64,000 bases of DNA from Myxococcales bacterium (GTDB lineage Bacteria > Myxococcota_A > Polyangia > Polyangiales > DASUME01): the NCBI GenBank assembly GCA_047601445.1, contig JASGJH010000001.1:7488001-7552000 (forward strand), read 5' to 3'. The notes below the pieces were generated by a model. That model was not told the origin of the DNA. It did not search any database and was given only the letters and a program-made list of their open reading frames with translations. Of this stretch, positions 1 to 64,000 are shown in pieces (position 1 is the first letter of the stretch; every line of letters begins with the position of its first letter). A program made the position numbers and the translations under genes.

Positions 1-739
1 TGCACGGCAGAACTGCAAGGCCAGTGCCGGCCGACGCAGCCGCTGCCGCTCCGAGCAGAGAGTTCACCGTGAGCACGCGTCGCGCCTGACTCGCGTGCTC
101 GGCGAGCCAACGCCCGGGAGGTGCCTCGGCGATCTCCTGCTCGTAGCCGATCACATCGTGTCCGCGTAGTTTGGCGTCCAGGTCGAGCGGCGGTCGCGCA
201 TCGAGGTAGCCGCGGTCCGCGTAGAGCGCGAGCGCGATGGTGCCCAGTTTGCGCACCACGAGCCCCTGCTGCTCGGGCAGCGCGCGCGGCGCGATGCGGA
301 TGGCGAGATCGGCCTCGCGACGCAGCAGGTTCACGCTGCGCTGTTCGGTGACCACCTCGAGCGTCAGTCCCGGGTAGGCGTCGCGTACGCGCACCAGGCG
401 CTCCAGGAAGAATCCCACCGAGAAGTGCTCGTTCATCGCGATGCGCACGTTGCCCTCGGGGCGAGCATCCTCCCCGTGCACGCTGGCTTCGAGCAAGCCC
501 ACGCGCTCGTCGAGATCGCGTGCGATGGCGAAGGCCCGCTCGCCCGCAGCTGTGAGCAAGAAGCCCTCGGCGGCACGCGTGAAAAGGCGCGTCCCGAGCG
601 CTTCTTCGAGGAGTCCGAGGCGCCGGCCCACGGTGGTCTGGTCGACCTTGAGGGCCTTGGCGGCGCCCGCCAGGGTGCCCGTGCGGGCCACGGCGATGAA
701 GAAGCGGAGGTCGTTCCAATTGGTCACACCGCACACCAT
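1..739 (-). CDS. LysR-family transcriptional regulator (3' end runs off the window)
   Basis: Manual translation from ATG at 739: MVCGVTNWNDLRFFIAVARTGTLAGAAKALKVDQTTVGRRL...LF, a LysR HTH. The C-terminal substrate-binding-like region near base 1 is in the same frame. Absent from the ORF track because there is no stop in the window. Confidence 0.9.
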   Translation of the reverse strand, partial: MVCGVTNWNDLRFFIAVARTGTLAGAAKALKVDQTTVGRRLGLLEEALGTRLFTRAAEGFLLTAAGERAFAIARDLDERVGLLEASVHGEDARPEGNVRIAMNEHFSVGFFLERLVRVRDAYPGLTLEVVTEQRSVNLLRREADLAIRIAPRALPEQQGLVVRKLGTIALALYADRGYLDARPPLDLDAKLRGHDVIGYEQEIAEAPPGRWLAEHASQARRVLTVNSLLGAAAAASAGTGLAVLPC

Positions 740-749
740 GGCACGGGTG

Positions 750-765
750 CCTGCAACTCTGCAGG
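750..765. promoter_or_regulatory. Palindrome CCTGCA-ACTC-TGCAGG, candidate LysR operator
   Basis: Perfect 6-bp inverted repeat in the short divergent gap between the LysR gene and the cupin gene. Confidence 0.45.
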
Positions 766-821
766 GAAGGTCTGCGATCCTGTCGGTTGAGGACCCGGCC
801 CGGAGCGCGCAGGTTTGGCCC

Positions 822-1232
822 ATGACTCGACCTTCCAAGCTCGTCCCCGTTGCCGGTGCCCTGATTTTTACTCTGTTTTCGGGCTGTGGCGCCCCTCAGC
901 AGGCCCAGGCGGAGCCCGCCAAATCCGGCCCGGCGGCCCTCGACCCGACCATCACCGACTCCGATAAGTACAGCGTGATCTTCGAGAACGAGCGCGTCCG
1001 CGTGCTGCGCTACCACGACGAGCCTGGCGCCGAGACCCACCGTCATCACCACCCCGACATGCTGATGATCCCCGAGTCCGAGTTTCGGCGACGCATCTCG
1101 CTCGCCGACGGGCGCGCACGGGAGATCGCCGGGGCCCCGGGGGGCGTGATGTGGGTTCCCGCGCAAGAGCACGTGGGAGCGAACATCGGCACCACGGAAA
1201 CCGACGTGATCTTGGTGGAGCTCAAGCGCTGA
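822..1232 (+). CDS. Small cupin-fold protein with lipoprotein signal
   Basis: Lipobox-like FSGC; FENERVRV...HHHP...EHVGANIG cupin pattern; divergent from LysR. Confidence 0.75.
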   Translation: MTRPSKLVPVAGALIFTLFSGCGAPQQAQAEPAKSGPAALDPTITDSDKYSVIFENERVRVLRYHDEPGAETHRHHHPDMLMIPESEFRRRISLADGRAREIAGAPGGVMWVPAQEHVGANIGTTETDVILVELKR

Positions 1233-1370
1233 AGGGCTGCGTTTGGTCTTGCATTGAGCGCGCACAAATCCACTCGCCGTGAACACGCGTCGTCGAAAGT
1301 GTACGCGTCGGATCTTACGCTCGTGTTCTGTGCGGACTTTCGTGGTGGCTTGGCTCTATGCTCCGGCGCC

Positions 1371-2909
1371 ATGCGACGAACGGACCGAGCTCTCTTGGTG
1401 GCCTTGAATGGGCTTGTGATCGCGAGCCTAGGTTGTGGTGAGAGCGCGCTGCAGGCGGGCGACTCCGGCCCGGGCCGCGACGTCGATGCGGCCACGGGGG
1501 ACGGGGACGGGGATCTCGATTCGGGCGCGTCGGGTGGAGATGGAGATGGCGCCGCAGGCAATCCTCACGGGGACGGCGATGGCGGCGGTCCCCAAGGAAG
1601 CCAAAGCTGCGGGGTCACCAGCGACCGCGTACGCATCACCGAGGTCGACGTGGGCCACTCGGTGTTGAGCAGCGAGACGGATGCCGTGGGGGCCTTGCTG
1701 CATCCCATCGTGATCGCCTCCAAGCCGTCGGGCGGATCACGCTTGGCCTGGATGAGCGACAATGGGCAGACCTTCCTGGCCACGCTCGACGCCGACGATC
1801 ACCTGATGGGCTCGCCTGCGGGTTTCGGGGCGCACAGCTTGGCGGACGTCTATGCGGACGACACGGGCGGTGTGCTCCTGGTCGCACGCGACGCGGCGGG
1901 AGGCGGCGACAAGCAGTGCGGTACCCTCGACAACCTGTGCGGGGCTCAGAGCGAGCGCGCCTGGCAAGGGCAGTGGAGTTGCTGGGACATGTACCTCGTG
2001 CGCTTCGAGGGTAGCGCCGAGAAGTGGGCCACCAACCTGACCGAGTCGCGCGCCGACAACCCACCGTTCCTCGCGAGCACCACGGCGCAAAACCGCGTGG
2101 TGTACATCTGGGAGGCCTTCGCCCACCACGGTCGCATCGCCAGCAGTGGCAGCAGCTACGCGGCCTATTTCGGGGCTTCGATCAGCGTTTCCCAGAGCTG
2201 CACGTCGGCCGGCTCGATCCATCCCACCGGCATCAACATTCACCAGGGCGACCGCATGCAGATCGTGGGCCTGGATGGCGCGCTACAGAACGGCGGCTTT
2301 GGTTGGGGCTGCAGTCATAGTGGCTATGAGCGCGTGGTGTGGGACCCTGCGGCCAAGCGCTATGTCGCCGCATGCAAGACCGACAATGACAACCGCCTCG
2401 CCATGCCCGACCCCTATCGGACCATCCGCTCCGTGGACCTTTGGTATGCCAACCTGAGTGACCTCGTTCCGGCGGTGGGCGGCGGCATCTGGGTGGCCAG
2501 CAGCGACATTCGACCGGGCCAACCCGCCAACAACAACGGCCTCGCGGATGTGCACCTCTTGCGCTTCTCGAACGGGGCCGCCGACAAGGACCTCACGGTG
2601 GTCAACACCCAGGGCGAGAACGACCGCGCGCCTCATCTGGCGGCGTACGGAGCGGATCGCATGCTGCTCGCATGGGAGTCCTCCGCGACTGCCGGAGACC
2701 TGGGCGTCAACGACAAGGCGCGTCAGCTCCACGTGCAGACCGTGGATCGCGCTACGGGCGAACGCGAGGGCGATGCGCTGACCGTGGATGTGCGCGGCAA
2801 CCGCTACCACAAACTCGTGAGCTATCCGGACGGCAGCGTGGCCTTCGTGGCGCGAGGCTCCACGGGAACGCGCATCAAGATCATGCGTGTTTTGCCCTGT
2901 GGAAGCTGA
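1371..2909 (+). CDS. Secreted lipoprotein of unknown function (GDGD linker, beta-rich domain)
   Basis: MRRTDRALLVALNGLVIASLGC lipobox, Gly/Asp-rich linker, long open frame with coding-like codon use. Confidence 0.75.
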   Translation: MRRTDRALLVALNGLVIASLGCGESALQAGDSGPGRDVDAATGDGDGDLDSGASGGDGDGAAGNPHGDGDGGGPQGSQSCGVTSDRVRITEVDVGHSVLSSETDAVGALLHPIVIASKPSGGSRLAWMSDNGQTFLATLDADDHLMGSPAGFGAHSLADVYADDTGGVLLVARDAAGGGDKQCGTLDNLCGAQSERAWQGQWSCWDMYLVRFEGSAEKWATNLTESRADNPPFLASTTAQNRVVYIWEAFAHHGRIASSGSSYAAYFGASISVSQSCTSAGSIHPTGINIHQGDRMQIVGLDGALQNGGFGWGCSHSGYERVVWDPAAKRYVAACKTDNDNRLAMPDPYRTIRSVDLWYANLSDLVPAVGGGIWVASSDIRPGQPANNNGLADVHLLRFSNGAADKDLTVVNTQGENDRAPHLAAYGADRMLLAWESSATAGDLGVNDKARQLHVQTVDRATGEREGDALTVDVRGNRYHKLVSYPDGSVAFVARGSTGTRIKIMRVLPCGS

Positions 2910-2986
2910 GAGCTGGGCGGCGTCCCGGCGTCGTTGCAGCGGGGCACATGGTCCGCTCGGACGGGTCGCCACCCCCAGCCAAGCAA

Positions 2987-3517
2987 CTACAGGAGCTCTT
3001 CGATGACGTGCATTGGCCCGTCCGCTCCGATTTCTCCACGCCCCACGGCGAGCAGGCGGTTCAGGAACGCATACTGGGGCGCGGCCGTCTCGAAACGCGG
3101 CAGCGTGCGGAAGTAGGGTGCGCCCTCGGCGTGATCGTCGCGAATGCCAGCGAACGTCATGTAGATGAGGGCGCCGTCGTCGGTGGCGAGCGTAATGCGC
3201 AGATCGAGCTCCGTCACCCCGTCGGCGCGCTGAGTCGTCCAGTCCCCGCCGGCAGGTAGCACGTTGCCACGCAGACGTTCGCCCTCGAAGGTTCCGCCAG
3301 TGATGGGGTAGATGACGCGGGCTCCCACGGGCGTCTTGCCCAGGTCCTGAATGGGGCCAGTGCTCAGCTTGAGGGCGAACAGTGGTCGTGTGCGCATGGG
3401 CGGGGGCCTTTCGTGGTCGGAAGCCGAGGTCAGCGCAGGGCTCGAGGCTTGCGGGGGAGAGCAGCCGGTCAGGGCCGCCAGCAAAAGCTCGAGAAACTGG
3501 CGGCGATCAAGTTCCAC
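2987..3517 (-). CDS. DUF3237-family protein with Tat/lipoprotein-like signal
   Basis: PITGGTFEGERLRG..GGDW...LDLR..LATDDGALIY...YFRTLPRFET...YAFLN pattern; N-terminus DRRQFL...LTGC. Confidence 0.8.
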   Translation of the reverse strand: MELDRRQFLELLLAALTGCSPPQASSPALTSASDHERPPPMRTRPLFALKLSTGPIQDLGKTPVGARVIYPITGGTFEGERLRGNVLPAGGDWTTQRADGVTELDLRITLATDDGALIYMTFAGIRDDHAEGAPYFRTLPRFETAAPQYAFLNRLLAVGRGEIGADGPMHVIEELL

Positions 3518-3528
3518 CGGCGTGGTCG

Positions 3529-3978
3529 TCAGAGCATCTCGAAGATGCTGTAGATGGGGCCCGAAGGCAGGCGTTCACCGCTCGCCACGGCCAACAATTT
3601 GTTCAAGAAGGCGTACTTCTCATGGCCCGTCTCGAAGCGTGGGGTCGTGCGGAAGTAATAGGCCTCGGGAGCCACACGCTCGCCCCGCGCCAGCGCGGCG
3701 ATGACCTCGGGAGGGCCGTGGCGATATCCGAAGGACGACAGGTAGATCAATGCACCGTCGTCGGTCTCGAGCGTCAGGCGCAGATCGAGCTCGAGCACGC
3801 CGTCGCTTCGCAGCAGCGTCCAGTCCGAGCTGCCCGTGAGCACCTTGCCTCGCAGGCGCGGGCCTTCGAAGCTGCCCTGCGTGACCGGCGCCACGGTGCG
3901 CTTCCCAAGGGGAACGGCGCCGATCACTTGGGGCTCACCCACCGTGACTCGCATGGTCATCAACGGACGAAAATCCAT
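3529..3978 (-). CDS. DUF3237-family protein (cytoplasmic paralog)
   Basis: GSFEGPRLRG..SSDW...LDLRLTLETDDGALIY...YYFRTTPRFETG; GAGGAGG RBS before ATG at 3978. Confidence 0.85.
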   Translation of the reverse strand: MDFRPLMTMRVTVGEPQVIGAVPLGKRTVAPVTQGSFEGPRLRGKVLTGSSDWTLLRSDGVLELDLRLTLETDDGALIYLSSFGYRHGPPEVIAALARGERVAPEAYYFRTTPRFETGHEKYAFLNKLLAVASGERLPSGPIYSIFEML

Positions 3979-4106
3979 GGAAGCCTCCTCGGCGATCACC
4001 AATGTCATGGGTAGCACGGTGTCGCCGAGGTCACGAGCGCGTCCATGAGCCGAGGGTTGAGCGCTGTTCGTGTGTCCAGCGTGTTCGCGTTCGTGCTCGT
4101 GCGCCG

Positions 4107-6137
4107 TCAGCCGCCGAGGGAATCGCGGACCTGACGACTCATGGCCTCCACGCCGGCGCTGCGCGGCCCCGGAGGCGACAGCTCGTCGCCTAGCTTGTCA
4201 CTGAGCGTGAGGGCGATCAGCGACTCGAGCAGATTGGCAGTGCCACCCGCTTTCCCATCCACGCCGGCGTTGCCGGTCTGCATCATGACGCGCGGAACCA
4301 CCTCGATCCCGGCGTGCTCGATGGCCTGAGCGAAGCGCCCCAGTACGTGCTCGGCCACGCGCAGCCTGGCGCCGCCATAGGCGCGCACCTGCTCCTCGAT
4401 GGCGACCGCCTCGGCCACGCCGACGCGCGCGGTGCGGTCGGCCTCCGCATGGGCGAGTCGTTGCACTTTGTGGGCTTCCGCTTCGGCATACATCCGGATC
4501 TTGTCCGCTTCGGCCTCGGCCATGGTTCGTAGCTGAGCGGCTTGCTGCATCACGCGCTGAGTCTCGGCCTTGCCCTGGTTGGTTTGGATGGCGATCGAGA
4601 GCTCGGACTCCGTGATCTGACGCTGTTGGGCCGCGCGTGCCTCGGCTTCGCGGAACTCCCGTTCCTTCACGGCGGCGCGTTCCTTGAGCGCGTAGGTCGA
4701 CACCTGCTCTTCGGCGATCTGTCGGTTACGCAGCTGGTCGAGGATCGACACGATCTGGTCGTTCGAACCCGCCGCCGAGCGAGGCGTGCCGATGAGCACC
4801 TCCTCGAGCTCCAGATTGTAGTGCGAGAACTTGGCCCGCATCTCCGCGCCCGCCTGCTCCTGGATCTGCGAGCGATCCTGCAGCAGTTGGATCAACGTGC
4901 GGTTCTGCGCGATGTTCTTGAAGTAGGCCGAGACCATGGGGTCCAGGGTCTGCTCGACCAGGCGCTTCACATCGCCGAAGCGCTGCACCACCAGCGGCGC
5001 CTTGCGGTAGTCGATGTGGACCACCACCGACAGCGGCAGCGAAGGCTCGAACGCATCCTTGGTGATCAACGACACCTCGGCGAGGTTCTCGTCGTAGCGA
5101 TGCGCGCCGACCTCGCTGCGGTTCCACTTGAGAATGAAGTTGGTCGTGGGCACCGAGACGACGTGGCCCGCATAGGTATTGAAGGCGTATTTGCCCGGCA
5201 ACAAGGGGTCAGCCCAGACGCCGCGTTCGCCCACTTGCACGAGCTCACCGTGCTTGTAGTCGCTGCCTGAGACGTCGGTTCCGCGCGAGCCCGTGTACGA
5301 GACCACCACGCCCACGGTGCCCACCTCGATGGTGGTCTTGGGGACCAGCTCGACGGTGGCGAACAAGCGATTCACGAAGTAGGTGCCTTCGACCAGCACT
5401 TGCAACTGTCGACCGCGCTTGCCCCCGGCCGCCAGGAAGCGCTCGGGATCCTGAAAGCTGTCGTGATAGATCTCCGGATAGGCAGGGTCGTTGCCCACGA
5501 TGGGCGCGATGATCTCGCTGGCGCACAGGGCGTTGCCGTCGTGCACCGTCACGATGCCGAGTGCGTCGGCGGAGCCTTCCACGACCACCGGGCGGAAGCC
5601 GCCGCGCTCCCGAATCAGCGAAGCCATCTGCTCGAACACCTTCGTGTTGTCGCCGGCCTGAGGCAGGTAGTACGTCTTCTCTTCAGTGATCACGACGAAC
5701 TGCGCCAAGTTGATCGCGTAAGTGCCCTCGCGCAGCAGGGTGCGTTGCGGGCCGCGCTGACCACCGTGCTCGAAGAACCGCGGCACGTCCTGCACGTCCG
5801 CGAGGCTCATGGCGCGCGCCAGGGTTTGGCCCGGCAGGAGCGGGCGACCGTCGCGGGCGAACAGATAGCCGAGGCGCCCCTGAGCGATCGTCACGAGGGA
5901 AACACGATGCACCGCGTACTGCAGGATCCACCGGTAGTGCAGGCCACCACGCAGCACGTCCGGTTGAAAGCCCGCCTGCCCTGACAGAGCGATCACTCCC
6001 GAGGCGACGGATCCTTGCAAGCTGAAGCGCTTCTCCACGATGCCGATGTGATCGATCGGGATATAGCGAACGCCTGCCAAGAACCCAATCGTCAGCCAAG
6101 CGGCCGCGATCTCCAGTCCCAAGACGAACCAATCCAT
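4107..6137 (-). CDS. SPFH/band 7 (flotillin-like) membrane protein
   Basis: N-terminal TM helix, repeated GxRGxQ..L.(E/P)G.Y modules, SPFH region and AEAEA coiled coil; AGGAGG RBS before ATG at 6137. Confidence 0.88.
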   Translation of the reverse strand: MDWFVLGLEIAAAWLTIGFLAGVRYIPIDHIGIVEKRFSLQGSVASGVIALSGQAGFQPDVLRGGLHYRWILQYAVHRVSLVTIAQGRLGYLFARDGRPLLPGQTLARAMSLADVQDVPRFFEHGGQRGPQRTLLREGTYAINLAQFVVITEEKTYYLPQAGDNTKVFEQMASLIRERGGFRPVVVEGSADALGIVTVHDGNALCASEIIAPIVGNDPAYPEIYHDSFQDPERFLAAGGKRGRQLQVLVEGTYFVNRLFATVELVPKTTIEVGTVGVVVSYTGSRGTDVSGSDYKHGELVQVGERGVWADPLLPGKYAFNTYAGHVVSVPTTNFILKWNRSEVGAHRYDENLAEVSLITKDAFEPSLPLSVVVHIDYRKAPLVVQRFGDVKRLVEQTLDPMVSAYFKNIAQNRTLIQLLQDRSQIQEQAGAEMRAKFSHYNLELEEVLIGTPRSAAGSNDQIVSILDQLRNRQIAEEQVSTYALKERAAVKEREFREAEARAAQQRQITESELSIAIQTNQGKAETQRVMQQAAQLRTMAEAEADKIRMYAEAEAHKVQRLAHAEADRTARVGVAEAVAIEEQVRAYGGARLRVAEHVLGRFAQAIEHAGIEVVPRVMMQTGNAGVDGKAGGTANLLESLIALTLSDKLGDELSPPGPRSAGVEAMSRQVRDSLGG

Positions 6138-6876
6138 TGTGTCCTCCTGCTTGCCCGGCCCATGCTGGAACCGGCCGCGCGAACCGGCGTTCTCGGAGAC
6201 CGACAGCCGGCCCGCCACACGCTGTGGCGTGGTGGCGAGAATCAACCGGCGTTCGAGCCGTGAGTTTCGTCGCGTGTGGAGGCTCTGGAAGCAGAGCGCG
6301 CGCGTGGCGGGAGCTCACCTCGGTCCGTGTGCGGGTTGACACCCTCGACGAGACCGACGAAAAAACCGCAAGGTCGCGCTACATGGCGATTACCGTGGTC
6401 CCAGTTTCGAGCCCGCGCAAGTCCGTCGCGTGACGATCCGCTCAACTAAGCGGAACTGCTCGGAGTGCAACGACGTTCGAGTCGGTTTGCATAGCGCCGA
6501 TCAGGACAAACGACGAGGATCACCACATTTGGCACGCGTCGAGCTGGCCTGATGGTTTGTGGCGGATGGTGACGTCCTAACGAACGCGTCCTCTCGGGAG
6601 AAGCGCTGAGGCGGGTCGACCACCACGTGAGAAGTCGGTGTCGTGGGGTGTGCTGGACGCGCATGTGGGCTCAACGCTCCACCGCGTGAGCGACTGTGCG
6701 GGACTCCGCGGCCAGGCCATCCCGCGTCATATTCGGCCGTATCCGCGCGTTTAGTGTTCGTCAAAGCTTCTCAGTTCAATTGTGCTCATGGGAAACTTGC
6801 CGAGTTCTTGAGCGCACCGCTCTCATAGACCTGGCGTACGGCTCGGGCGGAGCGCGCTTCCTTGTGGGGGAAACCG

Positions 6877-9800
6877 ATGAGCGTGAAGAAGCGCACCGCG
6901 GCGCAGGCTGCGGCGGGTGGGGTGTCACTGAAGGGTGCGGCGTTTGGCTGGGCCCTGTTGCTTTCAGCGGCGAGCGGGTGCGGAGATGCGGAGCCCGCGA
7001 ACGACGCGACCTCGGCGCCCAACGTAGGCAGTGCGGTCCTGGCAGCCTCGGGTGCTGGAGAGGCCTGCGGGAACACGAAGGACGACGACCTCGACGGCCT
7101 CGTCGACTGTGTGGACCCGGATTGTGCCGCTGACGCGGCGTGCGGCCCCGCCATGGAGTGCCGCACCTTCTTCTGGCAAATCCAGAGCGCGACCTCGGCG
7201 ATCCGTCAGATCGTCACGACGCCCGCGAGCAACGCCTTCACGTCGAGCACCGTGGCCACCGTGGGGATCGGCACCAACGCGGCCGGCTACAACCCGCGGG
7301 ACGGCTACTACTACGCCATCGGCACGGGCGGCACCACTCAGCGACACCTGCTCAAGATCGACTCCACGGGCGCCTATACGGACCTTGGCGCGGTGGCGGT
7401 CCTCGTCACCGATGGTGTGAGCCCGATCGCAGGCGACTGCGACGATCGCGGCAACCTCTACGTGAAAGACAATGCGGGAAACGCGGTCTACAAGATCTCG
7501 CTTAGCTCCCCGTACACCACCACCAAGTACAGCCTGACCAGCGGCTTTGCCGGCGCCGACATCGTCTACGACCGCGACCTGCAGCGCTTCTACGGTGTGG
7601 ATGACGACACTCTCTACGCCTGGGACGCGGGCGCGGCTGCTCCGACGTCCAAGAGCATCACGGGCGCCACGGTCGACTCGGCCACCCACGCGGCGGTCTG
7701 GACCGATGGCGACGGCTTCGTTTACTCCCTGGAGAGCCAGGCGACCGGCGACCTGCGGCGCATCGATCCGTCCACTGGTGTCGCGTCCAAGCAGGGCACC
7801 TGGAGTGGCACCACGCCCACCGACGGTGCGGGCTGCAGCTACGTGCTCCCTCCGTTCGAGATCTGCGGCAATGGCAAGGATGACGACGGGGACGGCAACT
7901 CCGACGAGGCCGTCTGCATCACGCTGCGCGACACGGACGGCGATGGCGTGTTCAACGTGGTCGATCTCGACGATGACAATGACGGCATTCCGGACGTCCT
8001 GGAGCCCGGTGACAACGACGGCGACGGCGTGACGGATCGCCTCGACCTCGACAGCGACAACGATGGCATCGACGACATCGTCGAGGCGGGCCACGCCGGC
8101 GCCGACGCGAACGGGAACGGCATGCTCGACGGGGCACCGGCGGCCTTTGGCACCAACGGCCTGCTGGACAGCCTGGAGACAGCGCCCGACGCGGCCGTGC
8201 TCGCGTACACGATCCGCGACACGGATGGCGATGGCATCCGCGATGCGGCCGAGCTCGATAGCGATGGAGACGGTCTGTCGGACTTGAAGGAAGCCGGCTA
8301 TGCGGCTGCCACCTACGACGCCAACAACGACTCCAAGGCCGACGGCACGGACACGGATGCGGACGGTATCCGGTCCACGGTGGACGGTGCGCCAGCGGTC
8401 TACGGCGATGCTGGTGCGACCACGCTGCCAGACTCCGACTCCGACGGAAAGCCGGACTATCGCGACGTCGATTCGGACGGGGATGGCGTGTGTGACGGCG
8501 CGAGCGCCAACGCGGCGGCGAGCTGCGTCGCGGGGCCCGACTCGAACCCCACGTCGAACACGGTGTGCTCCGACACGGACGGCGACAGCTGCAACGACTG
8601 CTCGGCTGGTCACTACAACCCGAGCAACGACGGACCGGACAGCGACGGCGACGGCATGTGCAACGCCGGCGACGCTTGCGTCAACGACCCGGCCAAGAGC
8701 GCGGTGGGTGCCTGCGGCTGCGGCGTGCCCGATACGGACACGGACGGCGACACCGTGGCGGACTGCAAGGACAACTGCGTGAACGTGAAGAACGTCACGC
8801 AGGTCAACGTGGATGGTGACGCTTACGGAGCGGCCTGTGATTGCAACGACGTGAACGCCGCCGTGAATCCGGGCGCGACCGAGACTTGCAACGGCCTCGA
8901 CGACAACTGCAACGGCAGCACCGACGAGGGCGTGAAGAGCACCTTCTACAGGGATGCCGATAGCGACGGTTTCGGCTCCAGCACGACCACCCAGGCCTGC
9001 AGTGCGCCTGCCGGCTACGTGGCGAGCAACACCGACTGCGACGACACGCGCAGCAGCGTGCACCCGGGTGCGACCGAGGTCTGCAACGGGCTCGATGACA
9101 ACTGCGTCGGCGGCATCGACGAGGGCGTGAAGAGCACCTTCTACGCGGACGCCGATAGTGATGGCTATGGCGCTGCCAGCGCGGCGACCCTGGCCTGCAC
9201 GGCGCCAGCTGGCTACGTGGTGAACAAGACCGACTGCGACGATGTGCGCGCCAGCGTGCATCCGGGCGCAACCGAGGTCTGCAACGGTCTCGACGACAAC
9301 TGCAACGGCAGCACCGACGAGGGCGTGAAGAGCACCTTCTATGCAGACACGGACAGCGATGGCCTCGGCGACGCAGCCTCGACGCTGCAGGCCTGCAGTG
9401 CCCCTGCCGGCTACACCACCAGCCACGGGCCCGACAACTGCCCCGCGGTGGCCAACCCGCAGCAAGAGAACCTGGATGGGGACACCCTGGGCGACGCTTG
9501 CGATCCCGATGACGACAACGACGGGACCCCGGACGGCAGCGACAACTGCCCCCGTCTGGCCAACGACCAGACCAACACGGACGGGGACGCTCAGGGAGAC
9601 GCCTGCGACCCCGACGATGACAACGACGGCATCTGCGACACCGCAACCGCCGTGGCCAACGTGTGTACGAGCGGTCCGGACAGTGCGCCGACCAACTCGC
9701 ACCAGTGCGCCGACGCCGACCATGACAGCTGCGATGATTGCGCTCTCGGCAAGGCCAACACCAAGAACGACGGTGTGGACAGCGACGCGGATGGCATCTG

Positions 9801-12800
9801 CGACAAGGGCGAGGACACCGACCAGGACGGCGTGACGGACGGGCAAGACCTCGACGACGACAACGACGGCGTGCCCGATAAGCTCGAGAACACGCTCGGC
9901 GTGAGCCCGGACGGAGACGCCGACAACGACGGCGTGCCCAACTACCTGGACGCCGATGATCAGGGCAATGGCACGGCCTCCGACTGTGTCGATGCCAACA
10001 GTGACAAGCGTTGTGACAAGCCTGCCAAGGCCTTCGACTTCGATCGCGACGGGGTGCCGAATCACCTGGATCTCGACTCGGACGACGACGGCATCGCAGA
10101 TTCTGTTCGAAGCCGGCCTGATCAGCCTGGACGCCAATGGCGACGCCATGGTGGACGGAGCAGTGGGGGCCAACGGTTTGGCCGATGCGGCCGAGACCGC
10201 CGTGGACAGCGGGGTCTTTGCCTTCCAGCTGCTCGACACGGATGGCGACGGTAAGCGCGACATCGTCGACCTGGACAGCGACGGGGACGGGGTCTTCGAC
10301 CTGCTCGAGGTCGATGCGCTCGTGCCCTTCGACGCCAACCACGACGGCGTACTCGACGACGCCACCGATGCGGACGGCGACGGCATCCATGCGAGCGCCG
10401 ACAAGGACGACAAGTTCGGCTGGCCCAAGGCCGACCCGCGCGACACCGACCACGATGGCGATGGAATCCCGCGCGCCTACGATCCGGAGGACGACGGTCC
10501 CGACGCCGGCGACTCCGATCAGGATGGCAAGGACGACGCGACCGAGTGCGCGAGCGGTTGGCCCTGCGCCGACGCCGACAAGGACGGAACGCCCGATTAC
10601 ATGGGCTCCGATCCCGACCACGATGGCGTGAACTCGGACGACGATCTGGACGACGACAACGACGGCATTCTGGATAGCGTCGAGGACAGCTACCCGGACG
10701 CCGACGATGACGGCATCCCGAACCGACTCGATCTGGACTCCGACGATGACGGCATCTCCGATGCCGACGAAGCCCGCCTCGGCAGCCTCGACGCGGACCA
10801 CGATGGACGCGTGGATGGCCCGGTGGGGACGGACGGTGTGCCCGACGCTGCGCAGGAAGGCGGTGTCGACGGCGGAACCGTGCCGGCTCCCATCAACTCC
10901 GACTCGGACGAGAAGCCGGACTTCGTCGATGCGGACAGCGATGACGACGGTGCGAGCGATGCGATCGAAGCAGGCGACGGCGACCCGGCCACGCCCGCGC
11001 GCGACAGTGACGGCGACAAGGTGCCGGACTACCGCGACACGGACGACGACGGCGACGGACTCCCGAGCGACAGCGAAGGTGCGCCCGGTCAAGACAGTGA
11101 TGGTGACGGTAAGCCCGACTACCTGGACCTGGACGACGACGGCGACGGCATCCCCACGGCCAAGGAGCGCGCGGACGAGGCGGAGCTGGGTGGCGACGTG
11201 GACCACGATGGCAAGCCGGCTTATCTCGACGACGACTCGGATGGTGACGGCGTGCCCGACGTGACCGAGGGCGGCGAGAGCGACGCCAACGAGAACGGCG
11301 TGCCCGACTACCTCGATGCCGAGATGAAGATGCTCGACTCCGACGCGGACGGCATCTCGGACGACCAGGAGTGCGCGGCAGAGCCCTGCCCCGACAGCGA
11401 TGGCGACGGCATCCCCGACGTCGACGACGATGACGACGACAACGACGGGATTCCCACCGCCGACGAGGGCCCGAGTCGCGACAGCGACGGGGATGGCAAG
11501 CCCGACTATCTCGACCCCGACGACGACAACGACGGCATCCCCACCAGGGACGAACGCCCGAATGGCCATGACGTCGACACCGATGGCGACGGTGTGCCCG
11601 ACCACCTCGATCCCGACGACGATGGCGATGGCATCCCCACCAGCGATGAGCCCACGGACGAAGACGGGGACGGCATTCCGGATCGCCTGCAGCCGCCGGC
11701 CAAGCCTCACCTCCAGGGCGGTGCGCTGTGCGCGGTGCAAAACGCAGGGCAGGGCGGCAGCGGTGGTTCGCTGATGCTGCTCGGCTTGGCGCTGGCCGGC
11801 GTGCTCGGTGCGCGCCGGAGAAGGCACGGGCCGGACGCGCGGCGGTCGCTGCGCACGAAGACCGCTCGGGCCGCCAAAGTGCTCGCGGGTGCGCTCGGAC
11901 TGACCTTCGGGATGTCGATGGCGGCCCACGCACAGGTGGCGCTCGACCAGTTCAAGCCTGCTCCGCTGGCCCGTGACGGCTTCGCGCTGAGCCGGCCCGA
12001 CGTGCTGCGCAAGGGCGAATGGAACCTGATGGCGCTGGTCGACTACGCCAACGATCCGCTGGTCCTTCACTGGACGCGTCCGAAGCACGAGACCGTGGTG
12101 GTGAGCGATCAGCTCGTGGTGCACGTGTCGGCAGCCTTTGCCCTCGGCAACCGCTTCACGCTGTTCATGGGCTTGCCCGTGAACGCGATGATGGAAGGCA
12201 AGCAAGCGGGCTCCTATGCCGCCGCTCCCGAAGGCGCTGGCATCGGTGATGCGTTCATCGGCGGTCGCTTGCGGCTCGCCGGGAACCCGGAGAGTCGTGC
12301 CGCGTTGAGCGCGGAGTTCATCGCGCGCGCACCCACCGCCGAACTCGCCAATGGCAAGCAGGTGTACTCGGGCGACAAGATCGGCAGCTACGAGCCCGCC
12401 TTGATCGGAGAGGTCCGTTTCGGTCGCTTCGACATGCGGCTGCGCGTGGGGGGACGCTTTCGCGAGCAGATCCGTGTGGGTGACCTCGTGCTCGGGCAAG
12501 AGCTCGTGTACGGCGCCGGTGCGCGCCTGCGCCTGACGCGCGCCCTCTATGCCAACCTCGAGGTCTACGGTGCGGCCAACTTCGGGAACTTCGGCGACCC
12601 GGCGCACATGCCGCTCGAGCTGCTCGCAGGCCCGAAATATCAGGCACGAAATTGGGTGATCGGCGCGGCCGCAGGGCCTGGCTTGGTCGCCGGCTATGGA
12701 TCGCCGGACGTGCGCGTGGTGGGCATGATCGCCTACGCGCCTCAGGCGAAGCCGAAACCCGTGGTGCCGCCCGCTCCCAAGGACACCGACGGCGATGGTC

Positions 12801-13585
12801 TCCTGGATCCGGATGACCGTTGTCCGCTCGATCCCGAAGACAAGGACGACTTCGAAGATCAAGACGGTTGTCCGGACCTCGACGACGATCAGGACGGTGT
12901 GCTCGACACGAGCGACGCCTGTCGCCTCGATCCCGAAGACCGCGACGGCTTCGAAGACGAGAACGGCTGTCCCGACCCGGACAACGATCAGGACGGCTTC
13001 CTCGACGTGTCCGACCGCTGCCCGCTGGAGCCCGAGGACAAGGACGGCTTCGAAGATAGCGACGGCTGCCCCGAACCCGACAACGACAAGGACGGCGTGC
13101 TCGACGTGAACGACGCCTGTCCGCTCGAACCCGGCACGGTGGAGGAGAAGGGCTGCCCCAAGCAGGTCCGCCTCGATCTCGAGAGCGGTGAGCTCAGGAT
13201 CCTCAACCGCGTCGAGTTCGCCACCAACAAGGACGTGATCCTCTCGCAGAGCGAGCCGCTCCTGAGTGAAGTCCAGGCCACGCTCGCGGCCAACCCGCAG
13301 CTCACGAAGATCCGCGTGGAAGGCCATACGGACAACGTCGGCAGCGATTGTAAGAACCTCGACCTCTCCGAGCGCCGCGCCCGCAGCGTGGCCCGCTGGC
13401 TCGTCCAGCACGGCATCGAGGCCACCCGCCTCGAGTCGTGGGGCTGCGGCGAGACCCGCCCGCTCGGCACCAACGCTAGCAACGACGGTCGCCAGAAGAA
13501 CCGGCGCGTGGAGTTCCACCTCGGCGATCCCTCGCCCGAGGACGCGGAGGAGCTCAAGGGCTGCGTGCAGATTCCGGTGGAGTGA
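6877..13585 (+). CDS. Giant surface protein (~2,235 aa after removing one base at 10101-10102): lipobox, beta-propeller-like domain, TSP3/Ca-binding and MopE-like Cys repeats, internal MYXO-CTERM, second signal peptide, TraB-like beta-barrel, TSP3 repeats, OmpA C-terminal domain
   Basis: ORFs 6862-10254 and 9956-13585 join as [20 protein letters not shown], matching the internal repeat [21 protein letters not shown]-terminal [18 protein letters not shown]...NRRVEF is an OmpA peptidoglycan-binding motif. Confidence 0.85.
8836..9420 (+). repeat. Three intragenic 195-198 bp Cys-rich repeats (MopE-related/putative metal-binding type)
   Basis: DCxD....V(N/H)[14 protein letters not shown].G..[16 protein letters not shown] unit occurs three times (ATE at about 8875, 9070 and 9268) with near-identical DNA. 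Confidence 0.85.
12782..13160 (+). repeat. Thrombospondin type-3-like repeats (~33 aa) of the TraB-like module
   Basis: DxDxDG.LD..D.CPL(D/E)PED(K/R)DGFED.DGCP(D/E) repeated about 3.5 times. Confidence 0.85.
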
Positions 13586-14014
13586 GCGCGCGAGGGCTTC
13601 CTCGCTTCCTTGACGACCCATCGTCGAATGCTTCGGCCGCCGTGCGTCAGCGTGCGGCGGCCGCTGCATTTTCATGGCGCGCAGTGGCAACGCGAAGATG
13701 GTCCGAGCTAGCTCGGCGAGGTCATGCGGGAGCTCGCACGGAGCGCTACGCGTCATGGGAGAGTCTGTATCCACGTGGGCCAACGTGGGACGGAACGGCA
13801 GCGATTTGCCGTGATTTTGGCTATCGACGCGTCTTCCTTCGCGAGGTGCCGGTGGCCGATTGGCTAGCTGGGCCCCTGTCCTCCGAGTCAGTGCCACTCG
13901 CGGCGGACCTCGTCGACCATAGCAGGAGCTTCGCTGCTCGCGGTCCTCGACCATCGCCATTCAGCTCGTGCTGGGGCCGCGCAGCGCCAGGTCCAACACC
14001 ACGCTCCTGCATCC

Positions 14015-14443
14015 GTGAATGTCGTGACAGCTTACCAACGCCCTCCAATCGCAGTCCTCCTGGTGGACGATTCGCTCACCGTGCTCGCTCTCGAGCGCCT
14101 GATGCTCCGTGACGAGAACGTGGAGATCCTCACCGCTACCACGGGTCGACAGGCGCTCGACGTCGCCATGCGCCTCCGGCCAGGCCTGATCTTGCTCGAT
14201 ATCGTGATGCCCGAGATGGACGGCATCGAGTGCTGTCGCAGGCTCAAGTCGAACCCGCTCACTCAGCACATCCCCATCATCATGGTGACGACCAAGGGCA
14301 ACCAGACCATGGTGGATGCCGCCTTCAAGGCCCGCTGTGACGACTTCGTGACGAAGCCCATCGATCGCCTCGACTTCCTACAGAAGCTGCGCCGCTGGAT
14401 GCCCCGACCGTCGCGCGCGCCCGAGGGACAGTCGCACCCATGA
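14015..14443 (+). CDS. Single-domain response regulator (CheY-like)
   Basis: LLVDDS...LILLDIVMPEMDG...IIMVT...FVTKP receiver motifs. Confidence 0.9.
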   Translation: MNVVTAYQRPPIAVLLVDDSLTVLALERLMLRDENVEILTATTGRQALDVAMRLRPGLILLDIVMPEMDGIECCRRLKSNPLTQHIPIIMVTTKGNQTMVDAAFKARCDDFVTKPIDRLDFLQKLRRWMPRPSRAPEGQSHP

Positions 14444-15027
14444 CGCCCGATCGTACGGCCATGCTCAAGCTCGAGAACGCCCGGCTCTCGAAGCGTCTGA
14501 GGGAGGTGCAGGCGGAGCTCGCGCACGTACGCCGAGAGAGTGATCGGTGCATCCAACACCTCACGCGAGTCTACGTGGCCGCAGAGAGCCTGCAGCTTTC
14601 GCTGGAGCTGGAGGAAGTCCTGCGCTGCCTCAAGGAAATCGTGATCAACCTGATCGGCTCCGAGACCTTTGGCATCTACGACACGGGAGCCAAGGGACAG
14701 GCGCTCCGGCTGCTGGCGCACGAAGGGCTGGAGAGTCCGAGCGCGGTGCGCAGGGAAGGGGACGTCGCGCGCGCCCTCGACCTGGGTCAGCCCGTGATCG
14801 CGGAGGAGCGAGGGCTGACGTCGGGGGAGCCACTCGTGAGCATCCCGCTGCGCTTTCGCGCGTGCGAGCTGGGGGCGATCCTGATCTATCGGCTGGTCGA
14901 TCACAAACCCGGTCTCGACGACTTCGATCGTGAATTCATCGCGCTCTTCGCGGGGCAGGCTTCGCGCGCCTTGTACCTCTCGCGCCTGCAGGCGACGTGC
15001 GCGCACGAACAGGTGACATTGGCATGA
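14440..15027 (+). CDS. Stand-alone GAF-domain protein with N-terminal coiled coil
   Basis: LEEVL..LKEIVINLIG...IPL....ELGAILIYRL...FDREF..LFAGQA; ATGA overlaps with both neighbours. Confidence 0.8.
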   Translation: MTPDRTAMLKLENARLSKRLREVQAELAHVRRESDRCIQHLTRVYVAAESLQLSLELEEVLRCLKEIVINLIGSETFGIYDTGAKGQALRLLAHEGLESPSAVRREGDVARALDLGQPVIAEERGLTSGEPLVSIPLRFRACELGAILIYRLVDHKPGLDDFDREFIALFAGQASRALYLSRLQATCAHEQVTLA

Positions 15028-17195
15028 GACAGGAAGACGAACTGGCGACCATTCTGCCGGAGTTCATCGTTGAGGCCCGCGACAACCTGGCGCAGTTCGA
15101 GCGCGCGTTGCTCGAGCTGGAATCCGGGCGAGACGCGGCGTTGGCGCTGCAGACCCTGTTTCGTGCGGTGCACTCCATCAAGGGGAGCTGCGGCTTCTTC
15201 CACCTGGCCCAGATGGAAAGGCTTACGCATGCCGCGGAGAGCCTGCTCGACGACGTGCGCAGCGGCCGGCTGGGTGTTTCGGATGCGCTGGTCAACGCGC
15301 TCTTGAGCAGCGCCGACACGGTGCGTGTGCTGCTGCACCAAGTCGAGCGCGACGGGACAGAGGGGGCAATGGACGTCACGTCGCTGGTCTCGCACCTGCA
15401 GAACCTGGGTTCTCCATCGCGGGGCGCTAGCGACGGTGTGCCCACGGAGGACTCACCACGGGTGGCGCCCATGGGGGGCGAGGTAGCGGGACATGCGGGG
15501 CGGGACGGCAAGATCCGGGTCGATACCGCGCTGCTCGAGAGGCTGATGAACCTGGTGGGAGAGCTCGTGCTGGCCCGCAATCAGGTGGTGCAATCTGCCA
15601 CGGGCATCGAAGCGCACGCGCTGGCAGCGGCAGCCCAGCGTCTGAGCATCGTTACCTCCGAGCTTCAGGAGGTAGTCATGAAGACACGCATGCAGCCGAT
15701 CGAGCATGTCTTCAACCGCTTTCCGAGGCTCGCCCGCGATCTGGCCAAGGAGCTCGACAAGCGCATTCGGCTCGACATCGTGGGGCGCGAGACCGAGCTC
15801 GACAGGAACTTGCTCGAGACCATCCAGGATCCGCTCACGCACCTGGTGCGCAACGCCATCGCCCACGGCGTCGAGAGCCCCGAACAGCGCAGGCTCGCCG
15901 GGAAGTCCGCCGAGGGGACGGTGCTCCTGCGGGCGTTCCACCAGGGAGGCATGGTGAATATCGAGGTCTCCGACGACGGTGCTGGGATCGACTTCGAGGC
16001 GGTACGCGCGACGGCCATACGCAGAGGGATGGCCTCAGCCGACGTGCTCGGGCGCATGTCCGAGCAGGAGGTCGCGAAGCTCGTGTTCGCTGCCGGCTTC
16101 AGCACGCGACAGGACGTGACCAGTGTCGCAGGGCGCGGCGTCGGCATGGATGTGGTCAAGTCCAACGTCGAAGGCATCGGCGGCTCGGTCGAGCTCCACA
16201 CGGAGCGTGGGCGCGGTACGACCGTCAAGATCAAGATTCCGCTCACGCTCGCCATCATCCCGGCCTTGATCGTGTCGGCCGGCGGCGAGCGCTTTGCGAT
16301 TCCGCAGGCGAGCCTCTTCGAGGTGGTGCGGCTCGCCGACGGTGAGCAGCGTCGCATCGAGCTGGTGCAAAACTTCCCGGTCCTCCGGCTACGAGGCCGC
16401 ATCCTGCCGCTGGTCTACCTGGCGGATACCCTCGGAATGTCGCTTCCACGGGAGCCGGATGCTCCCCTCACCGTGATCGTGCTGCAAGCGGGCGCGCGCT
16501 CGTTCGGGCTCGTCGTGGAGGACATCCACGACACCGAGGAGATCGTGGTCAAGCCCCTGTGGAACCGCCTGAAGGGCCTGAATTGCTATGCAGGCGCCAC
16601 GATCATGGGGGACGGTCGCGTGGCGCTGATCCTCGAGCCGCTCGGTCTGGCGCAGCGGGTTGGCCTCTCCGCCAAGGGCACGCGCGATGACAAGCCGGTC
16701 GAGCCAGCGACGACCGCCGCAGCCATGGTGCAGACCGAGCAGGTGCTCGTGTGTCGGGCAGGAGGCGAACGGCTCGCCATCGAGCTCTCCAAGGTGGCGC
16801 GTCTCGAGCACCTGGCCGCGCGCAGCATCGAGCGCGCAGGGCGCGCGGAGGTCACGCAGTACCGTGGTACCATTCTTCCCTTGGTGCGCGTGGCGCAGAG
16901 GCTCGAGGAGCGCAGGCGGTTCTCGCGCGGGCCCGTCGCGCGGGAGGCGGGCGAAGTTGTAGATGACTCGGCGGTGCCCGTGGTGGTGCACTCGCAGGGC
17001 GAGCGGAGCATCGGCTTGGTGGTCGATGCCATTCTCGACATCGTGGACGTACACGTCGAGCTGCAGCGCTCCGGCGCTCGCCGCGGTGTGCGTGGGTCCA
17101 TGGTGATTCAGGGGCGCGTGACGGAATTTCTCGATATCGAAGCCATCGTCCGCGGTGCAGAACCGGGCTTCTATGGATCGGAAGCGAGGGCCTGA
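15024..17195 (+). CDS. cheA: Chemotaxis histidine kinase CheA with two C-terminal CheW-like domains
   Basis: Hpt FRAVHSIKG, dimerisation [17 protein letters not shown], HATPase [24 protein letters not shown], then two CheW domains; no evident P2. Confidence 0.95.
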
Positions 17196-17197
17196 CC

Positions 17198-17671
17198 GTG
17201 GCGCGACAACTGTGCACCTTTCAGATCGCAGGCCAGCTGTTCGGCGTGGACGTCGCGCATGTCCAGGAGGTTATCCAGGATCAAGCCACCACGCGAATCC
17301 CGCTCGCACCTTCGGCGGTAGCCGGCCTGATCAACCTGCGCGGACAGATCGTGCCTGTACTCGACCTACGTCATTGCCTCGCGCTGCCGCGGGCGAGCGC
17401 CGCGCTCGGCGGCGCCAACGTCGTGCTGGCGACGGAGGCGGGGCCCGTCAGTCTCCGTGTCGACGAGATCGGGGATGTGCTCCAGGTAGGCGACGACGCC
17501 TTCGAGGCTACGCCGGAGAACCTGCGGGGACCGACCCGTGCCCTGGTTCGCGGCGTGTACAAGCTCGATCGGGCCTTGCTCCTGGTGCTGTCGACCGCGG
17601 ACGTGATCGAGCTGGCGTCGAGTGCGACGCCGAGCCCGGAATCCGACACATCTTTCGCTCTCAAGAATTAG
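17198..17671 (+). CDS. cheW: Chemotaxis coupling protein CheW
   Basis: [11 protein letters not shown]...[16 protein letters not shown]. Confidence 0.95.
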
Positions 17672-17709
17672 TTCTCCCAACAGATTTCACGCGCCACCCG
17701 AGGGCAATC

Positions 17710-19833
17710 ATGGAACGAATGACGAACAAGACAGCAAAAGGCTCCAGCGAGCGCAAGCTCCGCAATGGAAGTTCGAACGGTCACGGCAAGGCAAACGGCT
17801 CGGCAGCGAGGGCCAAGACCATCGGCAATGGCACAGATAGCCAGCGCAACGGAAAGCAGACGCGCCGAGGCGCCGAAGCAGAGGCGGAGCTGAGTGCCCT
17901 GCGGCGTGCGCTCCTCGTGGTCGAGTTCGACATGGCAGGCGTGGTCACCACCGCCAACGACAACTTCCTGTACGCCACGGGTCACTCGCTGGAGGAGCTG
18001 GTCGGCCGGCATCACCGCACGATCGCCGATCCTTCCTTCGTGGCGAGCGAGCACTACGAGCCCCTATGGTCGCACCTGCGCGGGGGACAGGCCCGCGAGG
18101 GAGAGTTTCGCTACCTCGGGAAGAACGGCAGGGAGCTGTGGCTGCGGGCGAGCTATGCGCCGGTGCTGGGCGAGGCCGGAGAGGGCCCCTCGAAGGTGAT
18201 TCTCCTGGGCACCAACATCACGGAAGAGAAGCTCAAGCTGTCCTCCGAGCTCGCCGAGCTCAAGACCCGTATCGCGATCCTGGATCGAACCAGCATCGTG
18301 TCCGAGGCTGACCTGCGCGGAAACATCACCTATATCAACGATAAATTCTGCGAGATCTCCGGTTTCACGCGCGAGGAGCTCATCGGCAAGCCGCATAGCA
18401 TCGTGCGCCACCCCGATACCCCCAAGGAGACCTTCAAGGAGCTGTGGGCCACCATCGGCCGCGGCAAGATCTTTCGCAGCGTCATCAAGAACCGCAAGAA
18501 GGACGGCTCGCCCTACTATGTCGACGCGGTCATCGCGCCCGTGCTCGGAGCGGACGGCAAGCCGAAGAAGTACATCGGCGTGCGCTACGACCTCACGGAG
18601 TCCGAGGTCGAGCGCCAGAACATGCGCGGTGTGCTCAAGGCCATCGATACGGCCTACGCCTACGCGGAGTTCGACGTCACGGGCACGTTGCTCACGGCGA
18701 ACACCAACTTCCTGCGCCTGATGGGCTACGAGCGCGAGCAGGTGGTCGGCAAGCACCACCGCATGTTCGTCGAGGCGGCTTCCGCCAGCTCCGCGGAGTA
18801 CACCCAGTTGTGGGCCGGTCTGCGCGCCGGCAACCCGCAAAACGACGTGTTCCCGCACGTGGCGAGTAGCGGCCGCAAGATGTGGCTCCAGGTCTCCTAT
18901 GCACCCGTGGTGAACGAGAAAGGGGTGGTCCAGAAGATCGTCAAGCTGGCGGCGGACGTGACCGAGCGCATGCAGGCCCAGGAGCGTGAGCGCGCCAGCG
19001 CGGCCCTGCGCGGTGTGCTCACCGACGTGTCGGTGCATTCGCAGACCTTGAGCGCGTCGGCGGCTCAGCTGACGAACGTCAGTCATCAGATGGTGGCGAC
19101 CGCGGAGGAGACGGCGGCCCAGGCCACGCAGGTGTCCGCCGCGGCCGAACAGGTCAACAAGAGCACGCAGTCGGTGGCCACAGGCATCGCCGAGATGAAC
19201 GCCAGCATCCGCGAGATCGCCAGGAACACCAACGAAGCTGCCAAGGTGGCGGGAGAAGCGGTGCAGACGGCGGCGCGGACCACCGCGACGATTACCAAGC
19301 TCGGCATGTCGAGCGCCGAGATCGGCAAGGTCATCAAGGTCATCACCTCGATCGCTCAGCAGACCAACCTGCTCGCGCTGAACGCCACCATCGAGGCAGC
19401 ACGCGCGGGCGAAGCCGGCAAGGGCTTCGCGGTGGTCGCCAACGAAGTGAAGGAGCTCGCCAAGGAGACGGCTCGAGCCACCGAGGACATCGGGATCAAG
19501 ATCGGGACCATTCAGGCGGACACGGAAGAAGCGATCTCTGCGATCGGCAACATCGGGAGCACGGTCAACCGCATCAACGACATTCAGAACTCGGTCGCCG
19601 CGTCGCTCGAAGAACAGACCGCCACGGCGGCCACCATCGTGAGGAACGTGAGCGACTCTGCCCGGGGTAGCGCGCAGATCTCCGAGAACATGTCGGCGGT
19701 GGCGGACGCGGCGCGCAACACCAACGAGGGCGCGAACTCGACGCAGCAGGCAGCTGCAAGCCTGGCGCAGATGGCCTCTTCGCTACAGCAACTCGTGAGT
19801 CGCTTCAAGACGGCCGATGGCGGCACCAACTGA
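17710..19833 (+). CDS. Soluble methyl-accepting chemotaxis protein with three PAS domains
   Basis: Three PAS/PAC units, no TM segment, signalling hairpin [37 protein letters not shown]. Confidence 0.93.
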
Positions 19834-19916
19834 CACGCCGACGGTAGCCAGGCCGCCTGTGCATAGCACCACGGGCGAGCCGACGCGCGTGGCTCTCCGC
19901 TCATACAAACGATTCC

Positions 19917-21029
19917 ATGAAGCTTCGTAAGCGCATTCTGGTGGTCGATGATTCGGTCGTGGTCCGACGCGCGGTCACGACCTGGCTCGCCGCCGATCCC
20001 GAGCTCTTGGTCGCGGCAACCGCCTCGACCGGGAAGCTCGCGCTCGAGCGCCTCGAGCAGACGAATCCGGACCTCGTGCTGCTCGATCTCGAGATGCCCG
20101 AGATGGACGGCTTGGAGTCCCTGCGGCGCATCCGCGCGACCCATCCGGATCTGCCGGTGCTGGTATTTTCGGCGTCCACCGAGCGCGGTGCGCTGTTGAC
20201 CCTGGACGCGCTCTCGGCCGGTGCCAGCGACTATCTCGCCAAGCCCGCGAGCATCGGCGGGAGGGCAAGTTCCAGCGACGCCGTGCGCGCCGAACTTTTG
20301 GCCAAGATCCATGCTCTGACTACGCGGGACGAACCGAAGGACGGTCCGCGGGACGAGCCCGGCCCGCAGCCCGCCTCGCAGGCTCGCGGCTCCACGCCCG
20401 CGCGAGCTGCTTCCATCGAGGCCATCGTGATCGGGGCTTCGACGGGTGGGCCCAACGCCGTACGCGATGTGCTCGCCGCGCTGCCGTCGGAGCTCGCCGC
20501 GCCCGTGTTGGTGGTGCAACACATGCCCGCCGTGTTCACGCGCATCTTTGCGGAGCGTCTGGATGCAGAACTTCCGTTCGTGGTGCGCGAGGCGGTGGCT
20601 GGAGAGCTGCTGCAGCGGGGGCAAGTGTGGATCGCGCCCGGAGATCACCACCTGGGGCTGGTGCGAGACGAGTTCGGCGTCCGCCTCGTGCTGTCCCGGG
20701 GGCCGCTCGAGAATTCCTGCCGTCCGGCCGTGGACGTGCTGTTCCGCTCTGCCGCCACCTGCTTTGGTCGCGCGGTGCTCGGCGTGGTGCTCACCGGCAT
20801 GGGCCAGGACGGCGTGCGCGGAGCGGAGACGATCCGGGCGGCCCGGGGGCAAGTGATCGTACAAGACGAGGCGAGCAGCGTGGTGTGGAGCATGCCAGGT
20901 TCGGTGGCCAAGGCGGGGCTCGCGCACGCCGTGCTGCCGCTATCCGAGATCGGTCCGGAGATCATGCGACGCGTGGGGCGCGCCCCGGATCACGCTGTGC
21001 AGCTCGCGTCCGCACGGAGCAAGCGGTGA
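19917..21029 (+). CDS. cheB: Chemotaxis methylesterase CheB
   Basis: Receiver domain plus IGASTGGP, VQHMP, RPAVDVLF, LTGMGQDG. Confidence 0.95.
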   Translation: MKLRKRILVVDDSVVVRRAVTTWLAADPELLVAATASTGKLALERLEQTNPDLVLLDLEMPEMDGLESLRRIRATHPDLPVLVFSASTERGALLTLDALSAGASDYLAKPASIGGRASSSDAVRAELLAKIHALTTRDEPKDGPRDEPGPQPASQARGSTPARAASIEAIVIGASTGGPNAVRDVLAALPSELAAPVLVVQHMPAVFTRIFAERLDAELPFVVREAVAGELLQRGQVWIAPGDHHLGLVRDEFGVRLVLSRGPLENSCRPAVDVLFRSAATCFGRAVLGVVLTGMGQDGVRGAETIRAARGQVIVQDEASSVVWSMPGSVAKAGLAHAVLPLSEIGPEIMRRVGRAPDHAVQLASARSKR

Positions 21030-21853
21030 TGGGCTTGCGGTCCACGGAATTCGAGGTCATCCGCGGACTCGTGTACGCGGAGACGGGCATCCTGGTGGAG
21101 CCGGACAAGAGCTACCTGGTGGAGTCCCGGCTAGAGCCGCTGCTGCGAGCCAGAAAGTTGACCAGCATCGGGGAGTTGCTCGACGAGCTCACCCGCATTC
21201 CGAAGTCCGGGCTGCGACGCAGTATCGCCCAGGCGCTGGTGAACGGAGAGACCATGTTCTTCCGGGACCCAGGGTCGTTCGACATGCTGTGCACCCAGCT
21301 CTTGCCGCGGCTCCTCTCGGGGCGCGCTGCGACGCGCAGGCTGGTGATCTGGAGCGCCGCCTGCTCGACCGGTCAGGAGCCCTACAGCGTCGCCATGCTG
21401 CTCGATCGTCACTTCCCCCAGCTCGTCGACTGGAAGGTGCGGATCCTCGCCACCGACTTCTCCGAGGAGCACCTGGCCCGCGCGCGCGCCGGCCGCTACC
21501 TCCAGCACGAGATCCAGCGCGGTCTGCCGGCGTCCGAGCTGACGCGTTGGTTTCGGCGACAAGGAGAGGAGTGGGAGCTCGATCTCGCGCTGAGGCGCCG
21601 CGTGGATTTTCTGCCGCTCAACCTCGTGACGGACTTCCCGCCTGCATACCCGGTGGATTTGGTGCTCTTGCGCAACGTGATGATCTACTGGGACCACGCC
21701 ACCAAGCGCAGTGTGCTCGAGCGCATCCGCAGCGTGCTTTCGCCGGACGGGGCGCTGATCCTCGGGGCCGCGGAGACCACGCTGCAGATCGACGACGGCT
21801 TCGAGCGCAAGGAGCTCGCGGGCGCCAGCTATTTCGTGGCCAGACAGCGCTGA
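21029..21853 (+). CDS. cheR: Chemotaxis methyltransferase CheR
   Basis: ETMFFRD, IWSAACSTGQEPYS, ATDFS, RNVMIY, LGAAE; start overlaps the cheB stop. Confidence 0.95.
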   Translation: MGLRSTEFEVIRGLVYAETGILVEPDKSYLVESRLEPLLRARKLTSIGELLDELTRIPKSGLRRSIAQALVNGETMFFRDPGSFDMLCTQLLPRLLSGRAATRRLVIWSAACSTGQEPYSVAMLLDRHFPQLVDWKVRILATDFSEEHLARARAGRYLQHEIQRGLPASELTRWFRRQGEEWELDLALRRRVDFLPLNLVTDFPPAYPVDLVLLRNVMIYWDHATKRSVLERIRSVLSPDGALILGAAETTLQIDDGFERKELAGASYFVARQR

Positions 21854-21866
21854 CGTGCGGGTGACC

Positions 21867-22742
21867 TCAGGCCAGCACGCGTAGGAGGTCCGCGCGAGAA
21901 TCCACCCCGAGCTTGGCGAGCAAGTTGGCATGGTGGAACTTGACGGTGCGTACGCTGATGCCCATGGCCGCGCTGATGTCCGCGGTGGTCGCGCCGTGCA
22001 AGACCTGGGTGAGCACGTCCTGCTCGCGTGGAGAGAGTTTCGCACGAGCGGCGAGCTGTTGGATGCGCGCGAGCTGCAGGTCGCGGATCCAGCCCTCGGG
22101 CACGTGCCGAAGGCGCACGCGCACCAAATTCTCGGAGATGCGCGTGGTCGTGCTCAGCTCGTAGATCCCCGAGCGGCAGCGCACGGCGGTTTGCTCGCTG
22201 CCCACGGGATGCGCTGCGATGGCGACGGCGGGGCAGTCCTGGCAAGCCGTGGATTGTCCGCCGATGAGCTCGTAGCAGGGGCCACCGAGCTCCGACGTGG
22301 AGGCCAAGCCGCCCACGAACTCGACGCGCCTGAGGGTACCAGGACGAGCACCACGCATTTCGACTTCGTAGTCGATGTCGCGCCCGCAGAATGGACGCGA
22401 CGCGGTCAGAAACGTGAAGCTGCACAGCCTCGAACCGTCGTGGCCTGGAACCTGCTCGATCTGAAACGAGACAGAGTGTTTGCGGCCGAGACCATCGCAC
22501 AGTGTCCCACGCCGCGTCTCGCTGGTCGCCGTACCTGCGCATTCACAGAGGGCGTGCTCCAGGGCCCCTTCCGGAGTCCCCAAGAGCTCTTGAACGGGGC
22601 GGCCGAGCAGAGCGCGTTTCGACACGCACAGCCGCTTGCAGAGCGGGCCAGTGGCCACGGTGACCCTGTGCTCGCGGTCGAAGACGAGCAGCGGCTCGTG
22701 GCCGCGCTCGGCGAGTAGCGAAATGAGTGCAGTGCCGTCCAT
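21867..22742 (-). CDS. PAS-like plus LuxR-type HTH transcriptional regulator
   Basis: C-terminal LSPREQDVL....G.TTADIS..MGISVRTVKFHHANLLAKLGV; N-terminal PAS-like segment. Start chosen at ATG 22742. Confidence 0.82.
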   Translation of the reverse strand: MDGTALISLLAERGHEPLLVFDREHRVTVATGPLCKRLCVSKRALLGRPVQELLGTPEGALEHALCECAGTATSETRRGTLCDGLGRKHSVSFQIEQVPGHDGSRLCSFTFLTASRPFCGRDIDYEVEMRGARPGTLRRVEFVGGLASTSELGGPCYELIGGQSTACQDCPAVAIAAHPVGSEQTAVRCRSGIYELSTTTRISENLVRVRLRHVPEGWIRDLQLARIQQLAARAKLSPREQDVLTQVLHGATTADISAAMGISVRTVKFHHANLLAKLGVDSRADLLRVLA

Positions 22743-23005
22743 CACTCGAAGCGGGTGATTGGTGTGATCCGAGCTGGCTGCTGCCAACCCAGTGGATGAG
22801 CTCTTCCCCCAGCTCAACAGCCCAAGGATCGAGGAACGGTAGCGGGTTGGCCATGGGGACAAACTCCCAGTTGAGCGCGGAGTTCGACGTTTCGAGATGC
22901 CTCGGCCTGCGCACGCGAACTTTGTCAGGACGTCGCGGTGATCGCGCAGCGCGCGTAGGGGCCGCACGGTACGACAAAGCTTGACCCTCGTACGAGTGGC
23001 CGACG

Positions 23006-25102
23006 TCAGATCGCCCGCACGTATCCGCAATAGTTCAGGTCGCCATACTGCAGCAGCGCGAGCGTGCGTCCGAAGAGGGACCAGGCCTGGTTTGTCGGGC
23101 TGTCGAGGGTTTTCGCTGGAGTCAGCGCCGGCCCGCTCGCAGCGCCGTGGAACACGAAGGCATTGCCCTCGCTGGTGGCGCCGTTCGCCTGATAGTCGGC
23201 GCCGACGGTGAAGTCTGCGTAGCCATCGCCGTTGGTGTCGCCCGCGCGCGACACGGAGGTGCCGAAATCGCCACCAGCGAGGTCCGTCGGATTGTCCAGG
23301 GTTTGCCCAGGAGGATTCATCAGGCCCGAGGCCGAGCCAGCGAACACGAAGGCATTGCCCTCCGAAGCTTCCGGATTGCTCGCATAGCCATCGCCGACGA
23401 CCAGGTCCGCGAAGCCATCGCCGTTCACGTCGAGGTCGCCCGCCATGCCCGCGCCGGAGGTGTCCTTGCCGGCGATGGTCAAGTTGGGAGTTGCGCCGAA
23501 TGCGCCACCGGTACCGTGGAAGACCAACACACCCGCCGAGGTGGCGACTGCCATGTCGGGGAAGCCATCGCCGTTCAGGTCACCGTTGGCGGTGCCGTCG
23601 ATGCAGTCGTTGTTCGGGTGGAGCGTGTCGTTGGGCGCGAGCGCGATGCCGCTGCTGGCGCCGTAGAAGAGATCGAGGGCTGCCACGTCGCCATCGCAGT
23701 TGCCGGAGGACGCGAGCACGTCGTGATGGCCGTCGGCGTTCAGGTCGCTCGACTGGATGGATCTGGGCCAATCGGTGGGAGTCAGCGTGCGACTCGGTGA
23801 GGACCCGATGCCCGTGGCAGACCCGTGATAGATGAGCACCGCGCCATTCGACACCGCGAGCCCACCGTAGCCACTGGCGTTGGTGTCCCCCACGCCCTGG
23901 ATGCGATCGCCGAAATAGGCGTACTGCCCGCTACCGGTCAGCGTGCGGCCGGGAGCGCTCGGCAGGCCGCTGGCGGATCCGTAGTAGATGTAGACGGCAC
24001 CCTGGTAGGTGCCGAAGCTCGGCGTGCCCGCTGCGAGATCCGCGAAGCCATCGGCATTGACGTCGCCAAGGGCGCTCAGCTGGTCGCCGTAGCGCTCGTC
24101 GGCCACGGGAGTCGGCGCGCTCAGCGAGTAGCTCGGCGTGGTCGGGATGCCGTCGGCCGTGCCGTGGTAGATGTGGACTCTGCCCGCGCTCGCGAGGTTG
24201 CCGCTGTCACCACCCGGTGCGCCGACGGCCACGTCCGCATAGCCGTCTCCGTTGAAGTCCTTCTCCAGTCGACCCACGTACATGTACCGTGAGGCGCTCC
24301 AGGGCCCGCAGTATGCCTCGATGCACGCGCGCACGCGCCACACGTAGCGCCGACCCACCGGAACGCTGGTGGAGATGGGCAGCGCCGTCGCCACGCGGTA
24401 GAGCAGGGCGTTTCCGCTCGGTGCGGCTTGGCCCGGTGTGCGCACGTCGACCTCGGGGCTGACGAAGTTGCAGCTCGAGAAGGGCGTGTTGCCGCAATCA
24501 TCGAGCTGCACCTCATAGTCCGCCGCTCCCATGACGGAGAGCCACATGAGCTTGGGCTTGAGCGGATGATCCACCACGCTGGACGCGAGCGGCACGTGTG
24601 GGCTGCCGGTGAACACACCGTTGGCGGCGCGCAACATGGGGGCGCCCGTGGGATAGCAGCCGGAGGCGTTGGTCGCGACGCTGCTGGTCCCCACGGGGCA
24701 CACGCTGCACACGCGGTCTGTGGTGGCCATCGGCGCGCCGCTCATGTAGGTCCCTGCGGTGCACTCCGTGAGGGGCGCGCAGGCGCGATCGGTGTTGGTC
24801 GTGGGCGCGGCGGTCTCGTACTCGCTGTCCGTGCACGCCGTGATGGGAAGGCAGCCGCCGTCGCGCTCGAAGGCATCCTTTCCGCAATCGAGCGCCAGCC
24901 AACCGCTATCTCCGGCGTCAGACACCCGGGATCCCGAGTCGGCCCCCAGTGCGGCATCCAGCGCCGGACCTTCGACGGCATCGCCACCATCTACACTCGC
25001 GTCCGCACCGAGCCCCACCGACGCCAACGTATCTTCGTCGGATCCGCTGCAGGCCACGACCCAGACCACGACCCAGCAGGCGACCAGGCGCTTTGCCAAC
25101 AT
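23006..25102 (-). CDS. FG-GAP (integrin alpha-like) repeat lipoprotein with Cys-rich N-terminal repeats
   Basis: Lipobox VVAC; CT..EY...APT..TDR.C repeats; several GDxNGDG(Y/F)AD..VGA motifs. Confidence 0.88.
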   Translation of the reverse strand: MLAKRLVACWVVVWVVACSGSDEDTLASVGLGADASVDGGDAVEGPALDAALGADSGSRVSDAGDSGWLALDCGKDAFERDGGCLPITACTDSEYETAAPTTNTDRACAPLTECTAGTYMSGAPMATTDRVCSVCPVGTSSVATNASGCYPTGAPMLRAANGVFTGSPHVPLASSVVDHPLKPKLMWLSVMGAADYEVQLDDCGNTPFSSCNFVSPEVDVRTPGQAAPSGNALLYRVATALPISTSVPVGRRYVWRVRACIEAYCGPWSASRYMYVGRLEKDFNGDGYADVAVGAPGGDSGNLASAGRVHIYHGTADGIPTTPSYSLSAPTPVADERYGDQLSALGDVNADGFADLAAGTPSFGTYQGAVYIYYGSASGLPSAPGRTLTGSGQYAYFGDRIQGVGDTNASGYGGLAVSNGAVLIYHGSATGIGSSPSRTLTPTDWPRSIQSSDLNADGHHDVLASSGNCDGDVAALDLFYGASSGIALAPNDTLHPNNDCIDGTANGDLNGDGFPDMAVATSAGVLVFHGTGGAFGATPNLTIAGKDTSGAGMAGDLDVNGDGFADLVVGDGYASNPEASEGNAFVFAGSASGLMNPPGQTLDNPTDLAGGDFGTSVSRAGDTNGDGYADFTVGADYQANGATSEGNAFVFHGAASGPALTPAKTLDSPTNQAWSLFGRTLALLQYGDLNYCGYVRAI

Positions 25103-25284
25103 GGGGGCTCCCTCTCGTTGCGCCACCTTACTCCGCTGGCGGCCAGCGCGCTCCCGATCGACCGACGCTCGTCACCCCGATCGCCAGGGGCCCTGCCAGG
25201 GCCCGGCCTTGCCTGGATAACCGCGCGACCACATAGTGGAAATCGCGAGCGCCATGCGCGCTTAGTTCGGCGGACGCGGAGGCC

Positions 25285-28200
25285 ATGCTCCACACATTCC
25301 TCGACTTCGAGCTAGACGAAGAGCGCTGCGAGCTGCGGTTGCAGGGGCAGCCTATCCCCGTGCAGGGCCGGGTCTTCGACTTGATCGTGCTGCTCGTGCA
25401 CGCCCGTGAGCGGGTCGTGAGTCGAGACGAGCTGATGCATGGGCTGTGGCAAGGCGCCGTGGTCAGCGACGCCGCGGTGAGCCAAATCATCATGCTGGCG
25501 CGCAAGGCGCTCGGCGACGAAGGGGAGTCGCAACAGGTCATCAAGACCGTGCGTGGCAAGGGCATTCGCTTCGTGGCCGACGTGCAATCGCGAGCGGGAG
25601 CGTTGACGCGGCCGTCCGGGGACGTCCTGGGCGCGCGTGCCTCGACCCAGCCGCCTGTAGCCGAAGCCATCGCGAGGCCCCCCAGCCGACTGCTTGGTCG
25701 CGCCGATGAGCTCGCGGCGTTGCTTGCGCGGCTGGAGCGCGCAGAGCTCGGGCACGGCGGCCTGATGCTCATCGAAGGCGAACCGGGCATGGGCAAGAGC
25801 GCACTGGCCGAGGAGCTCGCCGTGCGTGCCCAGGAGCGCGGCGTGGCGGTGCTCTGGGGGCGGGCGTGGGAGGACGGTGGGGCACCGCCGTTTTGGCCAT
25901 GGATTCAAGTGCTGCGTGCGATCGCGCAGCGCGAAGGGCAGCCGGAACTGGGGGACTGGCTGGATCGCGGGGCCAAGGAACTGGGACTGCTGTTGCCCGA
26001 GCTGGCGTCCCCCACCAGCTGGGGTGCGTTCGATGACGCGCCTGGTGCCGAGGATAGAGAGGCTGACGAACGTGCCGGAGCATCGGGTCAGTTCGAGGGC
26101 CTGTTCGACTTTGCGCGTGACGAGAACCGCGTTGAAGGCTCGAGCGGTGCCCTCGACGCGGCCCGTGCGCGCTTTCGTCAGTTCGATACGCTGTCGCGCA
26201 TCCTGCGCCACGTGGCGGGGCAGGCGGCGTACGGCGCGCCCGAGCCCAAGGCGCGCGCGCTGCTGATCATCCTGGACGACCTGCACGCGGCCGACGAAGC
26301 CTCGGTGCAACTGGTGCGCTTTCTGATGCCCGAGCTGCGTGAGCTCGGCCTGTTTCTGGTGGGCACCTATCGAGGGCTCGAGTCGGGCGGCAAGGCGGCG
26401 CTCAGCGCGCTCACCGAGAGCTGCCGCGACGATACGCTGCATCTGCGAGGACTGTCTGCGGCCGACGTGTCCGCCTGGCTGGAGTCGAAGCTCGGTCCGG
26501 CCCCAGGTCGCGTGAGCGCGGCGCTGCACGAGGTATCCGCTGGCAATCCGCTGCTTCTGACCGAACTGGGAAGTCAGCTCGCACGCGAGCATCTGGAGTC
26601 CGTGGAGGTGGCCCACCTGGCCGAGTTTGCTCTCCCCGAGCGCATCCGAGGGGCGGTGCGACGGCATCTCAGGGGTCTCCCTGGTGAGTCGCGCGCGGCG
26701 CTTTCGGCCGCATCCGTGCTGGGGCGTGAGTTCACGCTGCCCATCCTGGCCCAGCTCCTGGCGCGCTCCGAGGTTGAGCTATTGGAGGCTCTCGAGCCCG
26801 CATTGCGTCTCGGCGTGGTGCGTCCTTCGTATGGGCCCAGTCGGCTGCTGTTCTCGCACGCCCTGGTGCGCAATGCCGTCTATGCGGAGCTGAGTGTCAC
26901 CGCCCGCCTGGACTTGCATCGGCGCACCGCCGAGATCCTGGAAGCACGTGAGCCGGCCTCACGTCGGCCCCTGCACGAGCTCGCCCACCACTATTCGCTG
27001 GCGGCATCCCACGGCTGCCGTGACAAGGCCCTCGACTACACGCTCCAGGCGGCCGAGCAAGCTGCGCGCGTGACGGCCTACGAGTCGAGCGCGGCCCTCT
27101 ACGATCGCGCCGTGGCCCTGGCCGACGTGGACTGGGTCGGGGGCGAGCGTCTCCACAGCTTGCTCTGCAGCGCGGCCATGGCCTGGCACTACACGGGGGA
27201 CGCGCATCGCGCGGCGGCCCTGCTCGAGCGCGCCGCAGACCTGGCGCGCGACGAGCGTCACGCGCTGCGTTTTGCCGAGGCCACGATGTTGATGGCCTGG
27301 GTGTTCCGGGGCTCGGTGGTCCTCGATGGGGCTCTGCAGGAGCGCCTGCGCGGCGCGCTCGCGCTGCTGCCCGAAGGCGACAGCGAGCTACGCGCTCGGC
27401 TGCTCAGCTTGAAGACGCTGGGCATGCGCGGTCCGGCCACGCTCGAGGAACGCCAAGTCACCACCCAAGCCGCGGTAGACATGGCGCGTCGCCTGGGCGA
27501 TCCCCACGTGCTGCTGTGGACCCTCAATGCTCGTCGCTTGGTGCTGTGGGGCGCGGCGCCAGCCGAAGAGATGATTCTCGATGTCCCGTGAGATGCTCGC
27601 GCTCAGTCACCGCACGAACAATCGCACGCTCTTGCTCGATGCCTTGCTCTGGCTCGGTCACGACTACGTGGAGCTGGGGGACGCGGAGAACATGATGCGG
27701 GTGCGCAACGAGTTCGTCGAGCGCGTGGAGCAGACGCCGAGCCCCTGGCATCGCTACATGGCCGAGGGATCGCGGGTGCTCGAGGCCTCCGTGTACGGAG
27801 ATCTCGCGGGTGCGCGCGCGTTGTCCGAGCGTTTGATGGGCCTGGGTAGGCAAGTTCAGGACGACCTGGCGGAGACCTTCCATCTGTTGCGCATGCTGTT
27901 CTTCGACGTCCAGCAGGCCACGTTCGGCCCGCAACCGGAGGTCGACCCAAGGCAACGACTCGAGGTGCCGGCCGCGGTCGCCGCCGATTATCACCCGTTC
28001 TGGGCGTTGCGCTGGGTGACGCACGGGCAGCTCGAGGCCGCGCGCGCGTTGCTGCAGCGAACCATGCAGGATCAGCATCGACTGCTCGACGTCCTGCGTC
28101 GGCCGATCCTGTGCGCCATGAGCGTGGTTGCAGCGAGACTCGGTGAACAGGAGCTGGCGCGGGAGCTCTATGGGCTGCTCTCACCCGCTGCCGGTCGTCA

Positions 28201-28510
28201 TATGTTGTTGCGCGCCTGTGTGTACATGGGACCGGTGGACCACTACCTCGGTGTGCTAGCCGCTGCGCTCGCCCAGCACGAGGCCGCGGTGGGGCACTTC
28301 GAACGAGCGCTCGAGATCGGCATGTCACCGGTGCTGCAAATCCAGACCCAGCAGGAGTTCGGTCGCTTCCTGGCCAGCTCATGCGACGGACCCGGTCATG
28401 CCCGTGAGCGCGCGAACAAGCTGCTCGAGTCGTCGCGGCAGAGCGCACAGCTGTACGGTTTGATGGCACGCGGCGCTGCTGGAGCCCTCACGTCCGAGAC
28501 GGTGATTTGA
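25285..28510 (+). CDS. Winged-helix/AAA-ATPase/TPR-like transcriptional regulator (~1,074 aa after removing one base near 27575)
   Basis: N-terminal wHTH (FELDE...VVSRDEL...W...V...IKTVRGKGIRF), Walker A GEPGMGKS, Walker B LIILDDLH. ORFs 25285-27591 and 27581-28510 join as EEM-ISMSREMLAL. Confidence 0.85.
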
Positions 28511-28522
28511 GGAGATGCGCCT

Positions 28523-30053
28523 CTAATTCGCCGCGAAGTCCCAGCGCAGGTTGGCGTACATCCGGTCGTTGGCTTCGAAGCCGTAGAATGGGCCGAAGTG
28601 AGCGCTGGGCTGAAAGTGGACGTAGCCGAGCGACGCGCGCACAGCGTCGAAGAGCTCGTAGCTCAGCTCGGCGCGGGCCGCGAAGGCGTTGAAATCCCGC
28701 AGGCCGATCGTCAGCAGTACCCAGGTGAGCTGCGCGCGCTCCCTGAAGAAGATCTGACTCCCGCGCAGCGCGATCTCGAGTGGCCTCGACGGGGAAGAGC
28801 GGGGCATGGCTCGCCTGTGGGCGTCGCTCGGGATTGTCGAGCACGCCCGTGCCCAGGACCTCGAGCGCGAGATTCGTACGCGTCGATGGCACATAGGTCA
28901 CGCCCACCATGGCACGCAGGGTTTGCAGGCGTTCGTAGGACCAATCGGGAAGCTGCGTGTGGGTGCGCCGCACCACGAGCGGACGCTGGATCTCCGCCCC
29001 CAACTCCCAACGCAGAAGCCACGCTCCAAGCGTAAGCGCGCCCGATTGCCCCACCAAGGCGTAGCGAGGGTGGTAGCTTGGCAACGCGATCTGCTTGTGG
29101 GTGAACGCGTCGGCGCGGGGCAGGCTCGGCACGCCGAACGCATCGAGCAGCGAGGCCGCTTGCAGCGCCAGGTCCACGCGCGAACCGCTCCAGGTGAGCC
29201 GTCCGTGCAGCTGACTCGCCGACAGCTGCGTCGGATTGCGCCCGGGATGATGCGCGTAGCGCAGCTCGCGCGAGCTCAAGATGGGGCCGAGCGTGGGGTC
29301 CTCGAGCACGAGCTTGCGCAGCGGGCTGAACTCGCCGACCGGTGGCGGCAAGAGCCCGAAGGTCGGCTCGTGCACCAGCAGCAGGTCCGCGTGGACGCGC
29401 TCGACGGTGAAGCCCAGTCGCGTCATCAGCACCGGCAGACGCAGCTCCTCCAGGTCCGCGAACATGGGCTCACGCAGGTCGCGCGGGTTCACCACGTCGA
29501 GCCAGCTCAGGACTTCGCCCTGGCCGAAGTTGACGATTTGCGTACCGAACGCGAACTCGAACGCTGGGGCTTCGAAGCCCAGCAGCGTTTCGCCGGGGAT
29601 GAGACGCGAGCCGTAGATCTCCATGGTAGGTGCGTCGTAGGCGTGCGGGCGCAGCAAATAGGCAAAGTCGGCCTCGGCGCGACCGGACGCCACGGCGCGA
29701 AACGACAGCGCGTCGCGCTTGAAGTCGTGCTTGTACTCGAGCCGCGGCACCAATACTTGGCGCAGTTTGCCGAGCTGGTCTGCTCCCGAGCGCTCGACGC
29801 GCCAGGCGCTCTGCACGAGAGCGCGCGCGCTCAAGCGAAGTGAGGAACGCTGGGCAGCAGCGGCGTCGGGGGGCGGCACCGTGTCGCTCGCCGCGGGCGT
29901 GCCGCTGGTGGAATTGATGGGCGCGTCCGAGAAGCCGAGCTCGTCCGCCGTGGACTGCGCTCGCGCACGAGAACGCGCCAGCCAGGCTAGCGCAATCAAC
30001 ATCACGACGAGCCACGTCTGGTAGGTCCCTGCGGGAGTCCACCTCCGCATCAT
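28523..30053 (-). CDS. Probable outer-membrane beta-barrel protein (DUF1302-like; ~509 aa after removing one base near 28776)
   Basis: Signal peptide, G.QIVNFGQGE....DVVNPRDL motif, amphipathic strands. The second frame ends NDRMYANLRWDF, resembling a barrel C-terminal signature. ATGA overlap with the upstream gene. Confidence 0.72.
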
Positions 30054-31219
30054 TCGCAAGCCAGCGCCGTGGAAGAGAGACTCGCGCAAGGTGCGCAGCG
30101 CCGTGCCGTGCCGCAGCCGCCGCGAGGCGTGAAGAAGCGGGTCGTCACGGGCAGGAAGCACTCGGGCAGACACAGCCCCTCGACCGAGGCCCCGAACAGC
30201 CAGGGAAAAGAGCACCTCGCCACGCTCCTCTCCTCGACGAACTCGCTGGGGACGCAGCGCGTGCCAGGTCGTGTGCAGCGATCCACGGGGAGCTGAGAAA
30301 CCTGATCGGCCCGCAATAGCTCCACGGGTAGGCAGGTTCCAAGCTCCGCCCCTTGGCTGCCGCAGCAGCGCTCGAAGCGCTGCGCGGGTTCGCTGGGAGC
30401 ATCGCCCGCGATGCGACAGGCCTGAGTATCGGCGCCGCTGATCGGATCGAAGCAGGGCACGCAAAGCTGGTCGGGCTTACAGCCCTGCTGTCCTAGCCGG
30501 CTACTCTGGGCGGCCACCTCGGGCAGACAGCTGGGCAGACAGCGGCCTTCGAGGTTTCCCTTGGCGCGGCAGACTGCCGCGTTCGAGGTGCTCGCATCGA
30601 GCCACGGCTCCGGCACACACAGCGTACCCTCTTCGGATTCGCACCCTTCGTCGCCCAGACGCGCCCGGTCCTCGTGCGACAGACGCGCCAGCAAGCTTTG
30701 CTCGGGCACGCAGCGACCATGATCCTCGCAGCAACTCGAGAAGGGACGTCCAGGCTCGAGCGGCCGGTCCCCCGCGATACGACAGGCCTGGGTGTCCTCA
30801 CCCGTGAGCGGATTGAAGCACGGCGCGCACAACTGCCCGTTGGCGCAGCTCTCTTGCTGCAGGCGGTCGCTTTGCGCGGCCAGCTCAGGGAGACAACCCG
30901 GCAAACAGCGTCCTTCGCGCGCGGCGCTGCGACACGCGGTCGGAACGGCGTTGGCGTCCTCGACCCACAACGTCGGTGCGCAAAGCATGGCCTCGCCGCA
31001 CTCGCCTCGATCCAATCGCGCGGAAAGGTCTGCCGGCGTCAGGGCATCCGGCACGCATGTCCCCTGGCCACCGCAGCAAGGAGCAAAGGAGCTTCCTTGA
31101 CCCTCCGGGTCCAGGCCGCGGCAGCCCGTCAGCAACAGCGCGACGGCCCCGAGCAGGCTCACAGAACGCAACCGTGATCCGGACCTTGCACGGTCCGAAG
31201 TAGCAAGCTCTACCCGCAT
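30050..31219 (-). CDS. Cysteine-rich repeat lipoprotein
   Basis: Lipobox LLTGC; unit CC...G.CVP....C......LC.P....CR...EGRCLP.CLPE.AAQS.RL.Q..C...QLC.PCF.P..G.DTQACRIAGD.P.EP present twice plus a partial third copy. Confidence 0.8.
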   Translation of the reverse strand: MRVELATSDRARSGSRLRSVSLLGAVALLLTGCRGLDPEGQGSSFAPCCGGQGTCVPDALTPADLSARLDRGECGEAMLCAPTLWVEDANAVPTACRSAAREGRCLPGCLPELAAQSDRLQQESCANGQLCAPCFNPLTGEDTQACRIAGDRPLEPGRPFSSCCEDHGRCVPEQSLLARLSHEDRARLGDEGCESEEGTLCVPEPWLDASTSNAAVCRAKGNLEGRCLPSCLPEVAAQSSRLGQQGCKPDQLCVPCFDPISGADTQACRIAGDAPSEPAQRFERCCGSQGAELGTCLPVELLRADQVSQLPVDRCTRPGTRCVPSEFVEERSVARCSFPWLFGASVEGLCLPECFLPVTTRFFTPRGGCGTARRCAPCASLSSTALACE

Positions 31220-31274
31220 GGAATCCTCCCCGTTGGGTTTTGGGCAAGACCGCGATGGCTGCACCGAAGGGCGC

Positions 31275-32105
31275 TCAAATCCCGCGCTCCAGGCGCCTCT
31301 GGGTGAAATCCGCGTCGCTGACCTCGTCCGCGCGATTCTTCACGCTGAGTACCTCGATCAAGGTCTCCGAGGCCGCGCCGCCTTCCTGCAGCGTGCGCAT
31401 TTGCAGCCGATGGGGCGTCCAGACGCCATCCACGAGCTTGATCTCACCGGCCTTGAAGTACTTCGTCTTGCCAGGGCTCAAGGTCCACGCCTTGAACTGG
31501 ATCGGGATGAGCTTGCTCTTGCTGACCCAGATCTGACCCTTGCTGTAGCCGGTCTTGGCGCGCACCTCGTCGTTGCGGGGGATGCTCTCGATCAGCCAAC
31601 ACTCCTCGTCGCCGACCTTTGCGTTCACCTCGAGCAGCTGGAAGTCGTAGTCGGCCGGCTCCACCCCCGACAGATCGGAGATGCTGAAGTCCGAGCCCAC
31701 GAAGGCGTCGGATTTTCCGCTGCTCGGCACGCGTGACACGCGGTGCAGTGCGGGCAAGTAGAGCCACTGCTCGTCAGCGCGCTCCTTGGCCGCGTAGTCG
31801 AGCGTCAGAAAGCCCGTATTGCGCACGTCCTCCGGGGCCTCGATCAAGATCAGCACCTTGCGTACCTCCGCCTGTCGCCACGTGCGCACGGTCATGGCGC
31901 GCTCGCGGGTGCTCGATCCCTGGCGGATGGTCATCTTCATGCGCGAGAGTCCGCGCTCGCCGCCCTGTTGTTCCGCCGCGGCTTGCATGATCGCGCGCGG
32001 GTCGGTCGTGTTGCGGTCGATGGCCTGGGCGTCCTGGGGGGCCAACAGAGACAATGCGGCGGACACACCGAGCAACGTCTTCATTCGCTTGGTTCGATTG
32101 GACAT
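31275..32105 (-). CDS. LolA-like 'outer membrane lipoprotein-sorting protein'
   Basis: Signal peptide; P.DVRNTGFL...DEQWLYLPALHRVSRV....KSDAFVGSDFSISDL...FTQRRLERG. Confidence 0.88.
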   Translation of the reverse strand: MSNRTKRMKTLLGVSAALSLLAPQDAQAIDRNTTDPRAIMQAAAEQQGGERGLSRMKMTIRQGSSTRERAMTVRTWRQAEVRKVLILIEAPEDVRNTGFLTLDYAAKERADEQWLYLPALHRVSRVPSSGKSDAFVGSDFSISDLSGVEPADYDFQLLEVNAKVGDEECWLIESIPRNDEVRAKTGYSKGQIWVSKSKLIPIQFKAWTLSPGKTKYFKAGEIKLVDGVWTPHRLQMRTLQEGGAASETLIEVLSVKNRADEVSDADFTQRRLERGI

Positions 32106-32120
32106 GGATGCTCTCCTTTT

Positions 32121-34786
32121 TCACTCGTAGTCGAGCGCATCGCGGACGACCAAACGGGCCGCCTGACGCGCAGGGTAGAAGCCAGCCACGGCCGAGATGG
32201 GCAGCGTGACCAGCGCCATGGTGACGATGGAGCCGAGCGGGAACGTGTAGGGCAGACTCCAGCCCATCTGCACGCCCGCGATGTAACGCAGCAGGATGTA
32301 GCCGACCCCCAGCCCCACCAACACGCCGCCGAGCGCGCCCACGCCGCCGATCAGCGTGGACTCCACCATCACCATCTTGCGCACCTGCTTGCGCAGCATC
32401 CCAACTGCCCTCAACACGCCGATCTCGCGCACCCGGTCGAGCACGTTCGAGAGTACGGCGGTGACCATGCCGAGCATCGCCACCACCAGCGTCACCAGCT
32501 CGAGCACGTGCATCAGCGCGAAGATCTTGTTGGCGGCCTTCACGAACTCGCCGCGGAACTCCCGGGTGGTCAGCACGAACAGGTCGTGCTGCTCGGCCAG
32601 GTTCTCGTTGATGGTGCGGCGCACCCGCTCGGGGTTCGCACCTTGGGTCAGAAAAAGCTCATAGCTGTCCACGCGCTGGTCGCCCCAAAGCTCCACATAG
32701 GTCTTGCGATCGACGCGCAGGGTCCCGCGGTCGCTCGTGTAGTCGATGACCACCGCGGCGACCTTGAAGGGTTGCGTGCCTCGCCCGGTGCTCAGCGCAA
32801 TGCGGTCGCCGCGGTGCACGCCGAAGCGGCGCGCGAAGTTCTCGCCGATCACCAGTTCCCCGCGCTCGAGGCCATCGTGCACGTCGCGCTGGCTGCCCTC
32901 GAGGGGCGTGTAGTGAGAGGCCCGCGACTTTTCGACGACGATCATCTTGACCGGGTAGCCCTGGTAGTCGATATCCATGAACTTCGCGGCGCGCACCATC
33001 GCCACGCCCGGTACGGCTTGCAGCTTCGCGCGCATGGAGTCGTCCATCGGCGTGTTGCGCTCGCTCAGCCCGACGATGGGGGTGCCGCTCGCGACTACGA
33101 GATCGCCGGGTAAAAGCTGAGCAGACCACGTATTCAAGCTGGTGATGAAGCTGACGATGAAGGTGCCCACGCCCACCGTCAGTGATACCCCTGCCATCAA
33201 TCCGGAGGCCATGCTGGCCGTGCGCTGAATGTCCCGCGGCAGGTTGTCGGTGGCGATGGCGGCCTCTACGCTCAGGACCCGCCCGCGCAGCATGGTGAGC
33301 GCGACGTGTGCGACGCGCACCATGCCCGGCATCAACATGCGTCCCGCCAAGGTCAAGGTCAGGCACGCGACCAGCGGACCGTAGGGCATGTTTCCCGAGG
33401 CCGGAACTTGCAAGAGGAGCAGGGTGGCAAAGAGAAGCAACACGCCGATCCACTCGCCTCGCGTGGCGCCCGAGGTGCTGGCCGAGAGGTTGAGCGTGCT
33501 GGTGCTCAGCGCCTCCGTGGGCTTGATGCGACCTGCCCGGGCCGTCGCGATGAACGCGGCCAGGGTCGCGGCCACGATGCCCAAGGCAAACCCGGCCAAC
33601 AGGACGCTGGGGTCGAGCTGCACCTCGCCCGCAGCTTGCTGCATGTACACCTCATTGACGGCGTCGCTCGAGAGAGCCAGCGCACTGCGCGAGATGGCCA
33701 GCGCCAGGAGCACGCCCAGGCCCGAACCCACGGTTCCGAGCGCGGCCCCCTCCAGGGTCAGCAGGGTGACCAGCTGCCTGCGTGTGGTGCCGAGCGCGCG
33801 CAGATCCCGAGCTCTCGCTTGCGCTGCACCACGCTGATCCCCATGGTGTTGACCACCAGGAACGCACCGGCGAGCAGCGCCAGGACGCTGGCCATGAAGA
33901 GTGCGGTGCGCATCGACGTGAGCATCTGCGCCACGCGGTCGCCACGACTCCCCGGGGGCTCCACGTTGAAGGTCGCTCCAAGCGCGCGCTTGAGGCCTCT
34001 CGCAACGTCTTCGGAGCGTATGCCAGGAGCCAACGCGAGGTCGATGCGATCGATGTTGCGGCCGCGCCCGAAGGCGACCTGCATCGCCGGGTAGTACATG
34101 ATGCCGATGGCGCCCCCGAAGGCGTTGCCCACGCCGGTGTCGTCAATGAAGCCCCAAACCTCGAAGGGCTCGAGGCCCGAGCTGGTGGCGATGGAGATCT
34201 TGTCGTGCAGCCTGGCCCCGACGCGCTCGGCCAGCGCGCGGCTGAGGATGATGTTGCGCGGCGAGTTGAGGAATGCGAGAGGGTCGCGACGAATCGCCTC
34301 GAGTTCGGAGGAGGCGTAGCTGCGGAAGTAGCTGTCTTCGGTGCCCAGTAGATCGATTCCAACGATCATCAGACGCTCGCGCTTTCCCGCCTTGGTGCGC
34401 ATGCCGACGATCTGCTGCATGACCGGCGTGAGTTTGTGGACGCCCGGCTGAGCTCGAGCCACGTCGAGCACCGACTCGTCGAAGCCACTGCCGCCCGCCC
34501 CGATCTGCAGCTCGGCCTTGCCCGCCAGGTCGCCCACGGTGTTGGTGACGCTGGTCACGATGGAACGACTGACCAGGACGACCGCCACGAGCACGGCGAC
34601 ACCGAGAGCGACGCCCAGGATGGTGAAGCCGGTGCGCAGCGGATGCTCGCGCATGCGGGGCAGACTGACGGTGCGCAGCAGGCGACCGAGTCGGAGCAGA
34701 GCTAGCGGCGCGAGGAGTGAGCGCACGCGGGCACGCACGAAGGCGAAGGGAAGCCGAAGCAACACCCGCAGGATTCCTGGAAACAT
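32121..34786 (-). CDS. FtsX/MacB-type ABC permease with two permease domains (~888 aa after restoring one base near 33802)
   Basis: R.GFTILGVALGVA; SVVQRKRELGI[L]RALGTTRRQL; second DRVREIGVLRAVGM...AGFYPARQAARL. Confidence 0.9.
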
Positions 34787-35541
34787 CAGACGGCCGCCTT
34801 GTTGGCCGCGCTCACTGCGCTCGGCGCGCGAGGGATCTCGGGAAGCCCGTTGCCCGAGCTGCGATCGATCCGCTCGTCCTTCACGATCTGCCCGTCTTTC
34901 AGCCACAGGATGCGGTCGCCCACCTGCGCGGCGTGGCGGTCGTGGGTCACCATCACGATCGTGGTGCCGGTGCACTCACAGGTTTGGCGCAGCAATGCCA
35001 GGGTGGCCGCGCCGGTCACGCTATCGAGGTTGCCCGTGGGCTCGTCCGCCAGGATCAGGCTGGGCGCCATCATCAGCGCGCGCGCGATGGCCACCCGTTG
35101 CATTTGACCACCCGACAGCTGGTGGATGTAGTGGTCCTGGCGCCGCGCGAGGCCCACGCTATCGAGCAGCTGCTCCGCGCGACGCCGGTCGGCATCCTCG
35201 ACTCGGCGCTCGAGCATCACCGGGAGCAGCGTGTTGTCGAGGGCCGTCAGGGTGGGCATCAGGTTGAAGGCCTGAAACACCAGGCCCACCTTGCGGCGTC
35301 GAAACAGGGTCAGGGCGTCGTCGTCGAGGTGTGCGATGTCCTGGCCGTCGATCCGGATGCTGCCGGAGCTCGGGGCGTCGAGGGCGCTCACCAGGTTGAG
35401 GAGGGTGGATTTGCCGGAACCACTGGCCCCCATGATGCTGACGAACTGGCCGGCGGGAACACTGAGGTCGAGGTCGCGCAGGGCGACCACCGTGTGCTCG
35501 CCTTCGCCGTAGCTCTTCCCGACTCGCTTGAGCTCAATCAT
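34786..35541 (-). CDS. ABC transporter ATP-binding protein (LolD/MacB-like)
   Basis: GASGSGKST, LSGGQMQRVAIARAL, ILADEPTGNLD, MVTHD. Confidence 0.95.
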   Translation of the reverse strand: MIELKRVGKSYGEGEHTVVALRDLDLSVPAGQFVSIMGASGSGKSTLLNLVSALDAPSSGSIRIDGQDIAHLDDDALTLFRRRKVGLVFQAFNLMPTLTALDNTLLPVMLERRVEDADRRRAEQLLDSVGLARRQDHYIHQLSGGQMQRVAIARALMMAPSLILADEPTGNLDSVTGAATLALLRQTCECTGTTIVMVTHDRHAAQVGDRILWLKDGQIVKDERIDRSSGNGLPEIPRAPSAVSAANKAAV

Positions 35542-35724
35542 CGGACGTTCTCCCGTTCGGTCGAGCAGACGCGCGGTCTGCCGATGGGAGGAACCTGAGG
35601 CGGCGTGCGATGACGTGCTTGAGTTCTGCGTGAATACGAGCGTTTGATGGCCGCTCACGCGGAGCTCACGCAGAACTCACGCAGGCCTGATGGAGGGCTA
35701 CAGTGCGGTGGCGGAGCCGCGGGG

Positions 35725-37695
35725 CTACAGGAGCGGCGCGAGCAGCGGGGCGAACAGGGGGGCCGAGGTACCGATCAAGTGCTGGTCGTCGAAGTAGAGC
35801 GACCTGGCTCCATAGGTGACGTCGCAGCGACTGGTCTTGCACAGGACACGGACGGGCTCGATGACCTCGAAGGTATAGTGCGTCCGAAGCTGAGCGAGCA
35901 TCGCGTCGAACGGGCGCTGTCGCGCGCGGGCTTCGGCGCTGTCCGGGCGGATGTCGTAGGCCAGGTGACGCCAACTACGGCGTGCCAGCGCATTGGGCAC
36001 GTTGGTGTCGGCTTCGGGGACGGGGCCCACGATGGTCACGCGTTTCCCCTTGGCATGGAGGAACGCCAGGGTGCTCTCCAGTCCCCGCTGCACCAGCTGC
36101 ACGCCTTCCTCGAAGCGCGACGCGGTCTGAGCTCCGTATTGCACGGTGATGTGCGCGGCGCCCTGGTAGCGACGCTGCTCGAGCCAAGCTCCCCAACGTC
36201 CGACCAAGACCACGCTCTCGTAGTCCGGGGAGCTCTCGAGGAGGCTCGTCACGTGCTGATGGAAGCGACTACAGCGGTCCGGTCGAAACGCCAGGTGCAC
36301 GCCCCCCGCGGGTGGACAGCCGCCCTGGGTCACCACCGTGCCACGGACGCCTCGCCCTTGTGCCGCCAACGCGGCCGCGGGACTCATGGACTGCGCGTGG
36401 GAGTCGCCCCAGATCAGGAAGGTCTTGGTGGCGGCCTTGGGCTCCCCCACGTCGCACTGGGTCATGCCCTGAAGGCGCGTGGTGGTGTCCTGGCTGCCAG
36501 GAATACAGGCCGCGACCTGAGCCTCGGCAGGGTTGCGGCCCACGTCGAGCAGCGTGCGAGCGGCCTGGGGCAAGCGTTGGGGGAGGCCCTCGCCGCGGAT
36601 GCTCACGAAGGCGAGCAGGCAGGCCGTGGCCATGGCGGCGACGGCGAATCCGAGCACCGCGCGCGGCTTCAGGAGCAGCACCCGCTTGCGTACGGGGTCC
36701 TCGAGCAGGGCGCGCGAAGCCATGGCCAGCGCCAACGTGAGGGCGAAGACCAGCGCCAGCTGAACGGGCCCCAGCTCACGCCCGCTCAGCAGTCGCCCGT
36801 AGACCAGGGCGGGCCAGTGCCAGAGGTAGAGCGCATAAGAGATCAGGCCGATGAAGACGAAAGGACGGCGAGCGAGCGTCTGGCCCACCCAGGTGCGCTC
36901 CGAGCTCTCTGCGTAGAGGAAGGCGCTCGAACCCAGGGTCGGTAGCAGCGCTGCCAGGCCCGGAAAGGTCATGCCCCCCGTGTACGTGAACACCGAGTAG
37001 AGGATCGCGCCGAGTCCGAGCCCGGAGATGGCTCCCCGGAGCGGTCGACTCGGGACCACCGGCACGAGCTGCAGGGTCACCATGGTGCCGAGCAAGAGCT
37101 CCCAAGCGCGCAGGTGCGCGAAGTAGAACGCGCCCATGGGGTCGTTTGAGACGGCGCGCACGGAGAGCAGCAGTGAACCCGCGAGCAAGAGTGGCAGCAC
37201 GACGCGGATGGAACGCGGAGACCAGCGCCAAAGGCACCCAAGCAGCAAGGGGAAGACCAAATAGAACTGCTCTTCCACACACAGCGACCAGGTATGGAGC
37301 AATGGCTTCGTCTCGGCCTTGGGCTCGAAGTAGCCCGCCTGCCTGGAGAAGCCCACGTTGGCATAAAACAGGGTCGCCTGAAGCAGGCTGCGCGCCATGG
37401 CCGTGAGCTCGCGCGGCACGAGCACCAGGTAGCCCACGAGCCAGGTCGCGCCGAGCATGGCGAACAGGGCCGGAAAGATCCTGCGTACCCGTCGCTCGTA
37501 GAACGAGCGCAGCGAGAACGTCCCGTCGCGCAGCTCCTTCATGAGGATCCCGGAGATGAGGTATCCGGAGATCACGAAGAACACGTCGACGCCCACGAAG
37601 CCGCCGTCGAAGCCAGGAACGTTTGCATGAAAGAGGATCACGGGCAGCACGGCGACTGCCCTGAGACCATCCACTTCGGGGCGGTACTTCAGCAC
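35725..37695 (-). CDS. Membrane O-acyltransferase (acyltransferase_3 plus SGNH, OafA/OatA-like)
   Basis: YRPEVDGLRAVAV...FH, GVDVFFVISGYLI, HTWSLCVEEQFY, SYALYLWHWP, GDSHA, DDQHL. Confidence 0.92.
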   Translation of the reverse strand: MLKYRPEVDGLRAVAVLPVILFHANVPGFDGGFVGVDVFFVISGYLISGILMKELRDGTFSLRSFYERRVRRIFPALFAMLGATWLVGYLVLVPRELTAMARSLLQATLFYANVGFSRQAGYFEPKAETKPLLHTWSLCVEEQFYLVFPLLLGCLWRWSPRSIRVVLPLLLAGSLLLSVRAVSNDPMGAFYFAHLRAWELLLGTMVTLQLVPVVPSRPLRGAISGLGLGAILYSVFTYTGGMTFPGLAALLPTLGSSAFLYAESSERTWVGQTLARRPFVFIGLISYALYLWHWPALVYGRLLSGRELGPVQLALVFALTLALAMASRALLEDPVRKRVLLLKPRAVLGFAVAAMATACLLAFVSIRGEGLPQRLPQAARTLLDVGRNPAEAQVAACIPGSQDTTTRLQGMTQCDVGEPKAATKTFLIWGDSHAQSMSPAAALAAQGRGVRGTVVTQGGCPPAGGVHLAFRPDRCSRFHQHVTSLLESSPDYESVVLVGRWGAWLEQRRYQGAAHITVQYGAQTASRFEEGVQLVQRGLESTLAFLHAKGKRVTIVGPVPEADTNVPNALARRSWRHLAYDIRPDSAEARARQRPFDAMLAQLRTHYTFEVIEPVRVLCKTSRCDVTYGARSLYFDDQHLIGTSAPLFAPLLAPLL

Positions 37696-37948
37696 GGGAT
37701 CCCCCTCCGTAACCAGGCCGAGACCGGCGCGCAAGGGTGAACTTCGTTCAAGTCCCCGCGGCCCGAAGCGAGACCTCGGCCGCGACAGATCCTGGCGCAA
37801 CCCGCGCGGGGCAAGGCACTCGGATCGCTCACGGGCAGCGCTGACCTGGTCTGGCTGCTGCGAGCTCGAAATCGGTGTGCACCAGCGTACTTGAAGCAGT
37901 CGGTCTCGCGCGCACCTGCTGGCACATCGCCTGCTAGCTGCCGCGGCC

Positions 37949-40042
37949 ATGAACATGAAAACCAGGCAAAGTAACTCAGGGCTCGTTACGAGCCTCGGCA
38001 GAGCTTCTCTCATCTTCTCGTTGGCGACCGCCGGTGCGGCCAACTCCCTCGCCGGTTGCGCCAGCGAACCGAGCAGCGACGGCAGCGAGGACGGCGAGCA
38101 GGTCGGTTCCCTCGACCTCAATCTGGACGTCGCGCCGGGCGTGACCATCAACACGGTCAACTACAGCATCACCGGCAACGGCTTCACCAAGAGCGGCACC
38201 ATCAACGTCAGCGGCGCGCCGACCATCAGCGCCAACATCGGCGGCATTCCCGCGGGCACCGGCTACTCCATCACGCTCACGGCGAGCTCGACCCAGGGCA
38301 ACGCGAGCTTCACCGGTTCGGCTAGCTTCGACGTTAGCGCGGGCGGCATCGCCTCGGTGAAGGTGAGCTTGCGGGGCTCGGTCGGCAGCGGAAACGGCAG
38401 CGTGAACGTCACCGGCACCATCAACGTGAGCCCGGTGATCGACGAACTGACCGTGTCGCCGTTGACCGTGTACGTGGGCAGCTCGGTTGCGTTGACCTCG
38501 GTGAGCCGCGATCCCGACCAGTTTCCCGCCCCGTTGACCTATTACTGGAGCACCACCGGGGGACTCATCGACACCCCCATCGCGCAGAACGCGACGCTGA
38601 CGAGCACGACCGCAGGCACCTTCACGGTCACGCTCACCGTTTCCGACGGAGACGCCACCACCACGGCCACGCGCAGCGTGACGTTCGTGAACCCCGAACA
38701 AGACAGCGACGGCGGCGTGGTCGGCACGGGACCGAGCAAGCCCAACGTGCTCCTGATCATCGCGGACGACTACGGCGCGGAGGCCTCCAGCCTGTACCCC
38801 CAGCTCGCGGGTACCCAGGGCCAGGTCTCGGTTCCGAACATCGAGGCGCTCGCGGCGAACGGCCTCGTGTTCGACAACGCCTGGGCGAGCCCCGTGTGCT
38901 CGCCGACGCGCGGCACCATCATCAGCGGCCAGTATGGCTATCGCACCGGCGTGACCACCGTGGGCGACGTGCTGCCGACCTCGACGGTCACGCTCTTCGA
39001 CCGGCTCACGGCGGAGAGCCCCAGCTACGAGCAGGCCTTTTTCGGTAAGTACCACGTCGGCGGCGGCAGCATCAATCCGCGCGCGGGCGTTGCGTACCCC
39101 GGCGTCCCGCAGATCCTGCAGCACGCGCGTGACATCGGCATCACCAACTTCCGCGGCATCCTCGGCGGCGCCATCGTCGACTACTTCAACTGGGTGCTCT
39201 ACGACATCAACGGGCCTAGCGTCCCCGAGACCACGTACGCGACTACCGTGCTCACGGACCTCGCCATCGATTACATCCACCAGCACGAGACCAACAAGCC
39301 CAACGAGCCCTGGTTCCTCTACCAGGCGTTCAACGCGCCGCACGCGGCCAACGGCGGCAACAATCCGTACCAGTTGCCCCCGTCGAATCTCCACCACGTG
39401 GACCTCAGCTCCGTCGGCAACCCTGCGCCCGGCGCCTACCAGACGACCATCCCGGCCTACCAGGCTGACATCCAGGCTCTGGACACCGAGCTCGGCCGTT
39501 TGTTGGCCGAAGTCGACCTCGAGACCACGACCGTGATCTTCATCGGCGACAACGGCGTGCCGCCGCCCGTGAAGGACGTGCAGACGGGCCTGCGCGACTC
39601 CAAGGGCAGCGCCTACGAGGGCGGCGTCCGCGTGCCGCTCATCGTCGCCGGCGCCGGCGTCACGCGCCGTGGCCGCGAGGACGACCTGTTCGTGACCACC
39701 GATCTCTACGCGAGCATCCTGGAACTCACCGGCGTCTCGGTGCCGCAGGTCAACAACAGCTACAGCTTCAAGCCGCTGCTCAGCGACGAAGCTGCCAGCA
39801 ACGGACGCACGCACTCCTTCAGCGAGACCTCGAGCGGTACCAACAACCGCCGCTATGCCATCAAGGACAAGCGCTACAAGCTACTGAACAACCTCGGCAA
39901 GTGGGAGCTCTACGATCTGGTGACGGACCCCAAGGAGACCACCAACCTCTACACGAGCAAGCCCCACACGGCAGTGCTCGCGAGCCTGCAGGCGGAGATC
40001 GCGAAGCTCAAGGCCGACGCGCGCCCTGGCTACTTCCAGTGA
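37949..40042 (+). CDS. Lipoprotein sulfatase (formylglycine-dependent, Cys type) with N-terminal Ig/PKD-like domains
   Basis: Lipobox LAGC; PNVLLIIADD, CSPTR, GKYH, NAPH, GDNG, KGSAYEGGVRVP, ELYDL..DP.E..NL. Confidence 0.9.
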   Translation: MNMKTRQSNSGLVTSLGRASLIFSLATAGAANSLAGCASEPSSDGSEDGEQVGSLDLNLDVAPGVTINTVNYSITGNGFTKSGTINVSGAPTISANIGGIPAGTGYSITLTASSTQGNASFTGSASFDVSAGGIASVKVSLRGSVGSGNGSVNVTGTINVSPVIDELTVSPLTVYVGSSVALTSVSRDPDQFPAPLTYYWSTTGGLIDTPIAQNATLTSTTAGTFTVTLTVSDGDATTTATRSVTFVNPEQDSDGGVVGTGPSKPNVLLIIADDYGAEASSLYPQLAGTQGQVSVPNIEALAANGLVFDNAWASPVCSPTRGTIISGQYGYRTGVTTVGDVLPTSTVTLFDRLTAESPSYEQAFFGKYHVGGGSINPRAGVAYPGVPQILQHARDIGITNFRGILGGAIVDYFNWVLYDINGPSVPETTYATTVLTDLAIDYIHQHETNKPNEPWFLYQAFNAPHAANGGNNPYQLPPSNLHHVDLSSVGNPAPGAYQTTIPAYQADIQALDTELGRLLAEVDLETTTVIFIGDNGVPPPVKDVQTGLRDSKGSAYEGGVRVPLIVAGAGVTRRGREDDLFVTTDLYASILELTGVSVPQVNNSYSFKPLLSDEAASNGRTHSFSETSSGTNNRRYAIKDKRYKLLNNLGKWELYDLVTDPKETTNLYTSKPHTAVLASLQAEIAKLKADARPGYFQ

Positions 40043-40132
40043 GCGTCTAGTCCCTGAACGCGCCGCTCCTGCCGAACGTGGTGGGGGCGGCGCTCGCTAA
40101 TTGAAACTCTCGAAAGCGCGAAGCAAAAAAGC

Positions 40133-42436
40133 ATGCGAAACGGGCTCGTCGTCCTTGGGTTCCTCATGGTGGTCTCGCTCGCGGCGTGCGCGCGCGAGCA
40201 CGCTGCCGATGCACCGTCTGCTGCGCCGCAAGGCGCGCTCGACAAGGCGAACGCGAGCTCGCCACCGAAGTCGAACGCGCAGCCCGAGCCCACGCCGCGC
40301 GGTCGCGAAGAGTTCGTCGGTTCGCAGGTCTGCGCGTCGTGCCATCGTGCGCAGGCAGAAGCGTACCTGAGCTCGCATCATGCCAAGGCGCTGGTGAAGC
40401 CCAGCGCAGAGCTGGCCAAAGCTCGCTTCGACGGCGCCCACTTCAACTCGAAGCTCGGGGGAAGCACCCGATTCGCGCTGCGCGACGGCGTGCCCGAGGT
40501 GACCACGGCCATTCCCGGCGGAACGTCCGTGAGAGTTCCCATCACCCACGTGTCCGGCGTTTGGCCGATCGAGCAGTACGTGGTGGCGACCGAACGCGGC
40601 AAGCTGCAGGCGCTGGGCGCGGCGTGGGACAGCCGATCATCCGCCGAGGGCGGTGCGCGCTGGTTCCATGTCTATGGGGCGGACGGCATCGGACCGAAGG
40701 ATCCCCTCTTCTTTACCTCGGCCGCCCAAAATTGGAATCACATGTGCGCGGAGTGCCATTCGACCTTGGTCGAGCGTCGCTACGACGTCGAAGCCGATAG
40801 CTTCGACACGCGCTGGGCGGAGCTCTCTGTGGGGTGCGAGGCTTGCCATGGTCCGGGGGCTCGCCACGTGCAATCGGCGAAGGCCTCGCCCGCGCTGCCC
40901 GTGGTCCCGTTGCCCGCTCGCTTGAAGCCTTCCGCGCCATGGACACCGTCCGCCACGGGCAGCCCCACTCCGCACGCCAAGGACGGCGTGGAGGTGGAGG
41001 TCTGCGCCCCGTGCCACAGCCGCCGCGAGCCGCTCAAGGAAGGCTTCCTCGCGAGCGATCCGTTTCTCGACTCGTTCGAGCCCGAGCTCCTCTTGCCTGG
41101 TCGCTACCACGCCGATGGTCAGGTCGAGGGGGAGGTCTACGAGTGGGGGTCGTTCCTGCAGAGCAGGATGCACCAGGCGGGCGTGACATGCTCTGACTGC
41201 CACAATCCCCACTCGGGCAAGCTCCATGCGCAGGGCAACGATCTCTGCGTTCGCTGCCACGAGCCCACGCGCTTCAACGTGGAGGCTCACTCGCACCACG
41301 CGGCCGGCACGTCGCCGCTCTGCATCGACTGCCACATGCCACCCAACACCTTCATGCAGATCGACGAGCGACGCGATCACTCCATCCGCATTCCACGTCC
41401 GGACCACAGCGTCGTATTCGGCACCCCCAACGCCTGCAACGGTTGTCACGCCAAGGAGTCCGCGAGCTGGGCACGCGACCAGGTTGCCGCCTGGTTCCCC
41501 GGGTCTCCCAAGCGTCCCCATTTCGTCGAAGCGCTCGCCAAGGATCGCAAGGGGGCGCTCGATGCTCCGCGCGCGCTGCGGTTGCTTGCCGAGGACGTGA
41601 GCGTGCCCGCCATTGCGCGCGCCACGGCCCTCGAGCGCATGGGGCAGTATCCAGCACTCAAGGTGCCGCAGACGCTGCGCGTTGCGCTCGGCAGTCCCGA
41701 GCCGCTCGTGGTCTACGGTGCGGTGCTCGGTGCGGCGCAGCTGCCGCCCCAACAGCGTGGGGCATTGCTTGCGCCGGTGCTGGAGCATCCTGCCCGGGCA
41801 GTGCGCGTCGCCGCCGCGAAGCTCCTCGCAGGCGTGCCCCTCGCAGGGCTTCCTGCGAACACTCGGGGCGCCCTCGAGCGCGCCTTCGCCGAGGTCGAGC
41901 AGAGCTTCGCGGTGAGCGCCTCACAGGCCGAAACCCACGTCGAGCGCAGCGCATTCGAGCTTGCTCGCGGCAGGGTCTCGGAGGCCGAGGGCTCCCTGCA
42001 CACAGCGCTCCGACTGCAGCCCTGCCTCGCCGAAGCGCACCTCAACCTCGCCGATTTGGCGCGCCAGCGCGGCGACGAGGCCGGAGCCGAGCAAGCCATC
42101 CGGGCCGCCCTCCGCTGCCACCCCGAAAATGCCGCCGCCCATCACGCGCTCGGCCTGTGGCAAGTGCGCGCGCATCAAGCGAAGTTGGCCACGGAAAGCT
42201 TGCGACGTGCCGTCGAGCTCGCCCCGTCCGACACGCGCTTCCGCTATGTGCTGGCGGTGGCACTGCACGGCAACGGCGAGCACGAGGCCGCGATTCGCGT
42301 GCTGGATGCAGCGCTGACGCAACGTCCGAACGACGCGAGCGCGCTGCAGGCGCTGGCCGGTTACCTGCGCGAAGCCGGGCAGGGCGAGCGCGCCTTCGAA
42401 GCGCAGCGCATGCTCGAGACCCTCTTGCGGGAGTGA
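40133..42436 (+). CDS. Multiheme c-type cytochrome (8 CxxCH) with HEAT/TPR C-terminus
   Basis: CASCH, CAECH, CEACH, CAPCH, CSDCH, CVRCH, CIDCH, CNGCH; lipobox SLAAC; TPR-like helices. Confidence 0.9.
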   Translation: MRNGLVVLGFLMVVSLAACAREHAADAPSAAPQGALDKANASSPPKSNAQPEPTPRGREEFVGSQVCASCHRAQAEAYLSSHHAKALVKPSAELAKARFDGAHFNSKLGGSTRFALRDGVPEVTTAIPGGTSVRVPITHVSGVWPIEQYVVATERGKLQALGAAWDSRSSAEGGARWFHVYGADGIGPKDPLFFTSAAQNWNHMCAECHSTLVERRYDVEADSFDTRWAELSVGCEACHGPGARHVQSAKASPALPVVPLPARLKPSAPWTPSATGSPTPHAKDGVEVEVCAPCHSRREPLKEGFLASDPFLDSFEPELLLPGRYHADGQVEGEVYEWGSFLQSRMHQAGVTCSDCHNPHSGKLHAQGNDLCVRCHEPTRFNVEAHSHHAAGTSPLCIDCHMPPNTFMQIDERRDHSIRIPRPDHSVVFGTPNACNGCHAKESASWARDQVAAWFPGSPKRPHFVEALAKDRKGALDAPRALRLLAEDVSVPAIARATALERMGQYPALKVPQTLRVALGSPEPLVVYGAVLGAAQLPPQQRGALLAPVLEHPARAVRVAAAKLLAGVPLAGLPANTRGALERAFAEVEQSFAVSASQAETHVERSAFELARGRVSEAEGSLHTALRLQPCLAEAHLNLADLARQRGDEAGAEQAIRAALRCHPENAAAHHALGLWQVRAHQAKLATESLRRAVELAPSDTRFRYVLAVALHGNGEHEAAIRVLDAALTQRPNDASALQALAGYLREAGQGERAFEAQRMLETLLRE

Positions 42437-42568
42437 ATGCGAGCGCGCTTCGACGCGAAAACACCAACGCATGTTCACCGCAAGCGAACGCGGCTGTGAC
42501 ATACGGGCGGCTAGTCTGTCCCGCGTCGAGCAACGTCGGCTGCTTGCCTGCACAGCGGAGGTCTCTGA

Positions 42569-43990
42569 ATGAAGCGTATGAACGACTGGTTCGGTCCCGT
42601 GGCTGCCCTGAGCGCGCTGCTGTTGATGCCCGCCTGGGCCAGTGCTGCGCCCAATTGTGCGGCGCTCGTCGATCCGATCTATCACCGCGTCAACCCCACC
42701 ACGCAAGCCAACCTGCTCACGGCCTCGCTCAGCGAAGCCGAGAACGCGGAGACTCAGTACGGGTTCACGGACGATCGCGGTGCCCCCATTCGTGCGTCAC
42801 GCGCAGCAGCCAGCGGGCTGGTCGCCGTACATCGGCTCTACAAGTCCAGCACGGGCGACTTCGTATGGATCTCGAATCCCAGCGAGATCTCGGCCGCCAC
42901 CACGAACTACGGCTACGCGGACCAGGGCACCAACTTCTATGCGTCCACGGAGAGCGGCGCCTGCACCCAGCCGGTCTACCGCTACTCCAAGGGCAACAAG
43001 CATCGCCACGCTTTCTCGCAGGCCGAGCGCGACGCCCTGGCGGCAAGCGGATGGACCTACGAGACGATCTCCTTCTATGCTGCCCCCGCCGCGCCCGTCG
43101 TCGACACCAAGTTCACCATCGCGGTGATGCCAGACACCCAGCAAGAGGTTCGGCCCACGGAGCCGCGCAATTTGAACGACGTGCGCTTCCGCAACCGAAC
43201 CCAGTGGTTGGTCGATCACGAAGACGAGCTCGACCTGCGCTTCGTGGCCCACAGCGGCGACGTGGTGAACTGGGGCGAGCGCGATGCGTACCAGTACAGC
43301 GTGGTCGTCGACGGCGTGCAGCCATTGGTGCAAGCCGGCGTCCCGTTCGCTTTCACGCCCGGCAATCACGACACCCGCGCCGTCTGCGCTGGCGGCTCGG
43401 CCTGTCCCGGGGAGAGCGCGAGCACCAACGTCCGACTCCTGCCCCTGTTCAGTCAAAATTTCAACCCGTTGTTCGCGGTCTCGGGTCGCTACGAAGCCAA
43501 CAAGCTGGACAACTACTACACGCTCTTCGAGGCTGGCGGCGTCAAGTGGATGCTGCTCTCGCTGGAGCTATGGCCGCGCAGCCAGGTCATCGACTGGGCC
43601 AAGTCCGCGGTGCAGTCGCATCCGACCCACAATGTCTTCGTGGTCACGCACATGTACCTCGACGGCAACGGCAACATCGCCACCGACAACGGCGGCTACG
43701 GCGCCAACAGCCCGCGCTTCCTGTTCGACAACCTGATCAAGCAGTATGCGAACATCCGCCTCGTGTTCAGCGGGCACACCGGGCTGGCGGCCTCGCGTGA
43801 GGACACCGGCCTCAACGGTAACAAGATTGCCAGCTTCATGCAGACCTTCCACTCCACGAACAACCCCGTGCGCCTGGTGGAGATCGACACGGCCGCGAAC
43901 CAGGTGAAGACCTGGATCTACGCGCCCCAAACGAACACCAGCTACCCCGAATACGACCGCACCGTCACGGGCTTGAACTTCGTGCATTGA
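42569..43990 (+). CDS. Secreted calcineurin-like metallophosphoesterase with N-terminal DUF5648-like repeats
   Basis: PDTQ, HSGDVV, PGNHD, VTHMY, SGH motifs; three short repeats (P.YR.......H......E.......Y). Confidence 0.85.
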   Translation: MKRMNDWFGPVAALSALLLMPAWASAAPNCAALVDPIYHRVNPTTQANLLTASLSEAENAETQYGFTDDRGAPIRASRAAASGLVAVHRLYKSSTGDFVWISNPSEISAATTNYGYADQGTNFYASTESGACTQPVYRYSKGNKHRHAFSQAERDALAASGWTYETISFYAAPAAPVVDTKFTIAVMPDTQQEVRPTEPRNLNDVRFRNRTQWLVDHEDELDLRFVAHSGDVVNWGERDAYQYSVVVDGVQPLVQAGVPFAFTPGNHDTRAVCAGGSACPGESASTNVRLLPLFSQNFNPLFAVSGRYEANKLDNYYTLFEAGGVKWMLLSLELWPRSQVIDWAKSAVQSHPTHNVFVVTHMYLDGNGNIATDNGGYGANSPRFLFDNLIKQYANIRLVFSGHTGLAASREDTGLNGNKIASFMQTFHSTNNPVRLVEIDTAANQVKTWIYAPQTNTSYPEYDRTVTGLNFVH

Positions 43991-44059
43991 CGGCGGGCGC
44001 CGGGCTCACTGCGAGGCTCGGCGGGCGCACGTCCAGCGTTCCCGACAGCCGCGCAGCGC

Positions 44060-45292
44060 TCAGAAGCGGCCCCCGAGCGTGGCCTGCAGCTGATGCGGCC
44101 CCGGGAGCGCCGCGTAGTTCAGCTGCCGCAACAGGCTGGCGCGCTTGACCATCAACGGCTTGAGCCGCGCGTTCAGGTCGCGATTGTGATCGATGTGTCG
44201 GATCAAGCGCATCGTCCCGCTCAACCCGAACAATAGACTGGCGGCGGCGAGGCCCGTGAAGGCATAGGCCGTATAGCGTAGCGTCGTCTGATCGTGGTGG
44301 TCGATCGGCTCACTGTGTGACTCGGCGGCGGCGTAGGCACTCAAGGCCACCGTCGAGGACACCAACATGCCGCCGTAGCCGAGGGTCATCAGCGTGATGG
44401 GCCCGCCGAGGCTCTGACGGTCGGCGCGCAAGAGACCGATCTGCCTGTTGACGCCAGCGAGTTGGCTTGCCAGCAGCGGTAGCTCGGCAGGCGGCGCTTG
44501 AGGCCGAAGTGACGCGGGAACCACGGGCACGAGCATGTAGCCCGGGGGAACCGAGGCTGGCGGGCAGTTGCCTGGCGTCGCAGCGTTCGCCGCGGGCACG
44601 AGCTCGGGCGTTTGCTGGGCTGGAAGCAGCGGAGCCGGCGTGGTGGGCTGCGGCCAGAGTAGGGTCGGAACTGGCGGCACGTACGGCGTCGCGGGCGGCG
44701 GCACGTAGGGCAGCGCAGGCGGGGGCACATAGGGCATCGCCGGCGGAGGCGCATAGGGCTCCACGCCAGGAACCGGCAGAGCGGGCGCTGTCGCAGCAAG
44801 GGGCGCCGGGGCGATCAGAGGCACAGACTCGACCAGGGGCGTTGGCGCAACGTAAGGCGCTGGCGCGATCACGGCTGGTGCTACATAGGGCGCTGGCGCG
44901 ATCGCCTCGGTCGGCGCCGCCTGTGCTGCAGGCTGCGGCACGTAGCTGAGCGCCGGAGCGGGATAGATCGTCACCGGACCTGACGCGGCCGGCTGCACGA
45001 TGGTCGTCACCGGTGCGGCCGTGGGCGCTCCCGGATCGGAGACGCCCGACATTTCCAGCGCCGATGCCAGCTCCCCTTCAGGCATTCCCTCGGGGGCCAC
45101 CGGAATCTGGCTGGTGGCTGGCAACGTGTACGTGGTCACGTACTTGCGCTGAGCCGCCAGCTTGCGCTGGTTGGCAGATTTGGTTCGCACCGCGATTCGC
45201 CCCTGGGCGCTCACGGGCTGATCCAGCAGCAAGAGCGGCAGCAGTAGACAAGCACAGGCGCGCAGGCGCCATGACGCCCGTCCGTTGTGCAT
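44060..45292 (-). CDS. Pro/Ala-rich exported membrane protein of unknown function
   Basis: Signal-like N-terminus, APYVAP/PYVPPP repeats, two C-terminal TM helices, ends ATLGGRF. Start uncertain. Confidence 0.65.
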   Translation of the reverse strand: MHNGRASWRLRACACLLLPLLLLDQPVSAQGRIAVRTKSANQRKLAAQRKYVTTYTLPATSQIPVAPEGMPEGELASALEMSGVSDPGAPTAAPVTTIVQPAASGPVTIYPAPALSYVPQPAAQAAPTEAIAPAPYVAPAVIAPAPYVAPTPLVESVPLIAPAPLAATAPALPVPGVEPYAPPPAMPYVPPPALPYVPPPATPYVPPVPTLLWPQPTTPAPLLPAQQTPELVPAANAATPGNCPPASVPPGYMLVPVVPASLRPQAPPAELPLLASQLAGVNRQIGLLRADRQSLGGPITLMTLGYGGMLVSSTVALSAYAAAESHSEPIDHHDQTTLRYTAYAFTGLAAASLLFGLSGTMRLIRHIDHNRDLNARLKPLMVKRASLLRQLNYAALPGPHQLQATLGGRF

Positions 45293-45605
45293 TGTACGAG
45301 ACAAAGGTTTGCGACCATGGCAGGTCGCCCTCGACAACCAGGCGAGCATGACTGGAAAGCACTCCTGAGCCTCGCGCCTTACTGTCCTCGCCAATTTTCA
45401 CGACACCGTGAACGAGGAACGACGCGGCCCGTACTCTTCAGTGTGCAGCCGAAGCCGCGCGGGTCCAGCCGCTCACATCGCGATCCGATCCGCAGCGGCC
45501 CTTGCGTCTGAAAGCTCGAACGAGCACTTCAGGGGCTCCGTGATTCGGCCGAGTCATCGGCTTGGAGCGGTGTGCAACCGCGTCCGATCGAGGTCTAGTG
45601 CCGCG

Positions 45606-47678
45606 TCACTGCACGAAGACATCCAGGTACATCATGTACGGGCCACTCATGCCCGAAGCCGTCACCAAGGCAGGGCGCCCGCCCACCTGGATCAGCGCCA
45701 AGCTGCCCGCGTTGTTCCCCGGAATGCAATCGACGCCCCGCGGCTCCCACCCGTCCTCGCCGAGCGTGAACACGCCCGCCTTGGTCCCTGCGTAGAGCAC
45801 CTGGCCGGGGTTGTCCCAGAGCAGCGAGTTGGCCGAAAGACTCGGTAGGCCGTCGTTCACGAACACCCACGACGTTCCGCCATCCTGCGAGCGTGCCACG
45901 CCGCGCTGCGAGATCACCGCGTAGAGGTCTTGGTCCGCCTGCACGATTTGGGGCACCGAGGCGTTCGCCAAGTCTCCGCCTACGGCGACCCACGAATCGC
46001 CGGCGTCGGAGGACTGGAACAGGCCCCGGCCATTGGTGCCGATGATCAGGTGCTGCGCGTTGTTGGGGTCGAACCAGATGCTGCGGATGTCGCGGAACGT
46101 GCCAGCGGAGGTCGCCCAAGCCTCAGGCAGTCCCGCATTGCTCTCCTGCCAAGTCAGCCCCCCATTGACGGACTTCAGCACGCCACGGGTCTGCGTCGCT
46201 GCGAGCACTGTGTTTGTGTTTCCGGGCTGGAAGGCGAACGCTAGCGCATTGCCCTTGTCGACGGCCGTGAAGGTCTGTCCCGAATTCTGCGAAAGCCAGA
46301 TCGAAGGCCAGCCCCCCACGAGCACCGTCTCGCCCGACGCGGCCATGCCGAACGCATAGTCATCGGGAAGCGCATCCAGGGACACCCGCTGCCAGCGCGC
46401 GGTATCGGCGGACCAAACCCACGGGCCGCTGCCCCACGAAGAGAGCCAGAGGGAAGGACCCATGAGCGAGAGCTGGGTGATCGAGAGGCTGCCAATGCCG
46501 TCGATCAGACTCCAGGCTTCTCCCGCGTCGGTCGATAGATAGGCGCCCGAGCGGTCACTCATGAGCACCAGATCTGGGTTGTGCTGATTCATCCGCAGGC
46601 TGTGCGTGACGGGACCGACCGTCTCGAGCAGCCCCGACTTGAGCACATCGGTCCAGCTCTCACCGCCATCGTCGGACCGCCGGATCCCCTGATTTTGCCC
46701 CTGGACGTCGAGGATGACGCGCTTGCAGTCCGCTCCGGATACTTCGATGGATTGAATCGCTGCAGCGAGCGGGATGTGATCCCAGTTCGCTCCATCGTCG
46801 ACGCTGCGGCTAACTCCGGTGGCCGTGGCGACGAAGATCACCTCGGGCATGGCTGGACAGATCGACACGTCCATCACCCGACCGCGACCGTCCAAAATGG
46901 TGTTCCAGGTGTGGCCCCCGTCGACGGTGGAGAGCACGGCTCCGAGCATGGACCAGCCGCCGGAGTCGTTGAGCTCGATGAGGCCTGCCACCGCGCGCAG
47001 AGGATCACTCGGATGCCCCTGCAAGGCCGTGATGTGGCTGTATGGGACACCCTGATTGAGGTTTCCCCACGAGTGCCCTTCATCCACGGATCCCAGGATG
47101 CCGTAGCCGATGGAGCCGGCGAGCAGTCGTCGAGGCTCGGCGGGCATCGCCAGGAGCGTCGTGATGGCGAGTCCTCCGAGCGCCTTCGGTGACCATGTGG
47201 CGCCGCTGTCATCGGAGAACAGCACGCCGTCGTTGGTGGCCGCCAAGAGCGAGTCCGGTGCGTCCGACGGGAAAGCAAGATCGACGATGCCTGCCGAAAG
47301 TGGCTCGGAGGCAACCCAGGTGTTGCCGAAGTCCGTACTCGCGTACAGCGTCTCGCCCGCGACCGCATACACACGGTCGTCGTCGCGGGGGTCGAGCCAC
47401 GCACCCGCTACATGACCAGGAGCCAGGCCATCTCCAAACCGAGTCCACGTACAAGCCGGGGACTTGCCAGCATCGCCGGCGTCCGCGCCGTCGCCCACGT
47501 TCGCCTGGACTTCCGCATCCCCGGGCCCCGCGTCGCCAAGCCCGCCGTCTCCCTCCCGGCCACCCGAGCCGCCATCACCATGGCAGCCCCCGAGCGACAA
47601 TCCGACACAGACCACGTACGGCAGGGGGCCCCCGGACGAAGCGCTATTGCGAGGCAGACGGGATGACTGAGTGACCAT
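45606..47678 (-). CDS. BNR/Asp-box (VPS10/YCF48-like) beta-propeller lipoprotein
   Basis: Many SxDxGxTW repeats; lipobox-like LGGC. Start uncertain. Confidence 0.85.
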   Translation of the reverse strand: MVTQSSRLPRNSASSGGPLPYVVCVGLSLGGCHGDGGSGGREGDGGLGDAGPGDAEVQANVGDGADAGDAGKSPACTWTRFGDGLAPGHVAGAWLDPRDDDRVYAVAGETLYASTDFGNTWVASEPLSAGIVDLAFPSDAPDSLLAATNDGVLFSDDSGATWSPKALGGLAITTLLAMPAEPRRLLAGSIGYGILGSVDEGHSWGNLNQGVPYSHITALQGHPSDPLRAVAGLIELNDSGGWSMLGAVLSTVDGGHTWNTILDGRGRVMDVSICPAMPEVIFVATATGVSRSVDDGANWDHIPLAAAIQSIEVSGADCKRVILDVQGQNQGIRRSDDGGESWTDVLKSGLLETVGPVTHSLRMNQHNPDLVLMSDRSGAYLSTDAGEAWSLIDGIGSLSITQLSLMGPSLWLSSWGSGPWVWSADTARWQRVSLDALPDDYAFGMAASGETVLVGGWPSIWLSQNSGQTFTAVDKGNALAFAFQPGNTNTVLAATQTRGVLKSVNGGLTWQESNAGLPEAWATSAGTFRDIRSIWFDPNNAQHLIIGTNGRGLFQSSDAGDSWVAVGGDLANASVPQIVQADQDLYAVISQRGVARSQDGGTSWVFVNDGLPSLSANSLLWDNPGQVLYAGTKAGVFTLGEDGWEPRGVDCIPGNNAGSLALIQVGGRPALVTASGMSGPYMMYLDVFVQ

Positions 47679-47929
47679 CCGCGCATGCTCGCATGAAGCG
47701 AAAAGCGCTGACAAACGATTCCCGTCTGCGAAAATACTTCGTTTTCTCCGGCGATCGAACATGAAATTCCGGGGCGCGGCCGAGCAACCAAGGGTTCTCT
47801 CGAGCACACTCCGCGCGGGCTCTGCACCTTCTGAAAGGCGATCTGCGGCCAGCGCAAGCCGAGTCCGCGACGTGGCGTTCGGGGTGAGCCGGCTGTCTCG
47901 CCAGGGGTGACCTGGGGCATAGTCACCCC

Positions 47930-48469
47930 ATGACCAAAACTTGGATGGTACGCAGTTTCGCTGCGGGGGTGTTCCTGTTCGCTGGAGCTGCGTGTGGCGG
48001 CGACAAACAGGCCGAGGCAGCTCCGGCTTCCACGACGCCCGAGGCGCCCGCCGCGGCCAACGCGGCCGACAGCAAAACAAAGCTTCTCCACTGCGGCGAC
48101 TTCTTCACGGCCGCTGAGATCACGGCGCTCGGACTCGACGCCAGCACGTTCAAGCCTGACGAAGTACAGATGTCGCCCGGAGGACCCATCCTCTGCAACT
48201 TCGCAGGCTACGGCTTCACTCTATTCTCGGGTGACAACTATTCGAGCATCGTCGGCGGCTCGAAAGAAGCCATCGCCAAGGGGAAGATCACGGCGGCCAC
48301 CGGTCCGACCATCGGCAAAAGCAGCGAGTGGACCATCTCGTCTGGGTTGAGCACCTGCTTGATGCTGTCGACCAATGGCCGCTTTGCTGGCGTGGTGGAC
48401 GCAGGGGATCAAGCTACGACCGAGAAGTTCGCGCGAGCGCTCGACGCCAACATCAGCAAGATGCCATAG
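47930..48469 (+). CDS. Small lipoprotein of unknown function
   Basis: MTKTWMVRSFAAGVFLFAGAAC lipobox followed by an Ala/Pro linker. Confidence 0.75.
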   Translation: MTKTWMVRSFAAGVFLFAGAACGGDKQAEAAPASTTPEAPAAANAADSKTKLLHCGDFFTAAEITALGLDASTFKPDEVQMSPGGPILCNFAGYGFTLFSGDNYSSIVGGSKEAIAKGKITAATGPTIGKSSEWTISSGLSTCLMLSTNGRFAGVVDAGDQATTEKFARALDANISKMP

Positions 48470-48514
48470 GGTCGGCGAGCGTCTACTGCTTTACGCGGTT
48501 GGCGAAGGAAGCGC

Positions 48515-49453
48515 CTACGGCGAGGAGCTTGCGGGCGGCTTGGCGCCCTCGCTGGCAAGCGCGAACACGGTGTAGCCCGCGCTGTTGTATACGGCGGCCG
48601 TCAGCGCATAGCCGGCCGATCCCAATGACGCCGTGGTGTCCTCGAGGTCGGGCCCGACCACCTGGTCCACGAGCGTCGCGAACGTTTGTGTTCTTCCCGA
48701 AGCGCGCTGCGCGAAGAGCGTATATCCCGCATCGTTGGTGATCGCGCCCACGTGCGCGAAGCCCATGCTGGAGAAGCCGTCCAAGGTGTCGTCGAGGTCG
48801 CTGCCGATCACTTGGTCGACCATGCCGTCGAACTCGGTGGAGTCGCCCTTCAGATGCGTACCCACGAGCGTGTAGCCCGCGCTGTTGTACATGGCGGCAC
48901 TGAGCACGAAGCCCCCGGCGCCCAAATCCGAGAGGGTATCGTCGAGCTGACTCCCGATGACCTGCTCTACCCGCGCTTCGTAGGTGTCTGCCGACCCTCT
49001 CACCTTGTAGCCGAGGAGGGTATAGCCAGCGCTGTTGGTCAGCGCGGCCGTGATCGCAAAGCCATCCTCACCCATGGTCGTGAGCGTGCTGTCGAGGTCT
49101 GAGCCAACGACCTGCTCCACCTGGGTCTCGAAGCGCAGGACCGACCCCTTGTCGCGGGCAGCGAACAAGGTGTAGCCGGCATCGTTGGTGACCGCTGCCG
49201 TGACCACGTAGCCGTCGCCTGCGAGATCTTGCAAGGTCTCGTCGAGCTGATTTCCGATCACTTGCTCGACCCGCGTCTCCTTGGCGTGACCGGGCACCAA
49301 CCAGTCATGCAGGAGGGCGCTGTCCTCGGCGCTGTCGCCATCTCCATTGCCGGGGCCATCCTCATCGCCCGTGTTCACCGCGGTGCCGTTGCTACCGTCG
49401 TCCCCGCAAGCAACCAGGCCAAGACTCAGCGTCGCCACCAACCACAGCTTCAT
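48515..49453 (-). CDS. Lipoprotein built from five 50-aa tandem repeats
   Basis: Lipobox LVAC, GGAGG RBS; repeat V(E/D)QV(I/V)G..L(D/E).T...L...G(Y/F)...AA..N.AGYT(L/V). Confidence 0.85.
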   Translation of the reverse strand: MKLWLVATLSLGLVACGDDGSNGTAVNTGDEDGPGNGDGDSAEDSALLHDWLVPGHAKETRVEQVIGNQLDETLQDLAGDGYVVTAAVTNDAGYTLFAARDKGSVLRFETQVEQVVGSDLDSTLTTMGEDGFAITAALTNSAGYTLLGYKVRGSADTYEARVEQVIGSQLDDTLSDLGAGGFVLSAAMYNSAGYTLVGTHLKGDSTEFDGMVDQVIGSDLDDTLDGFSSMGFAHVGAITNDAGYTLFAQRASGRTQTFATLVDQVVGPDLEDTTASLGSAGYALTAAVYNSAGYTVFALASEGAKPPASSSP

Positions 49454-49680
49454 GTCGCTCTGTTCCTCCAGGCGCGATCATGCGCAGCCCGGGCGCGATG
49501 GTAACAAGCCCGCCGCGGCCAGTTTCGGCTGTTCGTCGAAACCTCGGCCTGGTTCACCCTCTGGGGAGTTGAGCAACGGAACGCAACAAAAAAATGGCGC
49601 ATTCTTCTTCTGCGCAAAGGAAGCCTGACGAAGCGAGGACTCAGTCGTCCGGCTCCTCTGGAGTTACACACATCGGACGA

Positions 49681-50142
49681 ATGTCATCACGCCGGTCAGG
49701 CTACTATCCCCGCAATGAGACGTCTGCTGTTGGGGCTTACTTCCACGCTCGCTCTCTTGCTCAGTTCGAGGCGGACTACCACAAGGACTGGCCTGTTCAG
49801 GCCCTGCATGCCTTCGACAGCGCGGGCCCCGAACTTGCGAGCGTGCTGGCAGAATGGGTCGCGCGAGCTCCGCAGTCATGGGCTGCGCACGCCGCGCTGG
49901 GAGCCCACCAGAAACATGTGGCCTGGTCCCGCCGAGGGACCTCGTACGCTCGGGACACCTCGCGCGCCGAGATGGCAGGAATGCGTGAGAGTGCACGTCT
50001 CGCAGCGCAGAGCTTCGAGAAGGCGGTCGCGCTTAGACCTCGACTGGCAGCCGCAGACACCGAGCTCATCATTCTCGCCCGAGCGCGCTTGCTCGCTCAA
50101 GCTGGAAGCGGCCTGTCAGACCGCCAAGCGCTTGTAGGCTAG
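49681..50142 (+). pseudogene. Probable truncated DUF4034-like gene fragment
   Basis: L.EWV...PQS..AH.ALG......AWSRRGTSYA.DT resembles DUF4034. The frame ends shortly after, against the convergent porin stop, with no TPR-like tail. Confidence 0.5.
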
Positions 50143-50170
50143 TTTTTGGGCGCCGGCGGTGCTCCCGAGC

Positions 50171-51706
50171 TCAGAAGGCCATCATCAGCTGCAACGTCGC
50201 GAGATTGGACTTTCCCTCGGCGAACGGCAGGACGAAACCATAGGGCGCATCGGCGAGGTCCGGCGACTTCTGCTTCAACCAGGCGTAGCGCAGCTTGAGC
50301 ACGAGCTCTGGCGGATGGATGAAGTACGCGAGCTGCGCCTCCACTTCCGTGGATTGGTCGTTCGCGAGATCCGTGCTCGGGTTCATCCAGCCGCAGCGCG
50401 CTCCGATGCCCAGCAGGTTCTTGTACAGATTGAACACGGCTTGACCCCATGCACCGTAGGAGCCGTAGGCCGACGTTCCCCCGCCTACCGGGTCGACGCG
50501 GCGCCAGTAGAACTCTCCGAAGAGAATCAAGCGATGGGCTTGAAACCACACATCGGCAGCGGCGGTGCCCAGCTTCTCGGTGACGATGGAGTGAGCGGGC
50601 GTGAGGAAGTTGTTGGCTGCGTTGAAGTTCTCCTGCGCCGTCTGCAGCTTGCCCTGGTAGCCCTGAAGCGTGAATGAAAATCGCGTGGGAAGACGATCAC
50701 CGTCCGGTGTGAAAGGCATCTCGTTGGCATTGACCGCGCCGAGAGGATTCAGCGTGAGGCGTGCCTCGACGACGTAGTTCTTGGGCAGATTGACGGGCTC
50801 GTCGATCGGTGAGCCGGCGTAGATGCCGGCGTAATATTCGAGGATGTCGGAGAGTGCACCGCCGTAGACGGTGAGACCGCGTTCGCGGCCAGACCAGAAG
50901 TAGCTCGCGACCGCCGCAAAATCCGGAAAGAAGATTTGCTGTGGGCCGAAGTTCTCGTGCCGCGAAACCGGCGTGGCCTGCTGTCCGAAGCGGAACGCAA
51001 ACTCCTCCAGAGGTGCCACGTCGAAATAGGCATCGAAGACGCGCGGTGTCCCTGAATTGGCCTCGAAGGAAAGGCGGTACCCCAGCCAGGGGCGATAGAA
51101 ATTGCCGCGGATGATCGGTCGCAAGAAGGCAAAGGTGCTGTTGAACTGCGCGTCGCCGTCGGTCCACTCGGGCTCCACCTTGAGGCCGACCTGCAACGCG
51201 ATGCGCAGGACGTACGCGCCATCCTTGGAGCGCATGCGAAAACCTTCGCCGGCGGACCAGCCGAACCAGGACTCTTCGCTCGGTTGCCCGGCAACATGTT
51301 CCCCAACCGCGGGGTACTCGGCGGGGGCTACGCCATCCGGAAGGTCCGACGCTGGGGCTCCAAATTCAGGCTCGGGCTCCGCGCTGGTCACGTCCAGGGG
51401 CACGGCAGGCGGAGCCGCCTCCAACGGGGCGGGTAAGGTTTCCGGCGGCGGGGCTAGAAGGGTTGGCGGAGGCGCAGGCGGCGGCTCGGGTGCCGGCGGC
51501 GTGTCGAGCGCTGGTGCAGGACCAGCCTCAGTTTCAGCGGGCGGCGGCGGAGGAGACTCGGGCGCCGGCGCGACGGGTGCGACCTGGGCCCGAACGAACG
51601 TAGGCGCGCCCAGCATGAGGGCGAGCACGGCCCATCCGACAGGCACGCTGCGTCTCTTGGTGTTTCCGACGGCAGCGGGTGCCTCGAAGGTTCGCCCTCC
51701 CGGCAC
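50171..51706 (-). CDS. OprO/OprP-like anion-selective porin with Pro-rich N-terminus
   Basis: GF.MRS.DG.Y.LRI, DAYFD, FRFGQ, RERG, ARL.LNPLG; C-terminal LQLMMAF. Start uncertain. Confidence 0.72.
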   Translation of the reverse strand: MPGGRTFEAPAAVGNTKRRSVPVGWAVLALMLGAPTFVRAQVAPVAPAPESPPPPPAETEAGPAPALDTPPAPEPPPAPPPTLLAPPPETLPAPLEAAPPAVPLDVTSAEPEPEFGAPASDLPDGVAPAEYPAVGEHVAGQPSEESWFGWSAGEGFRMRSKDGAYVLRIALQVGLKVEPEWTDGDAQFNSTFAFLRPIIRGNFYRPWLGYRLSFEANSGTPRVFDAYFDVAPLEEFAFRFGQQATPVSRHENFGPQQIFFPDFAAVASYFWSGRERGLTVYGGALSDILEYYAGIYAGSPIDEPVNLPKNYVVEARLTLNPLGAVNANEMPFTPDGDRLPTRFSFTLQGYQGKLQTAQENFNAANNFLTPAHSIVTEKLGTAAADVWFQAHRLILFGEFYWRRVDPVGGGTSAYGSYGAWGQAVFNLYKNLLGIGARCGWMNPSTDLANDQSTEVEAQLAYFIHPPELVLKLRYAWLKQKSPDLADAPYGFVLPFAEGKSNLATLQLMMAF

Positions 51707-52061
51707 CAGCGAATCGTGATGGGATGAACGCTCCGTGCGCGCGTACCGGGAAACGCCTCGGCGAGAGTCTCGCAGGATGGTCTTGACCACTGGATGAGCT
51801 CCGAGTCGATTACAGCGTTGGCCTTTCTGGTTGTCTACGCCGATTCGCACGAGCTTCAATGAAAATCACACGCTTGCGAACATCGCGCGCGCCCGACGTC
51901 GCGCGCCTGTACTCACGCGGTGGTCTGCGGATGAATGACCGCAAAATGGGGCGTTCGCGCAGCGCGCGCTCATCGAGCGCGCGGGCATGCAGCAACGTCG
52001 GTAGCTTCGTCTCGGTAAACCACTAGCCAACACCTGAACGGAGCACAGATCAACTACGACA

Positions 52062-52586
52062 ATGATGAAGTACCTCGCACCGCTCCTGCCGTACGCCACG
52101 CTCCTCACCGTCATCGTCGCCGTCGTCTTCGGACTGATCACGGCCCGACACGGCCGGCGCCTCCGTTACCTGACGGCCGCCACCCAGCTGGTGCACATGA
52201 CGCAGACTCCGGAATTCTCCCAGGGTGTCCAGCGCGTCCTGGAGCTTCCCGCAAAGGTGCCCGCTGGCACCATCATGTCGGATCCTGAGCTCGTCTCCGC
52301 TGCGTACGTGGTCGGACACGCCTTCGAGAGCCTGGGTGTGATGGTCTTCTACCGGCTGTTGCCGCTGCAGCTAGTCGATCATCTCATCGGCGGCTACGCG
52401 CGTGCCAGTTGGCAGCGTCTTCAGCCCTACGTAGAGGCGCGTCGCGAGCGCCTCGGACCCATGTTCGGAGAATGGTTCCAGTGGCTCGCCGAACGTCTCG
52501 AGGAAAGCCCTGCGCCAGGCAAAGACGTCGGTGCGGCGTTGGCTCACCGCGCTTGGCGCGTGGGTCGCTTCGGCGCGCACCCGTGA
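52062..52586 (+). CDS. Small membrane-anchored protein (DUF4760-like)
   Basis: N-terminal TM helix; FESLGVMV.......LVD........W..L.PYVE..R......FGEWFQWLAERL. Confidence 0.7.
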   Translation: MMKYLAPLLPYATLLTVIVAVVFGLITARHGRRLRYLTAATQLVHMTQTPEFSQGVQRVLELPAKVPAGTIMSDPELVSAAYVVGHAFESLGVMVFYRLLPLQLVDHLIGGYARASWQRLQPYVEARRERLGPMFGEWFQWLAERLEESPAPGKDVGAALAHRAWRVGRFGAHP

Positions 52587-52587
52587 G

Positions 52588-54066
52588 CTAGATACTCACC
52601 CAGCCCTTGCTCAGCGCAATCAACGCAAAGACGGCTCCACTGGCCAGCACGGCGAACAGCGCTCCTTCCTTGGCGGAGAAGACCTTGTGTCCGTGCTCTG
52701 TGCGTGACCTCCAGAACAGCACCGTGCCAGGCCCATAAATCAGGCACGAAACGAGGAGGTACTTGGGCCCTGCTGCGTACAACAGAAAGGCCGTGTACAG
52801 GGTGGCGAGGGCCGCGATCAGCAAGCCCGTGCGTTCGGTGGTGCGTCCCAGCTTGCGCTCCTTCCTGCTCGCTAGCGCTAGCTTGAGCGCGAACGCCGCC
52901 GCCAACAGATAGGGCACGAGCGAGAGGGCGCTGGTCAGCTCCAAGGTGAAGTTGAACGCATCATCCGAGAAGAGAGTGATCAGCAGGAACACCTGGGTGA
53001 GTCCCGAGGTGGCTAGCAGAGCCGTCGAGGGAACCCCGCGCCGATTCGTGCGCGAAAACGCGCGCGGCATGTCTTCGTTCTTGGCCGCCATGTACGCCAC
53101 TTCGGTCGCCATCAGGGTCCACGCGAGATAGGCGCCCAGCACCGAGACGATGAGCCCGGTGCCGATGAAGCCCGCGCCCCACCTCCCGACCACAGCCTCG
53201 AGGACTCCGCCCATGGAGGGCTGCCGTAGCTCGCCGAGCGCCTCCCGCGAGAGCACGCCGTAGGAGAGAAGGGTCACCGAGGCGAACAGCGCCAGCACGC
53301 CCACGAAGCCGAGCACCGTGGCCCGTCCGACGTCCTCGCGCCGCTTGGCGTAACGCGAGTACACGCTCGCTCCCTCCACCCCAATGAACACGAACACCGT
53401 GGCGAGCATCGTGGCCTTGATCTGACCGTATAACGCGCCCACGGAGCGCTCGCCGCCACCCCACAGGTTCGCGCTGAACTGACCGCGCTGGACCGCGAAT
53501 GCCACGAGCGCGATGAAGGCCAGGATCGGAATGATCTTGGCTGCAGTGACGACCTGATTGATCCCGGCAGCTTCTTTCACGCCGCGCAGGATCATGATGT
53601 GGAAGGCCCAGATGCCCACGGACGAGATGGCCACCGCGATCAGGGTGTTTCCCTCGCCGAATTTCGGCAGTACGGCACCCAAGGTGGACTTGATCAAGAC
53701 CCAGTAGGTGACGTTGCCCACGCAGGCGCTGGCCCAGAACCCGAAGGCGGACATGAAGCCCAGATAGTGTCCGAAGCCCTCCTTGGCGTAGGCGTAGATG
53801 CCCGCGTCGAGATCGGGACGGCGCACGGCCAGGGACTGGAACACGAAGGCGAGCATCAGCATGCCGAAGCCTGCGATAGTCCAGGCGATCAGCGCGCCGA
53901 AGACGCCCGTGGCCTGGGCGAAGTTTCGCGGTAACGAGAACACGCCCGCGCCCACCATCGAGCCAACCACCATGGCGGTCATGGAGAAGATCGAAAGCTT
54001 TTGGGGCGAGCGCGGAGCTTGCGCTTCCGTGGTCGTTGCCCCGTGGTGCGGACTTGCGATGGTCAT
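52588..54066 (-). CDS. arcD: Arginine/ornithine antiporter, APC family (~492 aa)
   Basis: VVGSMVGAGVFSLP, GIYAYAKEGFG, VFVFIGVEGASVYS; own ATG at 54066; in an operon with arcA. Confidence 0.85.
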   Translation of the reverse strand: MTIASPHHGATTTEAQAPRSPQKLSIFSMTAMVVGSMVGAGVFSLPRNFAQATGVFGALIAWTIAGFGMLMLAFVFQSLAVRRPDLDAGIYAYAKEGFGHYLGFMSAFGFWASACVGNVTYWVLIKSTLGAVLPKFGEGNTLIAVAISSVGIWAFHIMILRGVKEAAGINQVVTAAKIIPILAFIALVAFAVQRGQFSANLWGGGERSVGALYGQIKATMLATVFVFIGVEGASVYSRYAKRREDVGRATVLGFVGVLALFASVTLLSYGVLSREALGELRQPSMGGVLEAVVGRWGAGFIGTGLIVSVLGAYLAWTLMATEVAYMAAKNEDMPRAFSRTNRRGVPSTALLATSGLTQVFLLITLFSDDAFNFTLELTSALSLVPYLLAAAFALKLALASRKERKLGRTTERTGLLIAALATLYTAFLLYAAGPKYLLVSCLIYGPGTVLFWRSRTEHGHKVFSAKEGALFAVLASGAVFALIALSKGWVSI

Positions 54067-55614
54067 ACGGACACTCCCACGGACTTGAGCGGCGGCGCTG
54101 GCGGCGCCGTTCTCTCGAATCTTGAACCCGGTGACCCCATACAAGACGCTGAGGGCCGGACTGAAGATGTTGAAGAACGCGAAGGGCAGATAGGCGAGGG
54201 TCGGAACGCCCAAGACCGCGGCCATGAATGCACCGCAGGAGTTCCACGGGACCAGGGGCGAGGTTACGGTTCCGGAGTCCGCCGCCAGCCGCGACAGGTT
54301 CGTGGCAGCGAGGCCGCGCTTCTCGAACTCGAGCCGGAACACGCGCGCCGGGAGCACGAGGGCGATGTATTGGTCGCCCGCGATGATGTTCAAGCCGAAC
54401 GCATTGGCGAACACCGTGAAGTACAGACGGCCGGTGCTCTTGGCCGAACGGACCATGGGGTCGACCAGGCGCTTGATCATGCCGAAGTCCTCCAGCAAGG
54501 TGCCAAAGGTTACGGCGCCAATGATCAGCCATAGGGTGAGCATCATGCTGTCCATCCCGCCGCGCGTGAGCAGGCGGTCGATGTCGGCATAGCCGGACTT
54601 GATCTCGAAGCCGGTGGCCATGGATTGCCAGATGGCCGCCAGCGCGGTGTGAACCGAGCCGTACTCGGCTTCGCCGACGAAGTTCCGCACCACCTCGGGT
54701 TGCGTGAAGGGCGCCATCAGGCCCGCGAAGAGCGCCGCGGTCATCAGGCTCAAGGCTGCCGGAATCTTACGGATCGACATCACGGCGAGCAGAATCAGCG
54801 GCAGCAGGTTGATCAGCGAGAGATTGTAGATCTGGTCCAGCGACTTCAGCTCGATGCCGGTGTCCAGGGCCTTTTCGGTAGGTGCGCTGAAGCGAGCGAG
54901 CAAGAAGAACCCGAGCAGCGCCAACACGAAGGCCGGAACCGAGGTCCACGCTTGGCGCTTGATGTGCTCGTAGACGTCCACCTTGACCATCTGCGCGGTC
55001 AGGATGGTGGTCTCCGACAGCGGGGACAGCTTGTCTCCGAGATAGGCACCGGAGATCACGGCGCCCGCGGTGATGGCAGGTGACACCCCCAGCATGGTCG
55101 CGATGCCAACCAGGCCCACGCCGATGGTGCCAGCCGTGGTCCAGGAGCTTCCGATCGACATCGCGATGATGCCGCAGATCATCGCGCAGGCCGGGTAATA
55201 CCAGGCCGGCGAGAGTAGCTGCAGGCCATAGTAGACCATGGTCGGGATCGTGCCGGCCAGACACCAGGAGCCGATCAGGGCGCCGACCGCCAACAGGATG
55301 AACACTGCGCTGGTGATGGAGGAGAGCGCGCGTTGACCCGAGGCCTCGACCTTCTCCCACGGGTGTCCGTTCTTCATGATCACCACGCCGGTGACCAGCG
55401 AACACACCACCAGCGCCGCCTGCACCGGTCCGTCGAGCGCGTCGAGGCCGAACAGCAAGATGCCCCCGCCGATCATGATGACCAGCAGGAACATGGGAAA
55501 GAGGGAGTCGAACAAGCTCGGCTCGCGAATCGGTCGGGCAGGCTTGCCCGAGTCCAGCTCCGCGTCGCCTTCTGGATCCATGCCCTCCGGACCGGGTTTG
55601 CCTAGGTCACTCAT
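54063..55614 (-). CDS. nhaC: NhaC-family antiporter (~516 aa after removing one base at about 54118)
   Basis: IGSSWTTAGTIG, GAYLGDKLSPLSETT, TRGGMDSM, DSGTVTSPLVPWNSCG. The corrected frame ends KIERTAPPAPPLKSVGVSV* with an ATGA overlap onto arcD. Confidence 0.82.
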
Positions 55615-55649
55615 AGAACCTCCGAACGTGATGATCGTGAAAGGTCGTC

Positions 55650-56918
55650 TCAGGCGTCACGCAGCAACGGGCAGGTCATGCAGTGGCCGCCGCCGCGACC
55701 CTTGCCGACCTCGAAGCCGTGGATCTCGATGACCTCCACGCCGGCTTCCCGGTACTTTTGATTGCTGTAGATGTTCTTCGAGTAGGCCACGACGACACCG
55801 GGCGAGATCGCCACCAGGTTGTTGCCGCTGTCCCACTGCTCGCGCTCTTGCTGAGCTTCGTCGCCGCCGGTGGTGACCACCTGCAGGTCCTTTTCCTTGA
55901 TGCCGATCGAGTCGGCCACCGCGGCCAGGAAGCTCGGTTCGGGACGCACGTCGAGCACGGCGCCGTTGCCGGGGCGCAGGCTATAGGCCTTGGTCGTCTC
56001 GATCACCTTGGGGTAGACGGTCACCTTGTCGCGGTCCATGAAGGTGAACACCACGTCGAGGTGCATGTAGGAGCGTTTCTTCTCGAGCTCGACGGCGATC
56101 ACGCGCTGCGCCGCTTCCTTCTCGAACAAGCGGGTGGCCAGGAGCTCGACCATTTGGGACGTGGTTCGCTCACTCACGCCCACTAGAATCGTGCCGTTTC
56201 CGACCGGCATCACGTCGCCGCCCTCGAGCGCCGAGCGTCCGAAGTCCTGGATGTCGAACTCGTCGTGCTCCTCGGCGTGGCCCTTGTCCGGGTACCAGAA
56301 CTGGAAGTCGGCATCGCGGAACATCGGATGAAAGCGGTAGATGACCCCGACGTTGACCGTCTCCAGTTGACGCGAGGGGTAGTGCATCGGGTTGAGCGAG
56401 ACCCCGTCGTAGAGCCAGCAGGAGGAGTCCCGCGTGAAGAGATGGTTTGGGAGCGGGGGGAGAATGAAGGCCGCGTCGCCGGTGGTGGAGGCCGTCAGCG
56501 AGTGCAACTCTAGATCGCGATCGGTGTGCTCCATCAGCTCCGCGCGCGTCACCCCTCCGATCAGATGTTTCGCCAGGTCTTCCGGGCTCATCGCGAATAG
56601 GGCCGCGCGTACAGCCTCGACCGCGGCGGGCCCGACCGTATAGGGGCTGACCGTGTGCTCGATGGCCCACTCCTTGGCGCCCGGGGTGGCGAGCGCCTGC
56701 GCAAGCAGCTCTTGCACGTAGAAGACCTCGACGCCGCGGCTACGGAACTCCTGGGCGAATTGATCGTGCTCTCGCTGGGCCTGCTCGACCCACAGCACGT
56801 CATCGAAGAGCAACTCGTCTCGATTGGATGGCGTGAGGCGCTTCAAGCTGAGGTCCGGTCGATGGACCATCACTTTGCGAAGCTTTCCGACCTCGGAATG
56901 GACACCAAAGGCTTGCAT
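55650..56918 (-). CDS. arcA: Arginine deiminase
   Basis: GVHSEVGKLRKVMVHRP, LLFDD, LPNHLFTRD, LEGGD, MHLD, GRGGGHCMTCP; GGAG RBS. Confidence 0.96.
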   Translation of the reverse strand: MQAFGVHSEVGKLRKVMVHRPDLSLKRLTPSNRDELLFDDVLWVEQAQREHDQFAQEFRSRGVEVFYVQELLAQALATPGAKEWAIEHTVSPYTVGPAAVEAVRAALFAMSPEDLAKHLIGGVTRAELMEHTDRDLELHSLTASTTGDAAFILPPLPNHLFTRDSSCWLYDGVSLNPMHYPSRQLETVNVGVIYRFHPMFRDADFQFWYPDKGHAEEHDEFDIQDFGRSALEGGDVMPVGNGTILVGVSERTTSQMVELLATRLFEKEAAQRVIAVELEKKRSYMHLDVVFTFMDRDKVTVYPKVIETTKAYSLRPGNGAVLDVRPEPSFLAAVADSIGIKEKDLQVVTTGGDEAQQEREQWDSGNNLVAISPGVVVAYSKNIYSNQKYREAGVEVIEIHGFEVGKGRGGGHCMTCPLLRDA

Positions 56919-57019
56919 TTGACGGCTCCTCCTAGAGCGCGATGGGCTCAACTCACGTTGTTCCTCGGTTGCGCTCTCCGCAAGGGAGCGCCTGAGGGGC
57001 GCCGCTCGAAGAGATGCGA

Positions 57020-57054
57020 GGACGTGCAGGAGTACGTGGACGTGCAGGAGTACG
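57020..57054. repeat. Short intergenic tandem repeat GACGTGCAGGAGTACG x2 (18-bp period)
   Basis: Seen directly upstream of arcA, within a (C/T)ACG-rich 6-bp periodic tract. Confidence 0.7.
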
Positions 57055-57169
57055 AGGGCGTGCGCGAAGGCGAAGCAGGTGCTTGTGCGAGCGCGAGGCC
57101 GTGCAGGTTACCCGAGCACGCCCGCATGCTCGAGTCGACAAGCCTTCACGTCCGCGTGCACGCGCACGC

Positions 57170-58231
57170 TCATGGAGCGCGCTTACGCTGGCCGGTCGCT
57201 TTGCGAGTCTCGGTCGAGGCCGCGCGGCGGCGCGCTGCTTCCTTGCGTTCTCGGTACACCGAGGGCGGCACGTCTTCCCAGCGCTTGAAGGCGCGGCGAA
57301 AGTTCGCCAGGTCCGTGTAGCCCAGGCGATAGGCGATCTCATCCATGTTGAAGTGGCCGGAGCTCACGTGCTCGACGGCCAGCGTGTGACGCACCGACTC
57401 GAGCTGCGCGCGGTAGGACGTGCCCTCGTCGACCAACCTGCGATGCAGCGTGCGCGGCGTCACGTGCAGCATGCGCGCCGCGACCGTCAACGAAGGAAAG
57501 CGGTGCTGCTTCTCCAGGAGCAAGCGGCGCACGCGCGCCCCGAGCGTTTCGTTCTCGGTGAGCTGTTCGAGCTCACGCTGACAGATCAAGGCCGCTTCCT
57601 GGAAGGCCGCGGGGTCAGCGAGCTTCAGCGGAGCGTCCAAGACCTCGCGCGCCGCCGAGAAGCCCGCCCAGTCTTGCCCGTAGGTCACCTTGCAACCGAA
57701 CATCTCGCGCGCGAGGGGCGCGTACTCCGGGGCCGGGAAGGGGAAGGCCACCTCGTGCACCTGACAGGCTCCCATGGTGGCGGCGTCGAGCACGTTCTTG
57801 ATGCTGAGCACCACCGCCTCGAGCAACGGACGCTGGATGGGCCCGAGCGGCAGCACTTCGTCGAAGCGCACGCGCGCCATGCTGTCCTCGATCTCGTGTG
57901 AGATTGCAAACAGCGAGATGCGCAGGCGTGAGAAGCGCTCCACGATCTCGAGGGCCCCTTTGACCGTGCTGCTGTTGATGGCGGCAAAGCCGACCATGCC
58001 GTGGGTGGTGGCCACCAGGCGCTCCCCCACGAACAGTCCGAGCGCCGGCTCCCGGGAGCTTTCGAGCGCGTCGAGCACGAGGCCGCGGAAGGTCGGATAG
58101 GGCAAAAGGTGGGCGGGCTCGCGAGCGAGGCCGTTGCGATGCAGCCATTCTTCGACGTTTACGCCGCTGCTGCGCAGCTGGTCCGCGATGGGCCGCACGT
58201 ACTCGACGGGAACCGTGAAATCCTCGTGCAT
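57170..58231 (-). CDS. AraC-family transcriptional regulator
   Basis: EPALGL.VG......HG.VGFA N-terminal domain; VAARMLHVTPRTLHRRL...IAYRLGYTDLANFRRAFKRW. Confidence 0.93.
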   Translation of the reverse strand: MHEDFTVPVEYVRPIADQLRSSGVNVEEWLHRNGLAREPAHLLPYPTFRGLVLDALESSREPALGLFVGERLVATTHGMVGFAAINSSTVKGALEIVERFSRLRISLFAISHEIEDSMARVRFDEVLPLGPIQRPLLEAVVLSIKNVLDAATMGACQVHEVAFPFPAPEYAPLAREMFGCKVTYGQDWAGFSAAREVLDAPLKLADPAAFQEAALICQRELEQLTENETLGARVRRLLLEKQHRFPSLTVAARMLHVTPRTLHRRLVDEGTSYRAQLESVRHTLAVEHVSSGHFNMDEIAYRLGYTDLANFRRAFKRWEDVPPSVYRERKEAARRRAASTETRKATGQRKRAP

Positions 58232-58257
58232 GGGGCGACCTCACCGCCTCGAACGAT

Positions 58258-58293
58258 TGTCCATAAATGACCCCTGCCTGTCAATAAATGACC
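58258..58293. promoter_or_regulatory. Tandem AraC-type binding sites TGTC(C/A)ATAAATGACC, 21-bp period
   Basis: Two 15-bp copies (58258-58272 and 58279-58293) with one mismatch, in the divergent araC/alkB gap. Confidence 0.75.
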
Positions 58294-58361
58294 TCCTCGC
58301 GCTGCTCACGCTTCCTTACAAAGGTCGTCGACCCACACGCAGGCGGGTTCAGGAGTACGTC

Positions 58362-60611
58362 ATGGCGAGCGGCAGTCCCAAGCGTCTGACCACCTTACGG
58401 ATCAATGACCAAACCATCACCGCCGAGCCCAAGCAGACGGTTCTGGAGGCCGCCCTACGCCATGGCATCGACTTCCCCAACAGCTGTCGCGTGGGCGGCT
58501 GCGGTAGCTGCAAATGCAAGCTCACCCGGGGCAAGGTGAAGGAGCTCACGGAGACGGGCTATCTGCTCACGGCCGACGAGCTCGAGCAGGGCTACGTGCT
58601 GGCCTGTCAGAGCATTCCCCAGTCCGACGTGGAGATCCAGGTGGACCTCGAGCACGCCGCGGAGCGCGGCATCGCAGGGCGCATCGTGGCGCAGGAGCAG
58701 GTCTCCCACGACATCATGCAGCTCACGGTGCAGCTCGAGCGCGAGCTGAGCTATCGGGCAGGGCAGTTCGCGAACCTGAGCATCGAGGGGTTACCCGGCG
58801 TGGTCCGCAGTTACTCGTTCGCCTCCCCGGCGCGCCCCGACGGACGCGTCAGCTTCTTCATCCGCAAGGTCCCGGGCGGGCGCTTCTCCAGTCTGGTCAA
58901 CGAGAAGGTCCTGCTCGGCCGCAGCATCCGCGTGGACGGGCCTGCGGGAGATTTTTGGCTGCGTCCCGGGACCGCCCCGCTCTTGCTGGTGGCCGGCGGC
59001 AGCGGTCTCGCGCCTATTCTCGCCATCCTCCAAGAAGCGCTGGCGTCCGGCGTGTCGCGCCCCGTGACTTTGCTGTTCGGCGCCCGCGAGGCCAAGGACC
59101 TGTACGCGTTGAATGAGATCCAGGCCATTGCCCGTGACTGGCGTGGAGTCTTCCGCTTCGTCCCCGTGCTCTCGGCCGCAGAGAACGATGCCAGTTGGGA
59201 CGGCGCGCGCGGGCTCGTGACGGACCACATCCCCGAGTTTCTCGAGCCAGGCACGCACGGCTATCTGTGTGGCCCACCGGCCATGATCGACAACGCCATC
59301 GTGCAGCTTCGCACCTACGGCATGGCGTCCGAGCACATCCACTTCGACCGCTTCACCACCCAGGCCGACGCTGCCTTGGCGAAGACGGCCGACGTCGTGG
59401 CGGAGAGTGTCCCGACCGCGGGATTCACCGACTACCTCAAGTACTTCGCGTTCCATCTGATCGGCTTGCTGGCCACCATCGCCACGGTCGGTGGTGGACG
59501 TTTCGCCTCGGCGGGCCTCTTGGCCGTGGTGGGACTGTACATGCTCGGCGACGCCTACCTCGGTGACGATACCTCCACGCCGCATTTCAAGCGGCCCGGC
59601 GTCCTCACGGTTCAACTGTGGCTGGCCCTGCCGCTGCTCGCGCTCATCGTGTTCGCTGCGGTGTGGACGGTTTCGCCTGGGGACCCGCTCGGCTTCGGCG
59701 CTTGGATTCAGGGCTGGAGCACCTATGATGTGTTCGCGGCCCGAGAGCGCACCCAGAACGGGCACCTGTTCTCCATCTTCGTGCTGGCGGGCTTGATGAT
59801 CGGCATGGTCGGCACCATCACCGCGCACGAGCTCACTCATCGCACCTGGGATCGCGTCTCGATGGTGGTCGGGCGTTGGCTGCTCGCCTTCAGCTTCGAC
59901 ACCAACTTCTCCATCGAGCACGTCTACGGACATCACCGCTACGTCTCCACCATTGAGGACCCGGCCACGGCGCCGCGCGGTCGCAACGTCTACTTCCACG
60001 TCATCGCCTCCACGCTCAAGGGCAACGTCAGCGCCTGGAAGATCGAGGCGGAGCGTCTGCGCAAGAAGAAGCTCGGCTTGTTCTCCTGGCACAACACCGT
60101 GATCCGCGGACAGCTGATGAGCCTCAGCATCGTCGCCGCCGCCTACGCCATGGGCGGCCTGTACGGGGCGCTGTTCTTCGTGTGCTGCGGACTCTGGGGC
60201 AAGGCCTTGCTCGAGATCGTCAACTACATGGAGCACTACGGCATGGTGCGAAACCCGGAGACGCCCGTGCAGCCGCGTCACTCCTGGAACACCAACCGCC
60301 GCATCAGCTCCTGGACGATGTTCAACCTCACGCGGCACTCCCACCACCACGCGCAGGGCGAGGTCCCGTACCACGACCTCAAGCCCTATCCAGACGCGCC
60401 CATGATGATCAATGGCTACCTCACCACCATCGTCGTGGCCATGATCCCGCCCCTCTGGCACAAGCTCATGACGCCCAAGGTGCTCGCCTGGGATCGCGAC
60501 TACGCTACCGCAGAGGAACTCGAGCTCGCTGCGCGCGCCAACGCGAAGAGCGGGATTCCCCAGATGACCCGGCAGGTGTCGTCGCCGGGTACGCCGCGGT
60601 TCGAGCACTGA
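58362..60611 (+). CDS. 2Fe-2S ferredoxin / FAD-NAD(P)H reductase / AlkB-XylM-type membrane diiron monooxygenase fusion (749 aa)
   Basis: CRVGGCGSC...LACQ; RSYS, GGSGLAP, YLCGPP; His boxes HELTH, EHVYGHH, NYMEHYG, LTRHSHHH; AGGAG RBS. Confidence 0.93.
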   Translation: MASGSPKRLTTLRINDQTITAEPKQTVLEAALRHGIDFPNSCRVGGCGSCKCKLTRGKVKELTETGYLLTADELEQGYVLACQSIPQSDVEIQVDLEHAAERGIAGRIVAQEQVSHDIMQLTVQLERELSYRAGQFANLSIEGLPGVVRSYSFASPARPDGRVSFFIRKVPGGRFSSLVNEKVLLGRSIRVDGPAGDFWLRPGTAPLLLVAGGSGLAPILAILQEALASGVSRPVTLLFGAREAKDLYALNEIQAIARDWRGVFRFVPVLSAAENDASWDGARGLVTDHIPEFLEPGTHGYLCGPPAMIDNAIVQLRTYGMASEHIHFDRFTTQADAALAKTADVVAESVPTAGFTDYLKYFAFHLIGLLATIATVGGGRFASAGLLAVVGLYMLGDAYLGDDTSTPHFKRPGVLTVQLWLALPLLALIVFAAVWTVSPGDPLGFGAWIQGWSTYDVFAARERTQNGHLFSIFVLAGLMIGMVGTITAHELTHRTWDRVSMVVGRWLLAFSFDTNFSIEHVYGHHRYVSTIEDPATAPRGRNVYFHVIASTLKGNVSAWKIEAERLRKKKLGLFSWHNTVIRGQLMSLSIVAAAYAMGGLYGALFFVCCGLWGKALLEIVNYMEHYGMVRNPETPVQPRHSWNTNRRISSWTMFNLTRHSHHHAQGEVPYHDLKPYPDAPMMINGYLTTIVVAMIPPLWHKLMTPKVLAWDRDYATAEELELAARANAKSGIPQMTRQVSSPGTPRFEH

Positions 60612-60662
60612 GCCGAGGAGGCCAGGTAGGCGCAAATTCTTCGCCTCCGCGCAGAATTTGCT

Positions 60663-61124
60663 CTAGCGGTCTGCCGCGGAATCCGCGGTTTCCCGTGCGC
60701 GCAGGGCGGCCTTCTTGATGACGAGCAGCGGCACCGGGGCATGGCGCATGACCTCGAAGGCCACACTGCTCGAAGTCCAGCGATTGAAGCCGTGGCGGCT
60801 GTTGGTGCCCATGACGATGAGGTCCGCGTGGATCTCTTGGGCCACGCGCACGATCGTCTCCGCCGGATCGCCGAACTGGATGAAGGCACGATTTATGCGA
60901 CCGCTCGGCTCCAAGCGCTTCTCGAGCTCGGCCATCTCCCTGCGTAGCTCGTCGGTCTCTCGATTGACTGGTGGCACGCCGCCGACGGGCGTGTAGACGC
61001 TCACCACGCTGAGTTTCCCGTCGAATAGCTCTGCCAATTCGAGCGCATGGTCCACGACGCCGCGGCCAAGCACGCTGAAGTCGGTGGCAGCCAAGAGGTT
61101 CTTGGCGATCTGCATAGCTTCCAT
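60663..61124 (-). CDS. Universal stress protein
   Basis: LLAATDFS...GDPAETIV......ADLIVMGT...SVAFEVMRHAPVPLLV. Confidence 0.9.
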   Translation of the reverse strand: MEAMQIAKNLLAATDFSVLGRGVVDHALELAELFDGKLSVVSVYTPVGGVPPVNRETDELRREMAELEKRLEPSGRINRAFIQFGDPAETIVRVAQEIHADLIVMGTNSRHGFNRWTSSSVAFEVMRHAPVPLLVIKKAALRARETADSAADR

Positions 61125-61259
61125 CCTCGGCCGGCGCGTCGTGGCCAGCATCCGGGCCGTTGCAAGGGACGGGCCGGGAGACGAGGCGTGGCCCTCAATG
61201 CTGGTTTGAAGATTGCTATGGCTGGATCGACCGGCGTGCGTCGACCAGAGGACCGACCC

Positions 61260-61682
61260 ATGAGATACCGAACCATCCTGCTTGCGCTCGACATGGACGC
61301 GAAGAACGCGTCCGTGATCGACTACGCGTTCGCCTTTGCCGAGAAGGCAGGCGCCACGTTGCACACGCTGCATGCGTGTCCGGTGGGCGTGGCCCCGGGG
61401 GGCGCTGAGAGCCGCTACTACGCCGACCTGCGTGAGCGCGCGAAACAGGAAATGGAGCAGGCGCTCGCCCTTCACCGCGGCTCGCCGAGCCGGGGCAAGA
61501 GCTTCCTCGACCTGAACGAGCCGATTACGGCGATCGTCAACACTGCAGCGAAGCTTGGTGCCGACCTCGTCATCCTCAGCACGCACGGGAGGCAGGGACT
61601 CGAGCGCGTCGTCGTGGGGAGTGTCGCGGAAGGCGTGCTCGACGAGGTTCAAGTTCCCGTGCTTGTCATGCGATCGTCCTGA
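61260..61682 (+). CDS. Universal stress protein
   Basis: YRTILLALD...ADLVILSTHGRQGLERVVVGSVAEGVL....VPVLV. Confidence 0.9.
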   Translation: MRYRTILLALDMDAKNASVIDYAFAFAEKAGATLHTLHACPVGVAPGGAESRYYADLRERAKQEMEQALALHRGSPSRGKSFLDLNEPITAIVNTAAKLGADLVILSTHGRQGLERVVVGSVAEGVLDEVQVPVLVMRSS

Positions 61683-61837
61683 CGGTTGCCAGGCACCTTG
61701 CAGGGGCCGATGTGTGCCGTCTGGCCCAACCTGGTCGATTCGGCTCAAACCGTGTGGAGCGGAGAGCATTCACGGTTTTGCTGCGCCGATGCGTTCCCAG
61801 CCTGTGATATCAATCGACTCCTGGCTGGGGGGCGCAC

Positions 61838-62281
61838 GTGGAAAATCGCTTGGTATCGACGAACATTGCAATCACCCGCGTTGGAGGATTGCTCGTGACG
61901 TGCGTGGGCGCGGGCGATCCCTCGGACGCCGAGGTCGATCAGATGATCAAGCGCTTTGCGATGGCTGACTTCGAGAACCTCTTGTTCTCTGCGCGCAGCG
62001 GCGGGCCGAACTCCAAGCAACGAGCCCGCATCGCCGAGTACTGGAAGAGCACGCCCACCGGAAAGCCGCCGCGCACCGTGGTGATCTCCGACTCGGCGGC
62101 GGCGCGCTTCGTCACACAGGCCATCTCCTGGTTGCTCGGAGTGGACACCAAGTGCCTACCCTCCAAGGAGCTCGAGCAAGGCCTCGCTCATCTTGGCTGC
62201 AGCAACCTGTTCGCGGAGGTGGCGGGAACCATCGCCAGTCTGCACGCGGCCATCGAGTTCAAGGCCCGACGCACCGGCTGA
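61838..62281 (+). CDS. Small hypothetical protein (myxobacterial STAS/SpoIIAA-like)
   Basis: PSDAE....GGPNSKQR...VVISDS..ARFV..AISWL. Start uncertain. Confidence 0.6.
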   Translation: MENRLVSTNIAITRVGGLLVTCVGAGDPSDAEVDQMIKRFAMADFENLLFSARSGGPNSKQRARIAEYWKSTPTGKPPRTVVISDSAAARFVTQAISWLLGVDTKCLPSKELEQGLAHLGCSNLFAEVAGTIASLHAAIEFKARRTG

Positions 62282-62285
62282 TTCG

Positions 62286-63464
62286 CTAGACGGCCACTGC
62301 GTCGATCACGTTGGTGGTGGGATACGGGAACAAGCGTGCGTTGGCGAAGCCGGTCGCGCGCAGCAGCGCCTCGAACTCCGCGAAGGAGCGCTCGCGCCCG
62401 TCCGAGCACACCATCATCATGTGGACGTCCACGAACGCAGGTACGTGGTCTGCATCGTGACGAGGCGTGAGGATCTCCACCAGGATGAGCCGTTGTCCTG
62501 GCTTCATCGCACGCCGCACGTTGCTCAAGATGAGCTTGGAGCGCTCGTCGTCCCAGTCGTGCAACACGTTCTTGAGCAGGTACGCATCGGCACCCTCGGG
62601 CACCGACTCGAAAAAGCTGCCAGGACGCAGCTCGACCCGGTCGGCTACGCCGCGCCGCGCGAGTAGTTCTCTCGCCGACTCCAGGACGCCCGCTCCATCG
62701 ACGAGCACGCCGCGTAGCTGCGGATAGCGCACGAGCAACTCGGACATCAAGGTCCCGCGCCCGCCGCCGACGTCGCACAGGGTGCGGATTTCGTGGAACG
62801 GGTAGAGCGTCGCGACGGCCGGCGCGTCCTGCACCGTGATGCCCATCATCGCCTGGGCGAACATCTCGCGCTCGTCGGGGTGGCCATCGAACCACTGCCA
62901 GATATCCATGCCGAATACGCGCTCGAAGGCGTTTTGGCCCGTACGCAGCGTACGCTCGAGGTCGTTCCAGGCGGCGACATTCGATTGCGAGCCGAAGTAG
63001 GTGGCCCACTCGCGCATGCGGTCCAGGCGCCCGCCCTTCAGGGCGCGGGAGAGATGGTTGTTCGCGAAGCGACCATCGGGCAGGGTCCGAAGAATCCCCA
63101 CAGACACCAGCGTCCGCATGACGCGCAGCATGGGGTCGGCCTTCGTACGGGTCTCCCGCGCGAGCTCCTCGGCAGTTCGCGGGCTCGTTTCCAGCAGGTC
63201 GGCGATTCCGAGGCGTGCCACCACCGAGATCATCGACGTGTAGACCAGCCCCAAGGAGCGCTCCATCACCACGATGTGCGGCGGAGTCACCAGGTCCGCG
63301 AGCCGCAGCAGCGCACGCCTGAGTCCCATGCCAAAGCGCAGCAAGAATGCCGGCGGCGCATTCGGCAGGGGCTTGGGGCCCAGGTCGACTGGGCTGCTCG
63401 AGGGCGGCGGAAGACGGTCGCGTGGTACTGCTGGGATCGGGAGGGCAGGTTGCGGCTCGTGCAT
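62286..63464 (-). CDS. SAM-dependent O-methyltransferase (dimerisation domain plus Methyltransf_2)
   Basis: LGIADLL, LCDVGGGRG, GSFFESVPEGADAYLLKNVLHDWDDE, GRERS. Confidence 0.92.
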   Translation of the reverse strand: MHEPQPALPIPAVPRDRLPPPSSSPVDLGPKPLPNAPPAFLLRFGMGLRRALLRLADLVTPPHIVVMERSLGLVYTSMISVVARLGIADLLETSPRTAEELARETRTKADPMLRVMRTLVSVGILRTLPDGRFANNHLSRALKGGRLDRMREWATYFGSQSNVAAWNDLERTLRTGQNAFERVFGMDIWQWFDGHPDEREMFAQAMMGITVQDAPAVATLYPFHEIRTLCDVGGGRGTLMSELLVRYPQLRGVLVDGAGVLESARELLARRGVADRVELRPGSFFESVPEGADAYLLKNVLHDWDDERSKLILSNVRRAMKPGQRLILVEILTPRHDADHVPAFVDVHMMMVCSDGRERSFAEFEALLRATGFANARLFPYPTTNVIDAVAV

Positions 63465-63597
63465 GCGTTCGACTGTAAGACGACTTGCGCCCGAACCGCT
63501 AGAGAGCTGCTCCCAGGCCGACGCGAGTTGCGGCGATGAGCTCGCGTGAGCGCTCGATGTCTCGCGCGGACAGGCAACCCATGCCGGCTCTCGGCGC

Positions 63598-63630
63598 AAA
63601 GAAAAAGCCGGTCAGCATCAGCTAACCGGC
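63598..63630 (-). terminator. Rho-independent terminator
   Basis: Minus strand GCCGGTTAGC-TGAT-GCTGACCGGC followed by TTTTTCTTT, downstream of the Ala/Pro-rich gene. Confidence 0.85.
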
Positions 63631-63707
63631 CTTCGCGAATCAGAGGAGGTCGGATCGAGGTCAGCTCTGTCGCTGCCGACCCATGTGATGCAGCCCTCTG
63701 AGCTGGA

Positions 63708-64000
63708 TCACTTCGTGGGAGCGGCAGGGGCCGCAGGCACGGTCGCAGTCGCCTGCAGCGGCGCGGCTGGCTTCGGAGTGACCACAGGCGCGATCGCGGG
63801 CTTTGCGGCAGCCGGCTGTGCAGGCGCGGCGGCCACGGGGGCCGCTGCGGGCTTCGCGGCAGCCGGCTGTGCGGGCGCGGCGGCGACAGGAGCAGGAGCG
63901 ACCGCGGGCTTCGCAGCAGCGGGCTGTGCAGGCGTGGCGGGAGCCGGCTGCGCGGGTGCAGCAGCGACCGGCTGAGCCGCCGGCTGGGCAGCCGGGGCGG
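63708..64000 (-). CDS. C-terminal part of an Ala/Pro/Lys-rich low-complexity protein (5' end outside the window)
   Basis: Manual translation ...PVAAAPAQPAAAKPAAAPVAAAPAQPAAAKPAIAP...PAAPAAPTK* with stop at 63708-63710, followed by a terminator. Confidence 0.7.
   Translation of the reverse strand, partial: APAAQPAAQPVAAAPAQPAPATPAQPAAAKPAVAPAPVAAAPAQPAAAKPAAAPVAAAPAQPAAAKPAIAPVVTPKPAAPLQATATVPAAPAAPTK

Follow-up and report, generated by a model that had tools for sequence, protein, structure and literature searches.

The locus and its reading frame

Within the window, the 64,000-nucleotide stretch of a Myxococcales genome analysed here, a forward-strand gene appears to combine the parts of a surface adhesin with those of an outer membrane barrel protein (Table 1). 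It lies between an SPFH-like gene on one side and a chemotaxis-like cluster on the other, as read by eye, and thus outside the division cluster. No flank synteny with relatives was found among the few loci compared, and a scan for promoters and terminators did no better than chance (0 promoters; 3 terminators, with 3.1 expected).

An earlier note on this DNA treated the gene as one open reading frame. As assembled it is two (6877-10254 and 9956-13585), and the claim stands only when one +1 error is discounted; with one base removed at about 10100, the gene would code for 2,235 residues. Switches to the +1 frame are found genome-wide at 40 of 267 scorable GATTCT sites, and 52 of 296 AGAATC sites, against 129 of 26,090 GATC sites, and four homologues (L031, L032, L041 and L044) cross the position in one frame in the alignment. 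Because slips are linked to these motifs throughout the genome and the four homologues read through, the frame break is judged from sequence to be an assembly error. GATTC was absent from the 15 most over-represented words in genome-wide 5-mer counts.

Table 1. Features of the gene, with positions in the window and the evidence for each.
Feature	Position	Strand	Evidence
Whole gene	6877-13585	+	stop 13583-13585
Start and lipoprotein-type signal peptide, lipobox Cys35	6877-6981	+	sequence; lipobox pattern match
Tip domain DUF6923 (repeat domain)	7192-7779	+	PF21959 71.6 bits, cut-off 27
Frame-1 part of the acidic Ca-type/Cys repeat stalk	7850-10097	+	PF11617 104 bits, PF02412 30.5 bits
+1 frameshift at AGATTCT	10098-10104	+	judged assembly error
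Frame-2 part of the stalk, acidic DxDGDG repeats	10103-11710	+	sequence; GC3 0.84; alignment to L032, L044
Internal MYXO-CTERM-type tag, LQGGALC...RRRR	11711-11824	+	sequence; TIGR03901
Basic cytoplasmic loop (18 residues), predicted	11825-11878	+	no start or stop codons; GC3 0.87
Second signal peptide, h- and c-region, AHA/Q	11879-11932	+	alignment; AxA pattern; hydrophobicity
Outer membrane beta-barrel, FapF/COG4313-like fold, predicted	11933-12757	+	structure model pLDDT 86, pTM 0.84
TSP3-like acidic repeats (bounds approximate)	12773-13150	+	sequence; later part within TraB-model alignment
OmpA-like cell-wall-binding domain	13217-13504	+	PF00691 66.3 bits, cut-off 27.2

The N-terminal half had been described as a lipobox, a propeller-like domain and calcium- and cysteine-type repeats. 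The lipobox pattern was matched; it is also present in L044 (by eye) and in P0037 (by pattern) and is rare in fused homologues, the pattern occurring in P0002, P0037 and P0039 (probably spurious) among 39 proteins scanned. The tip was placed by profile in the repeat domain DUF6923, whose fold is probably a beta-propeller; a single-sequence structure model of the tip was uninformative (pLDDT 40), and its structure-atlas neighbours, DUF6923/DUF4394, came with a recognition score under the tool's reliable range. The repeats were borne out, both Pfam families exceeding their cut-offs in the first part of the stalk; against the MtsC model the stalk scored 55 bits, far under the cut-off of 350.

In the C-terminal half, the region read as barrel-like is indeed predicted to form a barrel, with FapF (5o68; E 3.4e-9, TM 0.64) and a COG4313 channel (4rl8; TM 0.66) as the best Foldseek matches of the model. 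The predicted likeness is one of fold only, at 10-16% identity, and the barrel differs from FapF and the COG4313 channels in being followed by repeats and OmpA. PF13557 matches two homologues of the barrel, and a barrel-based search for related loci returned 0 confirmed relatives among 134 pattern matches. The repeats and OmpA align to positions 316-503 of the TraB model, with the later acidic repeats inside the alignment; Pfam TSP_3 found no match in these C-terminal repeats. The OmpA domain was recovered by HMM scan.

A sorting tag and a second signal peptide within the frame

The two halves are joined by a segment with the hallmarks of a MYXO-CTERM anchor: the invariant Cys after a Gly-rich motif (GGALC, Cys codon 11729-11731, residue 1618 of the corrected protein), a linker, a helix (11771-11812) and an Arg-rich tail (RRRR, 11813-11824). 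The layout agrees with the anchor proposed earlier, but the HMM match is borderline, as the TIGR03901 score depends on the stretch given (21.8, 19.6 and 15.3 bits against a cut-off of 20). Nor does the tag occupy the C-terminal position expected of MYXO-CTERM, 586 residues following the Arg cluster. In fused homologues the distance from the tag Cys to the Arg cluster is near-constant (median 27, range 20-37 residues), a range partly set by the detector.

As the earlier note held, no stop follows the tag, and the frame continues through the loop, a hydrophobic segment, the barrel, the repeats and OmpA. Together the Arg cluster and loop measure 22 residues here, against a family median of 8, and would provide the second signal with its n-region. 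The second hydrophobic segment, of 18 residues, ends in AHA/Q at 11932/11933, where an AxA site had been placed; it aligns with the free signal peptide of the barrel gene in a split orthologue, and the alignment of the TraB model starts at model position 2 (window 11882). Hydrophobicity, the AxA pattern and alignment are the basis of the signal-peptide assignment, and the hydrophobicity of the second segment equals that of free signals (median 2.5 vs. 2.4).

Homologues with the same internal tag and second signal were sought and found. Of 34 long homologues 33 have the junction, as do all four of the longer homologues and 26 of the 29 long frames retrieved by a search of the phylum; these samples favour long frames by design and contain kin that are not independent. 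Among nine congeneric genomes five carry the junction, and outside the class it occurs in 11 families. The tag detector used in these counts was a rule of our own, checked by eye. Three of ten upstream-tag matches (L005, L016, L018) were rejected on inspection. In a tree of the barrels (115 of 117 rows, L015 being left out), fused and unfused members are interleaved, evidence that fused barrels do not form one clade.

The split orthologue (L044) belongs to a genome of the same genus (G008), where the full-length counterpart exists as two separate genes. The upstream gene, a frame of 1,503 codons, shares the tip (45% identity) and has its stop right at the tag; GGALC is thus terminal there and internal in the window gene. 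About 105 bases downstream, following a purine-rich site, an ATG opens a barrel-OmpA gene with its own signal (61% identity). This congeneric pair of fused and split orthologues provides a natural control, and the division of the orthologue into two genes suggests that the two halves act as separate proteins.

Proposed processing of the precursor

The favoured reading, to which we give a probability of about 0.75, is that signal peptidase I and the myxosortase MrtC would divide one 2,235-residue precursor into a pair of envelope proteins. This reading is supported by the conservation of the junction, the split orthologue, the absence of usable internal starts and the presence of MrtC and GspD in the genome; to this extent the out-in-out topology with two cuts put forward earlier is supported at the level of sequence. 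MrtC, the cognate myxosortase for a MYXO-CTERM tag, was identified in L088 (NF040594, 230.7 bits against a cut-off of 195; five of six CPBP loci scanned), and the GspD secretin scored over its cut-off. Sec would export the chain through its N-terminal lipoprotein signal until the MYXO-CTERM helix halts transfer, leaving the Arg-rich loop in the cytoplasm; the loop would also act as n-region for the hydrophobic segment that follows, and this segment would restart export. Cleavage by signal peptidase I after AHA would release a 550-residue barrel-repeat-OmpA protein that inserts in the outer membrane and holds on to the wall. Cys1618 would be lipidated and MrtC would cut behind it, yielding an adhesin of about 1,580 residues that moves to the surface by type II secretion, as shown or proposed for TraA, while a hairpin of about 67 residues would stay behind in the inner membrane. 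Cleavage of TraA by MrtX has been shown and is Cys-dependent (PMC11980579). The precursor probably serves surface adhesion, its adhesin being produced in equal number with a wall-anchored partner; binding between the adhesin and barrel products may be presumed from TraA and TraB only.

Data on the Myxococcus xanthus protein MXAN_5598, which has a similar layout, bear on the fate of the N-terminal half. A peptide from that half (741-755 of 2,699) is present in three of three vesicle preparations (PMC4158809 supplement). It is a single, low-abundance peptide, no barrel-side peptides are listed, two supplement sheets disagree on peptide counts, and the vesicle proteins come from all predicted compartments.

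A single cut is improbable, in which signal peptidase I frees the barrel and myxosortase is blocked by the tag tail running into the second helix, so that the N-terminal half either stays behind in the inner membrane or arrives at the surface by way of its N-terminal lipid or still bearing the helix. The borderline tag score and the protein's own lipobox would fit such a scheme, as would the finding that part of TraA is still surface-exposed in a myxosortase mutant (PMC11980579, Discussion); the near-constant spacing of Cys and Arg cluster (partly detector-set), the terminal position of the identical tag in L044 and the lack of a lipobox in most fused homologues argue against it. A protein that is never cut, spanning the envelope with an inner membrane hairpin, a periplasmic stalk and an outer membrane barrel, would accord with the preservation of a single frame in many lineages. 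It is nonetheless very improbable: only about 30 residues separate the second helix from the first barrel strand, probably short for spanning the periplasm, and the orthologue L044 is split. Moreover, the AxA pattern is retained in 66 of 79 fused junctions, as often as in unfused ones (29 of 35, a control that left out P0030, P0032 and L015, which has a stop inside the barrel) and against 287 of 2,659 background windows. By eye, P0030 is fused.

It is highly unlikely that translation of the barrel begins at an internal start codon, which would make the fusion an incidental result of reading through two nested genes. A GTG in frame at 11879, a CTG at 11849 ahead of an n-region-like RTK stretch and the interleaving of fused and unfused barrels are compatible with this, but no ribosome site precedes the GTG, a start there leaves out any basic n-region, and the upstream half would still be without a stop. 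A start codon lies in the basic loop of 3 of 44 fused loci, as opposed to the loop region of 32 of 35 unfused loci, 15 of them with a ribosome site; Met occurs in the loop of 1 of 79 fused junctions. Internal translation starts in fused loci are unlikely because none of the 44 has a loop start codon with a ribosome site. That the junction is an assembly artefact joining two genes is extremely unlikely: the assembly has systematic indels, one within this same gene, and the orthologue L044 is split, but both a stop and a start would have to be lost where stops, ATG, GTG and TTG are absent from every forward frame (11813-11878), the GC3 of the loop resembles that of coding sequence, L003 and P0003, whose barrels are the closest two in the larger tree, are both fused, and, as the earlier note stated in setting aside the error pattern, GATC and GATTC (as well as GAATC) are absent from 11711-11933, the nearest lying at 11609 and 11681.

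Relation to known systems and wider meaning

The layout of adhesin, tag, barrel and OmpA is already in print for MXAN_5598, in a single paragraph within the literature searched: its internal MYXO-CTERM was described, and processing of the N-terminal half proposed, by Guo et al. (2025) (PMC11980579, Discussion). That Discussion mentions neither the second signal peptide nor the breadth of the layout; according to the legend of Table S1, signal peptides are marked in colour, and the second signal could be marked there. The MXAN_5598 orthologue of Myxococcus sp. Y35 (L100) is flanked by ftsA- and ftsZ-like genes. It shares the junction of tag, Arg cluster, second signal and Gln, and its barrel, which scores 167 bits on our own profile, is of the same family as the window barrel. 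The window gene likewise carries a large adhesin region, an internal MYXO-CTERM, a barrel and OmpA in one frame, once the +1 error is discounted. It differs from MXAN_5598 and AgmC in its lipobox, DUF6923 tip and acidic repeats, in place of AgmC_N and Ig-like repeats, and in lying outside a division cluster. The AgmC model NF047640 scores 404 on L100 and 342 on L036 (cut-off 275); the AgmC N-terminal domain is not found at the window gene, the only match in the genome being at C1:4841034-4842242.

With TraA and TraB the gene shares the order of parts: tip, stalk and MYXO-CTERM, then, in the C-terminal half, the TraB-type series of signal, barrel, TSP3-type repeats and OmpA. TraA and TraB are reported at 1:1 and are encoded by two genes with a four-base overlap (PMC3325183, PMC6372800, PMC12045341). 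The type I signal, PA14-like domain and TIGR04201 repeats that mark TraA were not found at the window locus. The tip is DUF6923, in keeping with the non-PA14 tip proposed earlier, and none of the five PF07691 matches in the genome lies at the locus, a weak test on its own because the TraA domain is only a distant PA14 homologue. TIGR04201 has two sub-cut-off matches in the genome, neither at the locus. The TraB model NF033763 gives 200 bits against a cut-off of 700, which nothing in the genome reaches. Identity with TraA and TraB was rejected on these grounds; since the halves fail both family tests, the label of a TraAB-like contact system survives as an architectural likeness.

In Bradyrhizobium japonicum, the single gene fbcH codes for a cytochrome b/c1 precursor that is cut at an internal signal peptide to give two proteins. 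The window precursor would differ from it, as the fbcH products are inner membrane respiratory proteins released by one protease without a sorting tag. Few bacterial precursors are known that two different membrane proteases divide into a pair of envelope proteins.

As judged from the sequence, the arrangement in the window gene is real: one chain holds a predicted surface adhesin and an outer membrane anchor, with a sorting tag and a further export signal between them. What is added here is the conserved second signal peptide, also present in the MXAN_5598 orthologue, which makes the idea testable where a myxosortase mutant already exists, together with the congeneric fused and split pair and the indication that fused barrels are not a single clade. 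For annotation, it is a warning that many long "OmpA family" entries of the phylum are probably two proteins each. More tentatively, the junction may represent a general and reversible myxobacterial envelope polyprotein cassette, in which the Arg tail of MYXO-CTERM is the n-region and two unrelated proteases yield a receptor with a swappable tip and a wall-anchored barrel at a fixed 1:1 ratio. If so, the FapF-like barrel would dock or present the adhesin, that of the window gene would be lipid-anchored at both ends, and the numerous pairs other than TraA, whether fused or split, would make up a broad family of contact systems.

Layout of the gene and the break in its frame

The earlier note had described a single open reading frame from 6877 to 13585 in which an internal MYXO-CTERM-type tag reads on into a second signal peptide and a barrel and OmpA region. 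The internal junction is real and free of stops, but as assembled the region consists of two overlapping frames, and a single frame of 2,235 residues is obtained once one base is discounted. In the first frame, a DUF6923 domain and acidic Ca/Cys repeats follow a lipobox signal. The second carries further acidic repeats; next come GGALC, 14 hydrophobic residues, RRRR, a basic loop of 18 residues, and a hydrophobic segment, also of 18 residues, that ends in AHA/Q (a predicted signal peptidase I site of the AxA type), ahead of a 550-residue barrel-repeat-OmpA part. With a cysteine at both ends, the adhesin could, judging from its sequence, carry two lipid anchors. L044, the split orthologue of the congeneric genome G008, and the homologous protein P0037 retain the lipobox, which is absent from most fused homologues (tag, second signal, and barrel in one frame).

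The break between the two frames is an assembly error. Three homologous loci (L031, L032, and L041) align to both flanking frames, each uninterrupted in one frame, as is L044 across the break at ~10100. In a codon model, +1 frame switches occurred at 40 of 267 scorable GATTCT and 52 of 296 AGAATC sites, versus 129 of 26,090 GATC sites, so that systematic +1 insertions across the window's genome (G000) switch the frame at 15–18% of scorable GATTCT/AGAATC sites. These insertions are probably base-calling errors at a methylated motif, and genes split at GATTCT or AGAATC in this assembly should be distrusted. No link was found between the adhesin-barrel gene and either the chemotaxis-like cluster or the SPFH-like gene beside it.

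Coordinates of features in the window, the remainder of its genome (main contig C1), and other fetched loci
Feature	Location	Strand	Remark
SPFH-like gene	window 4107-6245	-	upstream; translation judged by eye
First frame	window 6877-10254	+	
Lipobox Cys region	window 6877-6981	+	start of adhesin
Second frame	window 9956-13585	+	
AGATTCT	window 10098-10104		site of frame break
Tag Cys codon (GGALC)	window 11729-11731	+	end of adhesin
Arg cluster and basic loop	window 11813-11878	+	free of start and stop codons in all + frames
Chemotaxis-like cluster	window 14440-21853		downstream; CheA-, MCP/PAS-, CheB-, CheR-like; translations judged by eye
AgmC_N gene	G000 C1:4839174-4842350	-	MYXO-CTERM-like tag terminal; no barrel gene behind
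Split pair L079	G000 C1:6155056-6158861		tag-ending gene overlaps (ATGA) barrel-OmpA gene
Split pair L092	G000 C1:7679600-7682500		tag-ending gene overlaps (ATGA) barrel-OmpA gene
Short fused locus	L074:1-2004		tag, second signal, barrel; 269 residues beyond site, too short for OmpA domain
midcut-by-XrtH (NCBIfam) match	L041:3383-3682		weak, 13.6 bits (cut-off 45)

Probable processing of the precursor and its second signal

It is likely (probability about 0.75) that the gene encodes a precursor cut twice, a reading that builds on the directly observed layout, conservation, split orthologue, and presence of the enzymes. Going by the established biology of Sec, signal peptidase I, BAM, and myxosortase, the tag would act as a stop-transfer sequence and the second helix would restart export; a cut after AHA would free the barrel, Cys1618 would be lipidated, and a cut by the myxosortase MrtC (naming after 10.1101/2023.06.07.544157, accessible part) would free the adhesin for type II secretion. 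The genome encodes MrtC (230.7 bits; cut-off 195) and a GspD secretin over its cut-off. The barrel was modelled with confidence (pLDDT 86), and the structures closest to the model are FapF and the COG4313 channel. The most likely function is adhesion with a wall-anchored partner.

That only one of the two cuts is made is unlikely. The MYXO-CTERM model TIGR03901 gives the window tag 21.8, 19.6, or 15.3 bits (cut-off 20), the value varying with the segment submitted. Ordinary tags in this genome can also score low, since a terminal tag ahead of a separate barrel gene elsewhere in it receives 16.4 bits. Less probable still is a precursor that remains whole. Among 117 distinct barrel rows, 79 were called fused by our own rule and 35 unfused (barrel as a separate gene) served for comparison; AxA was present in 66 of the 79 and 29 of the 35, versus 287 of 2,659 background windows.

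Median hydrophobicity of the second segment was 2.5 in the fused set and 2.4 in the unfused one, and the alignment to the TraB model starts with model position 2 at 11882 of the window, within this segment. The loop between Arg cluster and segment has a median of only 8 residues in the fused set, which in most cases leaves the Arg tail to serve as n-region of the second signal. Separate translation of the barrel from an internal start is improbable: methionine lies in the loop of 1 of 79 fused proteins, and at the DNA level a start codon was found there in 3 of 44 fused loci, none with a ribosome site, versus 32 of 35 unfused loci, 15 of them with one. By its sequence, the second segment thus resembles a signal peptide that lacks its own start codon.

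Conservation of the junction and a split orthologue

The least probable alternative, despite the insertions in this assembly, is that the junction itself is an artefact. The junction recurs widely. In the best loci of 40 related genomes and 20 further regions, mostly long frames, the tag, its Arg cluster, the second hydrophobic segment, and the barrel share a frame at 15 loci; these lie in 11 other genomes, 5 of the 9 congeneric ones among them. The junction was likewise present in 33 of 34 matches from a protein search restricted to 664-2,116 residues and in all four longer matches, one being the L031 product. A phylum search of 150 genomes listed 145 non-own matches (485 weaker ones were unlisted); all 29 with frames of at least 900 codons were fetched, and 26 were fused; among five frames of 800-900 codons, three were fused as well. 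These listed fused frames come from 22 genomes belonging to 11 families outside the window's class, in samples biased toward long frames, such that the counts are not a true frequency. Tips vary: DUF6923, LamG, DUF642/DUF4215, Ig-like, FG-GAP, AgmC_N (L036 and the Myxococcus sp. Y35 locus, L100), or none recognised. In 29 protein matches (within P0003-P0032), a common N-terminal region starting EGSA behind a type I signal, with a precomputed Pfam match mostly to OmpA alone, is a candidate unnamed tip family.

L067 (G081:C41) carries a tandem pair of fused precursor genes with near-identical barrels. Two fused loci have interrupted barrels, by TAG in L015 (G009:C161) and by a frame break in L043 (G001:C220), either decay or assembly error. 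The name of the model weakly matched in L041 suggests that, for an exosortase, sorting signals in the middle of a protein are already known.

The window tip was found in one of nine congeneric genomes, G008 (45% identity). The frame that encodes it there is 1,503 codons long, with 57% identity across the first 583 columns, and stops just past the GGALC tag and Arg cluster that the window gene also has; ~105 bases downstream lies a separate barrel-OmpA gene (61% identity) with its own start and a free signal that aligns with the window's internal one. A tag-ending gene was seen by eye upstream of 7 of the 35 unfused barrels; two of these seven are the L079 and L092 pairs of the window's genome, whose upstream proteins match no NCBIfam model. 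A FastTree of 115 barrels implies at least 18 changes of fused state, and a single fused clade was rejected (p-AU 3e-64) under a simple model with 28 rows picked after viewing that tree, two features that make the rejection less secure. Because the trees are unrooted, fusion is indistinguishable from fission.

Relation to MXAN_5598 and to TraA and TraB

The window gene has the layout of MXAN_5598, in which an adhesin region, internal MYXO-CTERM, barrel, and OmpA follow one another (Guo, Haft and Wall 2025; PMC11980579, accessible text); that text likens MXAN_5598 to TraA plus TraB and proposes that its N-terminal part is processed. The Myxococcus sp. Y35 gene, located by a pattern from an MXAN_5598 peptide (PMC4158809, peptide sheet), lies between ftsA- and ftsZ-like genes, scores as AgmC, and shares with the window gene the tag-Arg-second signal-barrel junction. 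It is taken as the MXAN_5598 orthologue on the grounds of position and peptide. In that sheet the same peptide, from the N-terminal part, is recorded for 3 of 3 preparations of vesicles and 1 of 3 of membranes; this fits inner-membrane release, although the evidence is slim.

The earlier note had proposed a TraAB-like contact system. Family tests lend no support to kin recognition or membrane exchange (TraA and TraB as described in the accessible parts of PMC3325183, PMC6372800, and PMC12045341), and in our judgement such a role is unlikely; the layout is of MXAN_5598 type, not TraA/TraB. In the openly accessible text searched, no account of the second signal or of the phylum-wide spread of the layout was found. 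The analysis adds to the known MXAN_5598 layout a conserved second signal and a fused and split pair of orthologues, and it opens the layout to direct testing in M. xanthus.
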